A stretch of 64,000 nucleotides of DNA from Sphaerodactylus townsendi (lineage: Eukaryota), in contig NC_059430.1 in NCBI RefSeq assembly GCF_021028975.2, positions 57,226,001-57,290,000 on the forward strand. The letters run 5' to 3'. Shown here in pieces: positions 1 to 64,000 of the stretch (position 1 is its first letter; each line of letters starts with the position of its first letter). The translations under genes and the position numbers were made by a program. The notes under the pieces were generated by a model. The model was not told where the DNA came from. It saw nothing but the letters and a program-made list of their open reading frames with translations, and did no database searches.

Positions 1-1390
1 GAAGAGAGCTACCAGGTCCGTATCTGATTTTGTTCAGTCCTTTATGCTCCTAACAGCTTAGAGGAAAGCAGGGCAATGGAGAACACATTGGTTGCATTTG
101 AGAAGAATGTGTTCAGTTGATTCCGGAGAGCCTTCCTTACAGGGGCATACTCTATTTTCCTGTGGTGTGTTGCTGTATCTTCCTCTTGTTTGGGCAGTTG
201 GGAGAATATTCAGTCATGCCACCATGAAAAATCTGCGTAACTGGGAATAATCAGACTATTGATGTATTTGGGCATAGAGCCAGGGAGAGGTGGAGAGATG
301 CTGTAGAACAGTGGTGGCGAACCTTTGGCACTCCAGATGTTATGGACTACAATTCCCATCAGCCCCTGCCAGCATGGCCAATTGGCCCATGCTGGCAGAA
401 CTGATGGAATTGTAGTCCATAACATCTGAGTGCAAAGATCTGCCACTCCCGGGCATCGTAGAAGGCTAGGGGGAGCAAGTTCTCTGGTCTCCCACAAGGA
501 GCAACTGCCCATCAATGTCAAGGGTTGGCTGCTTTAGGATCCAGAATGCTTGACTCTCATCTAGCTGGAAAGGGTGGCCAAGTGGTATTCCTATTTTATG
601 GATTTGACTGAGGATTGTATTTTGCTAGGTGTAATTAAATAGATCACTTAACAGAAACTGAGTCAGGCTGTTTGGGGAGGCTCTGAAGTGGAGGCGCAGC
701 CAGTATTCGAACACTGTGAGCCAGACCTGAGCAGGAAGCATATAGACTTTTGTCTCTAGGCAGAGGACTTGGTAGGAGACAGAGTTAGGGAGGCCCAATA
801 AGCGGCAGATGTACAGTGATTGTATAGTCTCAAGTTTGGCTGTTGTTCTTGCTCCTAAAATAGGGGCTCTGTAGAGTAACTGAGGCAGTAATTTGGAAAG
901 AAATACCTTCAATGCTGAAGGGAAAAATTGGCCACCTTGGGTGTAGAAAAATCTCGCAATTGCTTGGCCTTTGTTTTTGTTGTATTAGTGGCCGCTTGTA
1001 TATGAAGGTTCCAAGACAGGGAGTGGTGGTAGGTGATTCCTAAGTATTTAAAAGAGTAAAATTGTTCTATCTGTGTGTAATTTATCTTCCACATATGGAG
1101 CTTTTTGGATTTGCAGAAGACTAACACTTTGGATTTGTTATAATTTAATGTCAGGGTGTTATTCGTGCAGTAGGTGGCGAAGGCTTGGAGGAGTCTGCCG
1201 AGACCCACCTTAGACCGAGACCATGTAATCCACATATAGAAGCACTTGGATGGGTCTTTGTCCCAAAGTTGGTGTATGAGATTCTATCATTGACAGATGT
1301 GGGGCTAGATCACTTAAATAGAGGTTGAATAGGGAGGGAGCAAGGATTCATCCCTGCTTGACACCTTTATTGACGATAATTGATGATGTC
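1..1390 (-). mobile_element. Degenerate non-LTR retrotransposon RT/3' region (RTE-X-like or related clade)
   Basis: Minus strand ~1380-1310 reads IIVNKGVKQG*ILAPSLFNLYLSDL (RT GVxQG..L.P.LFNLY motif). ORFs 909-1235 (LNYNKSKVLVF...FKYLGI) and 625-912 (KVFLSKLLPQLLY...) are RT thumb/C-terminal segments. Stops and frameshifts are present. Confidence 0.75.
309..455. mobile_element. Palindromic hAT (Charlie-like) MITE inserted in the LINE
   Basis: Starts CAGTGGTGGCGAACC. The two halves are inverted (ggactacaattcccatcag...ctgatggaattgtagtcc) around ccagcatggccaattggcccatgctgg. Approximate 8-bp TSD ctgtagaa/tcgtagaa. Confidence 0.7.
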
Positions 1391-2489
1391 AGGTGATATA
1401 TGCTTATCTTTCTCCCATAGAAATCAGTGGGATTATAAAGTCCTTAACTGGGGCCTTATTGTGTTTCAGATTTGATTTAAAGGTAGCACTTTTCTACTTT
1501 CCATCCTGCACAAATAACATTTCCAGTCTAAAAAGTCTTCTTAGCTTCATTCATGAAAGACTTGTTAAGTAAGAAAGACTTGTCAGAGCATCTTTCTTTG
1601 AGGTGTATTAAATGTCTGCAGCTGTATTTGCATATAAATGATTTACTTGTATAATATGTACTTTTTGTGTGGAAATTAATTGTCATGGTTCTTTTTATCC
1701 TGCCCTAACTAAGCATTATCATAAATCTATTTTTATATGGTTGATCTCTCCATTATACTTAAAAGTTAGGGGAGAAGGGATTTGTTTTTATTGTAATTTT
1801 TTCCTAGAAGACCTCCATGCTTTATTTTAAAAGGCAAATAGGCAGAGTGTAGAAATCTAACTACTAAAATCCCCATTCTGAAAATGTCAATGAAGTGAAC
1901 AACTTATCTTAGTAAGAAACATTGATATGTGGGTATTGAAAAGAAAACTGAAATTATAAATTATCATCTGAATTGCTGCTTTTTGATAGAGTAGCTGTAG
2001 AATGGACAACTTGGATTTCTGACTGAATTATCTGGAAATTAGGCTGTTTGGTTAAAGTAAAAAAGTGAAAATATTGATTTGTTGGTCAGTGAAATGGATG
2101 TAAAAGTCCACATTGGTATCATTTATGCATCCAGTTAATGTTAATGTCTATAACAGAAAATATCTCTAATCTCTATACAATTTTATATCTTAAAAGCTAT
2201 TGTATGAGTTCATTACTTACATTATTAAATTTACTTAGAATTATTAGAATAATGTGCTTATATATACAGTCCAGCTATTGGCTATATTTAGACATCAAAC
2301 AAACCCCTCTGCTTCTTCAAAGTCATGAACCTGGCTGGTTGTTGTGCTCATACACTCTCTTATTGCCTCTTCTCACATACATAGCATGAATGAAAGCTTT
2401 GGTTTCAGTTCTGAGACTGCTTGGAAAGTACACTTAACATAAGGATTCCCAATTTCATCTGTATCAAGTGTGAACAGTGAAAAATAATA

Positions 2490-2880
2490 GCACTTGTTCT
2501 TTAACCACATACTTAAAGTTCCAACCTAATAACTACCACGGATAATCAAAATACCTTTCTCTGTTAAGCATAACAATAACAATTCACTAATCTTCAAAAC
2601 CAGTAATCATCAATTTACTTTTTTCTGTTTTACCCAAGCAATCCATCAATAGTTTCCAATTGTCCAATTTTTTTTTACTAAACCTCTTTCTTTAAGTGAC
2701 AAAGTGAGTTTGGCCACCTCTGCCAACTCCAAAACCTTCAACTATCATTCTGCTATTGCAGGTATATCTGGAGATTTCCATTTTTACACATAAAGTATAC
2801 TTGCAGATGATGTCATGTATAAAAGCAAAATTCCATGTTTTTTTTCTCCACAGCTCTGTCCATAAGTAACCAATAAAGTA
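2490..2880 (-). mobile_element. L1 ORF2 C-terminal/3' fragment
   Basis: Minus strand reads LLLYMTSSASILYV*KWKSPDIPAIAE**LKVLELAEVAKLT, which resembles reptile L1 ORF2 C-termini. Confidence 0.65.
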
Positions 2881-3715
2881 ATCTATATGTCATTGTAATG
2901 ATAATAAGGTGCAAGAATTGGAGGAAAGAGTGGAGGACCTTGAGAATAAAAATAGAAAAATGTATTTGAAACTTAGATGGATAGGAGAAAAAGATGAAGG
3001 GAATAATCTTTATTAATATTTAGAAGGTTTTTTGCTCAAATTCTTAGCTCTGATTTTAATATAATGGTGAAAATCATCAAAGCTTTTAGGATTAACCTAT
3101 GGGCAAACTGAAATGGACAAATATGCAGGGATATTGTTTTGATAATTGAATCTGTCTCAATAAAGGAAGCAATTTATAAAAAACTATCCAATGAACTACT
3201 TAAAATACAATATGATATAGTGCAAATTTACCAAAACATATCTCCTTTAACATTGCAAAAAAAAGTACGAAAATTTTAACAGATAATCTCAAAGAAAAAT
3301 ACCTCCAATATAGATGGGGATTCTCTTTTAATTTGAATGTTTGATATAGAGGAAAAACTTTGGAAGAAGCTGAGGAAATAGCAAATATTAATTTTTATAA
3401 TTGTGGACTGGTTAGTATAGTAGTGTTGTTGTTTATTAACTAATAAAATTTTAGAATGGAAAAGTTGAAGTTAATCTCTATTAATGTAAATGGTTTCAAT
3501 AAACCCGGTAAGAGAAGGAAAATATTACACTAACTATATAAAGAAAGAGCAGATGTTGTTTTTAATACAAGAAACATACTCAAAGCTTCTCAGATATCTC
3601 TATTAGAGCAGCCAAATTTGGGGAAACTTTATGCAACAGTTAACAATAAAAATGGTGTCACAATATATATTACAATCCAAATACAAAATTAACAAATGTT
3701 GTATTTTATGATAAA

Positions 3716-3781
3716 GCTGGTAGGGGCTGATGGGAATTGTAGTTCCTGAACATCTGGAGAGCCGCAGGTTCCCTACCCCTG
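3716..3781. mobile_element. Half of a hAT-Charlie-like MITE
   Basis: Ends ...gccgcaggttccctacccctg and is followed by gtctagaa (NTCTAGAN Charlie-type target). Shares the gatgggaattgtagt core with the 309-455 MITE. Confidence 0.65.
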
Positions 3782-4226
3782 GTCTAGAAAGACTAGAGAG
3801 AGTAAATAAATTAGAAACAGAACATAAAATCACAACAAAATATTTATCAAAAATTGAAAGAAGCAAGAGCAAAGTCAGATGAACTGGAAACTGAAAATAT
3901 ACATGATCTATTTTATGTAAGGCAAAATTACTTTGAACAGTGCAGTAAGGCTAATAAATTCTAGCATATAAATTAAAGGAAAAAAGCCAAGAATATGATA
4001 GGGTTGATTCAAAATCAAAGTAGAAATAGATTAGTAAAATTGGAATAATTAATAGAGGAATTTGCAAAATAATATAAAAATCTCCAAGAAGTGAAAGAGC
4101 AAGTGATCACAGAATTTATAAATGAAGTCCAGATTCCAAAATTAACAAAAGAAGAGAAGTAGGTTTTGGAGATACAAATTACATTAGATGAGATTTAAAA
4201 GGCAATAGATAGTTTTAAAAGAAGGG

Positions 4227-4688
4227 CAGTCCAATCCAGACTGGAAGATGTCAGCAGCATCTGAGGATGGTATGATGAAGAAAGTTTCATAGCACCTCCA
4301 ATGGAGCACTGGGCAGTCCATTGAGCAATGTGAAACACACACACACACCACTGCTGCCTGGACAACTCCATAGGAAAACAGACTTACACCACATGTTATT
4401 GTGGCATAAGTTGGAGGGCTATGCTGGGGGTGTTCCGAGCCTGAAAGCCTGGTGGAAGCTGACTAAATTTGACATCACCCCTGGGAATGTCCCTATCCCA
4501 CTCCCAGCTATGCTGGTATCCAGATCAGGGGCCATGAAGCTGTTCAGTACCCACTCACCACCCTATTTTCCCAGCCCAGCCAACATAGGTGCTACTTTCA
4601 CTAGCAGCATGGGCAAATGTGTCAGTGCAGGCACATGCTGCTTCCAAGACATGCTTCTCTCCCTCCCCCACACCTCTTGATTGGGATG
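4227..4688. mobile_element. Non-autonomous TIR element inserted in L1 ORF2
   Basis: Ends CAGTCCAATC...GATTGGGATG are imperfect inverted repeats. The L1 reading (AIDSFKR | KAPG) resumes across the insert. Confidence 0.6.
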
Positions 4689-5004
4689 TAAAGCACCTGG
4701 AATTGCTGGGATAATACCTGAAATCTCACATATTACATTACAGTCATTATTTGAAATTATAAATTGTATTTTTCCAATATAAGATTACTAAGGTCATAGG
4801 CAGAGTAAAAAATGATAGTTATTTCTAAACCAAAGAAAGATTCACCTGATGTTAGATTATATGTCCAATATATCTTCTTAATTATTACTACAAAATTTTG
4901 GCATCAATGTTAGCTGATAATGATAAAGGCATAATTAGCAGATGTACTTTGCAAGATCAACTAGGTTTCACATGCAGTAGAATGGTCATAACAAATATAA
5001 GGTA

Positions 5005-6248
5005 ATAGCAGGGCACCCGTGCTTCGCTACACATACTTCATCACAGGCACTCTATGAATTTCGGGGTGACATGCAACATACTTCTTTACAGCCTGTTTGT
5101 GAACTTTGGGGTGACATGCAGCATATTTCCTCACAGCCTGTCTGTGGACTGATGGGTTTCGCATATTTTGCAGCAGCTTGCTGTAGTTGTCTTTTTCTAA
5201 TGCAATGTGTTATTGCTCTCTTTCACCTGGTGGGCTCCAAAAGACGTCATGTGGAAGCAGCCATTGTATTTTTGGGATGCAGAAAGGATGTGTTCTGCCA
5301 TTGGATGCTGATGAATGAGAAGGCTGTGAGAAGAGAGGGAGTTCAAGGGTAGGTTGAAGGGCAGGGGAGCTGGGACTGTGCCACTGCCACTGCAGCACCT
5401 TTATTCCACCTGGGGACTCATCCCACTTGCCACTTCAAGAGCCACGACACCAAGCACAGGAGTGAGTTGCTGGAGGCTGAGAAAGGCAATAAACTTGCCT
5501 CAATGCTGATGTCCATATGTAAAACCCGACAAATAGGTTCCCACACAGTCCAAAGGTGATAGTGTGGTTTGCCTTAATGTATGTTGATAGTATTTTGCCT
5601 GTAAGCGGTGTTGTTAGCGTGAGGTGGGTGGAGGAGTACTTTTTCACAGCCTGTATGTAAGTGGAGTGACATTCCAGCATACTTGCTTTGCAAGCCTGTT
5701 TGTGAACTTTGGGGTGACCGCTACAGCATATATTTCCCTCCTGTACAGCCTGTCTAGTGGACTGATAAGGAAGTTTGTTTTCATATTTTCTGCAGCAGCT
5801 TCCTGTAGTTGTCTTTTTATAATGCAGTCTGTGTTTAATTCCTCTTATACCTGTAGCGGTTTCAGCTTAGAAGGAGACTAGGTTCCGCATCGTTAAGTGG
5901 AGCGGTGTTAGAGGAGTGCAGTTGGATTAGCACCTGCAGGTGAAAGGACACATGAAGCTGGTGGTGTTTAACTGTCACCCTTAGAATGTTCGTGCAGCAT
6001 GTCTGTGGACTGAGCTGTTGGTTTGCCCTTAGAATGTTCACACAGATGGCCAGAGATGAGCAGTGAAAACAGTAAATAACTAATAAATCGAGTGAAAGTG
6101 AATATTTTGGGAAATCCTTTCTTAGTGAGCACCTGGAGTACATAAGGAACAGGTGTGCCAAATTTCATGTGGGTGGCTTCAGTGGTTTTTGAGTTCTTTT
6201 GATGAGTCAGTGAGTCAGTCAGTGGTATTTCGCGTTTATAGATATAGA
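5005..6248 (-). mobile_element. Non-autonomous Helitron
   Basis: Minus strand starts A|TCTATATCTATAAACGCG followed by (ACTG)n-like repeats. It ends ...GTGTAGCGAAGCACGGGTGCCCTGCTAT|T (hairpin plus CTAG variant). Inserted between A and T with no TSD, and the L1 motif NIR..LNLI is split by it. A second copy lies at 42758. Confidence 0.8.
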
Positions 6249-6733
6249 TTAAACCTAATTCTATATACAAAGTCTTCTACATTTTTCTCCTGGATGCTGA
6301 AAAGGATTTTGACAACATTGAACACAATTACCTTCTGAAATGTTTCAATGTATTTGGATTTGGTGAGAATTTTAAAGATTGGGCCAAAATTATATCTTCA
6401 AACCCTACAATTAAATTAAGGATAAACAGCACATTATCCCAACCAGTTGAGACAAAAGAGGTGTCAAACAAGGTTGCCCCTTGTCAGTATTATTATTTAA
6501 TATCTCATTGGAGCTGCTTGCAATATTAATAATACAGAAAATTGGATTATAAATGGACTTTTAAAAATCTTGGGCAAACATAAGGAAAAAATATGATCAG
6601 GCTTAATGCCACTGGCATCTGCCATTGACATCAAATCTAAGTCTTATAGTTGAAAAATGGATTCTGAAATCTTATGAACTCTTTCTTCCAATCAAACTGA
6701 CAAATTTAAAGGTAGGGTATGATGTGTCACAAT

Positions 6734-6924
6734 NNNNNNNNNNNNNNNNNNNNNNNNNNNNNNNNNNNNNNNNNNNNNNNNNNNNNNNNNNNNNNNNNNN
6801 NNNNNNNNNNNNNNNNNNNNNNNNNNNNNNNNNNNNNNNNNNNNNNNNNNNNNNNNNNNNNNNNNNNNNNNNNNNNNNNNNNNNNNNNNNNNNNNNNNNN
6901 NNNNNNNNNNNNNNNNNNNNNNNN
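6734..6924. other. Assembly gap
   Basis: Run of N. Confidence 1.
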
Positions 6925-7870
6925 GGTGGTGGAAGAGTGGAAAGATGATGTTTGGGGTGGGGAAAGATGGAAAGGTGAGACAGGGTGGGGAAAGGTTGCA
7001 AGGTATGGCTTAGGGTGGGGGAGGGTGGAATTTACATGGTTGGGGTTGGGGGAAGCAGGAGGGCTTGTGCTGCCCATGGATCAGCTGATCCACAAACCGG
7101 GGTGTTTGCTGGGGTGGGGAGAAGTGGGAGGACTTCTTCAGTGCATGGATTAGGAGAACTGCAGGTCAGGGCAGTTGCTGGGGATGGGGGGAGGTGGAAG
7201 GGCTTGTGCAGCCAGCAAATCAACTGATCGTTGGACTAAGGTGGTTGCTGGTGCTGGTAGGGAAGTGAGAGGACTTCTGCGGGAGGGTGGAAAGGTGAAA
7301 CTTGGTGTGGGGGAGGGTTGGAAGGTAAGTATTGGGGTGGGAAGGTGGAATGGTGATGCTTGGGGTGGGGGACAGTTGGAAGGTGTGGCTTAGGGTGAGG
7401 AATGATGGTATTTGGATGTCTGGGGGATGAGGGGAGGTGGGAAGATATATGTGGCCCACACATCAGCTGATCTGTGGGCCAGGGTGGTTGCAGAAGGGCT
7501 TGTGCAGCTCACGTATCAGCTGATCCACAGTCTAGGGTGGTTGCTGGGGTGAGAAGTGAGGAGGACTTTTGTAGTATGCGGATCAGGTGATCTGCAGGCC
7601 AGGGTGATTGGTGGGGTAGAGAGGAGGTGGGAGGGCTTGTGCAGCCTGCAAATCAATTGATCTGTGGACTGGGGTGGTTGCTGGGGATGGGGGGAAGGTT
7701 GGAAGGCTTGTGCAGCCCATGAATCAACTGATCCTCAAGCCAGGGTAGTTGCTGGGGGGAGGAGGGGGGAGGGCTTGTGTGGCCAACGGATCAGCTGATC
7801 TGTGGGCCAGGGTGGTTACTGGGGTGGCAGGGAAGCAGGAGGGCTTCTGTGCCATGGAGCAGGGCACCAA
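6925..7870 (+). repeat. G-rich degenerate minisatellite (~65-70 bp unit) with a GATCAGCTGATC palindrome
   Basis: About 9-10 units resembling ggagggcttgtgcagcccacggatcagctgatctgtgggccagggtggttgctgggg, interspersed with G-runs. Confidence 0.8.
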
Positions 7871-8069
7871 GGTGTGTTAAACTTTCTTCTCCTAAAAAAT
7901 AAAAAAAATGGCATTGCTAAGTTTAAAAGAGGGGCTGAAACAAACAAAATGAAATAGATACTGTCACAAAGTTCTTGATGGGTGATCTCTGTGTCAGCAA
8001 AGTGATGTTTGTTTTTTAAAAAAGTAATCCAAATCATCAAAGTAATACTTTTACTTTGTTTCATTCTAT

Positions 8070-8460
8070 TGTAGCTCTTTTGGAGTTCTATGTCCAGTTT
8101 TGGGCATCACACTTTTAAAAGAATGTAGAAAATTCTGAATAGTTTCAGAAGAGGGCAGAAGTCTGGAAAACAAATTATATTAGGAGAGGTTGAAGAATGG
8201 GTATGTTTAGGCAAGAGAAAAAAAGATATGGGTCCCTTCTTCAAATACCAGAATGGATGGCAAAGTTTAAAATCTAACGGGCTGAAATTACAGAATGTAG
8301 ATGCATTTCCTGAGAGCTGTGTAACAATGGAGCCAATTACTGAAAGTGTGTGTGTGGGGGGGGGGTGTCTGCATCACTGGAGATCTTCAGGGTACATTTT
8401 TTGGGGGGGGTCCTCTAGTTTTGGATCTGCTGCTACATTGTGTAGTGGGTTGGCACTTTC
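8070..8460 (+). mobile_element. Old CR1 3' fragment
   Basis: tatgtccagttttgggcatcacac...tttcagaagagggca corresponds to decayed YCVQFWAPHF...VQRRA. Confidence 0.6.
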
Positions 8461-9819
8461 TAAAAATATAAATTAAATGAAAATTAATTATAAATGGAGT
8501 GATACCCATTTATTGAACAAGACCCTCTTGTTTGTTGTGATGTCACGGCACCCTGATTTACACTTGCTGGTCAACAAGGATCAATGGCACCATTACTTTT
8601 CTCCAATCTAATCTTTTAATGCAAAAATCAATAAAGCTGCTTTAAGCCTCTTCAGTGTGCCTCTTCATTCACTTCCATGTCTGATCAATAGAAGTTCTGT
8701 ATGCTTTATTATGAACCTGAAAATGGACTCATTACATTGGGCAGTGTTGCTAAACCAGGCAGTTTGTCTGTGTAAGAATAGATTGATACAATTTTCTTGT
8801 GAAAATTGGCTCATTTTTAAAGCAAATATATGTTTTTCATTGAAAAATGGGTGAAATGTACCTATTTATTTTTTGCAGATCATGCATCACAACTTCCAAA
8901 CACCAATTTCAGGAGAAAAACTATTTTTCTAGTTTACATGTTAGTGAACTGGAACTATGTAATTGAGGTCAACACAAGTAAAACATTCTTCTAAGTGCTT
9001 TTGTAAATACCCAATCCAAAATAACAGACTAATGAACGAGGGAAAAAATGTGAGTTTAATGTGTAGGTCATAATGATTAATGTCAATATTTTCATAAATT
9101 TACTTACATGTTAATTTTTCATGCAATGAAAAATATCAGATAAATACAGTAAAATCAGGGATCTGTTCTGCCTTAACTCATGTTGAAAATATGAGGGTGT
9201 TTAAGCTTTCCTGTACAAAAATCCTCAAGGATTTATTACTGCTAATGGAGATTTGGATGACTGGTGCAGACACTGCTGGTAGGAGGGTGCATGTTGCTCA
9301 GTGCTTAGCCCACACCAAATAACTGACTCAAATCAAAGGTTTTGTTTCCTTCCTACTTATACTTTATTAAGGCTGAATGTCACATCTTGTACTTTCTGCC
9401 GAATCTGGGGAGCCGTATGACAACTATTTGCAACATCAGCCAACTTGCATCACCCCTTGTACTATCCAATAAGATAAGTAGGTACCCCATATTGGGAATT
9501 CTGCCTTAATAATATCCTGTTGTTTATGACACCAGCCCTTTTAAACCTTTGTTCATGCCCTAATCACCAAGTTGTTTTGATGCGGAATAAAATGTTCTAC
9601 TTTTTAATTTGTATCAAAATATTAGACAGCAGGTTAAGCTTTGCATTGGCCACCAGAATTTTATGTAATTCATAAACTAGGTTATGAAATTTTAACACCT
9701 GCAACAGAGCACTAACAGAATTGTTTACCTGCTGTTTAATGGTATTTGGCTAAGGGGGACTGGGAACACTTGAATCTCATAGAAATAATACTGAATATTT
9801 GCCCTTTCTATTCCACAGT

Positions 9820-10940
9820 TAAGAACATAAGAACATAAGAACAAGCCAGCTGGATCAGACCAGAGTCCATCTAGTCCAGCTCTCTGCTACTCACAATGGC
9901 CCACCAGGTGCCTTTGGGAGCTCACATGCAGGATGTGAGAGCAATGGCCTTCTGCAGCTTTTGCTCCCGAGCACCTGGACTGTTAAGGCATTTGCAATCT
10001 CAGATCAAAGAGGATCAAGATTGGTAACTATAAATCGACTTCTCCTCCATAAATCTATCCAAGCCCATTTTAAAGCTATCCAGGTTAGTGGCCATCACCA
10101 CCTCCTGTGGCAGCATATTCCAAACACCAATCTGCGTTGCGGGGAAGAAGTGTTTCCCGCCTTTTTTTATTAGTCCTAATTCTTCCCCAGGCATTTTCAG
10201 TGCTTATACCCCTGAGGTTTCCTAGTATTGTGGGAGAAAGAGAGAAAATTTTATCCTCTGTCAACTTGCATTTTTCCTATCCCATACGCATAATTTTGCT
10301 TGAAGACTTCAATCACTTATCCCCCTCAGCCTCCTCCTCCCATTCCAAACTAAAGGGGAGTCCCTGGCAGCTGCAGCGCTCTCTCCTCATAGGGAGGAAG
10401 AAGTGCTCCAGTCCGCTCAATCATCCCTCGTTGCCCTTCTGCTGCACTTTTTCCTATCTCTTGATATATCCTTTTGAGATGTAAGGAGACCAGGAACTGG
10501 ACGCTGAAAATTACTCTCAAAGTCGCGGTCGCTTCCCACCTGCTTTTATATAAGGAGACATGACAATCTTTGCAGTTTTATTCTCAATTCCTTTCCTAAT
10601 GATCCCCAGCATAGAGTTTGCCTTTTTCACAGCTGCCATGCATTGAGTTGACATTCCCATGGAACTATCAACTAAAGGCAGCCCCAAAATCCACTTTCCC
10701 TGGTCACTGTGACTGCATTTAGCACCCTGACCCCTGTAAGCGTGTATGTGACCGAAGTTTGGTTTTGCTTCACTATGTGCATCACTTTACATTTTGCTAC
10801 ATTGAACTGCATTTGCCATTTCTTAGCCCACTCACCTAATTTATCAAGGTCCGCTTGGAGCTCTTCGCAATTTTTTGCGGTTCTCACCACCCTACATAAT
10901 TTGGTATCATCTGCAAACTTGCCCACCACACTACCCACCC
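9820..10940 (-). mobile_element. 5'-truncated CR1 LINE, (ATGTTCTT)n-tail family
   Basis: (aagaacat)n tail at 9820, 3'UTR stem-loop, KFADDTKL RT motif (ORF 10672-10974). Collinear with the copy at 19957-21105. Confidence 0.95.
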
Positions 10941-10959
10941 CCACACTACCCACCCCCAT

Positions 10960-11950
10960 GCTAACCTCTGGCAAGGTGAGGTTTGCCAGAGGTTCACATT
11001 TTTTGACATGAGCCCAAAGCCTTTTGTCCTATCTCACTAATTGGCTGAGGCAAATAATGGCTGTGAATCACCACGGGCCGCAGTTGCCGCTTGGGGTGGG
11101 CAGGGCAAGGTATGATTCCGACCTCAGTGAGAGCAGAAATGGATGAGTGGCCATGCTGAATCAGGGCAGATGATGATGGGTTGGCTGCCTGCTGTCCACA
11201 TCAGAGAAGAGGGGGGCTAGCCCAAGCCTTTAAAGGGCCAAGACCTCCTTTGTGCCAGCCATGTATTTGGGGCGGCTAACGATTTTCCCACCCACCTCTC
11301 CCTATTTTGCGAGATGTTGTTAATGCATGCTACCTTGTTATAGCCATCGGCAGTTTTGGTGCATGGGTATTGATCCGGAAGGGCCAGGAGAGGGGAGCTA
11401 GGGAGCTACCCCTTCCCCTCGGGAATGGCAGACAGTGGCAAGGGACAACAGCCCTGCCAAACAGGGTGTCTGGGGAGCACCTCTTACTGTGAGTCCATGT
11501 CTTCCTGGAATTGGGTTTGGCATGCCACACTGGTGTGGCTTTGATTCTGTTCTTTGAAACTGGTTTTGTTGGTCTTGCAACACTGTGTTCTGAGTTTGAG
11601 TTCATTGGTGATGGGTTTACAGTTTATGGTGGATTCTCACATTGTACATTGGCTTGGTTTCTCAAGTTGTGCATTGTCTCAGCTTCTCAGGTTTAAATGT
11701 GTTGGACTTGCAACAGCATTCCTATTCTATTTAGCTTGGATGATTTTCTGGTTTGACATTAACTTGGATTCTCAGGTCATATGTTTGTTGAGTTAGGTTT
11801 GTCACATTGTCCCACACGTTTGTTGGGATTTCCTGTTTCTGCATTAGTTCTTTGGGTTGTTTGGTTTTGTCTCCTTTGAGAAACTTTTGTCCAGTGGCTG
11901 CTTTGCTTGTTCTTGTGTCTTTGTTTATTCTTTGCCCAGGCTGCACAACA
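10960..11950 (+). mobile_element. Possible solo terminal repeat or non-autonomous remnant of a Ngaro/DIRS-like or LTR element
   Basis: GC-rich front with a tttaaa box (11229) and cccacccacctctcccta. ggcagttttgg and a GT-rich end (tgtgtctttgtttatt...caaca) resemble the 3' segment of the Ngaro element at 28.8-29.5 kb. No ORF. Confidence 0.35.
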
Positions 11951-14900
11951 CTGAAACCTCTCAAGCTGAAATCTTGGAGATCCACTTCTAATCAGAATAG
12001 ATAGTACTGGATTAGATAAGATACTTATAGATTTGAATGGGTAAAATGTAACTTTATATAATAAAGCATTGCTTACAATTAATTGTTGATAGTAATATCA
12101 TACAACTATACATAAACATCTTGGTCAGACCAAAATGGTATCTGGAAAGAACATATTATTTAGGATTATTGCTTCCATGGTCTTTATAGTTTTATAAAAA
12201 AAGAGAATTCAAATGTTCTTTAGGTCTTAGCATCTTAGTAATGTGGAAAATATTAAGCACGCCATATGGATTGAAACCATAGGCAATGTCATGTGCAAAT
12301 ACAACTACATTGTCTTCTGCTTGCTATGGGCCCTACCCTGTGCACAAGATTGCAGCACAAAAAAAGTTTGTTAATGGCCCCACTAAACTGCTTTCAACAC
12401 CATCTGGTGGAAAGGAGAATATTCAAGACAACAGCTAATTTAGACAACACCTAAGAACAGTCTGCACTGTACTTTTCTTAAAATTTGGCCTCAGATTACT
12501 TAGTTAAGGATGGTTTCTGTTAAATGGTTTCAGTCATGACACATATAATTGGTAGCCTGTCAGCATGTTTTTTTGCATGTAATTTGCTGTCTATTATCTC
12601 ATCATTCCTTCAAGAAACTCATCTTACCCTTCCCACCAAAAGTGTGAGTTCTACCTCACACAGGCTACCTCTACCTCACATAGGCTACCTCACACATAGG
12701 CCCCTTTCACACAGGTTGCTGTTGTGCCTTTGAATGGAGATGTATCTTTAAAAAATTACTTCTCACACTGTCATGCACATATGAAACACTACAGCCATGC
12801 CGATTTCCCATAATACAACCATCTGAACCTGCATAGGGACGCAGATGCAAGCCTCCTGCCTTGCCATTTGCTCACGAGTGGCTGCAACCCAGGATTTAAA
12901 AAAAGACTTACTAGTTTAGCAATTTAAAAAAACAGGTTGGGGGAAATGACATGGGGCAGCCTCATTTTGGGGGGTGGGATCTGTGTGAGGTCCCGCTCCT
13001 AAACAGGTGGCATTTATTTTTACATCCTTTCATGACTTGAATGATCATCTGTCTGCATGTTCATGTCTGACTGCTTTGTTCTTTCCAACAAAGCCTACTA
13101 GCTGTATCCCCTTTCAGCAACAGTCTGAGTCTGAGCTTTCTCAGTGTCTGTCTCCCTCTTGGTGTTCTGGCAAACCTGAAGAACACAGCTATTCCTGACA
13201 GCTTTGGGGGCAGCCTGAGATGGAGTAAATGGACAATACCCTGCTGATGAAAACATAAGGTGTTGTGGGTTAGTTTTTAATGTTTAATATCCATTATTCT
13301 AATGTTCAGCACATAGTTTTTGTATTGTTACCAGCCTTGAGGTGTTCATGAGAGGCAAGCATGTAAATATTAAAAATAAATAAATGTACACATAGCTATT
13401 TTGTAAACACAATAGTCCTACACTACATGCATTGCTGGAGTGAGCACTTGAATAAAATACTTGGAGTGTTACTAAATTTCATAGCTCCAGTGTTTCATCC
13501 CAAAAAATCCATGTTCCCAGTGAGTTTTCCCTTGTGCATCAATCTTAAATCTTTATTTCTGTAATATTTTTGTTTGCTTTCCATGCCTTTTTCCAATAAA
13601 AATAAATTTTTAAAACCACTATTTTGTGTTATTTGAGCATTTAAACAGTAGATAATGTACAGATGGCATAAAAATGCTATAAAAATGCTGTAAAACAATC
13701 TACTTTATTGGGAAAAACAAGAAGGTTTATAATAATAATATGCAAATCCAAAAAAAATAAGGGCATATTAGAATATATCTAACTTGGAAGAAAGTTTATC
13801 TGTGCAGTTCAGAGGGTAATCTGGGTCTGGAACACTACTATGGTTAAAAAAAGTGCTAGAAGAATCTCAACTTCATGAAATGTTTCTAATAGTTCAATTA
13901 CATCCCATTCTTACAGCCAAAACAATTTGTTTTAGAAATACAGCTACAAAACATTTTAAACATATGTTAACACCTTTCAAGAAACCAGAGTATTAATCCT
14001 TTCATTTGGAAATATGCTCAGTAACTCCAATGTGCAATTTCATTGGGTTCCACTGATAACCCTTTTAGTTATTCTGAGATAATTGTTCTTTTGTGGTAAC
14101 TTATCCCAGTCAATTGAACAACCCCTGTAACAGAATGTTTGTCTTTCAGAAAGAAATGTTCCTCTCTATTGTGCTTGCCTGCATTGGTTGTATAGACATG
14201 AAAGGTAATTTTTCTTTGTCAAGTCTTTCAAAGGGGAAAGCTCCATGTTGTTAATGAGGTGTGAGACGCATCTTGTATTTTTAACTCATGGTGCTGAAGT
14301 AGTTAATGAAGAAATAGCTTTTAAAAAACTGAGCGTTGGCTTCAAGGCAGGGTTTAGAATAAATAATTCAAAGACACTTCTGCTTTATGACTTAAAATAT
14401 ACGTATTGCATGTTTTGTTTTAAAGTCAACATTAAGGGACTTGATTAGATCAATGTTAGCATTATTAACATCTTTCATCTTCCTGATACAGCTCTTGTCA
14501 TGTTCTGTTATAGAGTTTAATTAATCAACAGAATCTTTTGGTTCTTTTGAGGAGATTTTTTCTGTTAGGGTATACATTTTACTGCCAAAAGAGAAAGGTA
14601 CAGACAATGCAGGCTGAAGATGTAATGTTCACCTTGCATATCCTCCAGTTGCCAATAGGAAAATTACTTCATTCATGTTTGCTTCAGATCGGATAATGTG
14701 AGAAAACAGATTTGTGATTTATAAGGTTTAATCAGCTTGACATTCTTGGCCTCCATTTTAAAAGGGCAAAATTCTATTGTGGCAGTCAGGAAAAAAGTTA
14801 GTCGTAAGGGAAATGAGAATTTCTTTGTCAGAAAAAAACTGGAGGTAACTGACTATTCCATAGAGCTATTACAAAGCAATCCTACTGGAATTTGCACTGA

Positions 14901-15820
14901 AATCTGGAATTCCAAATTCTAGTAGGATTGTTTTGTAATAGCTACTGTTTCTCTTTTTCAAGACTCAATTCTTACCTTGGTAAGACCCACCAGATTCTGG
15001 ACCAGTTAGAGTAGCTCAAGTGGGGGCATCATGAATCAGAGTTACTGCTTAATGTTTGCAGCTCTCCCTCCCTCCCTCCCTTCCTCCCTCCCTCTTGCTT
15101 GCTAGCTTTCTTTTCTCACATTGCCCATTTCCCATATGATGCACAAACAACTTGTTCCAGATCAGAGGTGGCCTATAAAGAATGGTACAGATGCCACAGA
15201 ACTTTTGGAACACATATGCAAGCCTTCACACTGCTCCATGCTGACATCTAAGCCAAATAGTGATGAAAGGATTCAAGTCATTCCTCTATTTTATAATTTT
15301 ATGTGATTTATATCTCTTTTAAAAATAAATTTATCTTAATAAGAGTTTCATCTACACGAGTTCTCAATTTGAATCCACAATGTCTGATAGTAGCTACTTA
15401 GATTGCTAGTCTGGATTGCTTTCCTGAAAAAAACCATCAGGAACAAATTATTTATTTGGCAGCATCCAGGTGATCAACTTCGTAGTACTGATAGTTATGG
15501 AAGATGGTCTTTGTTGATTAAATTGTGAACTCATCTTGGACTGAGTGCTTTACTCTGAAGCATAGGCACTCAAGAGTTTAAAGACAATTAATCCGGAGAC
15601 TTTAAAAAGTTAAAGATGGGACAACATCAGTAAACATACATTAAAAAACTGCTTGTGAAATTCAAAGAAAAGTAGATGTAGAAAACCTTGTTTAACTTGT
15701 TTCTTTCTACATGAAGGAAGAACTATTGTAGCATCTGTATTGTCAAAAGCTTTCATGGCCGGATTCAGCTGATTCTGGTGGGTTTTCCAGGCTGTGTGGC
15801 TGTGATCTGGTGGATCTTGT

Positions 15821-15859
15821 TCCTAACGTTTCGCCTGTATCTGTGGTTGGTATCTTCAG
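15821..15859 (-). ncRNA. Minimal hammerhead ribozyme core (Penelope repeat; stem I truncated)
   Basis: Minus strand CTGAAGA-taccaaccacagatacaggc-GAAAC-GTTA-gg. Confidence 0.65.
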
Positions 15860-16247
15860 TAGCACAAAAGACACTGTTGGCTTAACAATCCTGAAAAATC
15901 TAAACATAACAAAACTAAACATAACATTTTATTTGAAAATACTGAAATTCTGGACAATTGAGAAGGTTACTATGTCAGGCTGCACAGGGAGGCCATTGAA
16001 ATTCACAAACAGCAAGACAACTTCAACAAAGCTTGGCTACCAGTACTTAAAAAAACCAAAAGCAAACCCCAAGGGCATGCTAAGTTCGTGAACAATGGAC
16101 TCCACCCAAACACAGGATTTGCATTCACCAATACTGCTGCTGCTGCAGGGCATGCAAATGTGAATGAATCCCTGGACTGAAAAACCCTACCCGCAATACA
16201 ATACTATCAACTACATCTTTGCATAGCAATTTCCACCCAAACACATA

Positions 16248-16746
16248 GTCCGTTTCCACACGGCGATGATGGGGGTTGGTTCGGCGTATTTCACGCCGAC
16301 CCAACGCCCCGGGACCGTTCGCACAAACGGTCCCAGAAACAGCCGGGACGATGGCGCCACGGAGCGCCGTCGCCCGGCCGACCTGGCGTGTCTCTGGCCA
16401 TCCAGCAAGTCACCGAGACCTGGAGACACGCCCCCCAGCCCTGCGCGACTGCTCCGGTGTCGCAGGGCAGGGGGGCGTGTCCCCAGGCCTCGGCGACGCG
16501 CTGGAAGGCCAGAGATAAGGTAAGTGAAGGGTGGAAGGGGCGGAGCTGCTGCGTTAAGCATAGCCAGCGGCTCCAAGCTTTCAGCGAGGTCGGACGAAAG
16601 CAATGGCTTGGCGTTGGTCGAGATGGCGCAAAAGAGGCGGTGCAGCAATAGACTGTGAAGCAGCTGCGCCCCTGTGCGAATGGCTCCCTGGGGACGGCGT
16701 TTTTGCCATCCCCAGGGCGCCATAATCCGCCCGTGCAGAAAGGGCC
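16248..16746. mobile_element. CpG-rich TIR MITE (PIF/Harbinger-like), nested in the Penelope element
   Basis: TIRs gtccgtttccacacgg...ccgtgcagaaagggcc. Homologous to 60941-61467, 28156-28360 and 19521-19955. Confidence 0.75.
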
Positions 16747-16846
16747 TTACTGATTGGTTCCTCACTCTGGGACATGGACAATATATACCCCACTAAAAAT
16801 TCCCTTCTCTCTGGACACAGTGTGTAACAGACTTCCATCTGTGATA

Positions 16847-16890
16847 CACCTCTGAAGATGCCAGCCACAGATGCAAACGAAATGTTAGGA
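16847..16890 (+). ncRNA. Degenerate hammerhead ribozyme (Penelope repeat)
   Basis: cct-CTGAAGA-tgccagccacagatgcaaac-GAAAT-GTTA-gg. Confidence 0.6.
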
Positions 16891-17229
16891 ACAAGATCCA
16901 CCAGACCACGGCCACACAGCCTGGAAAAAACCCCAGAACCTATTGTAGCATCTGCTTCCCATCATCTATGTGTAACTACCAGATGAGCTCAGGTTACACA
17001 GACTTATTTTTCTAAGGGACTACTGCTGTTGTTTCTCCTGCATCATGAATCCACAGGTCAGGGATGCAAATACATGCTAAAATGGTGATGATGGTGGTGG
17101 TGGTGGCCTTGACTTAACCAGGACCGAAACATATTCCAAATGGTATGAGTAAATTAATTAAATTAATCATACAGATCTGCATCAACCCCTTCCCCATCAT
17201 TGAAATGTAACCCCCAGTTTTGGAAGGAA

Positions 17230-17790
17230 GTTATTTTTTATTTATCTTAATTAGATTAAAACATGCATGATAAAAACCACAACAAACAAAAAAACCCCGA
17301 TCAATAAAATTTTTAAATATACATACTGTACAACAAAATATACAAAGCACAAAAAACAATTAAAACAGAGGACAGGAAGGTGGGATCACTGAGGAAATGC
17401 CAAGTAAAACAGAAAAGTCTTTACCTGCTGATAGCACAAGAAAACAAGCAAGTCTCCCTGGGGAAAAATTTCCAGAGTTTTGATGCCACAACCAAGAAGA
17501 CCCCCTCCCAGGTTGCCACCAAGGTGGGACACATGAATCAGGGTCTTGGAAGATGACTGCAGTTGTTGGGTAGATTCATAAGGGAATAGGCAGTCCTTCA
17601 GCTATTTCGGTCCCAAACCATATAGGGCTTAAATGGTAAATGTCATCACCTTGAATTGGGCCCAGAAATAGTTTGGGAGCTAGTGTAGCTGTGCCAACAG
17701 TGGAGTAGTGTGGTCCCTACAACCCACTCCAGTCAACATCTAGTTGAAATTTCTGAACACTTTTCAAGGCAGCCCTGCTGAAGTAATATA
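17230..17790 (-). mobile_element. Old L2 3' end
   Basis: ATTT-rich tail, then ttccagagttttgatgccacaaccaagaag and ...atagggcttaaatggtaaa...caccttgaattgggcccagaa, typical of reversed reptile L2 3' ends. Confidence 0.55.
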
Positions 17791-17969
17791 ATCTAATAGT
17801 AACTCTTCCCACAACTATGAGATAGAGTGACGGATTCTGCTAGGTCCTAGTTCATCATGTACCTCACACTTGCTCTCATCATGATTACTTCCCACTCTAC
17901 AATGACACCATTTTTAAGAATTTCACCATCATAGCTGTGCATCAGGTCTGTTGGTGGACTTTAAAACTG

Positions 17970-17995
17970 GATGTTCTTATGTTCTTATGTTCTTA
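17970..17995 (+). repeat. Isolated (ATGTTCTT)3 CR1 tail
   Basis: gatgttcttatgttcttatgttctt, the same octamer as the CR1 tails elsewhere in the window. Confidence 0.6.
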
Positions 17996-19520
17996 ACCTC
18001 AGCCATAGTCATAGTTATAATCTTGATCAAAATTAAAAGAATACTGTCATTCACCTGAAAAATGAAATTAAAATGACTATTACAATGTTGTGAAAGCAAA
18101 GACTGTCAACTGTCTTGCACATCAACAGTACAAACAGCTTAACATTTCCATCCTCAAATTCTTTAGAGAAAACAGTGTTGTCAATGGGAAAATCTCACTT
18201 CGTCAGTTTCTCCCCAAGACAGGATTTCCCTTGGGCCCTTCTCCTGTTTCCTCCCATGGGAAAGCATAAGATATGCTGACCAGAAACTTAGCGGTATCAA
18301 AGATTTGTATTTTAGTTCTCATTAGCTCCACCCATCTATTGGTAGTTTGAACCCTATGAACAATTGTAAGTGGGAGCCAAGGTAGAGTTCAGCGACCTCC
18401 AATAGGTTGCCTGTTTCATCTTTATACCATAGAGATTCTTGGGGTGCTTAAATTTTGACTGGAAGAATACATATTGTACACCCAGGTAAAAGATAATTTC
18501 ACAGTGTTCCAACTTCAATTTTGATCTTTTCTCTTAAATTTAACCTTAATATACCAGTTTCAGTCTGTGCCAATTCTGTTAGACAAGCTATGGAATTGTA
18601 GTCTGACCTCTTTTATGGCTTGGTGTAGACTTCTCCTCCCTTTCATTTAAGAATCAAGAGGCCATCATTCTACATAGCTGGCAGCTTTTATGCTTCAAAG
18701 CCCCTGTAATTCAGTTGCCTTCTCTAATAGGATTATATTTCATAGATGTTGAATACACCCTTTATGCTTGTGTTGCTTCACAGGGAACATGCAGCTCAGA
18801 ATAATGTAGTTTATTGCATCAGGAATGTTGGTTGTGTTCATCATTTTCTTCAAGAGCTTTCCCAATGACAGAAGAGTTTGTGAAGTGCCTTATGTTTTAA
18901 TAAGTTCTAAATAAGTACAGGCTCAGATATGGTATATAAAATATGCCTCACAAATATCTATATTCAAGCATGCCTTCATTTACAACTCTGTGGTGCAGCT
19001 CTAGTACATTTCAGATATGAATACTAAGAATGTAAAGATTTACTTTCCTCAATTTTTTAGATGCTATTTCTAAACTAACCACAATACTAACAAGCTTCAA
19101 TACATACAGTCCTTGGACTACCTTGGAAAAAACTTGTCAGAACTTTCATACAGATGTGTCTATTTTGTGTGAAAGGCTGTATTTGAAAAACTAATTAATG
19201 CAGACTGTTCAAATGCTGCAGAAACAGCAGATTCAAAAAAGATGTATGCCATTTTAATGCAACTTCTGATATATATGTTGTGCAAGTTGACTGGTGAACA
19301 TATATGAACACTGGTGATTCTGCAGATACATACTTAAACATGGAGAATGTGTACAAAATGACAGTCAGTTAGGGATCTTTCATATTACCTTGTCAATACA
19401 ATAACCACCAATGGATGTAAAAAGTACAAAAAAGACTAGAGATATAAAGTGGAGAGTAGATTGACCAGTGTAATACTGTCCTATTGATGTTCACTTGTAA
19501 ACATTTTCCAATGACACTTA

Positions 19521-19955
19521 GGCCGTTTCTGCATGGGCCAAAAACGGCGGCCCGGGGGTGGTAAAAACGCCGCCCCCAGGCTGCCGTTCGCACAGGCGGC
19601 GCTGCTGAAACGCAGCAGCGCCGACCTGGCTGCCCTTCCCCTCCCTCAGGGCGGCGTCAGGCCGCCCTAAAAAACAACCCTTTAAAGGGTTGTTTTTGAG
19701 GGGACAGCGTCTTCCCGGCGGCGCGGTGCAAACAGCACCGCCGGGAACACGCTGTTTCCCCTTCCCTCTCCCACTTACCTCGTCCCTGTCGTCATCCTGC
19801 TGGCCTCCTAAGTCCCTCCCTCGCTGTCCTCCGACCCCTGGAGGTCGGAGGGCAGCATGGGCGGGGCTTTGGGAGGAGCCAGCCAGAATAACATTAAGAG
19901 GAAGAGGAAGAAGAGAAGAGGCTGACTCCCGTCTTGAGGCCCGCATGCGGCTCCT
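19521..19955. mobile_element. CpG-rich Harbinger-like MITE, truncated by the CR1
   Basis: tta|GGCCGTTTCTGCATGG terminus matches the family TIR. The sequence stops at the CR1 tail. Confidence 0.65.
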
Positions 19956-19956
19956 A

Positions 19957-21105
19957 ATAAGAACATAAGAACATAAGAACATAAGAACAAGCCAGCTGGA
20001 TCAGACCAAAGTCCATCTAGTCCAGCTCTCTGCTACTCGCAGTGGCCCACCAGGTGCCTTTGGGAGCTCACATGTAGGATGTGAACGCAATGGCCTTCTG
20101 CGGCTGTTGCTCCCAATCACCTGGTCTGTTAAGGCATTTGCAATCTCAGATCAAAGAGGATCAAGATTGGTAGCCACAAATCGACTTCTCCATAAATCTA
20201 TCCAAGCCCCTTTTAAAGCTATCCAGGTTAGTGGCCATCACCACCTCCTGTGGCAGCATATTCCAAACACCAATCACACGTTGCGTGAAGAAGTGTTTCC
20301 TTTTATTAGTCCTAATTCTTCCCCCCAGCATTTTCAATGAATCCCCCCTGGTTCTAGTATTGTGAGAAAGAGAGAAAAATTTCTCTCTGTCAACATTTTC
20401 TACCCCATGCATAATTTTGTAGACTTCAATCATATCCCCCCTCAGCCGTCTCCTCTCCAAACTAAAGAGTCCCAAACGCTGCAGCCTCTCCTCATAGGGA
20501 AGGTGCTCCAGTCCCTCAATCATCCTTGTTGCCCTTCTCTGCACTTTTTCTATCTCCTCAATATCCTTTTTGAGATGCGGCGACCAGAACTGGACACAGT
20601 ACTCCAAGTGCGGTCGCACCACTGCTTTATATAAGGGCATGACAATCTTTGCAGTTTTATTATCAATTCCTTTTCTAATGATCCCCAGCATAGAGTTTGC
20701 CTTTTTTACAGCTGCCATGCATTGAGTTGACATTCCCATGGATCTATCAACTAAGACGCCTAAATCCCTTTCCTGGTCTGTGACTGATAGCACTGACCCC
20801 TGTAGCGTGTATGTGAAGTTTGGTTTTTTTGCCCCTATGTGCATCACTTTACATTTTGCTACATTGAACTGCATTTGCCATTTCTGAGCCCACTCACCTA
20901 ATTTATCAAGGTCCGCTTGGAGCTCTTCGCAATCCTTTGTGGTTCTCACCACCCTACATAATTTGGTATCATCTGCAAACTTGGCCACCACGCTACCCAC
21001 CCCTACTTCCAGGTCATTTATGAATAGGTTAAAGAGCACTGGTCCCAAAACGGATCCTTGGGGGACACCACTCCCGACATCTCTCCATTGTGAGAACTTC
21101 CCATT
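19957..21105 (-). mobile_element. Young 5'-truncated CR1 LINE with open RT C-terminal frame
   Basis: ORF 20161-21165 contains GVPQGSVLGPVLFNLFINDL, KFADDTKL, RPHLEYCVQFWSP and RRRLRGD. The 3'UTR has the stem agctgga...tccagct and an (ATGTTCTT)n tail. Confidence 0.97.
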
Positions 21106-22935
21106 GAACATTTTACAAAGGTTGTTTATGCACTTCTCCTGTTGAATGAACATTAACCACAACATTGATGTAGAAATATAATTTTAGTTTATTGTACAGT
21201 TCTTCAACCTATTTTTAACAAAATATGGCAGCTAAATTTAATAGACCTAGCAGAACAAATTTTGACATATACCTTTATAATCAATAAGTATATTGGTTCT
21301 ATAATACACACTTGGAGAAGCTAACAAAAATGCTTTTGTATGGTGCTGGTCCAGGCTTAGACTGTAAGATTTGAGAAAATTTTTCATATGGAAAGGAAAG
21401 CCACTTTTTCTCCCTGTTGCATAATATTAGAAGCCAGTGGGTTCACAATGAAGCCAACAGATTGTAGATTCAGGACAGATAAAAGGAATAATTAGCATGT
21501 GGAATGTTAAGATTACTAGTTTAGATGACTTCAGAAAGGACCTTCAGAAAGGACCTTGTCAAGTACAGAGATGATTGGTCTCTTGGGGACTATTAGCCAT
21601 GAAACATGTTTATTCAGGGGCAGTGCAACTCAAAATAGCAGCTGATAGGAGAGGACAGCAACGATGAAAGCTGTGTCCTTTGTTCTCTTTGAGGGGCACA
21701 TCTTGCTGGCCACTGCAGGAGGCAGGATGCTGGACTGGATGAACTTTCGTTTTCAAGTTGCCAGCCTAATCAGACCATCAGTTATCAGGTAGACTTATGT
21801 CACCAACATGGAGAGACAGCATGTAATTAGTTTGATTCATGCCAACTGATTATGTCACCAATTGGGAACAGCTTTTGATAATGTTCACATATATCCTGTA
21901 ACTCTTGAAGCAGCAATCAAGATAAGTCTGGAAAAGGCTGATCATTATCGAAATGGAAGCTCTTACCTACATCCTACATCCTCTTACCTACATTATCGAA
22001 ATGGAAGCTACATCTAGGCCAAGGTCACAACACTGACCCCCTTCTGAGTTGACTAACCAGTGGGTAAACTGCTTATGTAATTGTTTCCATGCTAGTACAA
22101 CTCACAGGGCAGTAGGTTTAGATTTAGAAGACTTTTCCCAGACTTTGTGAATAGTATCTTGAGTGTATGTCAAAATCCAAATACAAAATGTGAATTGCTT
22201 TGTTGTTCACTGATTTGGTCCTCTGCCTTCCCTGTTAGCCATTTGAACTGGTAATGCATATTGTTATTTGTAGTTTCTTTTATTTTTAAAATTTCTGGTA
22301 GTATTACCATAATTAAGTTCGCATGAGAATTTCAATTTCAATTTCTCTTCAGAGAAATGATTTTATGTCAAAAACTGTATGAAACAGAATCATACTGAGA
22401 AAACTTCAAAGAAGAGATTTCTTTGTTCAATTTAGCTTCAAAAAGACCCTTTCATTCTTTTGTGTTTTTAACTATTTTTCAAACTTCCACTGTAATGAAT
22501 AGAACAGGCTTGTGCATTTACCTGGCATAGCGGAATGAGGATGAAGTATTCCTGTTTGACATGGAAGACCTTAGATAGGTTTGGACAGATAATTTTTGTG
22601 AGTACTGCATTGTGTTCAAATGGATACTGTGTTCCAAATGCAATCCTCGGAGTTTCCTTCATATGCTCATCTGCGTATACTTAGAATAGGCAATACTTTG
22701 TACTGAATGTTATGAATCTTTATGTTATAGACCTCATGGATATTTCTGTAGGCCAGAAACGGAGCTGGCCTCGTGTCTCAGCTAAACATGCCAAATTAGT
22801 CCAGAGACCCAAACAAGAATGGCCTTGAAGAGGAATAAGAAACAAAGGAGTATCACAATAATATGTCTGTTCAAGGACTAGAAACTGTCCCACCCTTATC
22901 AAGAGATAATATGACTTGGGAAGCATATGTAAGAA

Positions 22936-23127
22936 CAGAGGTGGGATCCAACCAGTTCTCACCGCTTCTCTAGAAGTGGTTACTAATTTTTTCTGAGTGC
23001 CGAGAAGGGGTTACTAAAGCAACCTCCCTGCCCAATAGGGACTGGAGGTGCGTGTGTGCGGCGGCGCCACTGTTTGAATCCCACCACCATCGGAACCTGT
23101 TATTAAAATTTTTGGATCCCACCACTG
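22936..23127. mobile_element. hAT MITE with perfect 8-bp TSD
   Basis: TIRs CAGAGGTGGGATCC...GGATCCCACCACTG; TGTAAGAA on both sides. Confidence 0.92.
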
Positions 23128-26100
23128 TGTAAGAAGTATCTGAGAATGGCAAGAATGTCCAACTTTGGAAAATTCAGTTAAAAAATGAGGTGTCTTGGTT
23201 GATAGCAAATGTATGATCACGAGTACCTTCAATAAACTTGCAGAGAGGGTATATACTTTCCTCTCTTGTTTCTTTCCCTCTTTCTCTTTTTCTAACAATC
23301 TGCCCCCTCTTTTTCCCCTTCCTATACCAGTCATTCTACCCTTCTCTAGCCTTTGCTCTGTCAACCTACTCTTTATTCCCTCCTGTTATCTATTCCTCTC
23401 TTGTGTCAGCCTAGCCCAATCCCTTTTGCCCCCACCTTTTCTCCATCAATCCACCTCACACTTCCTGCTCTCTTCATCTATCCCCATCCTTGGTGTTTTA
23501 CCATCCCCACCTTTGCTGCTCTCCCACCTATCCTACAACAGACAGATGGGGTGGCTTGCTGCCTTGACAAGGGGAAGACAAGAATTCCCACCACCACCCT
23601 CAATTCCTTACTTCACAGCAACTAGGCTGCACAGTCACCAGGTGTAGTGTAGTTCCTGGACTATGCTGCCACTGGGCCTAGAGTGCCTTCTGGGCTTCAC
23701 TGCTGTCTCCAATGACAACCTAAGTTAGGTGCCTTTTCTGTGCTTATGTAGAGAACATTCTTTTAGTCAGAAGGAATTTAAATCCATCATTATTTTAATG
23801 CTAAATGTTTCTGCAAAAATAGAGAGTCCCTCAAGTTTGCCTGGAGTTAATTGATCTGATACATGAAAGCTAACTGGATGCCTAGAGCTTTTAAAGAGGA
23901 TATTTATATGTTCATCGGACCCGTCCAGAGTCATCCAGGATAGGCTTCTTTCATAAGAATGTTTCTGAATGGGTGTTAAGAATACATTCATTAAAATATA
24001 AATACAGTCAATTAAACTTACCTATGTATCTTGGTCAATATGAAATGATGCAGTCTGGAAATTCAACATAAACTTGACATGATTCTACATAGACGTGATT
24101 TCTTGTTTAAAAAAACCCAATAGTAGTAATACATTCTTTCACAAAGCTGTTATCCACCACAACTAATCCAAAACCAGCGTACTAGGCCAGATATATACTT
24201 AGGGGGTTCATGAGTCTTTCCTCCTTACAACTTGATAATTTTTTTCAGTTTTGCATCTGTTTGTGGAAATTGGTCAAATTCAGCAGCATTGCAACTTCTT
24301 TTTATTTCCCCCCCAAACCTGGGACTTACCCTAGATTTGTAGAAAAATCTGTATGGGGTCCCATTCTGTGGATTTTTTTGATGTGCACTCTGGAGCCATG
24401 GTCAATACTGAATATTAATACAGCATTGAATATTAATAAAATAGTATTAATTCTATTATTCTCCGACAGTGCTCAAAGATACATGAATAAAATCTTTGTT
24501 CTAGAATGCAGCAAACAAAAGGGTATAATGACAAGATTTAAGAGAAATTCAAGCCAACAAACTTCTGATTTGAGCATCTCTATTTGTAAGTCTTAGACAT
24601 CAGAGAGATTGGCCAGAAAAATAGAAGATAATGGGATAAAGGTCAGGCAGGCCTCAGGTTGTAAAGTGTAAATTAAATCTGTTGTGGGCACAATTAATTT
24701 ATGCTAGTAGTGTTGGAAGGCAATTTGCTCTGCTGGATAGAAGGCATAAAATTAACTTGCATCACTGCCCCATGTATCAGACTATCTCATTTGACCTTGT
24801 TATTGATGAACTGCAGGGAATGTTTGTGTCAAGTAGGATGTTAATCTATGAACACCATGGGTGGGAGAAATTTAAGGGCAAGGTTGCCTTTGTCTTTTGG
24901 AGGTATGGCTTTTTAGGGAGCAGACATGAAAGCTTTATTTCAGAGTTACGATCTGCAGTAAAGCATTATGCCAAAAATCTGTAAAATATAGTAAAGTTAC
25001 TATTGCATAGTAAAGTTTGTATAAGAAATCAATTTTATAAAGCAATTTTCTATTTTGGATATGTCTGCATTTTCCCTGAAGCTATTTTTTCTAGTTCTAG
25101 GCTGTAGTGAAGCTGACCTCAGTGGAGACAGAGTGTTGACATGTACATTTTGTATAATTGCTAAACATTCTGGATTTTAGATCTCTGTGCCTGTTCCTGG
25201 TTTCTATAATTAAAGGAGACATACTCAGAGGAGAAGGATCAGTCTACCACCCCCAAGGACAGGAAGGAGCGAATCAGAATCTGTAGCAGCAAGCCCCAAG
25301 ACTAATATTCAGGGAAAACTTCTCACAGGGCACAAGCAAAATTGAAGTCCTCTGATTGGAGCTATCCACTTCTGAAACTCCCACACACATCAATATGTTT
25401 GCAAGAACATCGAAGACAATAAATATATGCTTATGTCTTTGCAAGATGATGTAGCATTCACTTAGCAGTTTGGAGCATCCCATCTGTTCCAGGACAGCTC
25501 CCCCCACCCAGGGCTCCTGCGCCCCAGGGGCTGCCTTCACTGCAGTCCTCCAGGAGGGGGAAAGCTGTTCAGCTTTACTAGCCTAGCCTTCCTTCACCCT
25601 GTGGGCGGTCCCAGCCACCTTCACCACAGTTCTTCAGGAGGGGAGAGGCTCTCCTGTTTAGCTTCCTCTGCCTGAATTTCCAACACCCTGTGGGTCATGC
25701 CAGCCACCTCAGCAGCACTCACCTGGTGGGAGGGACACCTGCAGTACCCAGGGATGGAAGTACAGGCTCACCATGGGGGAGGTGTTGTGGTGATGGCAGC
25801 CAGGAACCCAAAAAAGGGCTTGGGAGAGGGAGAGAGGGAAGGTGAATTCATCAATCCTGCCCTGACATCCCACTAAGCCCTAGCCAAGGCAAGCCAACAG
25901 AAGGCCAACAGCTTGTGAATGAAGAAGCCAGTGGCTTCTAAGCTCACTGAGGAAACCAGGACATGAGTGACAGCTGAGGAGATGGGTGGAAAGACATGGG
26001 GGAAAAAGGGAGGCAGGAATGGGGAAGACAGGCAAGGGAAGGACACAAAGAGATACCAGGGGGAAGGGCTTAGGTATAGCTGAGGGGCATGGTTCGGCCA

Positions 26101-26510
26101 GGACCAGGGAGGGGCAGGGCAATCAGGGAGAAGTGGAGCAATTAAAAGGTCTGAGGAGGGAAAGGCTAAGGATGACTATGACTGACCTGAAATGGTGGGG
26201 AGTCTGGCAGTCAGGAAGGTGGAGTTAGATAGCCCATGGCTCATCCTTTTCATCTGAAGTTGACCTGCCAACACAGAACCCAACTCACACCACCCTGGTC
26301 TGGCCTGTGAAATGGGTCCAAGGTTTGAGGGCAGGGATGTATCTACAGAAAATGTAGCCAGATACAAGAACTGAAATTGAGTCCACCCTCCCCATCACTC
26401 TTGAAAATCCAGACACCCTGCACACCAGGGAGGGAAGACAGGGGTTTGCTTCTGGAGTTGTTTATTCTAGGATTAAAAAAGCAAGACATTGTGTTGAATC
26501 AACTGTAAGG

Positions 26511-26579
26511 ATAAGAACATAAGAACATAAGAACAAGCCAGCTGGATCAGACCAAAGTCCATCTAGTCCAGCTCTCTGC
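26511..26579 (-). mobile_element. Very short CR1 3' terminus
   Basis: (aagaacat)n plus aagccagctggatcagaccaaagtccatctagtccagctctctgc, identical to the corresponding 3' end of the copy at ~19.97-20.03 kb. Confidence 0.9.
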
Positions 26580-27009
26580 ATTACGATTAGAGAAGCATCT
26601 TTTGTATGTACATTATATTATAAAGATTTTAAAAAACAATAATTGCCTTGGGACATTAGAAATGTTACGGCAGGACAAGAAGCAGAAAGGAGGGTGAAAG
26701 GGAATCATGCAAAACAGCACAATGAGTGGGGGTGAGACTAGGCTGGCTAGTCATGGGCAGAGGGAAGAGATCCAGGACAAAGCTGTGCCCATTGGCAGCA
26801 AAGCAAATTAAACTCATGCTACTAGTGGAGATAGTGGAAAGTGAAAGCAGAGCTAGAGGAAATATGTCCATACAAGAAATCTTGCCATGATAGACATTCA
26901 CCTCTACCAAATGGCAAACACTTCTTGTGCAAATATGCGGATGTTAAGCTAGAATAAAAACTTGCTGTCCCTGGCCAGGTTAACAAAATCTCAAAAGTTA
27001 ATCAACGTT

Positions 27010-27150
27010 GACACCTGGTTAGTATTTGGATGGGAGATCACTGAAGAAGTTCTCAGTCATTGTGCAAAGGCATGCAATTGCAAATCTTCTAGTCTTTTGC
27101 CTTGAAAACTCTTTGGGGTAGCCTTAGGTTGGCTGCGACTTGACAGCAAT
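27010..27150 (+). mobile_element. 5S rRNA-derived SINE (decayed)
   Basis: cctggttagtatttggatgggagatcac matches the 5S internal promoter region; RTE/Sauria-like tail. Confidence 0.65.
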
Positions 27151-28155
27151 CTACACACAAACACAGAGAGAGTCTTTTAAGATACCACAATGACACACCT
27201 ATTTTTCCTACGCAACTGAACATTAATTAATAGCTTTTAGTATAATGCATAGTGTTTCACAATGGCAGGCTCATCATTTGTGTAGATAAGCCTGGAGATT
27301 CTGGTTATCTTCAACCATGATGTAAAGCAAGGTACCAATATCTCAACACAATAATTATGTTAATGAGCTTTATTTCCCTGGCCTTGGCTTGTCCCACCCC
27401 CAGGCTTCCTCTAACTGCTGCTCCTATCCTAGAAGTTAAAGTAAGAAAAGGTTAAATAAATGAGTGCTTTATTTCCTTTGTTGATATGAGTTTATTCATG
27501 CAACCCTGTTAAGATCTGTGGTAGCCACATTTTGTTGGTCAGCCAGTACTGATTTTCTGCCACACCATCATGAGCTGAACTCAGCACATATTTAGCAGTC
27601 AATCAGAGCTGCTGATCTGGTGAGGCAGGTACTTCTCCACTAGAGGATATACTTTTTCTCAAGGTGTCCTTGTTTTTGATAACCATTATTAAATATTTCT
27701 TGTCTGTAAACTATCACATCTGTCACCACTCAAAAATGTAATAACCTGTACCAATGATACCAGAACTTTCCCAGGCAAAACTGCAAGAAAGCTATTGGCA
27801 ATATCTATAATGATAAGAATTGTAGCAAGCAGATATCATGACAGAACCTGAGTAATGGAACAGATCCACATTGTGTTAAAGAGCTGAGATGGGGACAGTC
27901 ATTTTACTTGTGACATGGCAACTTCTTCATATTTTGAATAACTCTTTTTTCCTGGTACTGCCTTCAGTTCCTTTTCCTGAACCAGGGAGTACCTGAAACA
28001 ACCATGCTTCAAACAGTAAATATAATTCAAAAAATCGGTTTAATTTTCATGCTTTAGCAAAAGATGAATCAGGTTTCACTCAAATAGATTGATGTCAATG
28101 CCATAATCTTCAGAAAACACTGGAATGCTGAAAGAAAACTCTGAATAGTAATGAT

Positions 28156-28360
28156 GGCCGTTTCCGCTTGCTATTCGCATGGCAGCGGCTCCAAGCCGCT
28201 GTTTTCCGAAAACCTCGCTTCCCAAGCGAGGTCGGAAAACGCCGGCTTCGTGCCAGTCGAGCAGAGCGAGGGCAGCGTGGCTGCAAAGCAGCCGCACCCC
28301 CTGTGCGAATGGCTCCCTGGGGACTGTGTTTTTGCCGTCCTCAGGGCGCCATATTCCGAT
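28156..28360. mobile_element. Fragment of the CpG-rich Harbinger-like MITE
   Basis: ggccgtttccgc terminus followed by sequence homologous to 61260-61450. Confidence 0.7.
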
Positions 28361-28455
28361 AAAGCAAAGGTGTGTGTGTTAAGTGTCATCAAGCTGCTTC
28401 CAAATTTTGAAGATCCTATAATTTAATGACCTCCCAAATGTCCTATTGTTAACTA

Positions 28456-28672
28456 CAGAGGCAAAGCTATAAGGGGACGGGGCACTGCACACTAGGCGCA
28501 TGCCTGGGGGGTGGAAAATTGCCCCCTTCCCCCTGCGATGCTGAACTAAAGTAAGTGGGGGTGCAGGGGGGCAGAAGTGTCACGGGGGTGTTGCAGGGGA
28601 GCATGGGGGGCCCGTGGGGGGTGGAAAACACAGAGTTCACCCCGGGTGCAGTTTGGCCCAGCTACGTCTCTA
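28456..28672. mobile_element. hAT MITE
   Basis: TIRs CAGAGGCAAAGCT...AGCTACGTCTCTA; imperfect 8-bp TSD gttaacta/gttaacag. Left end is homologous to the element starting at 57432. Confidence 0.75.
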
Positions 28673-28832
28673 GTTAACAGCCGTTCTCAGGTCTTGTAAA
28701 CTGAGACTAGTGGCCTTCTTTTTTTAGAATTTTTCTGCATTCTCACTTTAAGTGGCTTTTGTGTTATTGCTGCAGATGGTGAGACCTTTCTCCGCTCAAA
28801 TAAAGACACAACAACGACAGGCTGGAAAAGGA

Positions 28833-29049
28833 NNNNNNNNNNNNNNNNNNNNNNNNNNNNNNNNNNNNNNNNNNNNNNNNNNNNNNNNNNNNNNNNNNNN
28901 NNNNNNNNNNNNNNNNNNNNNNNNNNNNNNNNNNNNNNNNNNNNNNNNNNNNNNNNNNNNNNNNNNNNNNNNNNNNNNNNNNNNNNNNNNNNNNNNNNNN
29001 NNNNNNNNNNNNNNNNNNNNNNNNNNNNNNNNNNNNNNNNNNNNNNNNN
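28833..29049. other. Assembly gap
   Basis: Run of N. Confidence 1.
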
Positions 29050-29529
29050 CGAAACTATATATACAAGGAAGCTGGTGACAAAGCGGGTTGCAGCACATCC
29101 GTCCCAATCTCCATTGGGAACTGTTGGGGAAGCGGGAAGGCCCCAGGAGATATCACTCCGACTGCACCCTTCGCCATGCTTTCGCTGAGGCGGGCACCCG
29201 GCTAAGCCTGCGTGGCAGCCTGGCCAGCCAGCGCCTCCTCTCCCGTGCTTGCTGGGGTAGTCTCCGGGGCCGGCCCCAAGCCCATGACCGCCCTGCTCCT
29301 GAGGCCCGACCCGCCCCCACTCCCTGGGGTGTTGGGCAGACCCGACCTGCCAGCCTGGCCAGCCTGCTGCAGCCTTCCACCCCTGCCCCTTCCACAGGGC
29401 TGGGGCTGGGAGAACCTGCCGGAAGGCTCGTTTTTCTCCCCAGATGTGCGACTCCCGTTGCCAAAACCTGCCACGAGCTGTCCCTCTTGCAGCTCCCGCC
29501 CAAGCCTCTCAAGCCTGAGCCTGTCTGGT

Positions 29530-30100
29530 CCTCACCAACCGGAGGAGGGCATATCGAACGGACTGCAGCCAGAGGTCCAATCCCCATTTTGACAGGTGGA
29601 CACCGTATAGTTCCTTGATGTCCCGTGAAATTTCTGGGTGGTCCGCTACCGCTCCCCCAAGGGTAGAGCACCACCTTGGCGGCCGCCTTGTTTACCTTCC
29701 GGCGAGCCCTGTCCACACCCATGGGGTCAACCGCCCCCTTCCACAGTACCCGCTGTAGAAGGTCGGACCACACCAGGACCATGCCCGATCGGTGCTTTGC
29801 CAAGCTCCTCAGAATAGTGATCACAGCCCACCTCAGTTTGAGGCCCGACCTGGCCGGGAGATCCTCCTCCCCCAGGTGGATAACTAAGATGTCTGGGGTG
29901 GCCAGCTGAAAAATGTATTCGATCAATTTGCACTCCAGCTCGTCCCACTTCATGTCACCCTGGCCCAACTAGGTAATTCTCACGTGTGCTGCAAGTCCAA
30001 GGTGTCGGCCCCATTCAGATGAGCAGGCGTAGTCTCCCGCTTGATTGACGATACTATGCCCCACGACCCACACCTGTCGGACAACAGTCTGTGGCGTCCT
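29530..30100 (-). pseudogene. SGNH/GDSL-like hydrolase ORF of the Ngaro element (disrupted)
   Basis: Block I VWVVGHSIV; in-frame TAG at 29969-71; block II GQGDMKW; block III DILVIHLGEEDL; VWSDLLQR..W; after a frameshift YGVHLSKWGLDLWL (block V, Asp lost). Confidence 0.82.
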
Positions 30101-30120
30101 TGGAAGCACTGTGAAGCAAA

Positions 30121-31038
30121 TCAACAGGATAAGTGAGGGCGGATGTAGGCCCGAAAGGCGTCCGAATGCCACCTGCCCAAGGTGCGGATCTCGTCGTGGG
30201 CCCTGCCCTCCTGTGCCGCAGTTGTGGCAGCCCCTATCCTGAAGGAGTGCAGGCCGAACTCAGTGGCTGGTAACCCAGCCCGGGCCAGGCAAGCCCTCAA
30301 CACTGCCAGCATCTGGAACCTGGTGAGGGGGGAACCATCCTCATGCACCAGCAGCATCCCGCCTTGCCGCAGCCTGTGGCGGAGCCAAGTGGTTAGTGAG
30401 GCAAGGGGGCAGGTCACATCGCCCGGCAAGACCAGCATCGTGACCCAGGCACCGTGGCCCTCCTGATCGGTTTTGGAATGGGCAAGCCATGCATAGACCC
30501 TATCCCCGGACAGGACCAGGTGCTGTCTCTGTAGCACCGTACTCGATAGCCGCTCCCTGGTGGGGGCCACCAGCTCCCCCGGCCTGAAGGCCCCATGATG
30601 CACCAGGTGGAAAGCGGCTGCAAAGAGCAAGCGCTCGTAACGTGAAGCGCACACCTGACGCACCTCCCCCGTGACTGCCTGTAGCACCTCCCTAGTGATG
30701 GGGTGCCTTAAGTCCCTCTGACTGGGTCCCGCCTGCCGCCAGCCTGCCACGAGCCGGCGGACCACAAATGACTTTGTCACGTCCGGGAAGCCAGAGAGCC
30801 TGCAATAGAATGCAATCCCCGCTAGCTGGACCCCCATGGACAGTGGGTGCATCCCTCGACCATGGAGGTGGACTAGGTATTTGAGTAGGAGTCCCCTGTC
30901 CACCCCGCTGCAGACCGTGCGCCCTGCCAATGCTGCATAACTCTGGAAGTCGCACACGGCTCTGTCGTATTGTCTACACTTGGCCGGTGCCAACGAATTC
31001 AAAACACCTGTGATGACGGTTCGCTGCCAAGGTTCCAT
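30121..31038 (-). CDS. Tyrosine recombinase (305 aa, open)
   Basis: Catalytic set AFRPGEL (R), HSKTDQ (K), HSFRIGAAT (HxxR), GRW and FRAYIR (Y). Overlaps the end of the RT/RNase H ORF by 40 nt. Confidence 0.95.
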   Translation of the reverse strand: MEPWQRTVITGVLNSLAPAKCRQYDRAVCDFQSYAALAGRTVCSGVDRGLLLKYLVHLHGRGMHPLSMGVQLAGIAFYCRLSGFPDVTKSFVVRRLVAGWRQAGPSQRDLRHPITREVLQAVTGEVRQVCASRYERLLFAAAFHLVHHGAFRPGELVAPTRERLSSTVLQRQHLVLSGDRVYAWLAHSKTDQEGHGAWVTMLVLPGDVTCPLASLTTWLRHRLRQGGMLLVHEDGSPLTRFQMLAVLRACLARAGLPATEFGLHSFRIGAATTAAQEGRAHDEIRTLGRWHSDAFRAYIRPHLSC

Positions 31039-32620
31039 AAGGCCGCCGGCACTGTCGCCGGGAACAGCTCTGCCCCGGGGGCCAGGCGCCTGAAGCGATC
31101 CACCTGCTGGCGAGATACAGCGTCAGCGATTTCATTCTGCAAACCTGGAACAAAGGCAGCTTTAAAGGAGATGTTATAAGTCAAGCAGGTAAGGACAAGA
31201 TTGCGAACCAGCCGCATAACCCGTGCAGATTTGCTAGACTGCCTGTTCACCACACGTACAACCGCCTGGTTATCGCACCAGAAGAGTACCCTCTTGTTCC
31301 ACCAGCAGTCGTGCCAGATGTGCACTGCCACCAAGATGGGAAACAGCTCAAGAAAAGTGAGGTCCCTAGTAATCCCCAGTGCGTGCCAAGCCGTGGGCCA
31401 GAGGCCCCGAGCCCAATGCCCTTGAAAGTATACACCGAAGCCATGGGCCCCTGAGGCGTCAGAATGCACCTGTAGCTCAAGGCCGGGATCCAGAGATGTC
31501 TGCCACAAAGAGATGCCATTAAAGCCATAGAGAAAGGATCGCCAAACCTTCAGGTCCTCTTTCAGTCCCCTTGTGACTCTAACGTAGTGGTTGGGGGACC
31601 TGCAGCCAGACAGTGACCTTGCCAAGCGGGAGCAGAAGGCCCTGCCTGGTGCCACCACCCTGCAGGCGAAATTAAGGTGACCCAGTAAGGATTGCACCAG
31701 CCGCACTCTGCACTTCCATAGGGGCATGATCGACTGGATTAGGTTGGCTAGGGCGAGCAGCTTGTCCCTGGGGAGTGAGGACGTGCCATGGACCATGTCC
31801 AGCTGTATGCCCAAGTAGCTGAGGGCGGGAGTGGGGCCCTCCGTCTTGTTGGGTGCCAAGGGGACCCCTATTTCGGCTGCCAATGCTTGAAAGGCACTCA
31901 GGGCGACCTCGCACTCTCTGGTGCCCTGCCTGCCAATGAACAGGAAATCATCCAAGTAGTGTGTGACCAACCCAGAGGGGACCCTTTGCCTGAAGGCCCA
32001 CTCCAAAAAAGTGCTGAAGGCCTCGAAGGTGGCACAGGCTATGGAGCATCCCATGGGCATTGCCTTGTCCACATACCAGCACCCTTGGAAGTGGATGCCC
32101 AGCAGCTCAAAGTCTAGGGGAGAAATGGGCAGGAGCTGGAAGGCGGACTGGATGTCGCATTTCGCTAGCAATGCGCCTGGGCGAGCACGGCCGAACTGGC
32201 CTGCGTCCAGGGGTGGCATACCGCGTGGAGCAGCTACCTCGGGTCTATGAAATCGTTAAGCTATGAGTAGCCCGGGGATGGGAGAGATGTTGTATCAGGC
32301 GAAATTCCCCCGGGGCCTTTTTTGGCACTACCCCAATGGGGGAGACCCTCAGGTTGGCTAGGGGAGGCTGGCTATAAGGACCTGCGATCCGGCCAGCCCT
32401 CACTTCCTTATCCAGCTTATTGGCTACCACATCGAGGTGCTCCAAGACAGATTTCAGGTTGTTCGCATGGTAGGCCTTCCTGCACCCTCGGTAAAGGATT
32501 CTGAAACCCGATGTAAAGCCATCCCCCAAAAGGCGTGCTGCGCACCTGTCAGGATATAGCCGCAGCCACCCCTGCAACACCCCCAGCTGGACAGGCGTGG
32601 GGGCCAGGGACTGCAGCAAG
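30999..32620 (-). pseudogene. Reverse transcriptase + RNase H (frameshifted near 32200-32280)
   Basis: SPIGVVPKKAPGEFRLIQHLS, LLAKCDIQSAF, MPMGCS and HYLDDFL. RNase H motifs HSDASG, LELFPI, WCDNQAVV and NEIADAVSR. Confidence 0.95.
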
Positions 32621-32729
32621 GCTGGAATTTCAAAGTTTCTGGGGGGCGGTACCACTGCCCTGGCTGCTGGCTTCCTTCTGAGAGGGCCCGGCGCCAGGGA
32701 AGGCAGACCTGCAGGGAGGCTGACCAGCC

Positions 32730-34108
32730 CGATTGTGCAGCCCACCCTGCTGTGATTTCCAGAACAATTGGAGCAAGCGTGCTCGTACTTGCATTTGAGT
32801 CGCTGGCAAGAGTCCCTATTGAACTCCCAGCAAGTCCCCTTCGCCACCCCCCGTCCTTGGTAGCCCCTAGGGAGGCCTGTCGGTGGAAGGGGAGTCCTGG
32901 ACCCCTTTCATGGCCGGCTGGACCACGACCATCCAGGTTTGATCGTGGATGAGGTCCCAGCGGAAGCGGCTCTTATGAGAAGTGTTCTTACGGATAGCCT
33001 CGTCATAGGCTATAGCCGTGAGTTCCCCGGCCAGAGATCAGGCCCGCAGCACATGCGCCATATGGGCCGTCAGGTGCCAGGCCCGTAGGGGGTATGCGGC
33101 CGCTATTAAGGCCAGGTACTCAGTAAAGCCCTGCAACCAGTTACTAAAAGTGCACTTAGCCGCTAACGGGTCCTTCCTCTTCTTGTCAGCTTTGCCCCCG
33201 GACAATCCGTGCTCACCCTCCCGCCGCAGGCATTTGAAAACGTCTACGTAATACCCGTCTAGGGCCCATTCCCGAAGTTTTCTGGGAAGGTGTGACCAGG
33301 GAGGGTTCCCATTGTCATCGGGGGACGAGCCGGTAGATGGCGCCTCCAACCCCCGAAGGCGCCTGCGCTTAGCTAGCCAGGGGGGGAGAGCGGGCACCTT
33401 TTCCCCTTGGTACCAAAACTCCCCGCTAGCCTGCATTTCGTCGTCCTCGGTCGACTCACCCGATGAAGAAGAGCTGGGCGACCGTCTGGAGGACTGGGAG
33501 TGCCACGACGACCGCTTCTTCCGTCAGCCCTCTCGCTCCGAGGGCCCCACGGACACGTCAACCGACGTGGAAGCGCTCACGGGAGGGGACAACTGGAGTT
33601 CCTGTGCCAGCTGTTCCGACAGGCCCACTCCCGCCGCGCCAGCGGCCACTGGCGTGGATGGCTCCGGGTCCCCTGATCCGCCAGGGGTCCCGAGGCTCCC
33701 GGACGACCCACCGAGGGCTTGGGAGAGGTGGAGCAGCGTGTCCGCCAAATTCCACACCAGGCTGGAGTCGGGCGCTGGATCCCCGGCAGACACGGAGGCT
33801 GCGGAGACAGTGCTAGGGCCCTGCGGTTGTTCGGCCATCGGAGCTGCTTCCCCTGGTAAGGAGGGCTGCCCCACCACATGCGCCGCCCTGCCCCTACCTA
33901 TTGGGGATAAGCCCAGGGCCACGGCCGTAGCCATTCGCGCGGCCGCGCCGATGCGTCCAACCACAGGACCCTCCCCCATGGCATCAGGCCTCGTCTGGGC
34001 TCGAACCCTGTTAAGAAGGGCCCTCACCCTGCCCGAAGGTGCCTGCTCTTCCCGGGAGGGCTCCTTACTTTTTGCACGCTTTGGAGGCATTGTGCCCCAA
34101 GGCTCCAT
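32730..34108 (-). pseudogene. Gag-like ORF1 with C-terminal CCCH+CCHC zinc finger
   Basis: ORFs 33524-34108 and 33038-33436 are in one frame, each ended by TGA. The frame continues AIAYDEAIRK...RWD..DQTW. After a frameshift it reads CWEFNRDSCQRLKCKYEHACSNCSGNHSRVGC. Confidence 0.85.
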
Positions 34109-34359
34109 CCCAGTCTGCGGCCGAGAGGTTGGGAAGAGGAAGGGAGGGATAGAGGAGAATTAGGTTAGGAAAAGCGAGGCTTGGAGAGAAAATTAGACTG
34201 AGCAAGAAAAGGGGGTTGAGCAAGAAAGCAGAAAGGTAGATCAGGTAGGAGCTAGAGACGGCCGTGACTGGGCTCCTTCCAGGCCTTACGCTCGACTCAG
34301 TCCGCACACCACGCCTTTCTGAGTCTCGCCGCCGGGAAGGGCGAGATCTGGGTGAGGCG

Positions 34360-34410
34360 CTCCTTATATATCTCGGCTCCTCCCGCCTTTACCGGCCGGG
34401 AGCCAATCAA
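34360..34410 (-). promoter_or_regulatory. Pol II promoter of the Ngaro element (CCAAT, GC box, TATA)
   Basis: Minus strand gATTGGctcccggccggtaaaGGCGGGAGGagccgagaTATATAAgg, ~260 nt upstream of the gag ATG. Confidence 0.7.
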
Positions 34411-37400
34411 TGCACCCCATTTCTGTAGCATGCCGCCAAGCCATGCTTGCAACCTATTTTTGCTCCTTGGCTCACCCCGGCAGCAATGGCTGCACCCGGT
34501 TATTCAGTTGCTGCTTTTTTTTGTTGGCACTTTTCCACACATGTTTTTCTTCATCTAGTGGGAATACATTATCACATCAGTTTATGTCTGGCAAATCTCT
34601 CTGCAGATTTAAATTGCAAGTTTTTATACCAGATATAACATCAAATCAATCAGTAGAGGGAGCAAAACACATATGGAACAGACTGTCCTCCCCTTGCCCT
34701 GAAAACAGGAACTTAGAAGCAAGGAAAAACAGAATGTGGAAAAGCCCTAAAACTTCTCTTCTCACAAGAATGAAAGTCTTCCCAACTAAACAGTGTGTTT
34801 GCAAACACCAAATACAACTTCATTATCAGTATTCCATTTTTTTAAAGGATGTGTTTTCTGTAGTTGGAAGTGATGCCAGTAAAAAGTACCATCAAGCAGG
34901 GAAAGAGAAATGCCAAGGGGAAAAAAACTTAAAAGATCAGGTTTGTAGCTTAGAGGCTGATCCTGGACCTCAGTGCTTGATGTTGGGAGGAGCCTAGTGT
35001 AACCCATCTCAAGTTTCCTTAAACAGGACATAAGCAAAATAAGAGTCAATAATTCCAAGCTCTTTACCACCTTATCAACTCTTTCCTCCTCTCCCTATGA
35101 ATGATTGCCTGATCAAGTTAGTCCTAAAAGTAACTGGATATAGTTTTCAGCAAACCTAACTCTACTTTCCAAGACATTTAAAAATCTGGCTCTCTAAGGC
35201 TTGAATAATAACAGTTTTATGGCATGTTTCATTTTATGTAAAATATCCATTGAGATCTCCCTAGGGAAAAAAAAACACTATGCCTTCCAAATGTGAGTGA
35301 TCAACAATGAAGGATTGAACTTGTGAATTTGCTTTAACAGTTTGTTTGATTTGTACTTTTGCTTCCAAGATAAACTTCATTTTGATAGCATTTAATAGGC
35401 AAATGTTTGCAAAATTACAGCACACTGTTATGGTGGAACTCATTACAATAATTTCTAAGCATCCAATTTTCCAAAATGAGATTGGTATAAAATTTATGGC
35501 TTTTTTGTTACATCATTTTATGAAATAGTTAGGTCATCTGGAGGCCATGAAACATTTGCTAAGCTATGAATTTCAAAACACAAATTAATATTAAACAAAA
35601 TGTAATAAAATTGCATAAAATATAACTTGAATTCAGTTTAAAGTTAGAGAATGAGTCTGCATAGATGAGTCTTGCTTTATATTATCATATACATAGCAAA
35701 TTATCCAAAAACTTTATTGTAGTCCTTAGAGACTCTCAAGTGCATGTTAACAAAAGAGATACATGGTGTGTTGGCGTTTATGCAACTCTTGCATCTAGAA
35801 ACAACTAAAGAAAATTATCACTGTAATGAATCATATAAGAATACTTATATCTATTACAATATATTTTTCTTTTCTATGAAATGTTAGGAATTGTACCATT
35901 CCTGTTAATGAGTTGGAAAATGTTGTATGTTCAAATCTCTTTTTTTTCCTTTTGGCAAAGCATCATGCTATTTGGATTATGAAAGGAAAAACCTCAATAT
36001 ACATCCATTGCAAACAGAATCAGAGAGTGCATTGGTAATGTTCATAAAAATATATTTCTTTGCCCAAAACATTTTTCTGCCATATGCCCCAGGCACCCCC
36101 TTCCAGCAAAGACATGAGACAACAGCATTGGGTTTAATTAGTTTATGTAAATAATTAATTATGCAGATCTACATCATATTATTAAATACACTAACAATTT
36201 AAATGAGCAGGCTATGCTAGGCAGCCTAACAAGGCTCCCTTTGTTTGGCAGACCCTCCCTGACTCCAAACTCAACCTGTGTCTTCTGCTGACCTTGCTTA
36301 TCATCCTCTGTGCACAAAGTACTAAAAGGTGCCTCAGCTCAGCCCCTTTCTCTGATATGCTATATAGACACTACCAAATTCAGAGAGATATTGCTCAGCA
36401 ACTGGGGCACTCTTTCCTAGCAACACCGTGCCATACAATCAATGATGCACTGTTTTAGATACACATTTCAACATTGCTTATACCTCAGGGTGCTTGACAA
36501 TGATCCCTACCTACTGTGATCAACCCACCCTATCCCTGCCACACAAGGCTCTTCATACTCCTGCTGACTATAACATCCTGCTGGCCCTGGTGCAGACCTG
36601 CCAAAACTACAAGTCATTTTCATCCAGACGCAGGGCAAGAATATCAGCATGTTGTGATTGACTGCACAGTAAAATAGAGGTTTAAAAGTGCAAGTCAGTC
36701 AGTGGAACAAGGTGCTAGCACAACAGAACAGGAAAGTGCTCTGATTGGGTAAGCTGACCTGTGCTTTGATTGGTGGAGCAAAACCAGTTGACTTAGAGAG
36801 GAGAGGGAAAATTTTGGGAACTTTTGGATTTGTGTGTGTTAAACTACTCTGAGGGAATTTTAGTTAAGGAGTGAATCTGACTTGAAATATATTGAGAGTC
36901 AGTATGTGCTGAAAGCAGAAAATATTCCTAATTTTCTTGCCTGCAAGTTTCATTTCAGTGGTCAAGGCTGAAGGTGGAATAACAGTAAGATTTTCCACAG
37001 GTGACCATAAATAAAAGGGAAGGGACTATATCTTCTGGGTGTAGAAGAAGAAATCCTAAGCCAGTTAGAACAGGAAGTATGCACACAGGTGGATTCCCAA
37101 GCTGGCATATTAGTGTTCTGCCATAGTTACCTCAGGAGGGAGCCAGTAACATCTAACTGTACCATCTTAAAGAAAAGAACCTCTCATAACATATAAGCAA
37201 CTGAAGAAACATAAAAAGCTTGATTAAGAACTGTGCCTGTGCCAAAACTGATGTTTGTATATAGTTAATTCGTGTCTGATCTCCATTCACTGAAATATCT
37301 CCTGATCCTACCTAGTTTGTTGTTGTTTCTTCTTGTTGCCTTGGAAATGGAGATTTTCCATAGGGAGAAGACTCCCTTCACTTTTCTAGAGTTCATCAGG

Positions 37401-38094
37401 CTCAGCAGATGAGCATAAAACACCTCCTCTGCTACCATCAAAATAGCTCAGTCATAGAAAAAATGAAAAAAACCTGCTCTGAATAACTAAGTGGCTGCTT
37501 GAGCCTGTCACAAATTGCTAGGAGGGTGGATTGGTGAAAGATGTCTGTCCATCCCTCAGGAGCAGGAGAAGGGAGGGCAGGATCTGGCTCCATAATATAC
37601 TTTGTAAGGATAGAGGCACAACTGCAATCCCATCTCACAGGCAGCTGCTCTCTTGCTTGCCCAGAAGATATTGGAATGGCCCACCTCCCTGACTGGGCTC
37701 CTTGGTATGCTTAGACCAGCAAAGATAGACAATATCAGCTTATCTAATGTAAGCGTAAAGACTTGTGACTACTACTTACCTAGTAGTTGAATCATCTACC
37801 CTGGCATACCAAATCTAGCAGCAATAAATGCAACTTCTGTTCTAAATGAATGGGTCCAAAATTGTCCTACATTATGTAGGATATAATGCCTAGCTGGCAG
37901 CAACTGTTCAACCAGCCCACATTATTTCTAGCTCGGTGCAAAATAGGCCAAGTAGAGTGAGGCTGCTATGGCTGGAGCCTAGAAGCTGAGCTTCTTGAAA
38001 CTGTGATGTACATGCAAAATCATTACACATAAAACCCACAACCTGATTGTGCCTTATCACTCTGCTTTGAAGACCTATATGACAAGGTTGAAAG

Positions 38095-38140
38095 AATAAT
38101 AATAACAATAACAACAACAACAACAACAACAACAATAATA
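38095..38140 (+). repeat. (AAT/AAC)n microsatellite
   Basis: aataataataacaataacaacaacaac... Confidence 0.9.
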
Positions 38141-40579
38141 TTTATTTATTAGCCTGTTAATTCAAGAAAGTCACAACTACCAAAATAGGAAAGTTTCATG
38201 AGCACATGAAGGTACGTTTCTGAGAGAACTTGGAAACAACGGTAGTCCCTCATCACTAGGACTTAAAGAATCATCTGTGAACCAAATAAAGCAACAGACC
38301 TAGTTACCTCTCTTCAGCAAACTGCATAAAAGGATCCTGCTATGTAAGATCTTTCAAATTAGTGGCCCAATCTCACAGAAAGTATGCTCCCATTGCTGAC
38401 CTGAATAGATTAATCAACATTGCCCCAGGTGCCACATAAGTGATCATGTGAGGATGCATTGTGCCATCTGCCCTCTCCCTCCCTCCCTCCCTCCCTCCCT
38501 CCCTCCCAGGAGCAAGGCTGATGGGTTGGGGTGCATCACTTAATACACCTTGACCCAGAAGCCTTGCAGCCCCATCTTTCCTTTCCTTTCCCATCCCCCT
38601 GAGAGAGATGTGAGGACACCTCAAGATCAACCCAGCAGCCTTGCAGTTTTGTGCATTCACTTCCTTTCCCTTCCTTTCTTCCCACCTGAGTGAGGATGTC
38701 GGAATGCACCAAGGTTGCCAAGTCGATGCTTGACCTGGCAGCCTTGCAACACTGTTCCCTACCCTTCTCCACCAGCCCCTCCCTTCCCCTAGCCACAACA
38801 TTTCCTACTTTTCTACCAAGCCTCCTCTTTTCCCCCAGCCACAATGGAACAGTAGAACCCAGAAGAAAATAGTAAATACTACTATATGAAGTTGGTGCAA
38901 TATGGAAACTAAAGCCTCATGCATGATTTTTGGTAAAGGTATAACTTGGATATGTTGTGAAGAGATTTCTAAAAATTACTCACTGTGGGCTTTGAGGTAG
39001 ACAGATTACTTCGTGCTAAATTAAGCATTTTGACAAATCAACCCTTGTGCAAAGTAAATATTATTTTAAAAGACCCATGTATTTGTCAACTAAAACAAAT
39101 GTTAAAAAAATGCCACCCTGCCCCAACAGATTTTCAAAGGTAAAATTGGGAGCAGTGTCTGCAGCAGGAGGAGGGAAGCCACCAGTCCCCAAAGGAAAAA
39201 TTTCCCCAGTCTCCAGTCTGTTGGGCGGGGGGGGGGGGGACAATTTCAGAACTTGCCCTGGCACCGTTTTCTCTAGACTCACCCTTGCTCTGAATGCTCC
39301 TGTATGGGTTCTTCGTGTGCTCAGACTTCAAGCATCTTCCCAATCCTAAAATCACTTGTGGGGTCTCTATGGCCCTCAGATTTTGCTTTGAATATTAATG
39401 CAGCTGTATAACTCTTAATGATCCTAACCATCAAACATCTCCCTTTGAGCAGTATTAGAAATTGCTGTCAGTTATTCTCTATCTTTTTATGTTCTAGTTT
39501 TAAAAAGCTCACTGTAATAAACCATAGAATATTGCATTGTTTAACTGCCTGTAGTTGCTTTCTGTATTGGTGCTGTTCTTTCTAGTTTTTCTACATCAGA
39601 TTTTGATGCTTTTTGAATTGTTTTAACATATGGTTGCAAGTTAAGGATCAATTGATGGAATGGCAGATTAGAAAACTTCAAAACAAATTTAAATCGATAA
39701 AAGGACCTATAAAAATTAATTCAAACTGAATCAAATTAAAGCATCAAGATTAGATAACTATTTCTAAATCTTCCCGTCAGAATGTTCTGCTGTGACTCAG
39801 TGGGCGCAAAAGTTAGGCAACATTGGAAAATGCATCAATTTTCTAAATAAAGTCACAAATAAACTTTCATGGCTTTGGAAGACACCAGCATCAGTCTGGA
39901 AAGCCACAAGAAGCTAGTGGGACCACTAATGTCTTGCTGTTTCTGCCTTAGCAATCTGACTGCAAAGAGTTACATTTGTGCCAATGGGCATCACTAACAA
40001 CTCACTCAACTTCACTGCCAATATGGCAATTTGCATCACATTACCCACAATGCTTCACATTGAGATTTTGCTTTGAAAACAGATTTAATTGAGCCTTGCT
40101 GAGCTGCATTAATGTGTCTGTTTAAATTGAGCAAATCTAATTAGCTCGCATGAAAGTTATGCCACCTCTGGTGCAGCAAAGTTAATGCAATTAAAATCTG
40201 TGGGTTGTATTGAGTATTGTAAGGACAGATTGGCTGGTGGAAGAAAGTTCAATAGCCACCAGGGAATGGCCAGTTTTCCAGGTGTGTGTTTTCATGGTAT
40301 CTGATGCATTATTTACTAGCAGTATCTTGTTCTCTAAAGAAGCTGTTTTAATCTAGAGGCCATTTTAAGATAGGTATTAAAGTAAATACGTGTATGTATA
40401 ATAGTGTGCATATAATCTCTCACACACGTGCTAGCTTCCTTTTCAATTCCAGTTAGGAAATTACCCTACTCATAGTTCACAATTTTTATAGATATGTTTT
40501 GGCAACGCTTTGTGGTGAAAACATTCTGGTCTGAGATTCTTACAGAAATCTATCATATTTCAGGGATTACCATCATTTT

Positions 40580-40920
40580 AATCTCAAAGTAGTGTTACTG
40601 GGAGTAGTTAATGCATACAGTCTGGAAATCAGTATAAGGATGATTCTTGACATAATTACAGCTGCAAAACTGCTAATAGCAAAAAAATTTGGAAAACCAG
40701 TGAACAGAATCAAATTTTGAATTTAAAAACATGGGATATTGTGAAACTATCAAAATTTTCACAACTTGTTCAACTAAGAGATGAATGTATTTTAAAAGAA
40801 TGTTTTTTGATAGCTGGAAAACTTCAAATTTTGGGGAAAGGAATTAAATATGACATTAGACTGGTACAGTTGCATTTTACTTTTATATTAAATAGGATAG
40901 TGGAAATGAGTAAGTAGTCA
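40580..40920 (+). mobile_element. Decayed L1 ORF2 C-terminal fragment
   Basis: ataattacagctgcaaaactgctaatagcaaaa...tggaaa reads IITAAKLLIAK.WK. Confidence 0.45.
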
Positions 40921-40954
40921 AGACTGAGCATTGATTAAGCAATTGTTATATAAG

Positions 40955-41140
40955 CCCAGGCTAGCTTGATCTTCTCTGATCTTGGAACCTAAGCAGGGAC
41001 AGCTCTGGTTAGTATTTCAATAGGAGACAACCAAGAAATATCAGTGTCACTACGTAAGGCAGGAAATGGCAAACCACTTTTGTACATTTCTTGGCTTGAA
41101 AATTTCAAGGGTTTGCCATACGTCACTGGTATTTTAACAG
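40955..41140 (+). mobile_element. 5S rRNA-derived SINE (decayed)
   Basis: gatcttctctgatcttggaacctaagcagggacagctctggttagtatt resembles 5S rRNA; followed by a ggaaatggcaaaccac body. Confidence 0.7.
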
Positions 41141-42757
41141 CAATATCTATCTATATTTATCTATTAACAAGCTTTAAATTTGGTATTTATAATATTGTAA
41201 TGGTTGTTTATAAATTTTTGTTGAGGTGAGTTGTTTCAAAATTAAATCTATGATTTAACATCATCTAATGTATTGTAAAAAAATTTTCTTTTTGAAATAT
41301 TTTTTAAGTTGCCCTACTCATACTTTACAATTCCCATTCCTTAACTGTCTCTTCAACTGGGACGTATTTGCATCCTCTATTCTTACTGCTTCATGCCTTA
41401 ATATATATTGTAATAGTTACTCATGCATAGAATGTTCTGCTGCTGCTGTACTCCATGACATTCAACTGGTCCTTTACCAAAACAGGACCTTACTGCTTTA
41501 GAAACATCTCCGAACTACCAACTATAGGTGAAGCACCCCCGTCTAGCTTTCTTTGAAATTATTCTGGGGGGGGGAGGGGGGTTGAGAAGGATGGTGAACT
41601 GTACTCATTCTGGTCCAAAAAGACTTTTGCATTGTCAGATGATTTTAATGGATTCCATTTAATGCCTAAATTAACCCAATGAGATTAGAATATTTTTGCA
41701 CTCCTCCCAATACTTCAGACAAATGTACCAGTATAAGCCATTCATGAGCCCTACCATTTTCACCATTTTGCAGGAAAAGCCTTCCCCTTCCTTTCAAAGA
41801 ACAGCCTCCCTTGCTCACAATAATGGCCTGAGCCTGCCACACAAACACAGATGCTGTGACATATTATCAGATCACTGCATTCCAACAATGAATGCTAAAA
41901 AAAACAGGCACTGTGAGCAGTCTATCAAATAAATGATGAGATATAATATTTCACATCTATATGGTTCAGATCCATAACAGTGACATTCCGGACCTGATCA
42001 TTTGCTAAGAAGACAAAGTAAAAAGTACACATTATGACACCAAACCTGATAATGGGTGCAAAAAGAAGAATGAAAAAGAAACAGAAAAATGAATCCATTA
42101 TAGCTATTGCCATCTATATGATCACAATAACCCAAGGACAAGAAAAATGAAACCTAACACCCTGTGTCAAGAGTGCTGGTTCCCTTCAGGGGCTTATTAA
42201 CACTTCTATTTATCAACCCTACACATAAGTAGGAAATTTATTTCAAGGCTATCACAAAGTATAATGACCATTACACAGTAGCTAAAGGGGAGTGCCAATT
42301 CTCCTCTCAAGTAAAATGCAGCAAATAATATATAGCTTCAAAGCTAGATATACTCCTAGGCTTGTGAAATAAACTTCCAAGTATCTTGCAGCGTATTACT
42401 TATTCTCATTTTGCTATGCTTTGTACCAGTCTTTCACAGTGTACATCTTTCACAGCGTAAGATTTCTGAAACTCTTAATTGCTAAGCTATGTTACTGTGA
42501 TTTACCCGAGAAAGGTGAACTTTAAAGAACATAAATTAAATTTGAATAGCATGTTGAATACATATGTACCAAAATAAGATAATAACAAGTTTTATATTGA
42601 GAGTTTTCAAAATATTACATTAAGTTTGATGTATCCTACTGTTGGATGCAAAGGTATAACAAAAATGATTTCAAAAGGTAACTGCCACGTACGCACTCTC
42701 GCTGCCACCACTTATATAATAACAGTCACTAAACACCCCCGAGCCTTGGGCCACCGA

Positions 42758-43492
42758 TCTATAAACGCGAAATACCACTCACTGACTTACTGACTGACTC
42801 ATCAACAGAACTCAAAACATGAAATTTGGCACACCTGTTCCTTACGTACTCCAGGTGCTTACTAAGAAAGGATTTCCCAAAATATTCACTTTCACTCAAT
42901 TTATTACCTATTTACTGTTTTAACTGCTCATCTCTGGCCATCTGCGCGAACATTCTAAGGGCAAACCAACTGCTCAGTCCACAGACATGCTGCATGAACA
43001 TTCTAAGGGTGACAGTTCAACACCACCAGCTTCACTCTACCACTGCCTCCACAACCTTTGAAAACAAACCCATCAGTCCATAGACAGGCTGTGAGGAAAT
43101 ATGCTGCATGTCATCCCAAAGTTCACAAACAGGCTGTAAAAAAGTATGCTGAATGTCACCTCGAAGTTAACAGACAGGCTGTGAAAAAGTACTCCTCCAC
43201 CCACCCTCACGTTAACAACACAGCTACAGCCAAATACTATCAAAACAGATTACAAACCACACTATCACCTTGGTCTACTAAACATTTGTCGGGTTTTGCA
43301 TATGGTCATCAGATTTATTACTTTCCACCAAACTCAGGGCTCTCACAAGCCTCCTCAGCTTAATAGAGTTGTCTGACTCCTGCAGTTTTACATCAAGTTT
43401 CCAGAGGTACCTAATACTACCATACATCACTCCCACGTATTTCCAAAAAGTGACGCAGCAACACCAGCCATGTAATTCCAAACAGTGTAGCG
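42758..43492 (+). mobile_element. Second, truncated copy of the non-autonomous Helitron
   Basis: tctataaacgcgaaataccact... is collinear with the reverse complement of the 5005-6248 copy. It ends at gtgtagcg, just before the terminal hairpin. Confidence 0.8.
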
Positions 43493-43523
43493 TCGGCAGC
43501 TTGAAATCTGCAGGCCTCTCCCC

Positions 43524-43659
43524 CAGTGGTGGGATTCAAAAAATTTAAAAATTGGTTCCAGGGGTGGGATGCAAATAATTTAACAACTGGTTGTTCACAA
43601 GCACCATTTTAACAACTGGTTTGGCTGAAGTGGTGCGAACCTGCTGAATTCCACCACTG
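43524..43659. mobile_element. hAT MITE (CAGTGGTGGGATTC family)
   Basis: TIRs CAGTGGTGGGATTC...GAATTCCACCACTG; imperfect TSD ctctcccc/ctccccca. Confidence 0.8.
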
Positions 43660-44590
43660 CTCCCCCACCCAGCCAAAAAACCTTCCATCTTCACTGGATT
43701 CAGCTTCAGTCTGCTCATCCTCAACCAACCTGCCATGTTTCTAGACAGTGCTAGAGTGCTTCAGGGGTGGAGGCCAATCAACCCTTCACCATGAGGATGA
43801 GCTGGGTGTCATCTGCATATTGATGACACCCAGGCCCAAAGATCTGTACCACTGGGCAAGGGGTTGCATATAAATGTTAAAAAGCATTGGAGAGAGAAAG
43901 ACTCCCTGAGGCACTCCACATTCAGTTTTATGCGGCTTGGGGGCCCCACTCCCCAATGCTACCTGAGACTCCTGGTCACCGAGAAAGGAGGTCAACCAAG
44001 ATAAGGCTGATCCCCACATCCCAGTGCTCGCAAGACAGTGGACCAAAAGGTCATGACTAAAAGGTCATGCCAGACAATGTTGAACACCACAGTCAGAGCT
44101 AATATGACTAGGAGCACTGTGAAGCTCATCCATGATAGCGACCAGAACAGTCTCTGTTCCATGACCAGCACAGAAGCTGGACAGGAAGGAATCTAACACT
44201 TTTGCTTCATCCAAGAATACCCGAAGCTTCTCTGCTACCACTCTCTCAATTACCTTACACAGGAGCTAAAGGTTTGAAACTGGGTGGTTTGGCCAGATCC
44301 AAAGGATCTAAAGATGGTCTTTTCAAGAGTTGGCGGACCACTGCCTCTTTTAACCTCCCTTGAAAAACTCCTTGATCAAGAGAGTAATTGATGATTTTCA
44401 ACAGGGGGAAGGGCTCGCAATACCTCCCCACTGGCCTTAATTAGCCAGGAGGGGCAGGGATCAAAGAGGCAAGTGATAGGTCAAACTGCAGCCAGAATTC
44501 TTTTCACATCAGTGCATTTGAGCAGCCTGGAGTGGTCTAATTTTAGATCAAAAGATGGCCAAAGGGTTTTGAGTTTACGTACTGTATCAA
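43660..44590 (-). mobile_element. L2 LINE RT fragment
   Basis: CGVPQGVFLSPMLFNIYMQPL and, in another frame, HQYADDTQL; then WLRMSRLKLNP.K.E. Confidence 0.85.
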
Positions 44591-46312
44591 TTGTTATCCA
44601 AACAGGCAGTGTTTGCATGCTGACGTCCCATGAGTGAATGGTAGCTTTCTTTTCCTTTCTTCCCTCTTTGCAAAGATGCAATACTCTGAAGAAATGCATG
44701 CCAGCCATTGGCTGGGAGAGAATCTCTCAACATTTGTTGAAAGCTCTAGAGAGCTCTCATTGTTAGGGCCGAATCAAACTAGAAAAAGCCAAACTGAGGT
44801 TGGTTGTTTTTTTTCAGATTCAGCTTTACCAAATCACTAAACCTAATTTCAGGCTTTAGACAATTTTTGTTGTGTTAGGCAAGTTTTATTTGCAGGGTTT
44901 TCCAGTCTCTGTAATCCTAGTCCTACTGCATTTTCATTATCTTCCCTGTCTAATTTAATTGCCTTTCATATTCTGTAATGCACTTTAAGTCTCAATGAAA
45001 AAGACAAACTATAAATGAAACTGTTGTTTTGTTGCTGATATACATGTTAGCATTTCAGCAGGTATAAAAGGAATTGGGGGCTCTCCCTTTACCACCAAAA
45101 AACGTTATGATGGGGATCATGGGACCTGCTTGAACAAAAATCAGAAGGAGTGACTGCTTTGGGAAGGAAAGCAACTAGGCAGGATTAAGTGAAAAAGCTG
45201 GCTGGATCCAACCCAATCAACATTATGATAATGCTAATTTTGAATTTTCCCTTGATATAAAGAAAGTAAAATATAATTTAGTGGCTGTAGATGGGAAATA
45301 TATTATCAGAATAAATATTGTGCATTTATTTTTCACAGGATTAAAAACAACAACAAATAACAGGATCTAAGCCTATGTCCATTTTATAAGTGTATTTTAT
45401 AAGTGGATGAAAGGATCAGGGAATTGGTTAAAGGGTTTGCATAAGGACAGAAAGGCATTTGTGATTGTCATTATATTACCTTGAGTCCATGTTTTAAAAG
45501 GTCTCTTTTTTAAAAATGAAACAGCTGTTGAGCCATACTAGAGTTGTTCTGTTGATTTTCAAGGAGTAGCACAGACCAACTTTCTTTTCATTCATAGTAA
45601 ATGCATCTGTTCTTGAATTTCAATGACTGTTCAAAAATCCTTTTAAAAGTAATTAAATATAACATGCAGCTCATTTCCTAATCTATAACCCACTGTAGAC
45701 TCAAGGTAATATATTTGAAAAAAGCAAGATTTACACTCCAGTGATAGCACTTTATAATAACCTGACCTCTTTTTAGCTCAGGTGCCACTTTCGTGGTATT
45801 GATTACTTGAAATGTAACTACTATAGATTAATTCTACCTCTAAATGAGGAACACTGGCATGCACAAATGAAACACAGAGTTCACACATAAAGATTCCTTT
45901 TTTTAAAAAAAAAAGATACATCAACTCCATAAAACAACAGTAGGCTAAAGAAAATAGTTCACAGTAAAAAATCTAATTTAATATACATGACAAACAAAAT
46001 ATTACTAAGCTTTTGCTGATAAATGAGACTTTTCCCATCTTCACAGATGGAAAATGCTCTAGATGTTAGAATAGTTAACTCTTGGAAAGGGGATTGTCAT
46101 AATATGGGCATAGGCTTAGATCCAAACGAGCCTCATCCACTCATTTTGGGGGTATCTGTTTATATCTCCCGTTCCATTACAACCCCTAGCCTTGAGTTCT
46201 TGTCACACAATGGTGCCCACTGTGTTTTTAAAAATGGACAGTGAATATAGGGTTCTTCTTACTACTGGGTTCCCAGTGGTGGGATCCAAAAATTTTACTA
46301 ACAGGTTCCCAT

Positions 46313-47018
46313 TGACAACACTACATGCGAAAGGGATCTGGGAGTCTTAGTAGACCATAAACTAAATATGAGTCAGCAGTGTGATCTGGCGGCCAAGAAA
46401 GCCAATGCAAATCTGGGTTGTATCAATAGAAGTATAGTGTCAAGATCGAGGGATGTAATTGTACCTCTCTATTCTGCATTGGTTAGACCTCACCTGGAAT
46501 ATTGTGTACAGTTCTGGGCACTGCAGTTCGGGAGGGATGCTGACTGGCTGGAGAGGGTCCAGAGGAGGACAACCAAAATGGTAAAGGGTCTGGAGTCCGT
46601 GCTGTACAAAGAGAGGCTTAGGGAACTGGGGATGTTTAGTCTGGAGAAGCGTAGGTTAAGGGGTGACATGATAGTCATGTTTAAATATTTGAAGGGATGT
46701 CATGTCAAAGAGGGAGCAAGCTTGTTTTCTGCTGCCTCAGAGACTAGAACACAGAGTAGTGGATTTAAGGTGAAGGAAAAGAGATTCCATCTAAACATTA
46801 GGAAGAACTTCCTGACTGTCAGGGCTGTTCGACAGTGAAACGCACCACCTCGGAGAGTGGTGGAGTCTCCTTCTTTGGAGGTTTTTAAACAGAGGCTGGA
46901 TGAGCATATGTCGGGAGTGCTTTGATTGTGTGTTCCTGCATTGCAGGGGGTTGGACTTGATGGCCTTTGTGGTCTTTTCCAACTCTATGAATCTGTTATT
47001 CTATTCTATGATTCTATG
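46313..47018 (+). mobile_element. CR1 3' fragment, (ATTCTATG)n-tail family
   Basis: ORF 46368-46838 with VRPHLEYCVQFW and KRRLRGD; tail attctattctatgattctatg. Preceded by a truncated hAT MITE end (46274-46311). Confidence 0.92.
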
Positions 47019-49467
47019 AAAACTTTCCAGTTCTGTGGAATCCGCCAGTATTAATGTCATACTAAAGAGGACAAAACAACTATCATAGTGTCTTGCAGTA
47101 GGCATTTCCCGCAAAGCATTTCAGTTCAAATGTGCAAAAAACCCACAAAATTTGCAGCTATAGAGAGGTTTACCTGAGTAAAGGGGATTCATGTCATACA
47201 GCAGCTGTATCAGCAGCCTCTATGGTGATTCAGCAAATGCATTTCCTCATGCAGGACTAGAGGCAGAAGTTCAGGTATGGAAGGTATTGATTTAAAGTGG
47301 GCTTGGGTTTCTCTCATTTCCCCAATTAAACATTGCAACTGAGGTATGTGCATGTGTGTGTGTGGGGTGTGTGTGTGTGTGTGGCAATCTTTTTTGAGAC
47401 ATCCAGATGCCTTTTCCTCCTGGTCTCAGTAGCCTGAAGAAACTGTCTCATTTATACCTCAGAGTCTCATGCTAAGGTGTACATAACTTCCCTGCACTTT
47501 CTGTAGAGTGTTATGTGAAGATAAGTGATGGTATTGCACTCTGATGTGTGGCACGCAGCAGGGAAAGTAGACTGGCATATGTAGGTTAACATGTACCAGT
47601 GCAATATATTTGGAAATCAGTGTAAAATCTTCCTTCCCGCTGTGCTCAATTTCTGCATCTAAGGTTTTCATTACAAAAAGTGGTGTTCTTTTATCAAAAC
47701 ACCATCCTGCATCAGTCTTCATCCAAATGACGTCCAGCTTTTAGACAGTCTGAAATCTTATCCCTGCAAAAATGAAACTGGCACATGTCTATGGAGCAGA
47801 TGAACCGTGCAAAAATCTTTGTGTATTTTTAAGTCCTAGTGGGAGTGCTAGTTCAGAATGTGGAAGAATAAATGCACTATTTTCTCCAGCCCATATTATT
47901 TCTTAGTGCAGGTTTTGAAGAGCATGAGCAGTTTGTGTTTAATTGAAAGATAGTTAAGAATGTATTACAATTAAATCTAATACCCTAAAATTATAGAATA
48001 CAGTCTTGAACCTCATAGAAAAGGAGTTAAATAAGGACTACAAGTGAAAGGGTTCCTTTTTGGACTCCATAACACCCTGATCCATAGGAGTAAAAAGAAT
48101 GTAGAGGCATTTGCTTGCCCCTAGTTTCATCTTAGGTGCAAGTGTTTCACCATTTCCTTAGGTGCAAATTACAATCACCAGTTTTTGAAGTGGAGATGCA
48201 CACAGAACCAATGGGGATACTCTGTACAGTATAGTGAACATGCAAATAAACCCATGAAGAGTGCTTTGTCTTCATTAGCAGGAATTAATAGATTGAAAGC
48301 CTTAACAATGAACAGGCAAGAGTTTTCACTTGCTGCAGATTATAATTATGTTAAAAATCATTGCAACAGGAGTCAGCTCAAAACCCAACAATCTTTTCTC
48401 AGTTTAGAGATGCTATACATTTTGCCACAGATGTGGTCAACAGTTGAACTTACTGTGTCTGAAGGAATCTGTCATATATGAGCCAATCACCCAGTCTCTT
48501 TGGTCCAAATACCACAAATGCCTGGCAAACAGGTTTGCTTTGGATTTTTGCAAAAACTGCTCATACACAAAGATGCTGATCATTCGAAACAATATGCAGT
48601 CATTAATATCGCTAATGACTACTTAGATGAACACCAAAGGGGAGGATTTTATTAAAGCACAACATTTATGACTTATCTGTATGATTTTTGACATATCCAG
48701 TTGTCTACTTAAACCATTGCCACTTAAGCAGAGCAGTCATGCAGCAAGGAAGTAGGTTAGTAGTACCTCCTTGGCTCAAGAGAAAGCAGCTAAGCTTTGC
48801 CCCTACTGGCTGAAATTTAGACTTAATATTTTCAAACTTAACTTAGACTTCATTTACCACCATTAGAATTTTATTAGCACTAGTTGCTTTAAAGACCTAA
48901 AATCAAGGTTCAATTGTGATTTTTTGGCTTTGTACCTTCCAGATTTTGTCTGAATTCATACTTCTGTAAGCAGCTGCATGACCAGGTGGAGACCACGGAC
49001 AAGAAACCCTGTGCCAGAGGCTGTGTCCAGGAAGTTGTCTGTCAAAAATGCTGTAAAATTTCTTTAGGTGCAAGTGTTGTTTGTGATGCTGTTGACAGAA
49101 AGCTCAGAGGTGCAGGAGGGTGGTTCCAACTAGCCTGTCACAGGCAGGTTACTTTTACCTTCACCCCACCCAGCTGTTGAACATTTATTGCCCAAAGATA
49201 CCATTGGGAGTTGGCTTACTCCAATAGGGGGCTCTGGATGACACAGGCGGCCTCCACTGCAATCCTTGGAGCGGCTGTGACTTTTTTGTGACTGCATGAC
49301 AACCACAGAAATTGTTTTCCCAGCCTGAACTAGAGACTGGGACCAGCAAGACCATCTCTGTTTAGGCAATTGTATTCTGTGACTTCTGCATCCCTTTACT
49401 ACCTCCCATCCCTGCACTCTTGGGCTGATTTTGCACGTCAAAATTTCTCCGTGGCTTATCTAGGAAG

Positions 49468-49604
49468 CAGTGGTGGAATTCAGCCTATTCGCACCAGTTT
49501 GGTAGAACTAGTAGCTAATTTTTGTCTAGTTCAGAGAACTGGTTGTAATCCCACCACTGAGTCCTTTTGGGACCAGTTGTTAAATTATTTGAATCCCACC
49601 ACTG
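49468..49604. mobile_element. hAT MITE
   Basis: TIRs CAGTGGTGGAATTC...GAATCCCACCACTG; TSD ctaggaag/ccagggag (6/8). Confidence 0.8.
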
Positions 49605-49980
49605 CCAGGGAGCATACCTGCTGCGGGCCTTCTCACTCTGCTTGTAGTTCCCCACTTCTGCCCGGCTTTTTCCTTTGCTCGAGTCAGGGCTGGTGAGGGA
49701 AGCCCCGAATGGTTCCCCACATGCCCGGGGCTTTCCCATAAGCACTGCTTAAGCACCATGAGCTTTTCCACAGTCTCATGCATGCACAGGCAGCCTCTGT
49801 TTCCTGCCCCATTCCCCCCACTCACTTTCACTATTTTAGTTTAAAATGACTGTGAACACAAAACAGGCACTGAGAATTGGTGCCCTTGCCCCCCCCCCGG
49901 TCTAAAATTCTTGCAGTTGGGATGGAATCGCCATCTTCCACCCCCCTCCATCTAAAATCAAAATCTAAAATCCACACATA

Positions 49981-50772
49981 TGTGAAAGAATCACTGCCCT
50001 CCTGTTCGCGGCACCTGCACACACTGCTTTTCTGCTCAAGGCTTCTCCCTCCTTTCTAAAAACCAAGGTTTCTCCCTCCATTTTTTTTCACTGCAACAAA
50101 AGAAAGGTTTCTTAAACTGGCTCAGAGAGGTATTAACGCTTGATGGTTTCAGAGAGGTTCTTTTCACTTAAAAATTACAGAGCTTAAGATGTTACTTAGG
50201 TTTCACACACACAGACACACGCAGGTGTCTCTTCAGGAACGATTTTGCTTTAGATCTACTAAATTTCTTCACAGACAGACACTAGTCCTTTCTGATCCAC
50301 AACCCACTGAATACATACACACACAGCCTTTGCCCAGTGAGATTCAGGCACACATAGCCTCCCTCTCTCACACTAATCCCAATTTGGCTTCACTGCCTCT
50401 GGATCGGGCTTTTCCCAGACTGGTGTTACACAGGGGAAGAGCAGACTCTAGGTCTTTCTCTGACAAGCCTCCTCAGCTTGTAGAGTGAATGGACTTCTGT
50501 CAGCTAACTCGGCTGAGACAGAATCCTTTAGCTTCAGACCTGACAGACCGCTCTCTGTCAAACTCTGGCTCTTCCTGAATCTCTCTCCCAATCTTGACTC
50601 CACTCTGACAGGCACTGCACTGTCTATTTATACTGCTAGCACTTTTGCTCCCCCTAACCCTGGCCATAGGCAACTGTGCCTTTGCTTGACCAATCAAGTG
50701 GGTTCTCTTGAATAGTGGAACCTTCTGTATAACTCTGGCTGTCACTAAGGCCTTTTCATTAGGCCTTTCACA
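49981..50772 (-). mobile_element. Solo LTR (Gypsy/ERV-like)
   Basis: Ends TGTGAAAG...CTTTCACA. On the minus strand, a CCAAT box at 50690-94 and TATAAATA at 50625-32. Flanks cata/caca. Confidence 0.6.
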
Positions 50773-51976
50773 CACACCAGCCCTTCAGTGTGGGCACATC
50801 CGTTACAGAGGGCAACAAGAGAGAGAAAGTAATAGCCTGTGGGGCAGAAAGAGAGAGAAAGTGACTGGCATGGAGGAGAAAGAAAGAAGTAGGGTAAATA
50901 AGGGAGGAGCAGGAGAGGAAGGAAACAAAATGGTGAAATAGGATAACATCTCCTACAAGTTTCTTGTAGGTCCCCACTTGTTTCATATGTTTTCCTATGG
51001 GCAGTAAAAATACAACAGAAACCAAAGCATTCCTGAAATTCTGGGAGATAAATTTTCATTACTCCTTGAATTCAGGAGCATTTGAGGTCATTTTGGATAT
51101 TTTCAAGGTGACATGAAACAGCTAAATTCCAATTTATTTTCTGCTTGGGTATATTCCAGTATGCATCCTTAATCAGGTGCCTCTGCTGGTTGAAATGTGG
51201 CAGGTACAGAGACAATTGTGTGAAAGCAGACAATGGAAGCTATTCCCCTTCCTCTACTGCAAATTGTCCCCAACATGCAGAAAAAGAATAGTTGGTGTTT
51301 CAGATGGCTGCATAAGATGTAGTTCAAGATTTTTTTTTTACTCTTACATGATTATAATTGCAGATTATAATACAGGCAGATTCCTTTTTCCTTTAAAATC
51401 ACAGGTTATTTCTGCACTGACTGTCTTTCATCCTCTGTATTTTTTTAATGGGAGAAACTCTCATATTGACTAAACTTTATAAAGGAACATTTCTTTTTTT
51501 AAAAAAATGAGCTTCTGTCCTTAATTCTTGTCTCTCATCCCTCCCCTCTGACAAAACGGCTCATGAGATGAGCCTGTTTAACTAAAAATGCTGAAACTGC
51601 CTTCAGAATTATGCTTCATGTTGAACTGCAGACCAGCAGCTTTGTCTGTTCAGACAATTTCTGAAATTATTGTCATGTAGGTCAATACATTACTAAGTCA
51701 TTATCTTTTATAGTCTTTCAAGTGTTAAAATTATACTGCCAAGGTGGATTGTCAAACATTTAAAAGGGGGGCTGGTTATTGACCCTAACATTAATCGAAG
51801 CCTTCAGATCATTGGTTATAGTGGAGTATGGCAACCCCAGTCTTTAGACCCTAATCACTTGTATGAATACCCAATATCCATTGTAAGCTATAGGGTGGTA
51901 AGGCTGAGCTAGCTCTATCATTATCCCAGAGAAAGCCTGTGAAAGGATTGGCTGAGTCACTGTCATTTAGGAAGTA

Positions 51977-52840
51977 CCGTATATACTCATGTATAAGTCG
52001 AATTTTTCAGCACATTTTTAATGCTGAAAAAGCTCCCCTCGACTTATATGTGGGTCATTAAAATTTTTTGTGTGTTTTTACTTTGCCGGCCAGCAGGGGA
52101 TGCAGTTTTTATGCTAGAGGCACCGAAATTTCAGGGTACCCTCAGAAGACTCTCCTGATGATACCAGCCAAGTTTGGTAAAGTTTGGTTCAGGGGGTCCA
52201 AAGTTATGGACCCCCAAAGGAGGTGCCCCCATTCCCTATTGTTTTCAATGGGAGCTATTAGTGGATGGGGCTACCCTTTTGAGGGTCCATAACTTTGGAC
52301 CCTCTGAACCAAACTTCACCAAACCTGGCTCGTCTCATCAGGAGAGTCTCTTTATGATACCAGCCAGGTTTGGTGAAGTTTGGGTCAGGGGATCCAAAGT
52401 TATTGACCCCCAAATGGGATGCCCCATCCCCCATTGTTTACAATGGAAGCTAATAGTAGATTTTTCATTTCTGATAATATCCCTCTTAAAATCTAAGTTG
52501 GGTTACATTTGGACATACAGATGATGATGAGGAATCCAGTTTTGAAGGATTTTAACTCTTGTGTTTTAGCTTGGTTGCTGATTGAGCTAAGGTTTTTGTA
52601 CTTTTAAAGTTATTGTTGATACCATATTGTTCTTGTTGACCCTCTTTTCCACTTACAGAGCCAGTTTACTGTTTTTCTTTGAAATAAATATTCAAAAACA
52701 TTTAACCTACTGATGCCTCAATTGATGCTGCATTTCCCACCCTCGACTTATACGCGAGTCAATAAGTTTTCCCAGTTTTTTGTGGTAAAATTAGGTGCCT
52801 CGACTTATATGCGGGTTGACTTATACACGAGTATATACGG
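51977..52840. mobile_element. Non-autonomous Tc1/mariner (pogo/Tigger-like) element
   Basis: TA|CCGTATATACTCATGTATAAGTC...GACTTATACACGAGTATATACGG|TA; repeated subterminal cgacttata; transposase-tail-like DDEESSFEGF* at ~52525-52555. Confidence 0.88.
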
Positions 52841-53354
52841 TATGTAGAAGCAGGAAGTAGCTTAAGCTTATGAGAGGAAATAGACAAGCAGAGAGTGGAA
52901 GGCAATGAAAATCAAAAGTGCTTTCTTTAGTCATGTGGCCATTTTATTGGGTTTTTCTAGGTTATTGTTGTTATTACAGTAAATATTTATTTCTACAACA
53001 TAATACACTTTTCTTTGAAGAGAATGATTTTGAACCCTGCAAAATGGCAAATCATCCACCATATACACTATAGAAAAGAAGTCTGACAAGCTCAAACTAT
53101 TTGAACTCAGGATATGTTTTCACACCTTTTTCGCACCACTGTTTTTGGCCCATGCAGAATCAGCCTAGGGGAAAGCCCCATCTAAATACTAGATCTCACC
53201 TGTTGAATCCCTTTCAAGATGTATGGATCTGAGAAATGAAGTGAGTAAGCTCAATCTTTAATGCAAATATTTCTATTATTTTTAATGCAAATATTTCTAT
53301 TATTTTTCAGAATTAAAAGGTGGGTACTGACAACTGTTTTCTAAGGAATAATTT

Positions 53355-53488
53355 NNNNNNNNNNNNNNNNNNNNNNNNNNNNNNNNNNNNNNNNNNNNNN
53401 NNNNNNNNNNNNNNNNNNNNNNNNNNNNNNNNNNNNNNNNNNNNNNNNNNNNNNNNNNNNNNNNNNNNNNNNNNNNNNNNNNNNNNNN
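53355..53488. other. Assembly gap
   Basis: Run of N. Confidence 1.
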
Positions 53489-53686
53489 CTATCCCCAAAG
53501 GGCTCAGGGCGGTTCACAAAACAATCAACATTTGAATACAGCAAATAGTGTCAATTAAAACAGTAAATAAATTAAACATTAAAATACTAGCAACATGGGA
53601 TAATGCAAAATATTTGCTCATATAATAAGAACTTCTTTCACCTTTTCACAAGAATATGAAGCCACAACATCTAGCTTTAGTATGAT

Positions 53687-53970
53687 GAGAGCCAGCGTGA
53701 TGTTGTGTTTAAGAGCAATGGATTCTAATCTGGAGGATCAGGTTTGATTCCCCACTCCTCCACATTAGTGGCAGACTAATCTGGTGAACCAAATTAGTTT
53801 GCTTACTCCTGTACATAAAGCCTAAGGATAGTCATAGTTCTCTCAGAACTCTCTCAGCCTCACTTACCTCCCAAGGTGTCTGGTGTGGGGAAGGGAAAAG
53901 GAGTTGACTGTAAACCACTTCAAGACACCTCAAAAGTAGAGAAAAGCAAGATATGAAAACCAACTCTTCA
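53687..53970 (+). mobile_element. tRNA-derived SINE (Squam3-like)
   Basis: A-box-like gtgatgttgtgtttaag and B-box-like ggtttgattccc; homologous to 55010-55295. Confidence 0.8.
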
Positions 53971-54059
53971 TTGTTGTGGCCTCTGTGCAAGCACATGAGG
54001 AACTGTGTTTGCACAAGCTAGTCATGGAGCATTTTAAATAGATTAAGAGCTTTTATTCA

Positions 54060-55005
54060 AACTGAGTTCTCCTCTCCCCACAACCACAGCCTAGGCTAGC
54101 TATCTCTCCACATTGCCAAAACTGATAACATGGTGGCCAAATATTATACTGACAAGCAGGGTGGCATGGGCTACCTTTCCTTGTGCAAATAGGTGTACAA
54201 GATCTGCGAATGGGCCATCCCACAAGACTCCTTCCTGTCAGTGATCTATGCAGAGGGCTTTTCCAACACTTGGTCCTGCAAGACCCTGCATGAGTGGGCA
54301 CTGGAAGGGCAGTATCTTCAGCCAGTATTTGATATCTGGGGGGAACCAGCCATAGACCTGTTTGATTCAGCAATGAATGCCAAGTGTCCCCTGTATTGCC
54401 CCAAAGGAGGGGCTGGGTCCAGGCTTCCTGGGAGATGCCTTCCAGATCAGCTGGTCATAGCCACTGATATTTACCATCCCACCCTTGTCATTAATACCCA
54501 AGGTATCCACCTAAGCCACTCTTATTTTGATTGCCACCTTCTGGTCCAGGAGACCCTGGTTCAGGCACATGCATTTACTCCTGAAAGACAACCTCCTAAG
54601 CAACAGCCAAGTTCTCACACCTGGCTCCTGACTCCCTGACAGGTTGGCCAGATGAGGTTTTGCCTGTATTGGTTGCTTTCCAGGAAGCCCTCTACCAGAA
54701 AATCCTATTCAGCCAAAGGAGCTATATTTGCTACCCAGGCAGAATCTGAAGGACTGGATCCCTATTCCCATCCAGTTGACAAAGTTTTTTTCCTACCTAT
54801 AATTACAGAAGAGCTCTATTCTACCCAACCCCTCTTTTAAGGTACAATTGGCAGCGCCTTCCATGATGGGGTAGGCACCTGCTCGCTGTCTTCATTTCCT
54901 CTCCTGAAGAGGTTCCTTAAGCGGCTTCCTACAAGGGGCCTGCCTGTTAAATCTGCAGTTCTTCAATGGAGCCTGATATTGGCGTTAAACCATCTTTTAT
55001 ATCAC
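54060..55005 (+). mobile_element. DIRS1-type YR retrotransposon relic (RNase H, MT-like domain, YR N-terminus)
   Basis: TDNMVAKYYTDKQGG at 54121 (RNase H); HEWALE...VFDIWGEPAIDLFDSAMNAKCPLYC (DIRS1 methyltransferase-like); SRKPSTRKSY and QWSL.L.L (YR N-terminal region). Confidence 0.82.
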
Positions 55006-55009
55006 AATT

Positions 55010-55295
55010 CCAGCGTGGAGTAGTGGTTAAGAGCAGGTGGGTTATAATCTAGATAAACTGTTTTGATTCCCCACTCCTCCACCTGAATGGCAGAGGCTTA
55101 TCTGGTGAAATAGATGTTTTTCTGCGCTCCTACATTCCTGCTGGGTGACCTTGGGCTAGCCGCTAGTCACAGTTCTTCAGAACTTTCTCAGCCCCACCTA
55201 CCTCACAAGGTGTCTTGTGGGGAGAGGAAAGGAAAGGAGCTTGAGTCTCCTTATAGGAGAGAAAGGTGGGTAGGAATCCAAATTCTTCTTCTCCC
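55010..55295 (+). mobile_element. tRNA-derived SINE (Squam3-like)
   Basis: cagcgtggagtagtggttaagagc...tttgattccccactcctcca...(ttc)n tail. Confidence 0.8.
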
Positions 55296-56799
55296 TCTTC
55301 ACTGAAGAAGATGCTTGTTGAAAATTTAGACCTTTTATTGCAGATGCCTGTTTTGGACTTAATGGCTGTAAATTTTTATGGCTCTGATCCTATGGAACCC
55401 TGAGCCTTTGGGGAGGGCAGTATATAAATATAATAAACAAACAAACAAACAAACAAACAAATAAATAAATAAAAACTGCATTTTGTCCTTAAATCTGCCT
55501 GAAAGACTCCAAGGGAACTTAGCATTATACCTCAAGTGCACACATAGAGAATATGTGCCTTTCCAGTGTGAATAGAGACTTCTCTAATTGGATTACATCC
55601 TGGGAGCTTGTGGTATTTGGATGGTGTTTGTCACCTACCTTATACCTTATATATGCAACTTCCTACACTGATTTGATAGTAAGCTGTTATGTATGACATA
55701 GCTATGTATGACATAGGAATGATTTGCCATATTTGTATATATTTTGATTACACAGCACTTTAAATTTCTTTTGCATTGTTTATGCTTGAGAGTGATTTTC
55801 TACATAGCAGCTTGGGGCACAGTGATTTAGTTTTTCCATGCTGTTTTACACTGTATCCTTATTCACTTTGTATAGGATTTATAGAACTGCCTTGTGGTTA
55901 TATTTATATAATTTCAGTTGCAATCAGATTTTAGTCTGCGTACTAATGGAAGAATATGTTCTCATGCAGCCCCATGATAAAGGTAATATAAGAAGGCAGA
56001 GAGTTTCAGCCATGAAAAGCTAACACAATTTTTCATTTCTTGACTTCTTAGCTATGTTGGGGGAAATGGTAGGGGTGAGCCTAATAAAATTCTGCTTTTA
56101 CTTCGATCAAAAGTTGAAAACCTAATTTCATATTTTTAAATACTGTCCTTTAGTTTCTTTGTGCAGCAAGTCCATATTTCATGGGTAATAATGATAAATA
56201 CAAATATTTACTCTGCTCAGAAGACTTAAGTATCAAAATGAATGCTTCAATGGAATGTTGAGACTGAGTTAAGAGCTATAGTGAAAAACTGAAATCCTTA
56301 CAGTTCAACCAAGCATAAAAATAGCACTAATGCAAGAGCTGTACTGCTTGAGCCTACTGACTGGATAGAATAAATAAATTTATGCATACTTCTGAAATGC
56401 TGAGATAGACAAATAAATAAATAAACAGCACACAGAGTATTAGTTTGAGAAACACTCGCTTGTTGTCTCTAATATAGGCCTGGCTTTCTTTCTCAGGATT
56501 CTTCCAGGGCTGAGGCAATTTAAAAAATAAGTAAAACAATTTTATTGCTTTTGCAGAAGTAAATATTGTATACAGGCAGATATGGATATTAAGAACCATA
56601 AACTTTAAAAGCCTGAAATTAGAAGAGACAAATTTATTTGTTTGGTTTTTTGTTTATTTATTGGTTTTTATATGCTGCCCCATCCTGAAGGGCTCTGGGC
56701 AGTGTACAAGTCATTAAACACAATTTAGGTTTAAAATTGCAGTTAAAACCATTCCATGAACAAACAAACTCCAACCTTAACTCTAAAAATCATTGCAAC

Positions 56800-57023
56800 T
56801 TTAACAACGAGGCTTATCAGGGCGGTCTGCATAATGGGTGTATACTCCAAAGATGGAATGTGGGATACAGCGGTGTCACATTTCTCTCTGTGATACATCT
56901 CTGAAGATGCCAGCCACAGATGCAGGCAAAACATTTGGAACAAGACCTACCAGACCATGATCACACAGCCCAGAAAGCCCACAACAGCCAGTTCAGTCCA
57001 GCCGTGAAAGCCTTCGACAATAC
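56800..57023 (+). mobile_element. Penelope terminal-repeat fragment with decayed hammerhead
   Basis: CTGAAGAtgccagccacagatgcaggcAAAAC at 56901; ends gaaagccttcgacaataca, approximately the reverse complement of 15736-15755. Confidence 0.85.
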
Positions 57024-57431
57024 AAAAAGAGGAGATTTGTACCCAGCAGCTGACCATGTCCTCAGGTTATTTCAGAATTTGAAAGCAAACTGATGGGTTG
57101 CATAAGGATCAAAGGTATACTAGAAAACTATTTTGCAGCATCTGGCTTTGCAGTCTTTTTAGAAGGCTGAAAATATCAGCTTTCCTTTTTGAAAATTTGT
57201 AGTTGCAGATTTTACAAAGAGATAAAAAAACTGCCCTGGCAGACTTTGTCTGACCTCTATGTATGTGTTTTTAATTTATCTTTCTAACTTATCTATGGTT
57301 ATCCTGTTTCTGGACTTCATTTTGCATATGTGTGTTCTTTCAACTTGTTGCATTGTTGGCTGCTTTCAATTTTAGGAGTGATGCCCCATACAAATAATGC
57401 AAATAAAGCTTTCATGAATCAAAACTCACCT

Positions 57432-57745
57432 CAGAGGCGGAGCTACCAGGGGGACGGGGGGGACGCGTTGCACCATGCGCATGCCTGGGGGTGGAAAATC
57501 GGCCCCATGGCATCCCACTCCCTCGCCCCCCATGGCACCCCCTACCCCCACCCTTACCTTATTGAAACAGTGCAGGCTAGAGAAGTGGCCTATTCCCTTC
57601 AGGCTGAAAACAGCCTGTTGGGAACTAAACTTCCCAGGAGACCTTGCAAGCCCCAAGGTCTCCTGGGAAGTGTAGTTCTCACCAGGCTGTTTTCAGCCTG
57701 AAGGGAATAGGCCACTTTTTCAGACTGAACTAAGGTAAGTGTCAG
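57432..57745. mobile_element. hAT MITE with long internal palindrome
   Basis: Left end cagaggcggagcta is homologous to 28456; 64-bp inverted arms at 57583-57646 and 57654-57717. Confidence 0.7.
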
Positions 57746-58119
57746 GGGATTCAGTTACGGTTGCCAGCTCCAAGTTGGGAGACTCCTGGAGATTTTGGGG
57801 ATGGAGCCAACCTGCACAGACCAGAAGGCTCCCCCAAGTCTGGCAAAAGAGGTGAAGGTTTTTTTGGGAGGGAAACAATACATTTGAATCAATCCATAAC
57901 TTTTTTGTTCCACAAAATATACATGCTTTAAAGTAACTGAATCAAGGTAGGGCACGATCTTCTGACCTCAATAGAATTGGTTGATGACTTCGTTGTGACT
58001 GTACCAGCTTGCTTTTCAGTTGGATCCTGAATCATCACAAAGCTTTTAACTAAGTCAGTGAAAGTCAGCTGGACCAGTGGTGGGATTCAAAAATATAAAA
58101 ATATATCTATTCTCACCTT

Positions 58120-58185
58120 CCCTCTGTGATACACCTCTGAAGATGCCAGCCACAGTTGCAGACGAGACATTAGGAACAAGATCCA
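58120..58185 (+). mobile_element. Short Penelope repeat fragment next to a hAT MITE end
   Basis: ctctgtgatacacctCTGAAGAtgccagccacag...aggaacaagatcc follows CAGTGGTGGGATTC at 58075. Confidence 0.75.
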
Positions 58186-60337
58186 GGAACGTAGGTATAG
58201 ATTTATTATGGGGGAGGGTGGGGGTGGGGCCATGCCCCCGCCCACTCCTGGGGTGCATGGCCATGCCTCCCCAAGCCCCGTCCCAGCCTCAGCTCATTCA
58301 AATATTAAAATACAACATATATAAAATAGCTGGGCCAATTAAAATAGCACATAGTACATTTGATGTGCAATTAAAATAGCACATAATACATTTGACTAAA
58401 ATGTAGATAAAATCCTTATTTATCTAAGATTAACAATGTTAATAAAATTTAGTTATTAAAATAGAGATCTCCTTATTAGAGCCTGACAATAAGCACAGAA
58501 TTTTCTGAGCATTATTAAAGGAAAAATTTCTCCATAATAAAGGTAAAAGAAATATATTACAGGGCTCAGCAATATAAATTTGTCACTCTATCTATTCACA
58601 TCCTGTCTTCTTCCAAATTTTGCCCAGACTGTCTAACATAAGAGACCCTCATATCTCTGGGGTTGGTAGACACATGGTTCCTAGTAGGTCCACATATATG
58701 GGACTGCATGGAGAAACTAAGTTGTATCAGAATCCCTGCCTGTTTCTATAAGACTGAAAAGAATGCTATATTGCTTCAGTCTGTAGCAGTAACCAGGGCT
58801 GCCTTCCATGAGTTTGTGGTGGTGAGTTTTGTAACTGATTAGGACCTGTCAATCATTTATGCATTTTCACTTGCTGACTAGACTACTCCTATGAAGTTTA
58901 TGGTGTCTGCCCTTGAAAAAAAATGCAGAATTTGATAGCCCGCCTCTTAGGGATGCTTAAATGTAAGAATGAGTAAGGCTGAATGAGTCACTGGAAATGC
59001 ACATCTACCTTAGAAACCACTACTCTCACACCACTGAGATCACCTATCTACTATATTGCATGTAGTCAAACAGAAGCATTCCTGGTAGTTGCCCCATTAA
59101 TTATAAAGTGGGAACCTGATGAAAATCCAAGCCTGGGTACTTTTTTGGAAGCACTGTAAGATCTATTTGAGCCGACTTTGTAGATTTGGGGTTAGAAGGT
59201 TAAATAATGAGTCTCTCTTTCTCTCTTTCTCTCTCCCTCCTCCTTCCCTCTGATTTTGCCTTTGTTCTCCACCTTGAGTTTTTAGGATAGGTCATGCTAA
59301 AAAAGATTAATTGAAGGAATGTAACTTTTTCTTCAGTGAAAATATAAAACCATAACGCTTCTCAGGTTTTTAATGTGTCTCTAAGGATGAGGTAATTCAT
59401 GCTTTTGAAAAATAATGCTTTTACTTTTGAAGCTGAATTTGGCAGTTGATAATGAAGGGGAAAGGATAGGAGTCTAGGAGGCATTCTTGTTAACTGCCAA
59501 CAGTGGCTATTACTGTAATATCTTAATCTCTACTTAAACCTCCCCAGAAGGAAAATCTGTGGCAAGGGATCAGTTCAGAAAAAAGTTCATCAACATGCAT
59601 CTGAAGGAGTGAACAAATGCCAATTAAGTTGCAGGGTTTTTTTAAAAAAAAACTTTGAAACCAGTGGGAGAAACTTGTGAAGAGACAAAAGAAGTCTACA
59701 AATTAGTTCTTTTACTGTTGTAGTTGACAGTTTGGAGAATGATGCAAATATGTGCTAGGGAACTAAATATATCTAACAAAAATATACTTTCCATACCATA
59801 TTATCTATTGGCATATTCCTGCTTCAACATAAAGCATCTTGGAGAATTCCCCAAGGATATAATAAATAATGAAAACACAGCAGATACCATTTTAAATTCT
59901 AGAAAAAAATATTGTAAAGTGAATGCTGTTCTGAATACTAACACAAGCAAATGTATCAAAACACATTGTACATGATATCTGAAGAGCAGAACTAGCATAT
60001 TAAATTGTCATGTGGTTGAGTCACAGCCAATCTCCTCCTGGTGCCCAAATCTATCACAGTTGATACCTGGGAGCAAAAACAAGGCATACTGATGAACTTG
60101 ATGAGCAGATGTCAACAACAAAGCAAGGGTGAAACTTGAACTGCGTGTCATCAGTAGAAAGGACATGCCCGGGATTTTTTTCAGGAGTGAAATGAAATTT
60201 GTAGCTAAAGATTCAATCAAGTAAGAGAAAAAGAAAAAGAGGAAGATGATAACCTAGAATGAGGATATGTTAATAGGGAGATCCAGGTATTATAGGCAAA
60301 TGGCTTGGAAAAGAAGTTATTCAAGACATTAGAACAT

Positions 60338-60601
60338 NNNNNNNNNNNNNNNNNNNNNNNNNNNNNNNNNNNNNNNNNNNNNNNNNNNNNNNNNNNNNNN
60401 NNNNNNNNNNNNNNNNNNNNNNNNNNNNNNNNNNNNNNNNNNNNNNNNNNNNNNNNNNNNNNNNNNNNNNNNNNNNNNNNNNNNNNNNNNNNNNNNNNNN
60501 NNNNNNNNNNNNNNNNNNNNNNNNNNNNNNNNNNNNNNNNNNNNNNNNNNNNNNNNNNNNNNNNNNNNNNNNNNNNNNNNNNNNNNNNNNNNNNNNNNNN
60601 N
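60338..60601. other. Assembly gap, probably hiding a CR1
   Basis: Run of N directly preceded by agaacat (CR1 tail unit). Confidence 0.9.
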
Positions 60602-60940
60602 TTTTCAGGCTTGTCAAAAGATCCATCTTATCCGTCACCAGTCCTCAGATCTCACTATTACCTCACTATTAGAATATACAAGTGGGGGCTGCAAGGAACT
60701 TGAGGGAGTGATCATACCATTCCTCCACCTTTGTTTCTGCCCATCTTCCCTACTCTAATTCTTTCTCCAGTCTTCAGCCCCTCCTCTTATACTTTCTCCC
60801 ATGCCTGTCACTGTCTCTCTGCCTCTTACTTCATCACTCTCTCCCCGCCCCATCATTCCCTTTCTTTCTCTTTCTGCCTCCCCAATCCCATCACTCTTTC
60901 TTTCTGTCCCACCAGCTCATTACTGTTCCTCTCTCTTTCT

Positions 60941-61467
60941 GGCCATTTCCGCACAGCCATGCTGGGGGTTGGGTCGGCGTACATGACACCAACCCAACTC
61001 CCCCCGGGACCGTTCACATGAACGGTCCCGGTAATGAAAGGGAAGATGGCGCCACGGAGCGCCGTTGTCCGATCAACCTACCTTCTCTGCGACCGCCGGC
61101 ACATCACCGAGGCCAGGGGACATGCCCACCCTGCCCTGCGTGACCGTTCCAGAGTCGCAGGGCAGGGGGGCATGTCCCCAGGCCTCGGTGATGCGCCGGA
61201 CGGTCGCAGAGAAGGTAGGTCGATTGGGCAAAGGGGGGAGGGATGACGCCTTCCAGCTGCTGCTGTTTGCATGGCAGCGGCTGCAAGCCACCATTTTCCA
61301 AAAACCTCGCTCAGGGAGTGAGGTGGCAAAATGGCGGCTTTGCGCCGCTGGGGAGGAGCGAGGGCGGTGCGGCTGCGAAGCAGCTGCACCCCCCATGCGA
61401 ACAGCTCCCTGGGGATGGCGTTTTTGCCGTCCCCAGGGCGCTGTATTTGGCCCGTGTGGAAAGGGCC
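60941..61467. mobile_element. CpG-rich Harbinger-like MITE, full length
   Basis: TIRs ggccatttccgcaca...cgtgtggaaagggcc; collinear with 16248-16746. Confidence 0.8.
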
Positions 61468-61850
61468 CATGATTCCAACCCTGGTAACAACTCCTTATCA
61501 CAGTCACTGCAAAGTCCAATGCAATTTCTTTCACCCTGCCCCCATTGCCACTCTTAATGGCTCACCCAGAGTGACTCCAAACCTTAGCCCCAGCATTGCC
61601 ACTCTCACCATTTCACACCACATGGCTTTTAACAGAAGAGGAGGGGTAAAAGAGTTGCTATGTCAACACTTATTTTGGGAGAGATGAAACCCTCTAGTTT
61701 AATTTTTTTTATTTAGATTTTTTTTGCAAATCTTGAGTTCTCCCAAGTTTGGAGAAAAATCTCCATTCTCTCAGTGTGGGCTTGATCTGCAGACGAAGGA
61801 ATCTGCATATCTACCCACACTTGAGAAATAGATATATAGATATATCTATA

Positions 61851-62870
61851 CTAGCAATAAAACCCATTTTAAAATAAAATGGACTCTAGATAGGGGTTGG
61901 AAGAGGGCAAGCAGGGAACTGATCAGGCTGGTTGGAGGGCCACTCCTTTTCCTGCCTGCCTGCCTGCTCACACCCCCAACTTACCTTTCACTTCTTCCAC
62001 TGAATAACTCTAGGCCTTGGGATGAGAGAGAATGATGAGGGTGCTGCCTGGATCAGTGTGGAGGGCTGCTTCCTGCAACATTCCTGCTGGTCAAGGCTTG
62101 GCTTTTGGGATGGGGGGGACAGCAAACAGGCTGGATCTTTGTTTGGTGTGGGTGGTGGGGGCTTCTGTCGGGTCCTGTGGAGCATCAGTAGCTTTCCATG
62201 GGTGCCCCCACAGGACCTGGCTTGGTCATTGAGAGGGTGTGAGACAGGGAAGAGGGCTTCTCCCAAATTCTTCCTTTGAGGGGTGGTAGTGGGTGTGAAG
62301 GGGAATGGGGAGGTGTTTGCCAGGTCCAGTGAGAGGGTGGCTTCGTGCCCATGCCCCACTGGGTCCAGCTTGGTCTTTGGGGGCTGGGAGAGGGCATGTG
62401 GGGGAGTGGGGAGGCTTGGGCCAGCTCAGAAGGGCAGCTTACTGTTTGAAAGTGGGTGGAATGGGGTGGCTTGGGGTGGGAAATGGGAGACTTGAGGCAG
62501 AAGGAAGGATAGAATGGAAAGGGTAGAGGCAGGAGAGGGCAGAATGAGAAGGCTTGTTTTGGGGGTGGAGTGGGGAGGCTTGGGTCAGGGGAGGATGGAA
62601 TAGGGAGACTTGGGTCAGAGGGAGGGTGGAATTTAGCTCCTTGGGTCAGACCAGAAAGGCAGCACAAGGCAATTCGACGCTGCCCTGCCAGTCTGGTGAC
62701 TGTTGGGAGCCTGGGAGAGGATGGGCAAGGGAGTGGGGGAGGGTTAGGCCAAGCCAGTGAGGCAGCAAATGGCAACCTGGCCCTGCCCCACCAACCCAGG
62801 TGGTTGTTGGGGCCTGGGAAAGGGCAGGGGAGTGAGTCTGATATGTTGGGAGGGGATTTTTGTCATAACA
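61851..62870 (-). mobile_element. Probable non-autonomous Helitron with G-rich body
   Basis: Minus-strand end is an 8-bp hairpin (ccatttta/taaaatgg, 61864-61882) followed by CTAG|T at 61851. The 5' end was not located. Confidence 0.5.
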
Positions 62871-64000
62871 TTCCACAACTTAGTGAATTTTGTGTAGAGA
62901 TACATAAACAATAACTTCTAATGCAAATAAATTCAGGTTTTGAAACATAATTAGAAGTTTATTTTTAGCATGTATTCCTTGTTGAACAGCACATGTATCA
63001 GGACCAATAGCTATATCCACAGCCATCCATATACAATAATTTTTATTTTTTTTAATTGTTTGATAGCAAGTATAACATGTCCCCCATGAAGCATTTTTTT
63101 TAAATGTCATGTGAATATGAAAGCATATCTTGTTGCCATCTTAACAGGGAAATTACAGATCTCTATTTTGTAAAAACACATTTGAACCAAGTAGTGCAAT
63201 CACTATCCACATTATGCAATGAATGCCTTTTCCTGATACAAACTTTAGACTGAATCAAAGACTGAACAAATTGAAAAAGCTTTTTTATTCTTTTCCAAAT
63301 TTTTGGTGCACTGAATATCTATGAAAGTTATTTTTTTAAAATGTCAACATGTCCATTTTTGTATGATAGCTCACTGTGAATTTGGATGTGGTTGTATTCT
63401 GTTCTGCTTCTTTGTTTTGTTTTGCTTCCTACACCTCATGCTATTTATTTTTCCAGTGGCTATATATCACAGCATCAGTCTACAGTTCTTTGCAATGTTG
63501 TTTGTAGGTAGTTAATCAATATAAATGCTGGTAGTTATTGATCAATGGTCTGTCCAGAGACTTCTTCACTATTACATTACTACACAGTACTCCTCTAAAA
63601 TATGAATTGTTTACCATTGCTTGTCATTTAGGATTAGCTTTGGCCACTTTGCCTTATCTCTGAGAATGAAGAACCCTTTTCTCTTTGAGTGAGAGGAGGG
63701 GCGAAACATATTTTTCAAGGTTTTCCTATCTAATCAGTTTTGATGGACACATTTCTAATGATTTCCATTATTGTATTCTGTGTATTCTCAATTCCAAGCA
63801 GGAATCACGGCAGCTGTGCTTATGTGAAAAAAAAGTTAACAAATAACTAGGAATACTTACACACTCAGTCAAAATTTGCTTTAAATAATTACTTTTTTGT
63901 GTCATGCAATACTGTGATTCCTTCTTACTGTGGGAGTATGCATCCCTTTCTCCACAATCTGAGTTCTTTTTGCTTACCTTAACTATGAATAAGGACACAT

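What the first reader, a model, noticed from the sequence alone, without database searches (positions are those of the whole stretch)
28790..34420. Near-complete Ngaro YR-retrotransposon with a four-ORF cassette
Seen: promoter, gag with CCCH+CCHC finger, RT (YLDD)-RNase H, an overlapping intact tyrosine recombinase and a fourth ORF. Known: this layout without a methyltransferase-like domain defines Ngaro elements, which integrate circular intermediates via YR. Inference: high residual CpG and few lesions suggest a fairly recent family, possibly uncatalogued in this lineage.
Basis: partly seen in the sequence, partly recalled or inferred. Interest (0 to 1): 0.7.

Follow-up and report, generated by a model that had tools for sequence, protein, structure and literature searches.

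The report
Ngaro retrotransposon with eroded esterase
This is a broken copy of an abundant lizard-type jumping gene of a known kind, whose family keeps its extra esterase-like gene under selection even where key catalytic residues are gone, so that protein likely works as a membrane or RNA-particle anchor rather than an enzyme.

Summary
The Ngaro call holds. The element runs 34520 to 28767 (minus strand): promoter, gag, RT-RNase H, tyrosine recombinase (YR), ORF4. Sister copies show A1-ORFs-B1-A2-B2 split repeats (16 of 48), there is no methyltransferase, and the RT tree separates it 100/100 from same-genome DIRS1-like elements; nearest relatives are squamate. ORF4 is an SGNH esterase fold whose best PDB sequence hit is the ZfL2-1 ORF1p esterase; this four-ORF layout is published for Xenopus. 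This copy is dead: gag, pol and ORF4 are broken, only YR is open. A conserved phase-1 donor in gag likely splices to ORF4 and YR; this scan noted that before on other DNA, including this genome, and I have no RNA proof. Not found in the scan notes or papers I searched: the family has lost the oxyanion Asn (0 of 47 copies; 91 of 95 homologs keep it), and the majority lineage replaced the catalytic His by Arg (133 versus 58 motif matches), yet its ORF4 stays under purifying selection (dN/dS 0.14-0.23). The hydrolase likely has a non-catalytic role. Known kind, modest new variant.

The parts
28767..34520 (-). Ngaro-like YR retrotransposon copy, A-ORFs-B form as assembled, non-autonomous
   Evidence: 3' flank junction also read in Logan contigs of 3 of 4 runs, with under 31 letters on the element side
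34309..34520 (-). Repeat A (A1), about 210 bp, holds the promoter; repeated as A2 in sister copies
34364..34407 (-). CCAAT box (34403-34407) and TATA box (34364-34370), conserved across copies
   Evidence: sequence; alignment; function inferred
32630..34090 (-). gag-like ORF1, broken by 2 stops and frame breaks
33454..33459 (-). Predicted phase-1 splice donor after the basic/Ser-rich tract of gag
   Evidence: donor motif in 24 of 27 copies, phase; 118 exact motif matches genome-wide
32737..32832 (-). CCCH + CCHC zinc finger at the gag C-terminus
   Evidence: PF22628 weak, E 0.085
30999..32907 (-). pol: RT (YLDD at 31958) and RNase H, no methyltransferase; frame broken at 32272-32196
31104..31130 (-). 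Predicted phase-1 tandem acceptor (31107/31104) for YR, inside the RNase H coding end
   Evidence: YAG in 27 of 27, branch-like motif in 26; confounded by RNase H coding
30121..31122 (-). Tyrosine recombinase, open frame of 333 codons, R-K-H-R-W-Y present
30109..30132 (-). Predicted phase-1 acceptor for ORF4
   Evidence: YAG in 25 of 27, branch-like motif in 24
29509..30108 (-). ORF4, SGNH-fold esterase-like domain; Glu at the oxyanion Asn position as in the whole family; broken in this copy
28767..29480 (-). Repeat B (about 520 bp in sister copies, with AATAAA and a GT-rich downstream tract); here interrupted by N at 28833-29049

Best explanation
This is a decayed, non-autonomous copy of an abundant Ngaro-like tyrosine-recombinase retrotransposon family whose SGNH domain has lost catalytic residues yet stays under selection, so it likely serves as a non-catalytic membrane or particle-binding module that is probably made by splicing onto the front of gag. 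Shown: anatomy, split repeats in sister copies, insertion without target duplication at sites sharing AA(T/A) with the B|A junction, SGNH fold, residue losses, dN/dS. Inferred cycle: transcription from the promoter in A1; reverse transcription that uses the internal B1|A2 junction to restore the ends (published model); YR integration by crossover within the shared AA; one phase-1 donor in gag would join the N-terminal 210 residues (ending in a basic, Ser-rich tract) to ORF4 or to YR, neither of which has a conserved ATG ahead of its first conserved motifs. The gagN-SGNH product would resemble ZfL2-1 ORF1p (arginine-rich motif + esterase). How pol is expressed is unresolved.
For: Split repeats: 14 A-BAB-type and 2 A-BABAB of 48 copies. 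RT tree 100/100 apart from 6 same-genome ITR+ICR+MT elements, nested among squamate sequences 97/96; none of the 120 listed RT homologs carries PF05869. Ends: AA follows the terminal GCAGC in 38 of 40 3' ends; 5' ends carry the junction's A-rich core. ORF4: best PDB hit 4C1B, E 8.9e-11; model pLDDT 96, SGNH folds on top. Asn81 in 0 of 47 copies (Glu 43, Asp 2) against 91 of 95 homologs; block II Gly position also changed (90 of 95 homologs Gly); His173 is Arg in 21 of a 23-copy clade; 133 Arg against 58 His motif matches genome-wide. ORF4 dN/dS 0.14-0.23 in 9 Arg-clade pairs, 0.13-0.20 in 6 His-group pairs; RT-RH 0.10 and YR 0.12 between subfamilies. ZfL2-1 active-site mutants lose hydrolysis but still bind liposomes (PMC3905857, passages). 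Splicing: donor and both acceptors are phase 1; 13 of 27 N-terminal extensions of database SGNH models match gag N-termini from three lizard genera; several end in the same basic + Ser tract.
Against: No RNA evidence from this organism. No spliced DNA copy: 0 matches for either junction pattern against 118 unspliced donors. Database models are predictions, and others join SGNH to YR or RT pieces, so predictors also make arbitrary joins. The YR acceptor lies in conserved RNase H codons. The best pol acceptor is phase 2 in intact copies, against a one-leader-three-enzymes scheme. dN/dS pairs share branches and are not independent. No activity was measured; His51 is present in 21 of 23 Arg-clade copies and could form a different active site. 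ORF4 is not strongly basic (K+R 20-24, D+E 19-21), unlike the ZfL2-1 esterase (pI 10.8), which weakens charge-driven membrane binding by this domain alone. The window copy shows no A2-B2, and the N run leaves its true 3' structure open.
Confidence: 0.78

Rival explanations
1. ORF4 is still an enzyme with a rewired site: Ser18 with His51 and Glu81 as a new triad and Arg173 stabilising the oxyanion.
For: Ser18 in 47 of 47 and Asp170 in 44 of 47 copies are kept; His51 in 21 of 23 Arg-clade copies, Glu81 in 22 of 23; purifying selection.
Confidence: 0.12
2. ORF4 and YR are made without splicing (read-through, frameshift, internal or non-ATG starts), and the splice-like motifs are by-products of coding constraint.
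For: 0 spliced DNA copies; YR acceptor overlaps conserved RNase H codons; only 13% of four-fold gag sites are as invariant as the donor T, so that one site is weak evidence.
Against: The ORF4 acceptor has a branch-like motif and pyrimidine tract in 24-25 of 27 copies upstream of the conserved domain; first conserved ATG lies downstream of the catalytic Ser; gagN-SGNH models exist in Rhineura, Hemicordylus and Podarcis, with isoforms of different gag length.
Confidence: 0.22
3. The element is PAT-like rather than Ngaro-like, since both have split direct repeats.
For: No named PAT or Ngaro reference was in the tree.
Against: PAT elements encode a methylase and some Ngaro a hydrolase (PMC7192593, passage); PAT RT is close to DIRS1 (PMC9210276), whereas this RT is 23-27% identical to same-genome DIRS1-like and about 50% to Xenopus MT-less proteins.
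Confidence: 0.03
4. The single-B form (29 of 48 copies, including this one) is an assembly collapse or hides in the N run, rather than real B1 x B2 recombination or a shortened replication product.
For: The window's B holds an N run that no contig bridges; B1 and B2 are tandem-like and often 2-6% apart.
Against: The 26 loci checked hold no N; the same assembly resolves 16 copies with two or three B repeats.
Confidence: 0.25

Closest known systems
Xenopus Ngaro-like DIRS-53_XT / DIRS-54_XT (PMC9210276; part 1 of 5 and passages read)
   Same: Four overlapping ORFs gag, RT/RH, YR, SGNH hydrolase; A1-B1-A2-B2 split repeats (A 236 bp); no MT; Xenopus RT models 48-51% identical.
   Different: Squamate-type host (inferred from relatives); B about 520 bp rather than 152 bp; oxyanion Asn lost family-wide and catalytic His lost in the main lineage; the paper has 0 hits for 'splic' and 'target site'.
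ZfL2-1 ORF1p esterase, PDB 4C1B (PMC3905857, passages read)
   Same: Closest solved sequence to ORF4 (E 8.9e-11); predicted gagN-SGNH fusion would also place a basic tract before the esterase.
   Different: Non-LTR element; active enzyme with S-G-N-D-H intact and pI 10.8; one unspliced ORF.
DIRS1-like elements of the same genome (L027-L034)
   Same: YR retrotransposons with RT-RH and YR.
   Different: Inverted terminal repeats + ICR, MT motifs, long YR frame overlapping pol; RT-RH only 23-27% identical.
Athena-L GDSL derivatives of bdelloid rotifers (PMC5408684, passages read)
   Same: Retroelement SGNH-like ORFs lacking catalytic residues.
   Different: Penelope-like elements; the passages read report no significant departure from neutrality for such extra ORFs, whereas ORF4 here is under purifying selection.

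Membership tests
Ngaro-like superfamily (order DIRS) | gag, RT/RH and YR ORFs, overlapping, no DDE integrase or protease | tested here: met
Ngaro-like superfamily (order DIRS) | Split direct repeats A1-ORFs-B1-A2-B2 in the family | tested here: met
   16 of 48 copies carry internal A2; A1/A2 mismatch 1.0-11.5% in 15 measured
Ngaro-like superfamily (order DIRS) | Split direct repeats in this very copy | tested here: inconclusive
   Only A and one B are visible; N run 28833-29049 inside B is not bridged
Ngaro-like superfamily (order DIRS) | No methyltransferase after RNase H | tested here: met
   pol ends about 35 residues after the ADALSR motif; no PF05869 in copies or 120 listed homologs; MT-type motifs (DLFA, YAFPP; recalled) seen in the DIRS1-like controls
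Ngaro-like superfamily (order DIRS) | SGNH hydrolase ORF after YR (amphibian type) | tested here: met
   PF13472 E 1.5e-4 in L011, below cut-off; 4C1B E 8.9e-11; fold
Ngaro-like superfamily (order DIRS) | RT groups with named Ngaro references | tested here: inconclusive
   Groups with MT-less squamate and Xenopus proteins, away from DIRS1-like; no named DrNgaro1, PAT or VIPER sequence was available
DIRS1-like superfamily | Inverted terminal repeats + ICR and MT domain | tested here: not met
PAT-like superfamily | Split repeats with DIRS1-related RT and methylase | tested here: not met
   No MT; RT far from DIRS1-like; criterion from PMC7192593 and PMC9210276 passages
Catalytically competent SGNH hydrolase | Ser, Gly, Asn, Asp-x-x-His in blocks I, II, III, V (PMC10792757, passages) | tested here: not met
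   Asn 0 of 47; block II Gly position changed; His replaced by Arg in 21 of 47
Catalogued Dfam/Repbase family | Near-identical library entry | not testable with these tools
   No TE library is held

The most novel reading that the evidence does not exclude
Ngaro elements make, by splicing, a second capsid-like protein (gag N-terminus + SGNH domain) built like a LINE ORF1p, and this family is a natural experiment showing the domain is needed as a pseudoenzyme: its most successful lineage spread after losing the oxyanion Asn and the catalytic His while the protein stayed under selection.
Probability: 0.5. Interest if true: 0.65.

Novelty: new variant of a known kind. Interest (0 to 1): 0.45.

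Why it matters
The hydrolase of YR retrotransposons has no proven function (PMC9210276, PMC6681497). If a lineage can lose the catalytic residues and still select for the protein, catalysis is not the essential job, which points to lipid or particle binding and gives matched natural variants (Asn/His, Glu/His, Glu/Arg) to assay. The window copy itself is an ordinary dead insertion.

Tried and rejected
No RNA holder listed for the family; only DNA contigs could be laid, and they neither test splicing nor bridge the N run. Spliced genomic copies: 0 matches with two exact patterns, and all 20 ORF4 loci fetched kept pol upstream. A phase-1 pol acceptor at 32709 suggested was an artefact of this copy's own indels; it is phase 2 in intact copies, so it was dropped. 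A 5' UTR intron ending just before the gag ATG was rejected: that AG is not conserved. An att-like palindrome at the B|A junction is weak: arms are 5-6 bp and imperfect in the Arg lineage, against 11-13 bp typical for YR sites (PMC3212892, passage). PF05869 found nothing in the genome even though MT-type motifs exist in DIRS1-like copies, so that profile is insensitive here. Single-sequence PDB search with ORF4 gave nothing significant. Poulter and Butler 2015 is not held; Goodwin and Poulter 2004 was not read; no supplements were opened, and either may already describe hydrolase residues or splicing. In the RT tree 8 DIRS1-like loci were examined and 6 used (L028 and L034 had no RT frame over 400 residues); 25 of 120 homologs were included. 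L016 gave no ORF4 alignment, so residue counts are of 47.
Full report
Observation. The region 28767-34520 is a GC-rich (57-65%) island in 30-48% GC flanks with CpG o/e 0.57 against 0.23 and 0.17. On the minus strand it holds a CCAAT and TATA promoter, a gag-like ORF with a CCCH+CCHC finger, RT (YLDD) with RNase H, an overlapping YR frame of 333 codons with R-K-H-R-W-Y, and a fourth ORF. Only YR is open. gag has two stops and frame breaks, the start of RT has five frame-breaking indels, and ORF4 has a stop, a frame break and a deletion over block V. By the listing of frames of 150 residues or more, none of the 27 aligned copies has all four frames open.

Family. The 1.81 Gb genome gave 47 DNA matches from 28 of 1776 candidates scored and 150 ORF4 matches from 150 of 2895 candidates scored. 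Of 48 copies examined, 29 are A-ORFs-B like the window copy, 14 carry B1-A2(-B2), 2 carry BABAB and 3 are incomplete. A is about 210 bp and holds the promoter; B is about 520 bp and holds AATAAA in most sister copies shown; a short unique spacer lies between A2 and B2. After the terminal GCAGC, 38 of 40 3' ends continue AA and then mostly T (25) or A (13); 5' ends keep the 5-6 bp A-rich core of the B|A junction, which differs by subfamily. This fits YR crossover within 2-3 shared bases and no target duplication, as proposed for DIRS trinucleotides (PMC7192593, passages); the mechanism is inferred. A1/A2 mismatch is 1.0-5.5% in 13 of 15 copies. The window copy's nearest sampled sister is 11% different, but its private amino-acid changes (2.2 per 100 conserved codons) match copies with 2-4% A1/A2 mismatch, so it is a moderately young insertion from an under-sampled subfamily. 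Whether its own A2-B2 is absent cannot be settled, because the N run in B is not bridged.

Classification. RT-RH homologs are squamate (52-61% for the best) then amphibian (about 50%); none of 120 listed has the Dam domain. Eight YR loci from the same genome proved to have inverted termini and ICR-like repeats and 23-27% RT-RH identity where alignable; six went into a 37-row tree and fell apart 100/100, while the family nested among squamate sequences (97/96) next to Anolis and Eublepharis models. No named Ngaro or PAT reference was available. Split repeats, no MT and a hydrolase ORF match Xenopus DIRS-53_XT (PMC9210276, part 1 of 5 and passages) and the definitions in PMC3783388 (part 1 of 5), PMC6681497 and PMC8547959 (passages). 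The host is probably a squamate (inference from relatives).

ORF4. Open copies hit PF13472 weakly; a 96-sequence profile hits the ZfL2-1 ORF1p esterase 4C1B at E 8.9e-11, far above the rest; the model has pLDDT 96 and matches SGNH structures. 1277 representatives are related at E up to 0.001. Among 95 homologs, Ser 89, Gly 90, Asn 91, Asp 92, His 92 are kept. In 47 family copies Ser is kept in all, the Asn position is Glu 43, Asp 2, Ser 1, gap 1, the block II Gly position is His, Asn, Asp, Arg or Ser, and the catalytic His is Arg in 21 of a 23-copy clade, the two exceptions being explicable by CpG decay. Exact motif counts are 133 Arg and 58 His. ORF4 dN/dS is 0.14-0.23 in nine Arg-clade pairs and 0.13-0.20 in six His-group pairs, all bootstrap intervals below 0.45 (pairs share branches). 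If ORF4 were complemented in trans it should drift, so the Arg lineage's own protein is selected. In ZfL2-1, H282S abolishes hydrolysis, yet active-site mutants still bind liposomes (PMC3905857, passages). I therefore favour a non-catalytic role (about 0.7 for the Arg lineage). Against: the domain is near neutral in charge, and His51/Glu81 could form a rewired site. The distant same-genome element L036 keeps END and DGVH, so the erosion is family-specific. A search of the scan's notes for this and a paper search found nothing on Ngaro; PMC5408684 (passages) notes catalytic-less GDSL ORFs in Athena-L. Searches listed no paper on squamate Ngaro structure (listings only); subscription papers and Repbase Reports are not covered.

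Expression. YR and ORF4 lack a conserved ATG before their conserved parts. A donor at 33459 (24 of 27 copies) is phase 1 in gag, and acceptors at 30109 (25 of 27) and 31107/31104 (27 of 27) are phase 1 in ORF4 and YR. Of 27 N-terminal extensions on database SGNH models, 13 match gag N-termini (Rhineura, Hemicordylus, Podarcis); Podarcis models and, by eye, 7 of 72 unnamed ones end in the same basic + Ser/acidic tract as this donor. Against: no RNA run, no spliced DNA copy, arbitrary joins in other models, and no matching pol acceptor. I put gagN-SGNH splicing at about 0.75 and gagN-YR at about 0.6. I reached the ORF4 splice before the look-up; the scan had noted it on other DNA, in this genome too, along with the shared-AAA ends and the missing second repeats. 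Those notes are not independent evidence; they prompted the YR, pol and spliced-copy tests.

Verdict. A correctly spotted Ngaro element of the published four-ORF type, dead at this locus. The added value is the family-level erosion of the esterase active site under continued selection, which makes the open question of the hydrolase's role testable. New variant of a known kind; interest 0.45.

Noticed in passing
window 34289 and 34216/34198 (minus): A donor-like GTAAGG in the 5' UTR is kept in 24 of 27 copies, with pyrimidine-rich acceptor-like sites at 34216 (19 copies) and 34198 (12): possible short 5' UTR intron.
   Followed up: partly
L022, L023: Two copies carry B-A-B-A-B at the 3' end; none of 48 carries A-B-A at the 5' end, so integration appears to use only one of the junctions.
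   Followed up: partly
L027-L034: Young DIRS1-like families with inverted termini 94-98% identical, ICR and long YR frames coexist in this genome.
   Followed up: partly
L035, L036, L037: More distant, decayed Ngaro-like families (40-70% in pol); L036 keeps the Asn and His of the esterase.
   Followed up: partly
window 28145-28360 and 28470-28670: Two short high-copy repeats beside the 3' end; the first has 23-bp inverted arms (28187-28254) and very high contig depth.
   Followed up: no
window 20164-21183 and 10675-11028 (minus): Two other RT fragments (PF00078 E 5.9e-14 and 1.1e-5), probably LINE remnants; no host protein domain in 55 of 66 long frames scanned.
   Followed up: no
window 28833-29049: 217 N stand where sister copies have about 56 AT-rich bases with the poly(A) signal; insertion, expansion or gap cannot be told.
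   Followed up: partly
P0162, P0163, P0164, P0167, P0169: Long proteins (1309-3112 aa) with 4-6 SGNH stretches related to ORF4: tandem element arrays mis-modelled, or domesticated multi-domain genes.
   Followed up: no
L039:1-2020: A copy whose ORF4 runs into a 64-bp-period tandem array, giving a 2114-codon open frame.
   Followed up: partly

Follow-up and report, generated by a model that had tools for sequence, protein, structure and literature searches.

The window analysed here, a 64,000-nucleotide stretch of contig NC_059430.1 from the lizard Sphaerodactylus townsendi, carries on its minus strand an element that extends from 34520 to 28766 and contains ORF1, a reverse transcriptase/RNase H (RT/RH) region, a tyrosine recombinase (YR) and, last, a reading frame with the motifs of an SGNH hydrolase. 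The 5' end of the element is an A1 terminal repeat with a TATA-like box (34309..34520). The gag-like ORF1 region (33038..34159) is frameshifted near 33525 and the RT/RNase H region (30999..32907) near 32260, and the recombinase ORF (30121..31122) is open. The 3' non-coding part (28766..29477), in which 28833-29049 reads as N, contains B1, and the element stops at 28766 without A2 or B2. In Pfam searches the RT region matched RVT_1 (E = 2.7e-10), with weak RNase H-like matches, and the recombinase ORF matched Phage_integrase at an E value of 0.0011, which is below the cut-off; its HSFR..W..Y motifs are nevertheless visible, and it is 36-44% identical to the YRs of other families.

Split direct repeats in the order A1...B1-A2-B2 were recognized in related copies. 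The A1/A2 pair was present in 13 of the 40 copies fetched at 7 kb, 8 of which also had the second B repeat; the window copy has A1 and B1 only. There was no match to a methyltransferase in the seven frames scanned. The RT/RNase H, the tyrosine recombinase in place of an integrase, the split repeats, the lack of a methyltransferase and the hydrolase after the YR place the element in the Ngaro superfamily (order DIRS), and support the original prediction that the SGNH frame is cargo of such an element. Most of the fetched copies end exactly at the expected start of A2 (window 28766), lacking A2/B2, and at certain copies a 64-bp repeat unit from the 3' non-coding part (window 29200-29367) has been amplified into long tandem arrays (L079:6212-7001 and L083:1-3989). 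Just upstream of the ORF1 start, a long pyrimidine tract ending in CAG (34180-34290, minus strand) resembles the acceptor of a 5' UTR intron. Elsewhere in the window there are reverse-transcriptase fragments of CR1-like LINEs (20161-21183, 10672-11028 and 46302-46838) and what looks like another LINE fragment (625-1283).

The SGNH frame, an exon or fourth ORF (ORF4) assigned on motif and fold evidence and broken in this copy, occupies 29509..30108 on the minus strand, from 30108, immediately after a site resembling a splice acceptor, to a TGA at 29509. It adjoins the 3' end of the 333-codon recombinase frame, and has no start codon upstream of block I. Its motifs are GHS in block I (30053..30061, with the nucleophile Ser), GQGDM in block II (29951..29965), GEEDL in block III (29858..29872) and GVHL, starting at 29604, in block V (29593..29607). 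An SGNH ORF downstream of the recombinase is thus real, with its motifs where they had been claimed and, as described below, an SGNH fold; of the interval 29530..30172 originally proposed, which contains all of the motifs, 30172-30121 is however the end of the recombinase ORF.

Compared with its 29 nearest copies, the window copy has three private lesions. A premature TAG (29969..29971) replaces a Trp that is present in 29 of the 30 copies, a single extra base at about 29664 (29664..29665) shifts the reading frame, and an in-frame 9-bp deletion at about 29606 has removed the block V Asp, likewise present in 29 of 30. The TAG, as a change from the Trp codon TGG, and the frameshift had both been predicted, whereas the deletion had been missed. 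The window copy, 93% identical to its nearest fetched relative, is dead as an element.

When read with X, the broken frame of the window copy had no SGNH match in Pfam, and a single-sequence PDB search gave chance matches only. An intact natural copy (P0002) matched Lipase_GDSL_2 with an E value of 0.0016, below the curated cut-off, and a profile of 70 family sequences matched the ZfL2-1 esterase (4c1b) at 8e-11. The structure predicted for P0002 had a pLDDT of 95.8, and in Foldseek and VIA searches all of the matches listed were SGNH/GDSL-fold proteins or designs built on one, the best having a Z score of 19.3 and an rmsd of 2.6 with 177 aligned. Profile, model and structure searches therefore all lead to the five-stranded, flavodoxin-like SGNH hydrolase fold, the lack of which would have spoken against the original call. 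A homodimer prediction for the domain, scoring 0.00, spoke neither for nor against a dimer. Among named proteins, the closest homologues come from lizards and newts. From the profile alignment we derived a map of the family onto ZfL2-1 (numbering as given in PMC3905857), in which S18 corresponds to S143, position 51 to G165, position 81 to N195, D170 to D279, position 173 to H282, H77 to H191 and S114 to S228.

We then compared the active-site residues in 64 distinct copies of the family (100 loci, with duplicates dropped). The block I Ser was found in all 64, and belongs to the 40 invariant positions among the 201 in the domain; the His beside it was also present in 64/64. At position 51, the Gly site of block II, Gly was never found (0/64), the residue being His in 26 copies, Asn in 21, Asp in 13 and Arg in 4, and a Gly sits one place earlier. 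The original reading of this block as G.GDM needs correcting in that the oxyanion Gly (G165 of ZfL2-1) aligns with the D of GQGDM and not with a Gly. At position 81, the Asn site of block III, the residue was Glu in 62 copies and Asp in 2 (Asn 0/64). The block V Asp170 was retained in 62 of 63 copies, and position 173, the site of the catalytic His, was His in 39, Arg in 23 and another residue in 2. Genome-wide searches with exact patterns gave 117 Arg and 40 His matches, with none in reversed controls, making the Arg clade the majority form; some of the 40 His matches are Arg-clade in sequence and resemble CpG back-changes. Ser, Asp and His are kept in the subfamily to which the window copy belongs, the Asp being deleted in that copy itself. 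It had been proposed that a consensus with canonical GxND and DGVH would speak against a non-catalytic family: GxND is absent throughout, in favor of the non-catalytic idea, although the window's subfamily does keep DGVH.

In a set of 146 single-domain homologues, taken from the 150 best representatives and 9 additional matches, Gly was present in 138, Asn in 139 and His in 134, and 116 had all five residues. The canonical site is kept by other Ngaro families of this genome: at their top 30 loci, Asn and His were each present in 29, and 29 had a recombinase upstream. Among 42 positions at least 70% conserved in the homologues, five had changed in the family (His counted), and three of these are signature residues (P = 0.008 for enrichment at signature residues, or 0.06 without the His). 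The core residues were kept, as were the transposon-specific ones, the equivalents of ZfL2-1 H191 (63/64) and S228 (64/64).

Could the window simply hold a decayed copy of an ordinary, active esterase gene? Its three lesions are private, and its ORF1 and RT are broken too; yet every one of the 64 copies has the block II and III changes and the majority clade has the His change as well, which refutes this reading for blocks II and III and leaves it with scarcely any probability overall. Decay does explain the stop, the frameshift and the loss of Asp (Trp and Asp each in 29/30). The original choice between decay and a family-wide variant was therefore not a real one, since this copy has decayed and catalytic residues have been lost across the family.

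The order of these losses could be read from trees. In a DNA tree from which the His/Arg codon was excluded, that codon required two changes, one on a fully supported internal branch and one a CpG-type back-change in a single copy. In a protein tree with outgroups (a quick tree), the family formed one clade on a long stem, with the His lineages, including that of the window, basal and the Arg copies nested. Gly and Asn were lost on the stem of the family, and His was changed to Arg later in one nested clade. Some copies of that clade have A repeats that are 98-100% identical and long open frames, so the clade has been active recently. We considered the His copies as reversions from Arg, which was rejected because the outgroups put His basal, only scattered single copies (e.g., L063) looking like CpG back-changes. 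A burst of change specific to the SGNH domain on the stem was also rejected, as SGNH and YR diverge in proportion.

Estimates of dN/dS were obtained from variants common to at least two copies, private variants being counted apart; the copies came from similarity searches, which favor intact frames. For the SGNH domain, 24 Arg-clade copies gave a dN/dS of 0.23 (0.18-0.30) and 15 His copies one of 0.18 (0.13-0.24), compared with 0.16-0.18 for RT and YR (beside the Arg clade, YR 0.18 and RT 0.16). Private variants gave 0.52-1.18. A codon model of the Arg clade with private codons masked gave 0.12, against 0.10 for YR. The same count applied to 30 neutral simulations gave 0.90 (0.66-1.29). Shifted frames yielded values of 1.54 and 2.26 and one antisense frame 0.38, as expected where third positions coincide. 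Eight Arg-Arg pairs had values of 0.19-0.29, and 13 pairs of intact families 0.11-0.33. The His-less domain is thus under purifying selection similar in strength to that on the recombinase and on intact families. Together with the loss of Asn and block II Gly from all 64 copies and the replacement of His in the majority clade, this persisting selection (0.12-0.23, versus 0.90 for the neutral control) upholds the proposal of a family-wide non-catalytic variant.

If the domain did nothing, being kept only for folding of a fusion protein or through a constraint on the RNA, its active-site residues might have been the first to change, as they were, and its last 7-10 residues would be free to vary among copies, as they do through stops or frameshifts. 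Such a burden could, however, be shed by losing the acceptor or gaining a stop, yet the 24 Arg-clade copies examined, a sample biased toward intact frames, were of equal length with no internal stop. Moreover, dS in the domain (0.30-0.54) was as high as in RT and YR, arguing that there is no RNA-level constraint, and dN/dS equals that of intact families. We consider an idle passenger very unlikely.

What, then, of catalysis? We infer that the Arg clade very probably lacks esterase activity, and that the His subfamilies, including that of the window, likely have little or none. In ZfL2-1, the substitution H282S is reported to abolish activity (PMC3905857). The domain might still be an enzyme with changed chemistry, such as acyl transfer with a rebuilt oxyanion hole, at least in the His subfamilies. 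Ser, Asp and His are intact in the window's subfamily, the Ser is invariant, block II has a Gly at the preceding position, and the equally invariant His next to the Ser might serve as a base. By established chemistry, however, an acidic residue at the oxyanion position should repel the reaction intermediate; nor can Arg be a general base, and the later replacement of His left the strength of selection unchanged. Although active SGNH enzymes with rebuilt oxyanion holes do exist (PatB1, SASA and XOAT1; PMC9487903), we regard altered chemistry as quite unlikely.

The original prediction had also suggested binding to lipids or membranes. A dead pocket might hold an acyl chain and anchor the RNP to membranes without releasing it. 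Active-site mutants of ZfL2-1 are reported to float with liposomes still (PMC3905857), the equivalents of H191 and S228 are kept in the family, as are the other conserved Trp residues, and the predicted fusion described below would add an Arg-rich motif. However, liposome binding by ZfL2-1 is described as driven by surface charge (PMC3905857), and the family does not have a strongly basic domain of that type: the median net charge was -1 in 27 His copies and 0 in 22 Arg copies, with a pI of 6.8-7.3 in these 49, versus +8 and a pI of about 10 in 125 intact sequences (25 other-family copies and 100 homologues), all as whole-domain charge. The basic residues of block II and one conserved pocket Trp have gone. 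The same mode of binding is therefore less likely, unless the upstream Arg-rich motif supplies the charge. As far as it can be tested, a lipid- or membrane-binding variant was not supported, and we think it rather unlikely.

For the frame, which lacks a start codon, splicing to ORF1 is predicted. Just after the YR stop, a predicted branch point and pyrimidine tract precede a phase 1 CAG acceptor (30109..30135, minus strand). Within ORF1, after an Arg/Ser-rich motif, there is a predicted phase 1 donor (33454..33462, minus strand), and its strong donor site at 33459, in matching phase, is present in 38 of 39 copies; by comparison, T was equally fixed at 6 of 382 four-fold sites. Only one of 39 copies lacks the acceptor AG, and the tract upstream of it tolerates 1-base indels. 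A similar acceptor was judged by eye to occur at 30 loci of other families. The same donor was found in six of seven copies of one distant family, and at 10 of 11 loci in three other families no donor at the corresponding position exceeded the score cut-off. In NCBI models, lizard homologues combine a gag-like N-terminus with an SGNH domain. A search with one exact pattern found no spliced DNA copies, and none of 2745 candidates was a longer, fused homologue (weak evidence). The 15 of 41 joints that were listed for four contig runs of unknown kind, with no donor-acceptor joint among them, count neither for nor against splicing. A spliced RNA, which the original prediction had suggested looking for, is predicted from the conserved sites: the 33459 donor is very probably joined to the 30109 acceptor, which would give about 205-210 amino acids of ORF1, ending in the Arg/Ser-rich motif, followed by the 200-residue domain. 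At the start of the YR frame (31100-31115, minus strand) there is also a conserved branch-like motif with a tandem CAGCAG in the phase of the ORF1 donor, and the YR may be a second splice product.

Our preferred explanation, which is probably correct, is that the window contains a decayed copy of a Ngaro SGNH-fold gene from a family that has lost its active-site residues with the fold under purifying selection, the domain being a likely pseudo-enzyme that works by binding, as part of a predicted spliced fusion with the front half of ORF1. The fusion would co-assemble with Gag via their common N-terminus, its basic Arg/Ser motif would supply a contact with nucleic acid or membrane, and within the RNP of the element the dead domain would bind proteins or serve as a scaffold. 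Selection in cis is most likely on the fold and not the chemistry, with the fusion a structural, binding component of the RNP. The binding partner may be a protein, to which we would give slightly less than an even chance. Hydrolysis, if still needed, could be supplied in trans by intact families of the same genome; supply of the hydrolase in trans has been raised before (PMC3905857), and the DIRS-1 RT is reported to act in trans (PMC7192593).

Related domains also occur in host genes. Seven gecko proteins (P0012, P0013, P0014, P0019, P0022, P0029 and P0034) have a ZNF638/Matrin-like N-terminus followed by two to six tandem SGNH domains of the Ngaro type, in none of which the active site is complete; two loci with this kind of N-terminus (L163 and L164) lie 60 kb apart at G000:C10:87478245-87538225. 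In fish, P0016, P0023, P0083, P0100, P0125 and P0130 combine CSDE1-like cold-shock domains with one to four SGNH domains of the Ngaro type, one intact in some and up to four degenerate in clupeiforms, which looks like a second domestication. In the multi-domain proteins, 0/35 domains keep all five residues. The gecko host domains form a separate clade, so the loss was convergent. For the same reason, and with scores per domain of 53-93 bits versus 170 for an element-type homologue, we rejected an origin of the family's dead domain in these genes. A single-copy open SGNH exon with an acceptor (L118; G000:C11:8562541-8563101), in which Asn and His are both replaced, is possibly a captured host exon: it has no recombinase upstream, and no upstream exon was found in 20 kb. 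It was rejected as a sister family, being a single locus with the next match at 52%. ZNF638 has a role in silencing retroviral DNA. The Ngaro SGNH might be a binding module in a conflict between host and element, in which geckos captured it, in the form of dead tandem copies attached to a nuclear protein of the ZNF638/Matrin type, to recognize or poison Ngaro particles, the charge-neutral dead domain of the family being the matching adaptation and hydrolysis incidental to the domain's role in the retrotransposon; we consider this decidedly unlikely.

For the esterase domains carried by Ngaro, CR1, L2, RTEX and other retroelements, the case that catalysis matters has leaned chiefly on conservation of the active site. 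A spreading lineage that dropped three signature residues stepwise, with undiminished selection on the fold, separates a catalytic from a non-catalytic role, and one genome offers a natural series of intact, Asn/Gly-less and His-less domains. This stops short of proving catalysis wholly dispensable, since the activity might be provided in trans by intact families. In the open-access literature searched, outside the original Ngaro papers of Goodwin and Poulter, there was no account of a Ngaro hydrolase that has lost catalysis or is spliced, nor of an active Ngaro lineage in which residues were lost stepwise while selection persisted; the supplementary alignment of PMC3905857 and the tables of PMC9210276 may be relevant to novelty.

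Ngaro hydrolase ORFs, dead SGNH folds such as Oskar, and catalytically stripped GDSL domains in retroelements (Athena-L; PMC5408684) are already known. The closest likeness in layout is to DIRS-53_XT and DIRS-54_XT of Xenopus, described as Ngaro elements with a hydrolase (PMC9210276), which have gag, RT/RH and YR followed by an SGNH ORF, split direct repeats and a hydrolase of no proven function. The present family differs in its lizard host, in a domain that has lost Gly and Asn throughout the family and, in most copies, His as well, and in its predicted spliced fusion to ORF1; neither catalytic residues nor splicing figure in the description available of the Xenopus elements. The best solved relative by profile is the ZfL2-1 ORF1p esterase (4c1b), in which an N-terminal region, an Arg-rich motif and then the SGNH domain follow in an order like that of the predicted fusion. 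ZfL2-1 is however a non-LTR element with one unspliced ORF and an active domain with a pI of 10.8 (PMC3905857), whereas the window family is a YR element, predicted to be spliced, with a changed active site and neutral charge. The GDSL derivatives in Athena-L, of rotifer Penelope-like elements, are likewise retroelement SGNH domains without catalytic residues, but belong to another element class and another SGNH subfamily, and stepwise loss or a test of selection does not figure in the description available (PMC5408684). Finally, the OSK domain of Oskar and insect homologues of PAF-AH are reported to use an SGNH fold without hydrolysis for binding, of RNA in the case of Oskar (PMC3905857, PMC10792757). 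These are host proteins, likened to the present domain by fold, and Oskar lacks the Ser that the window family has kept.
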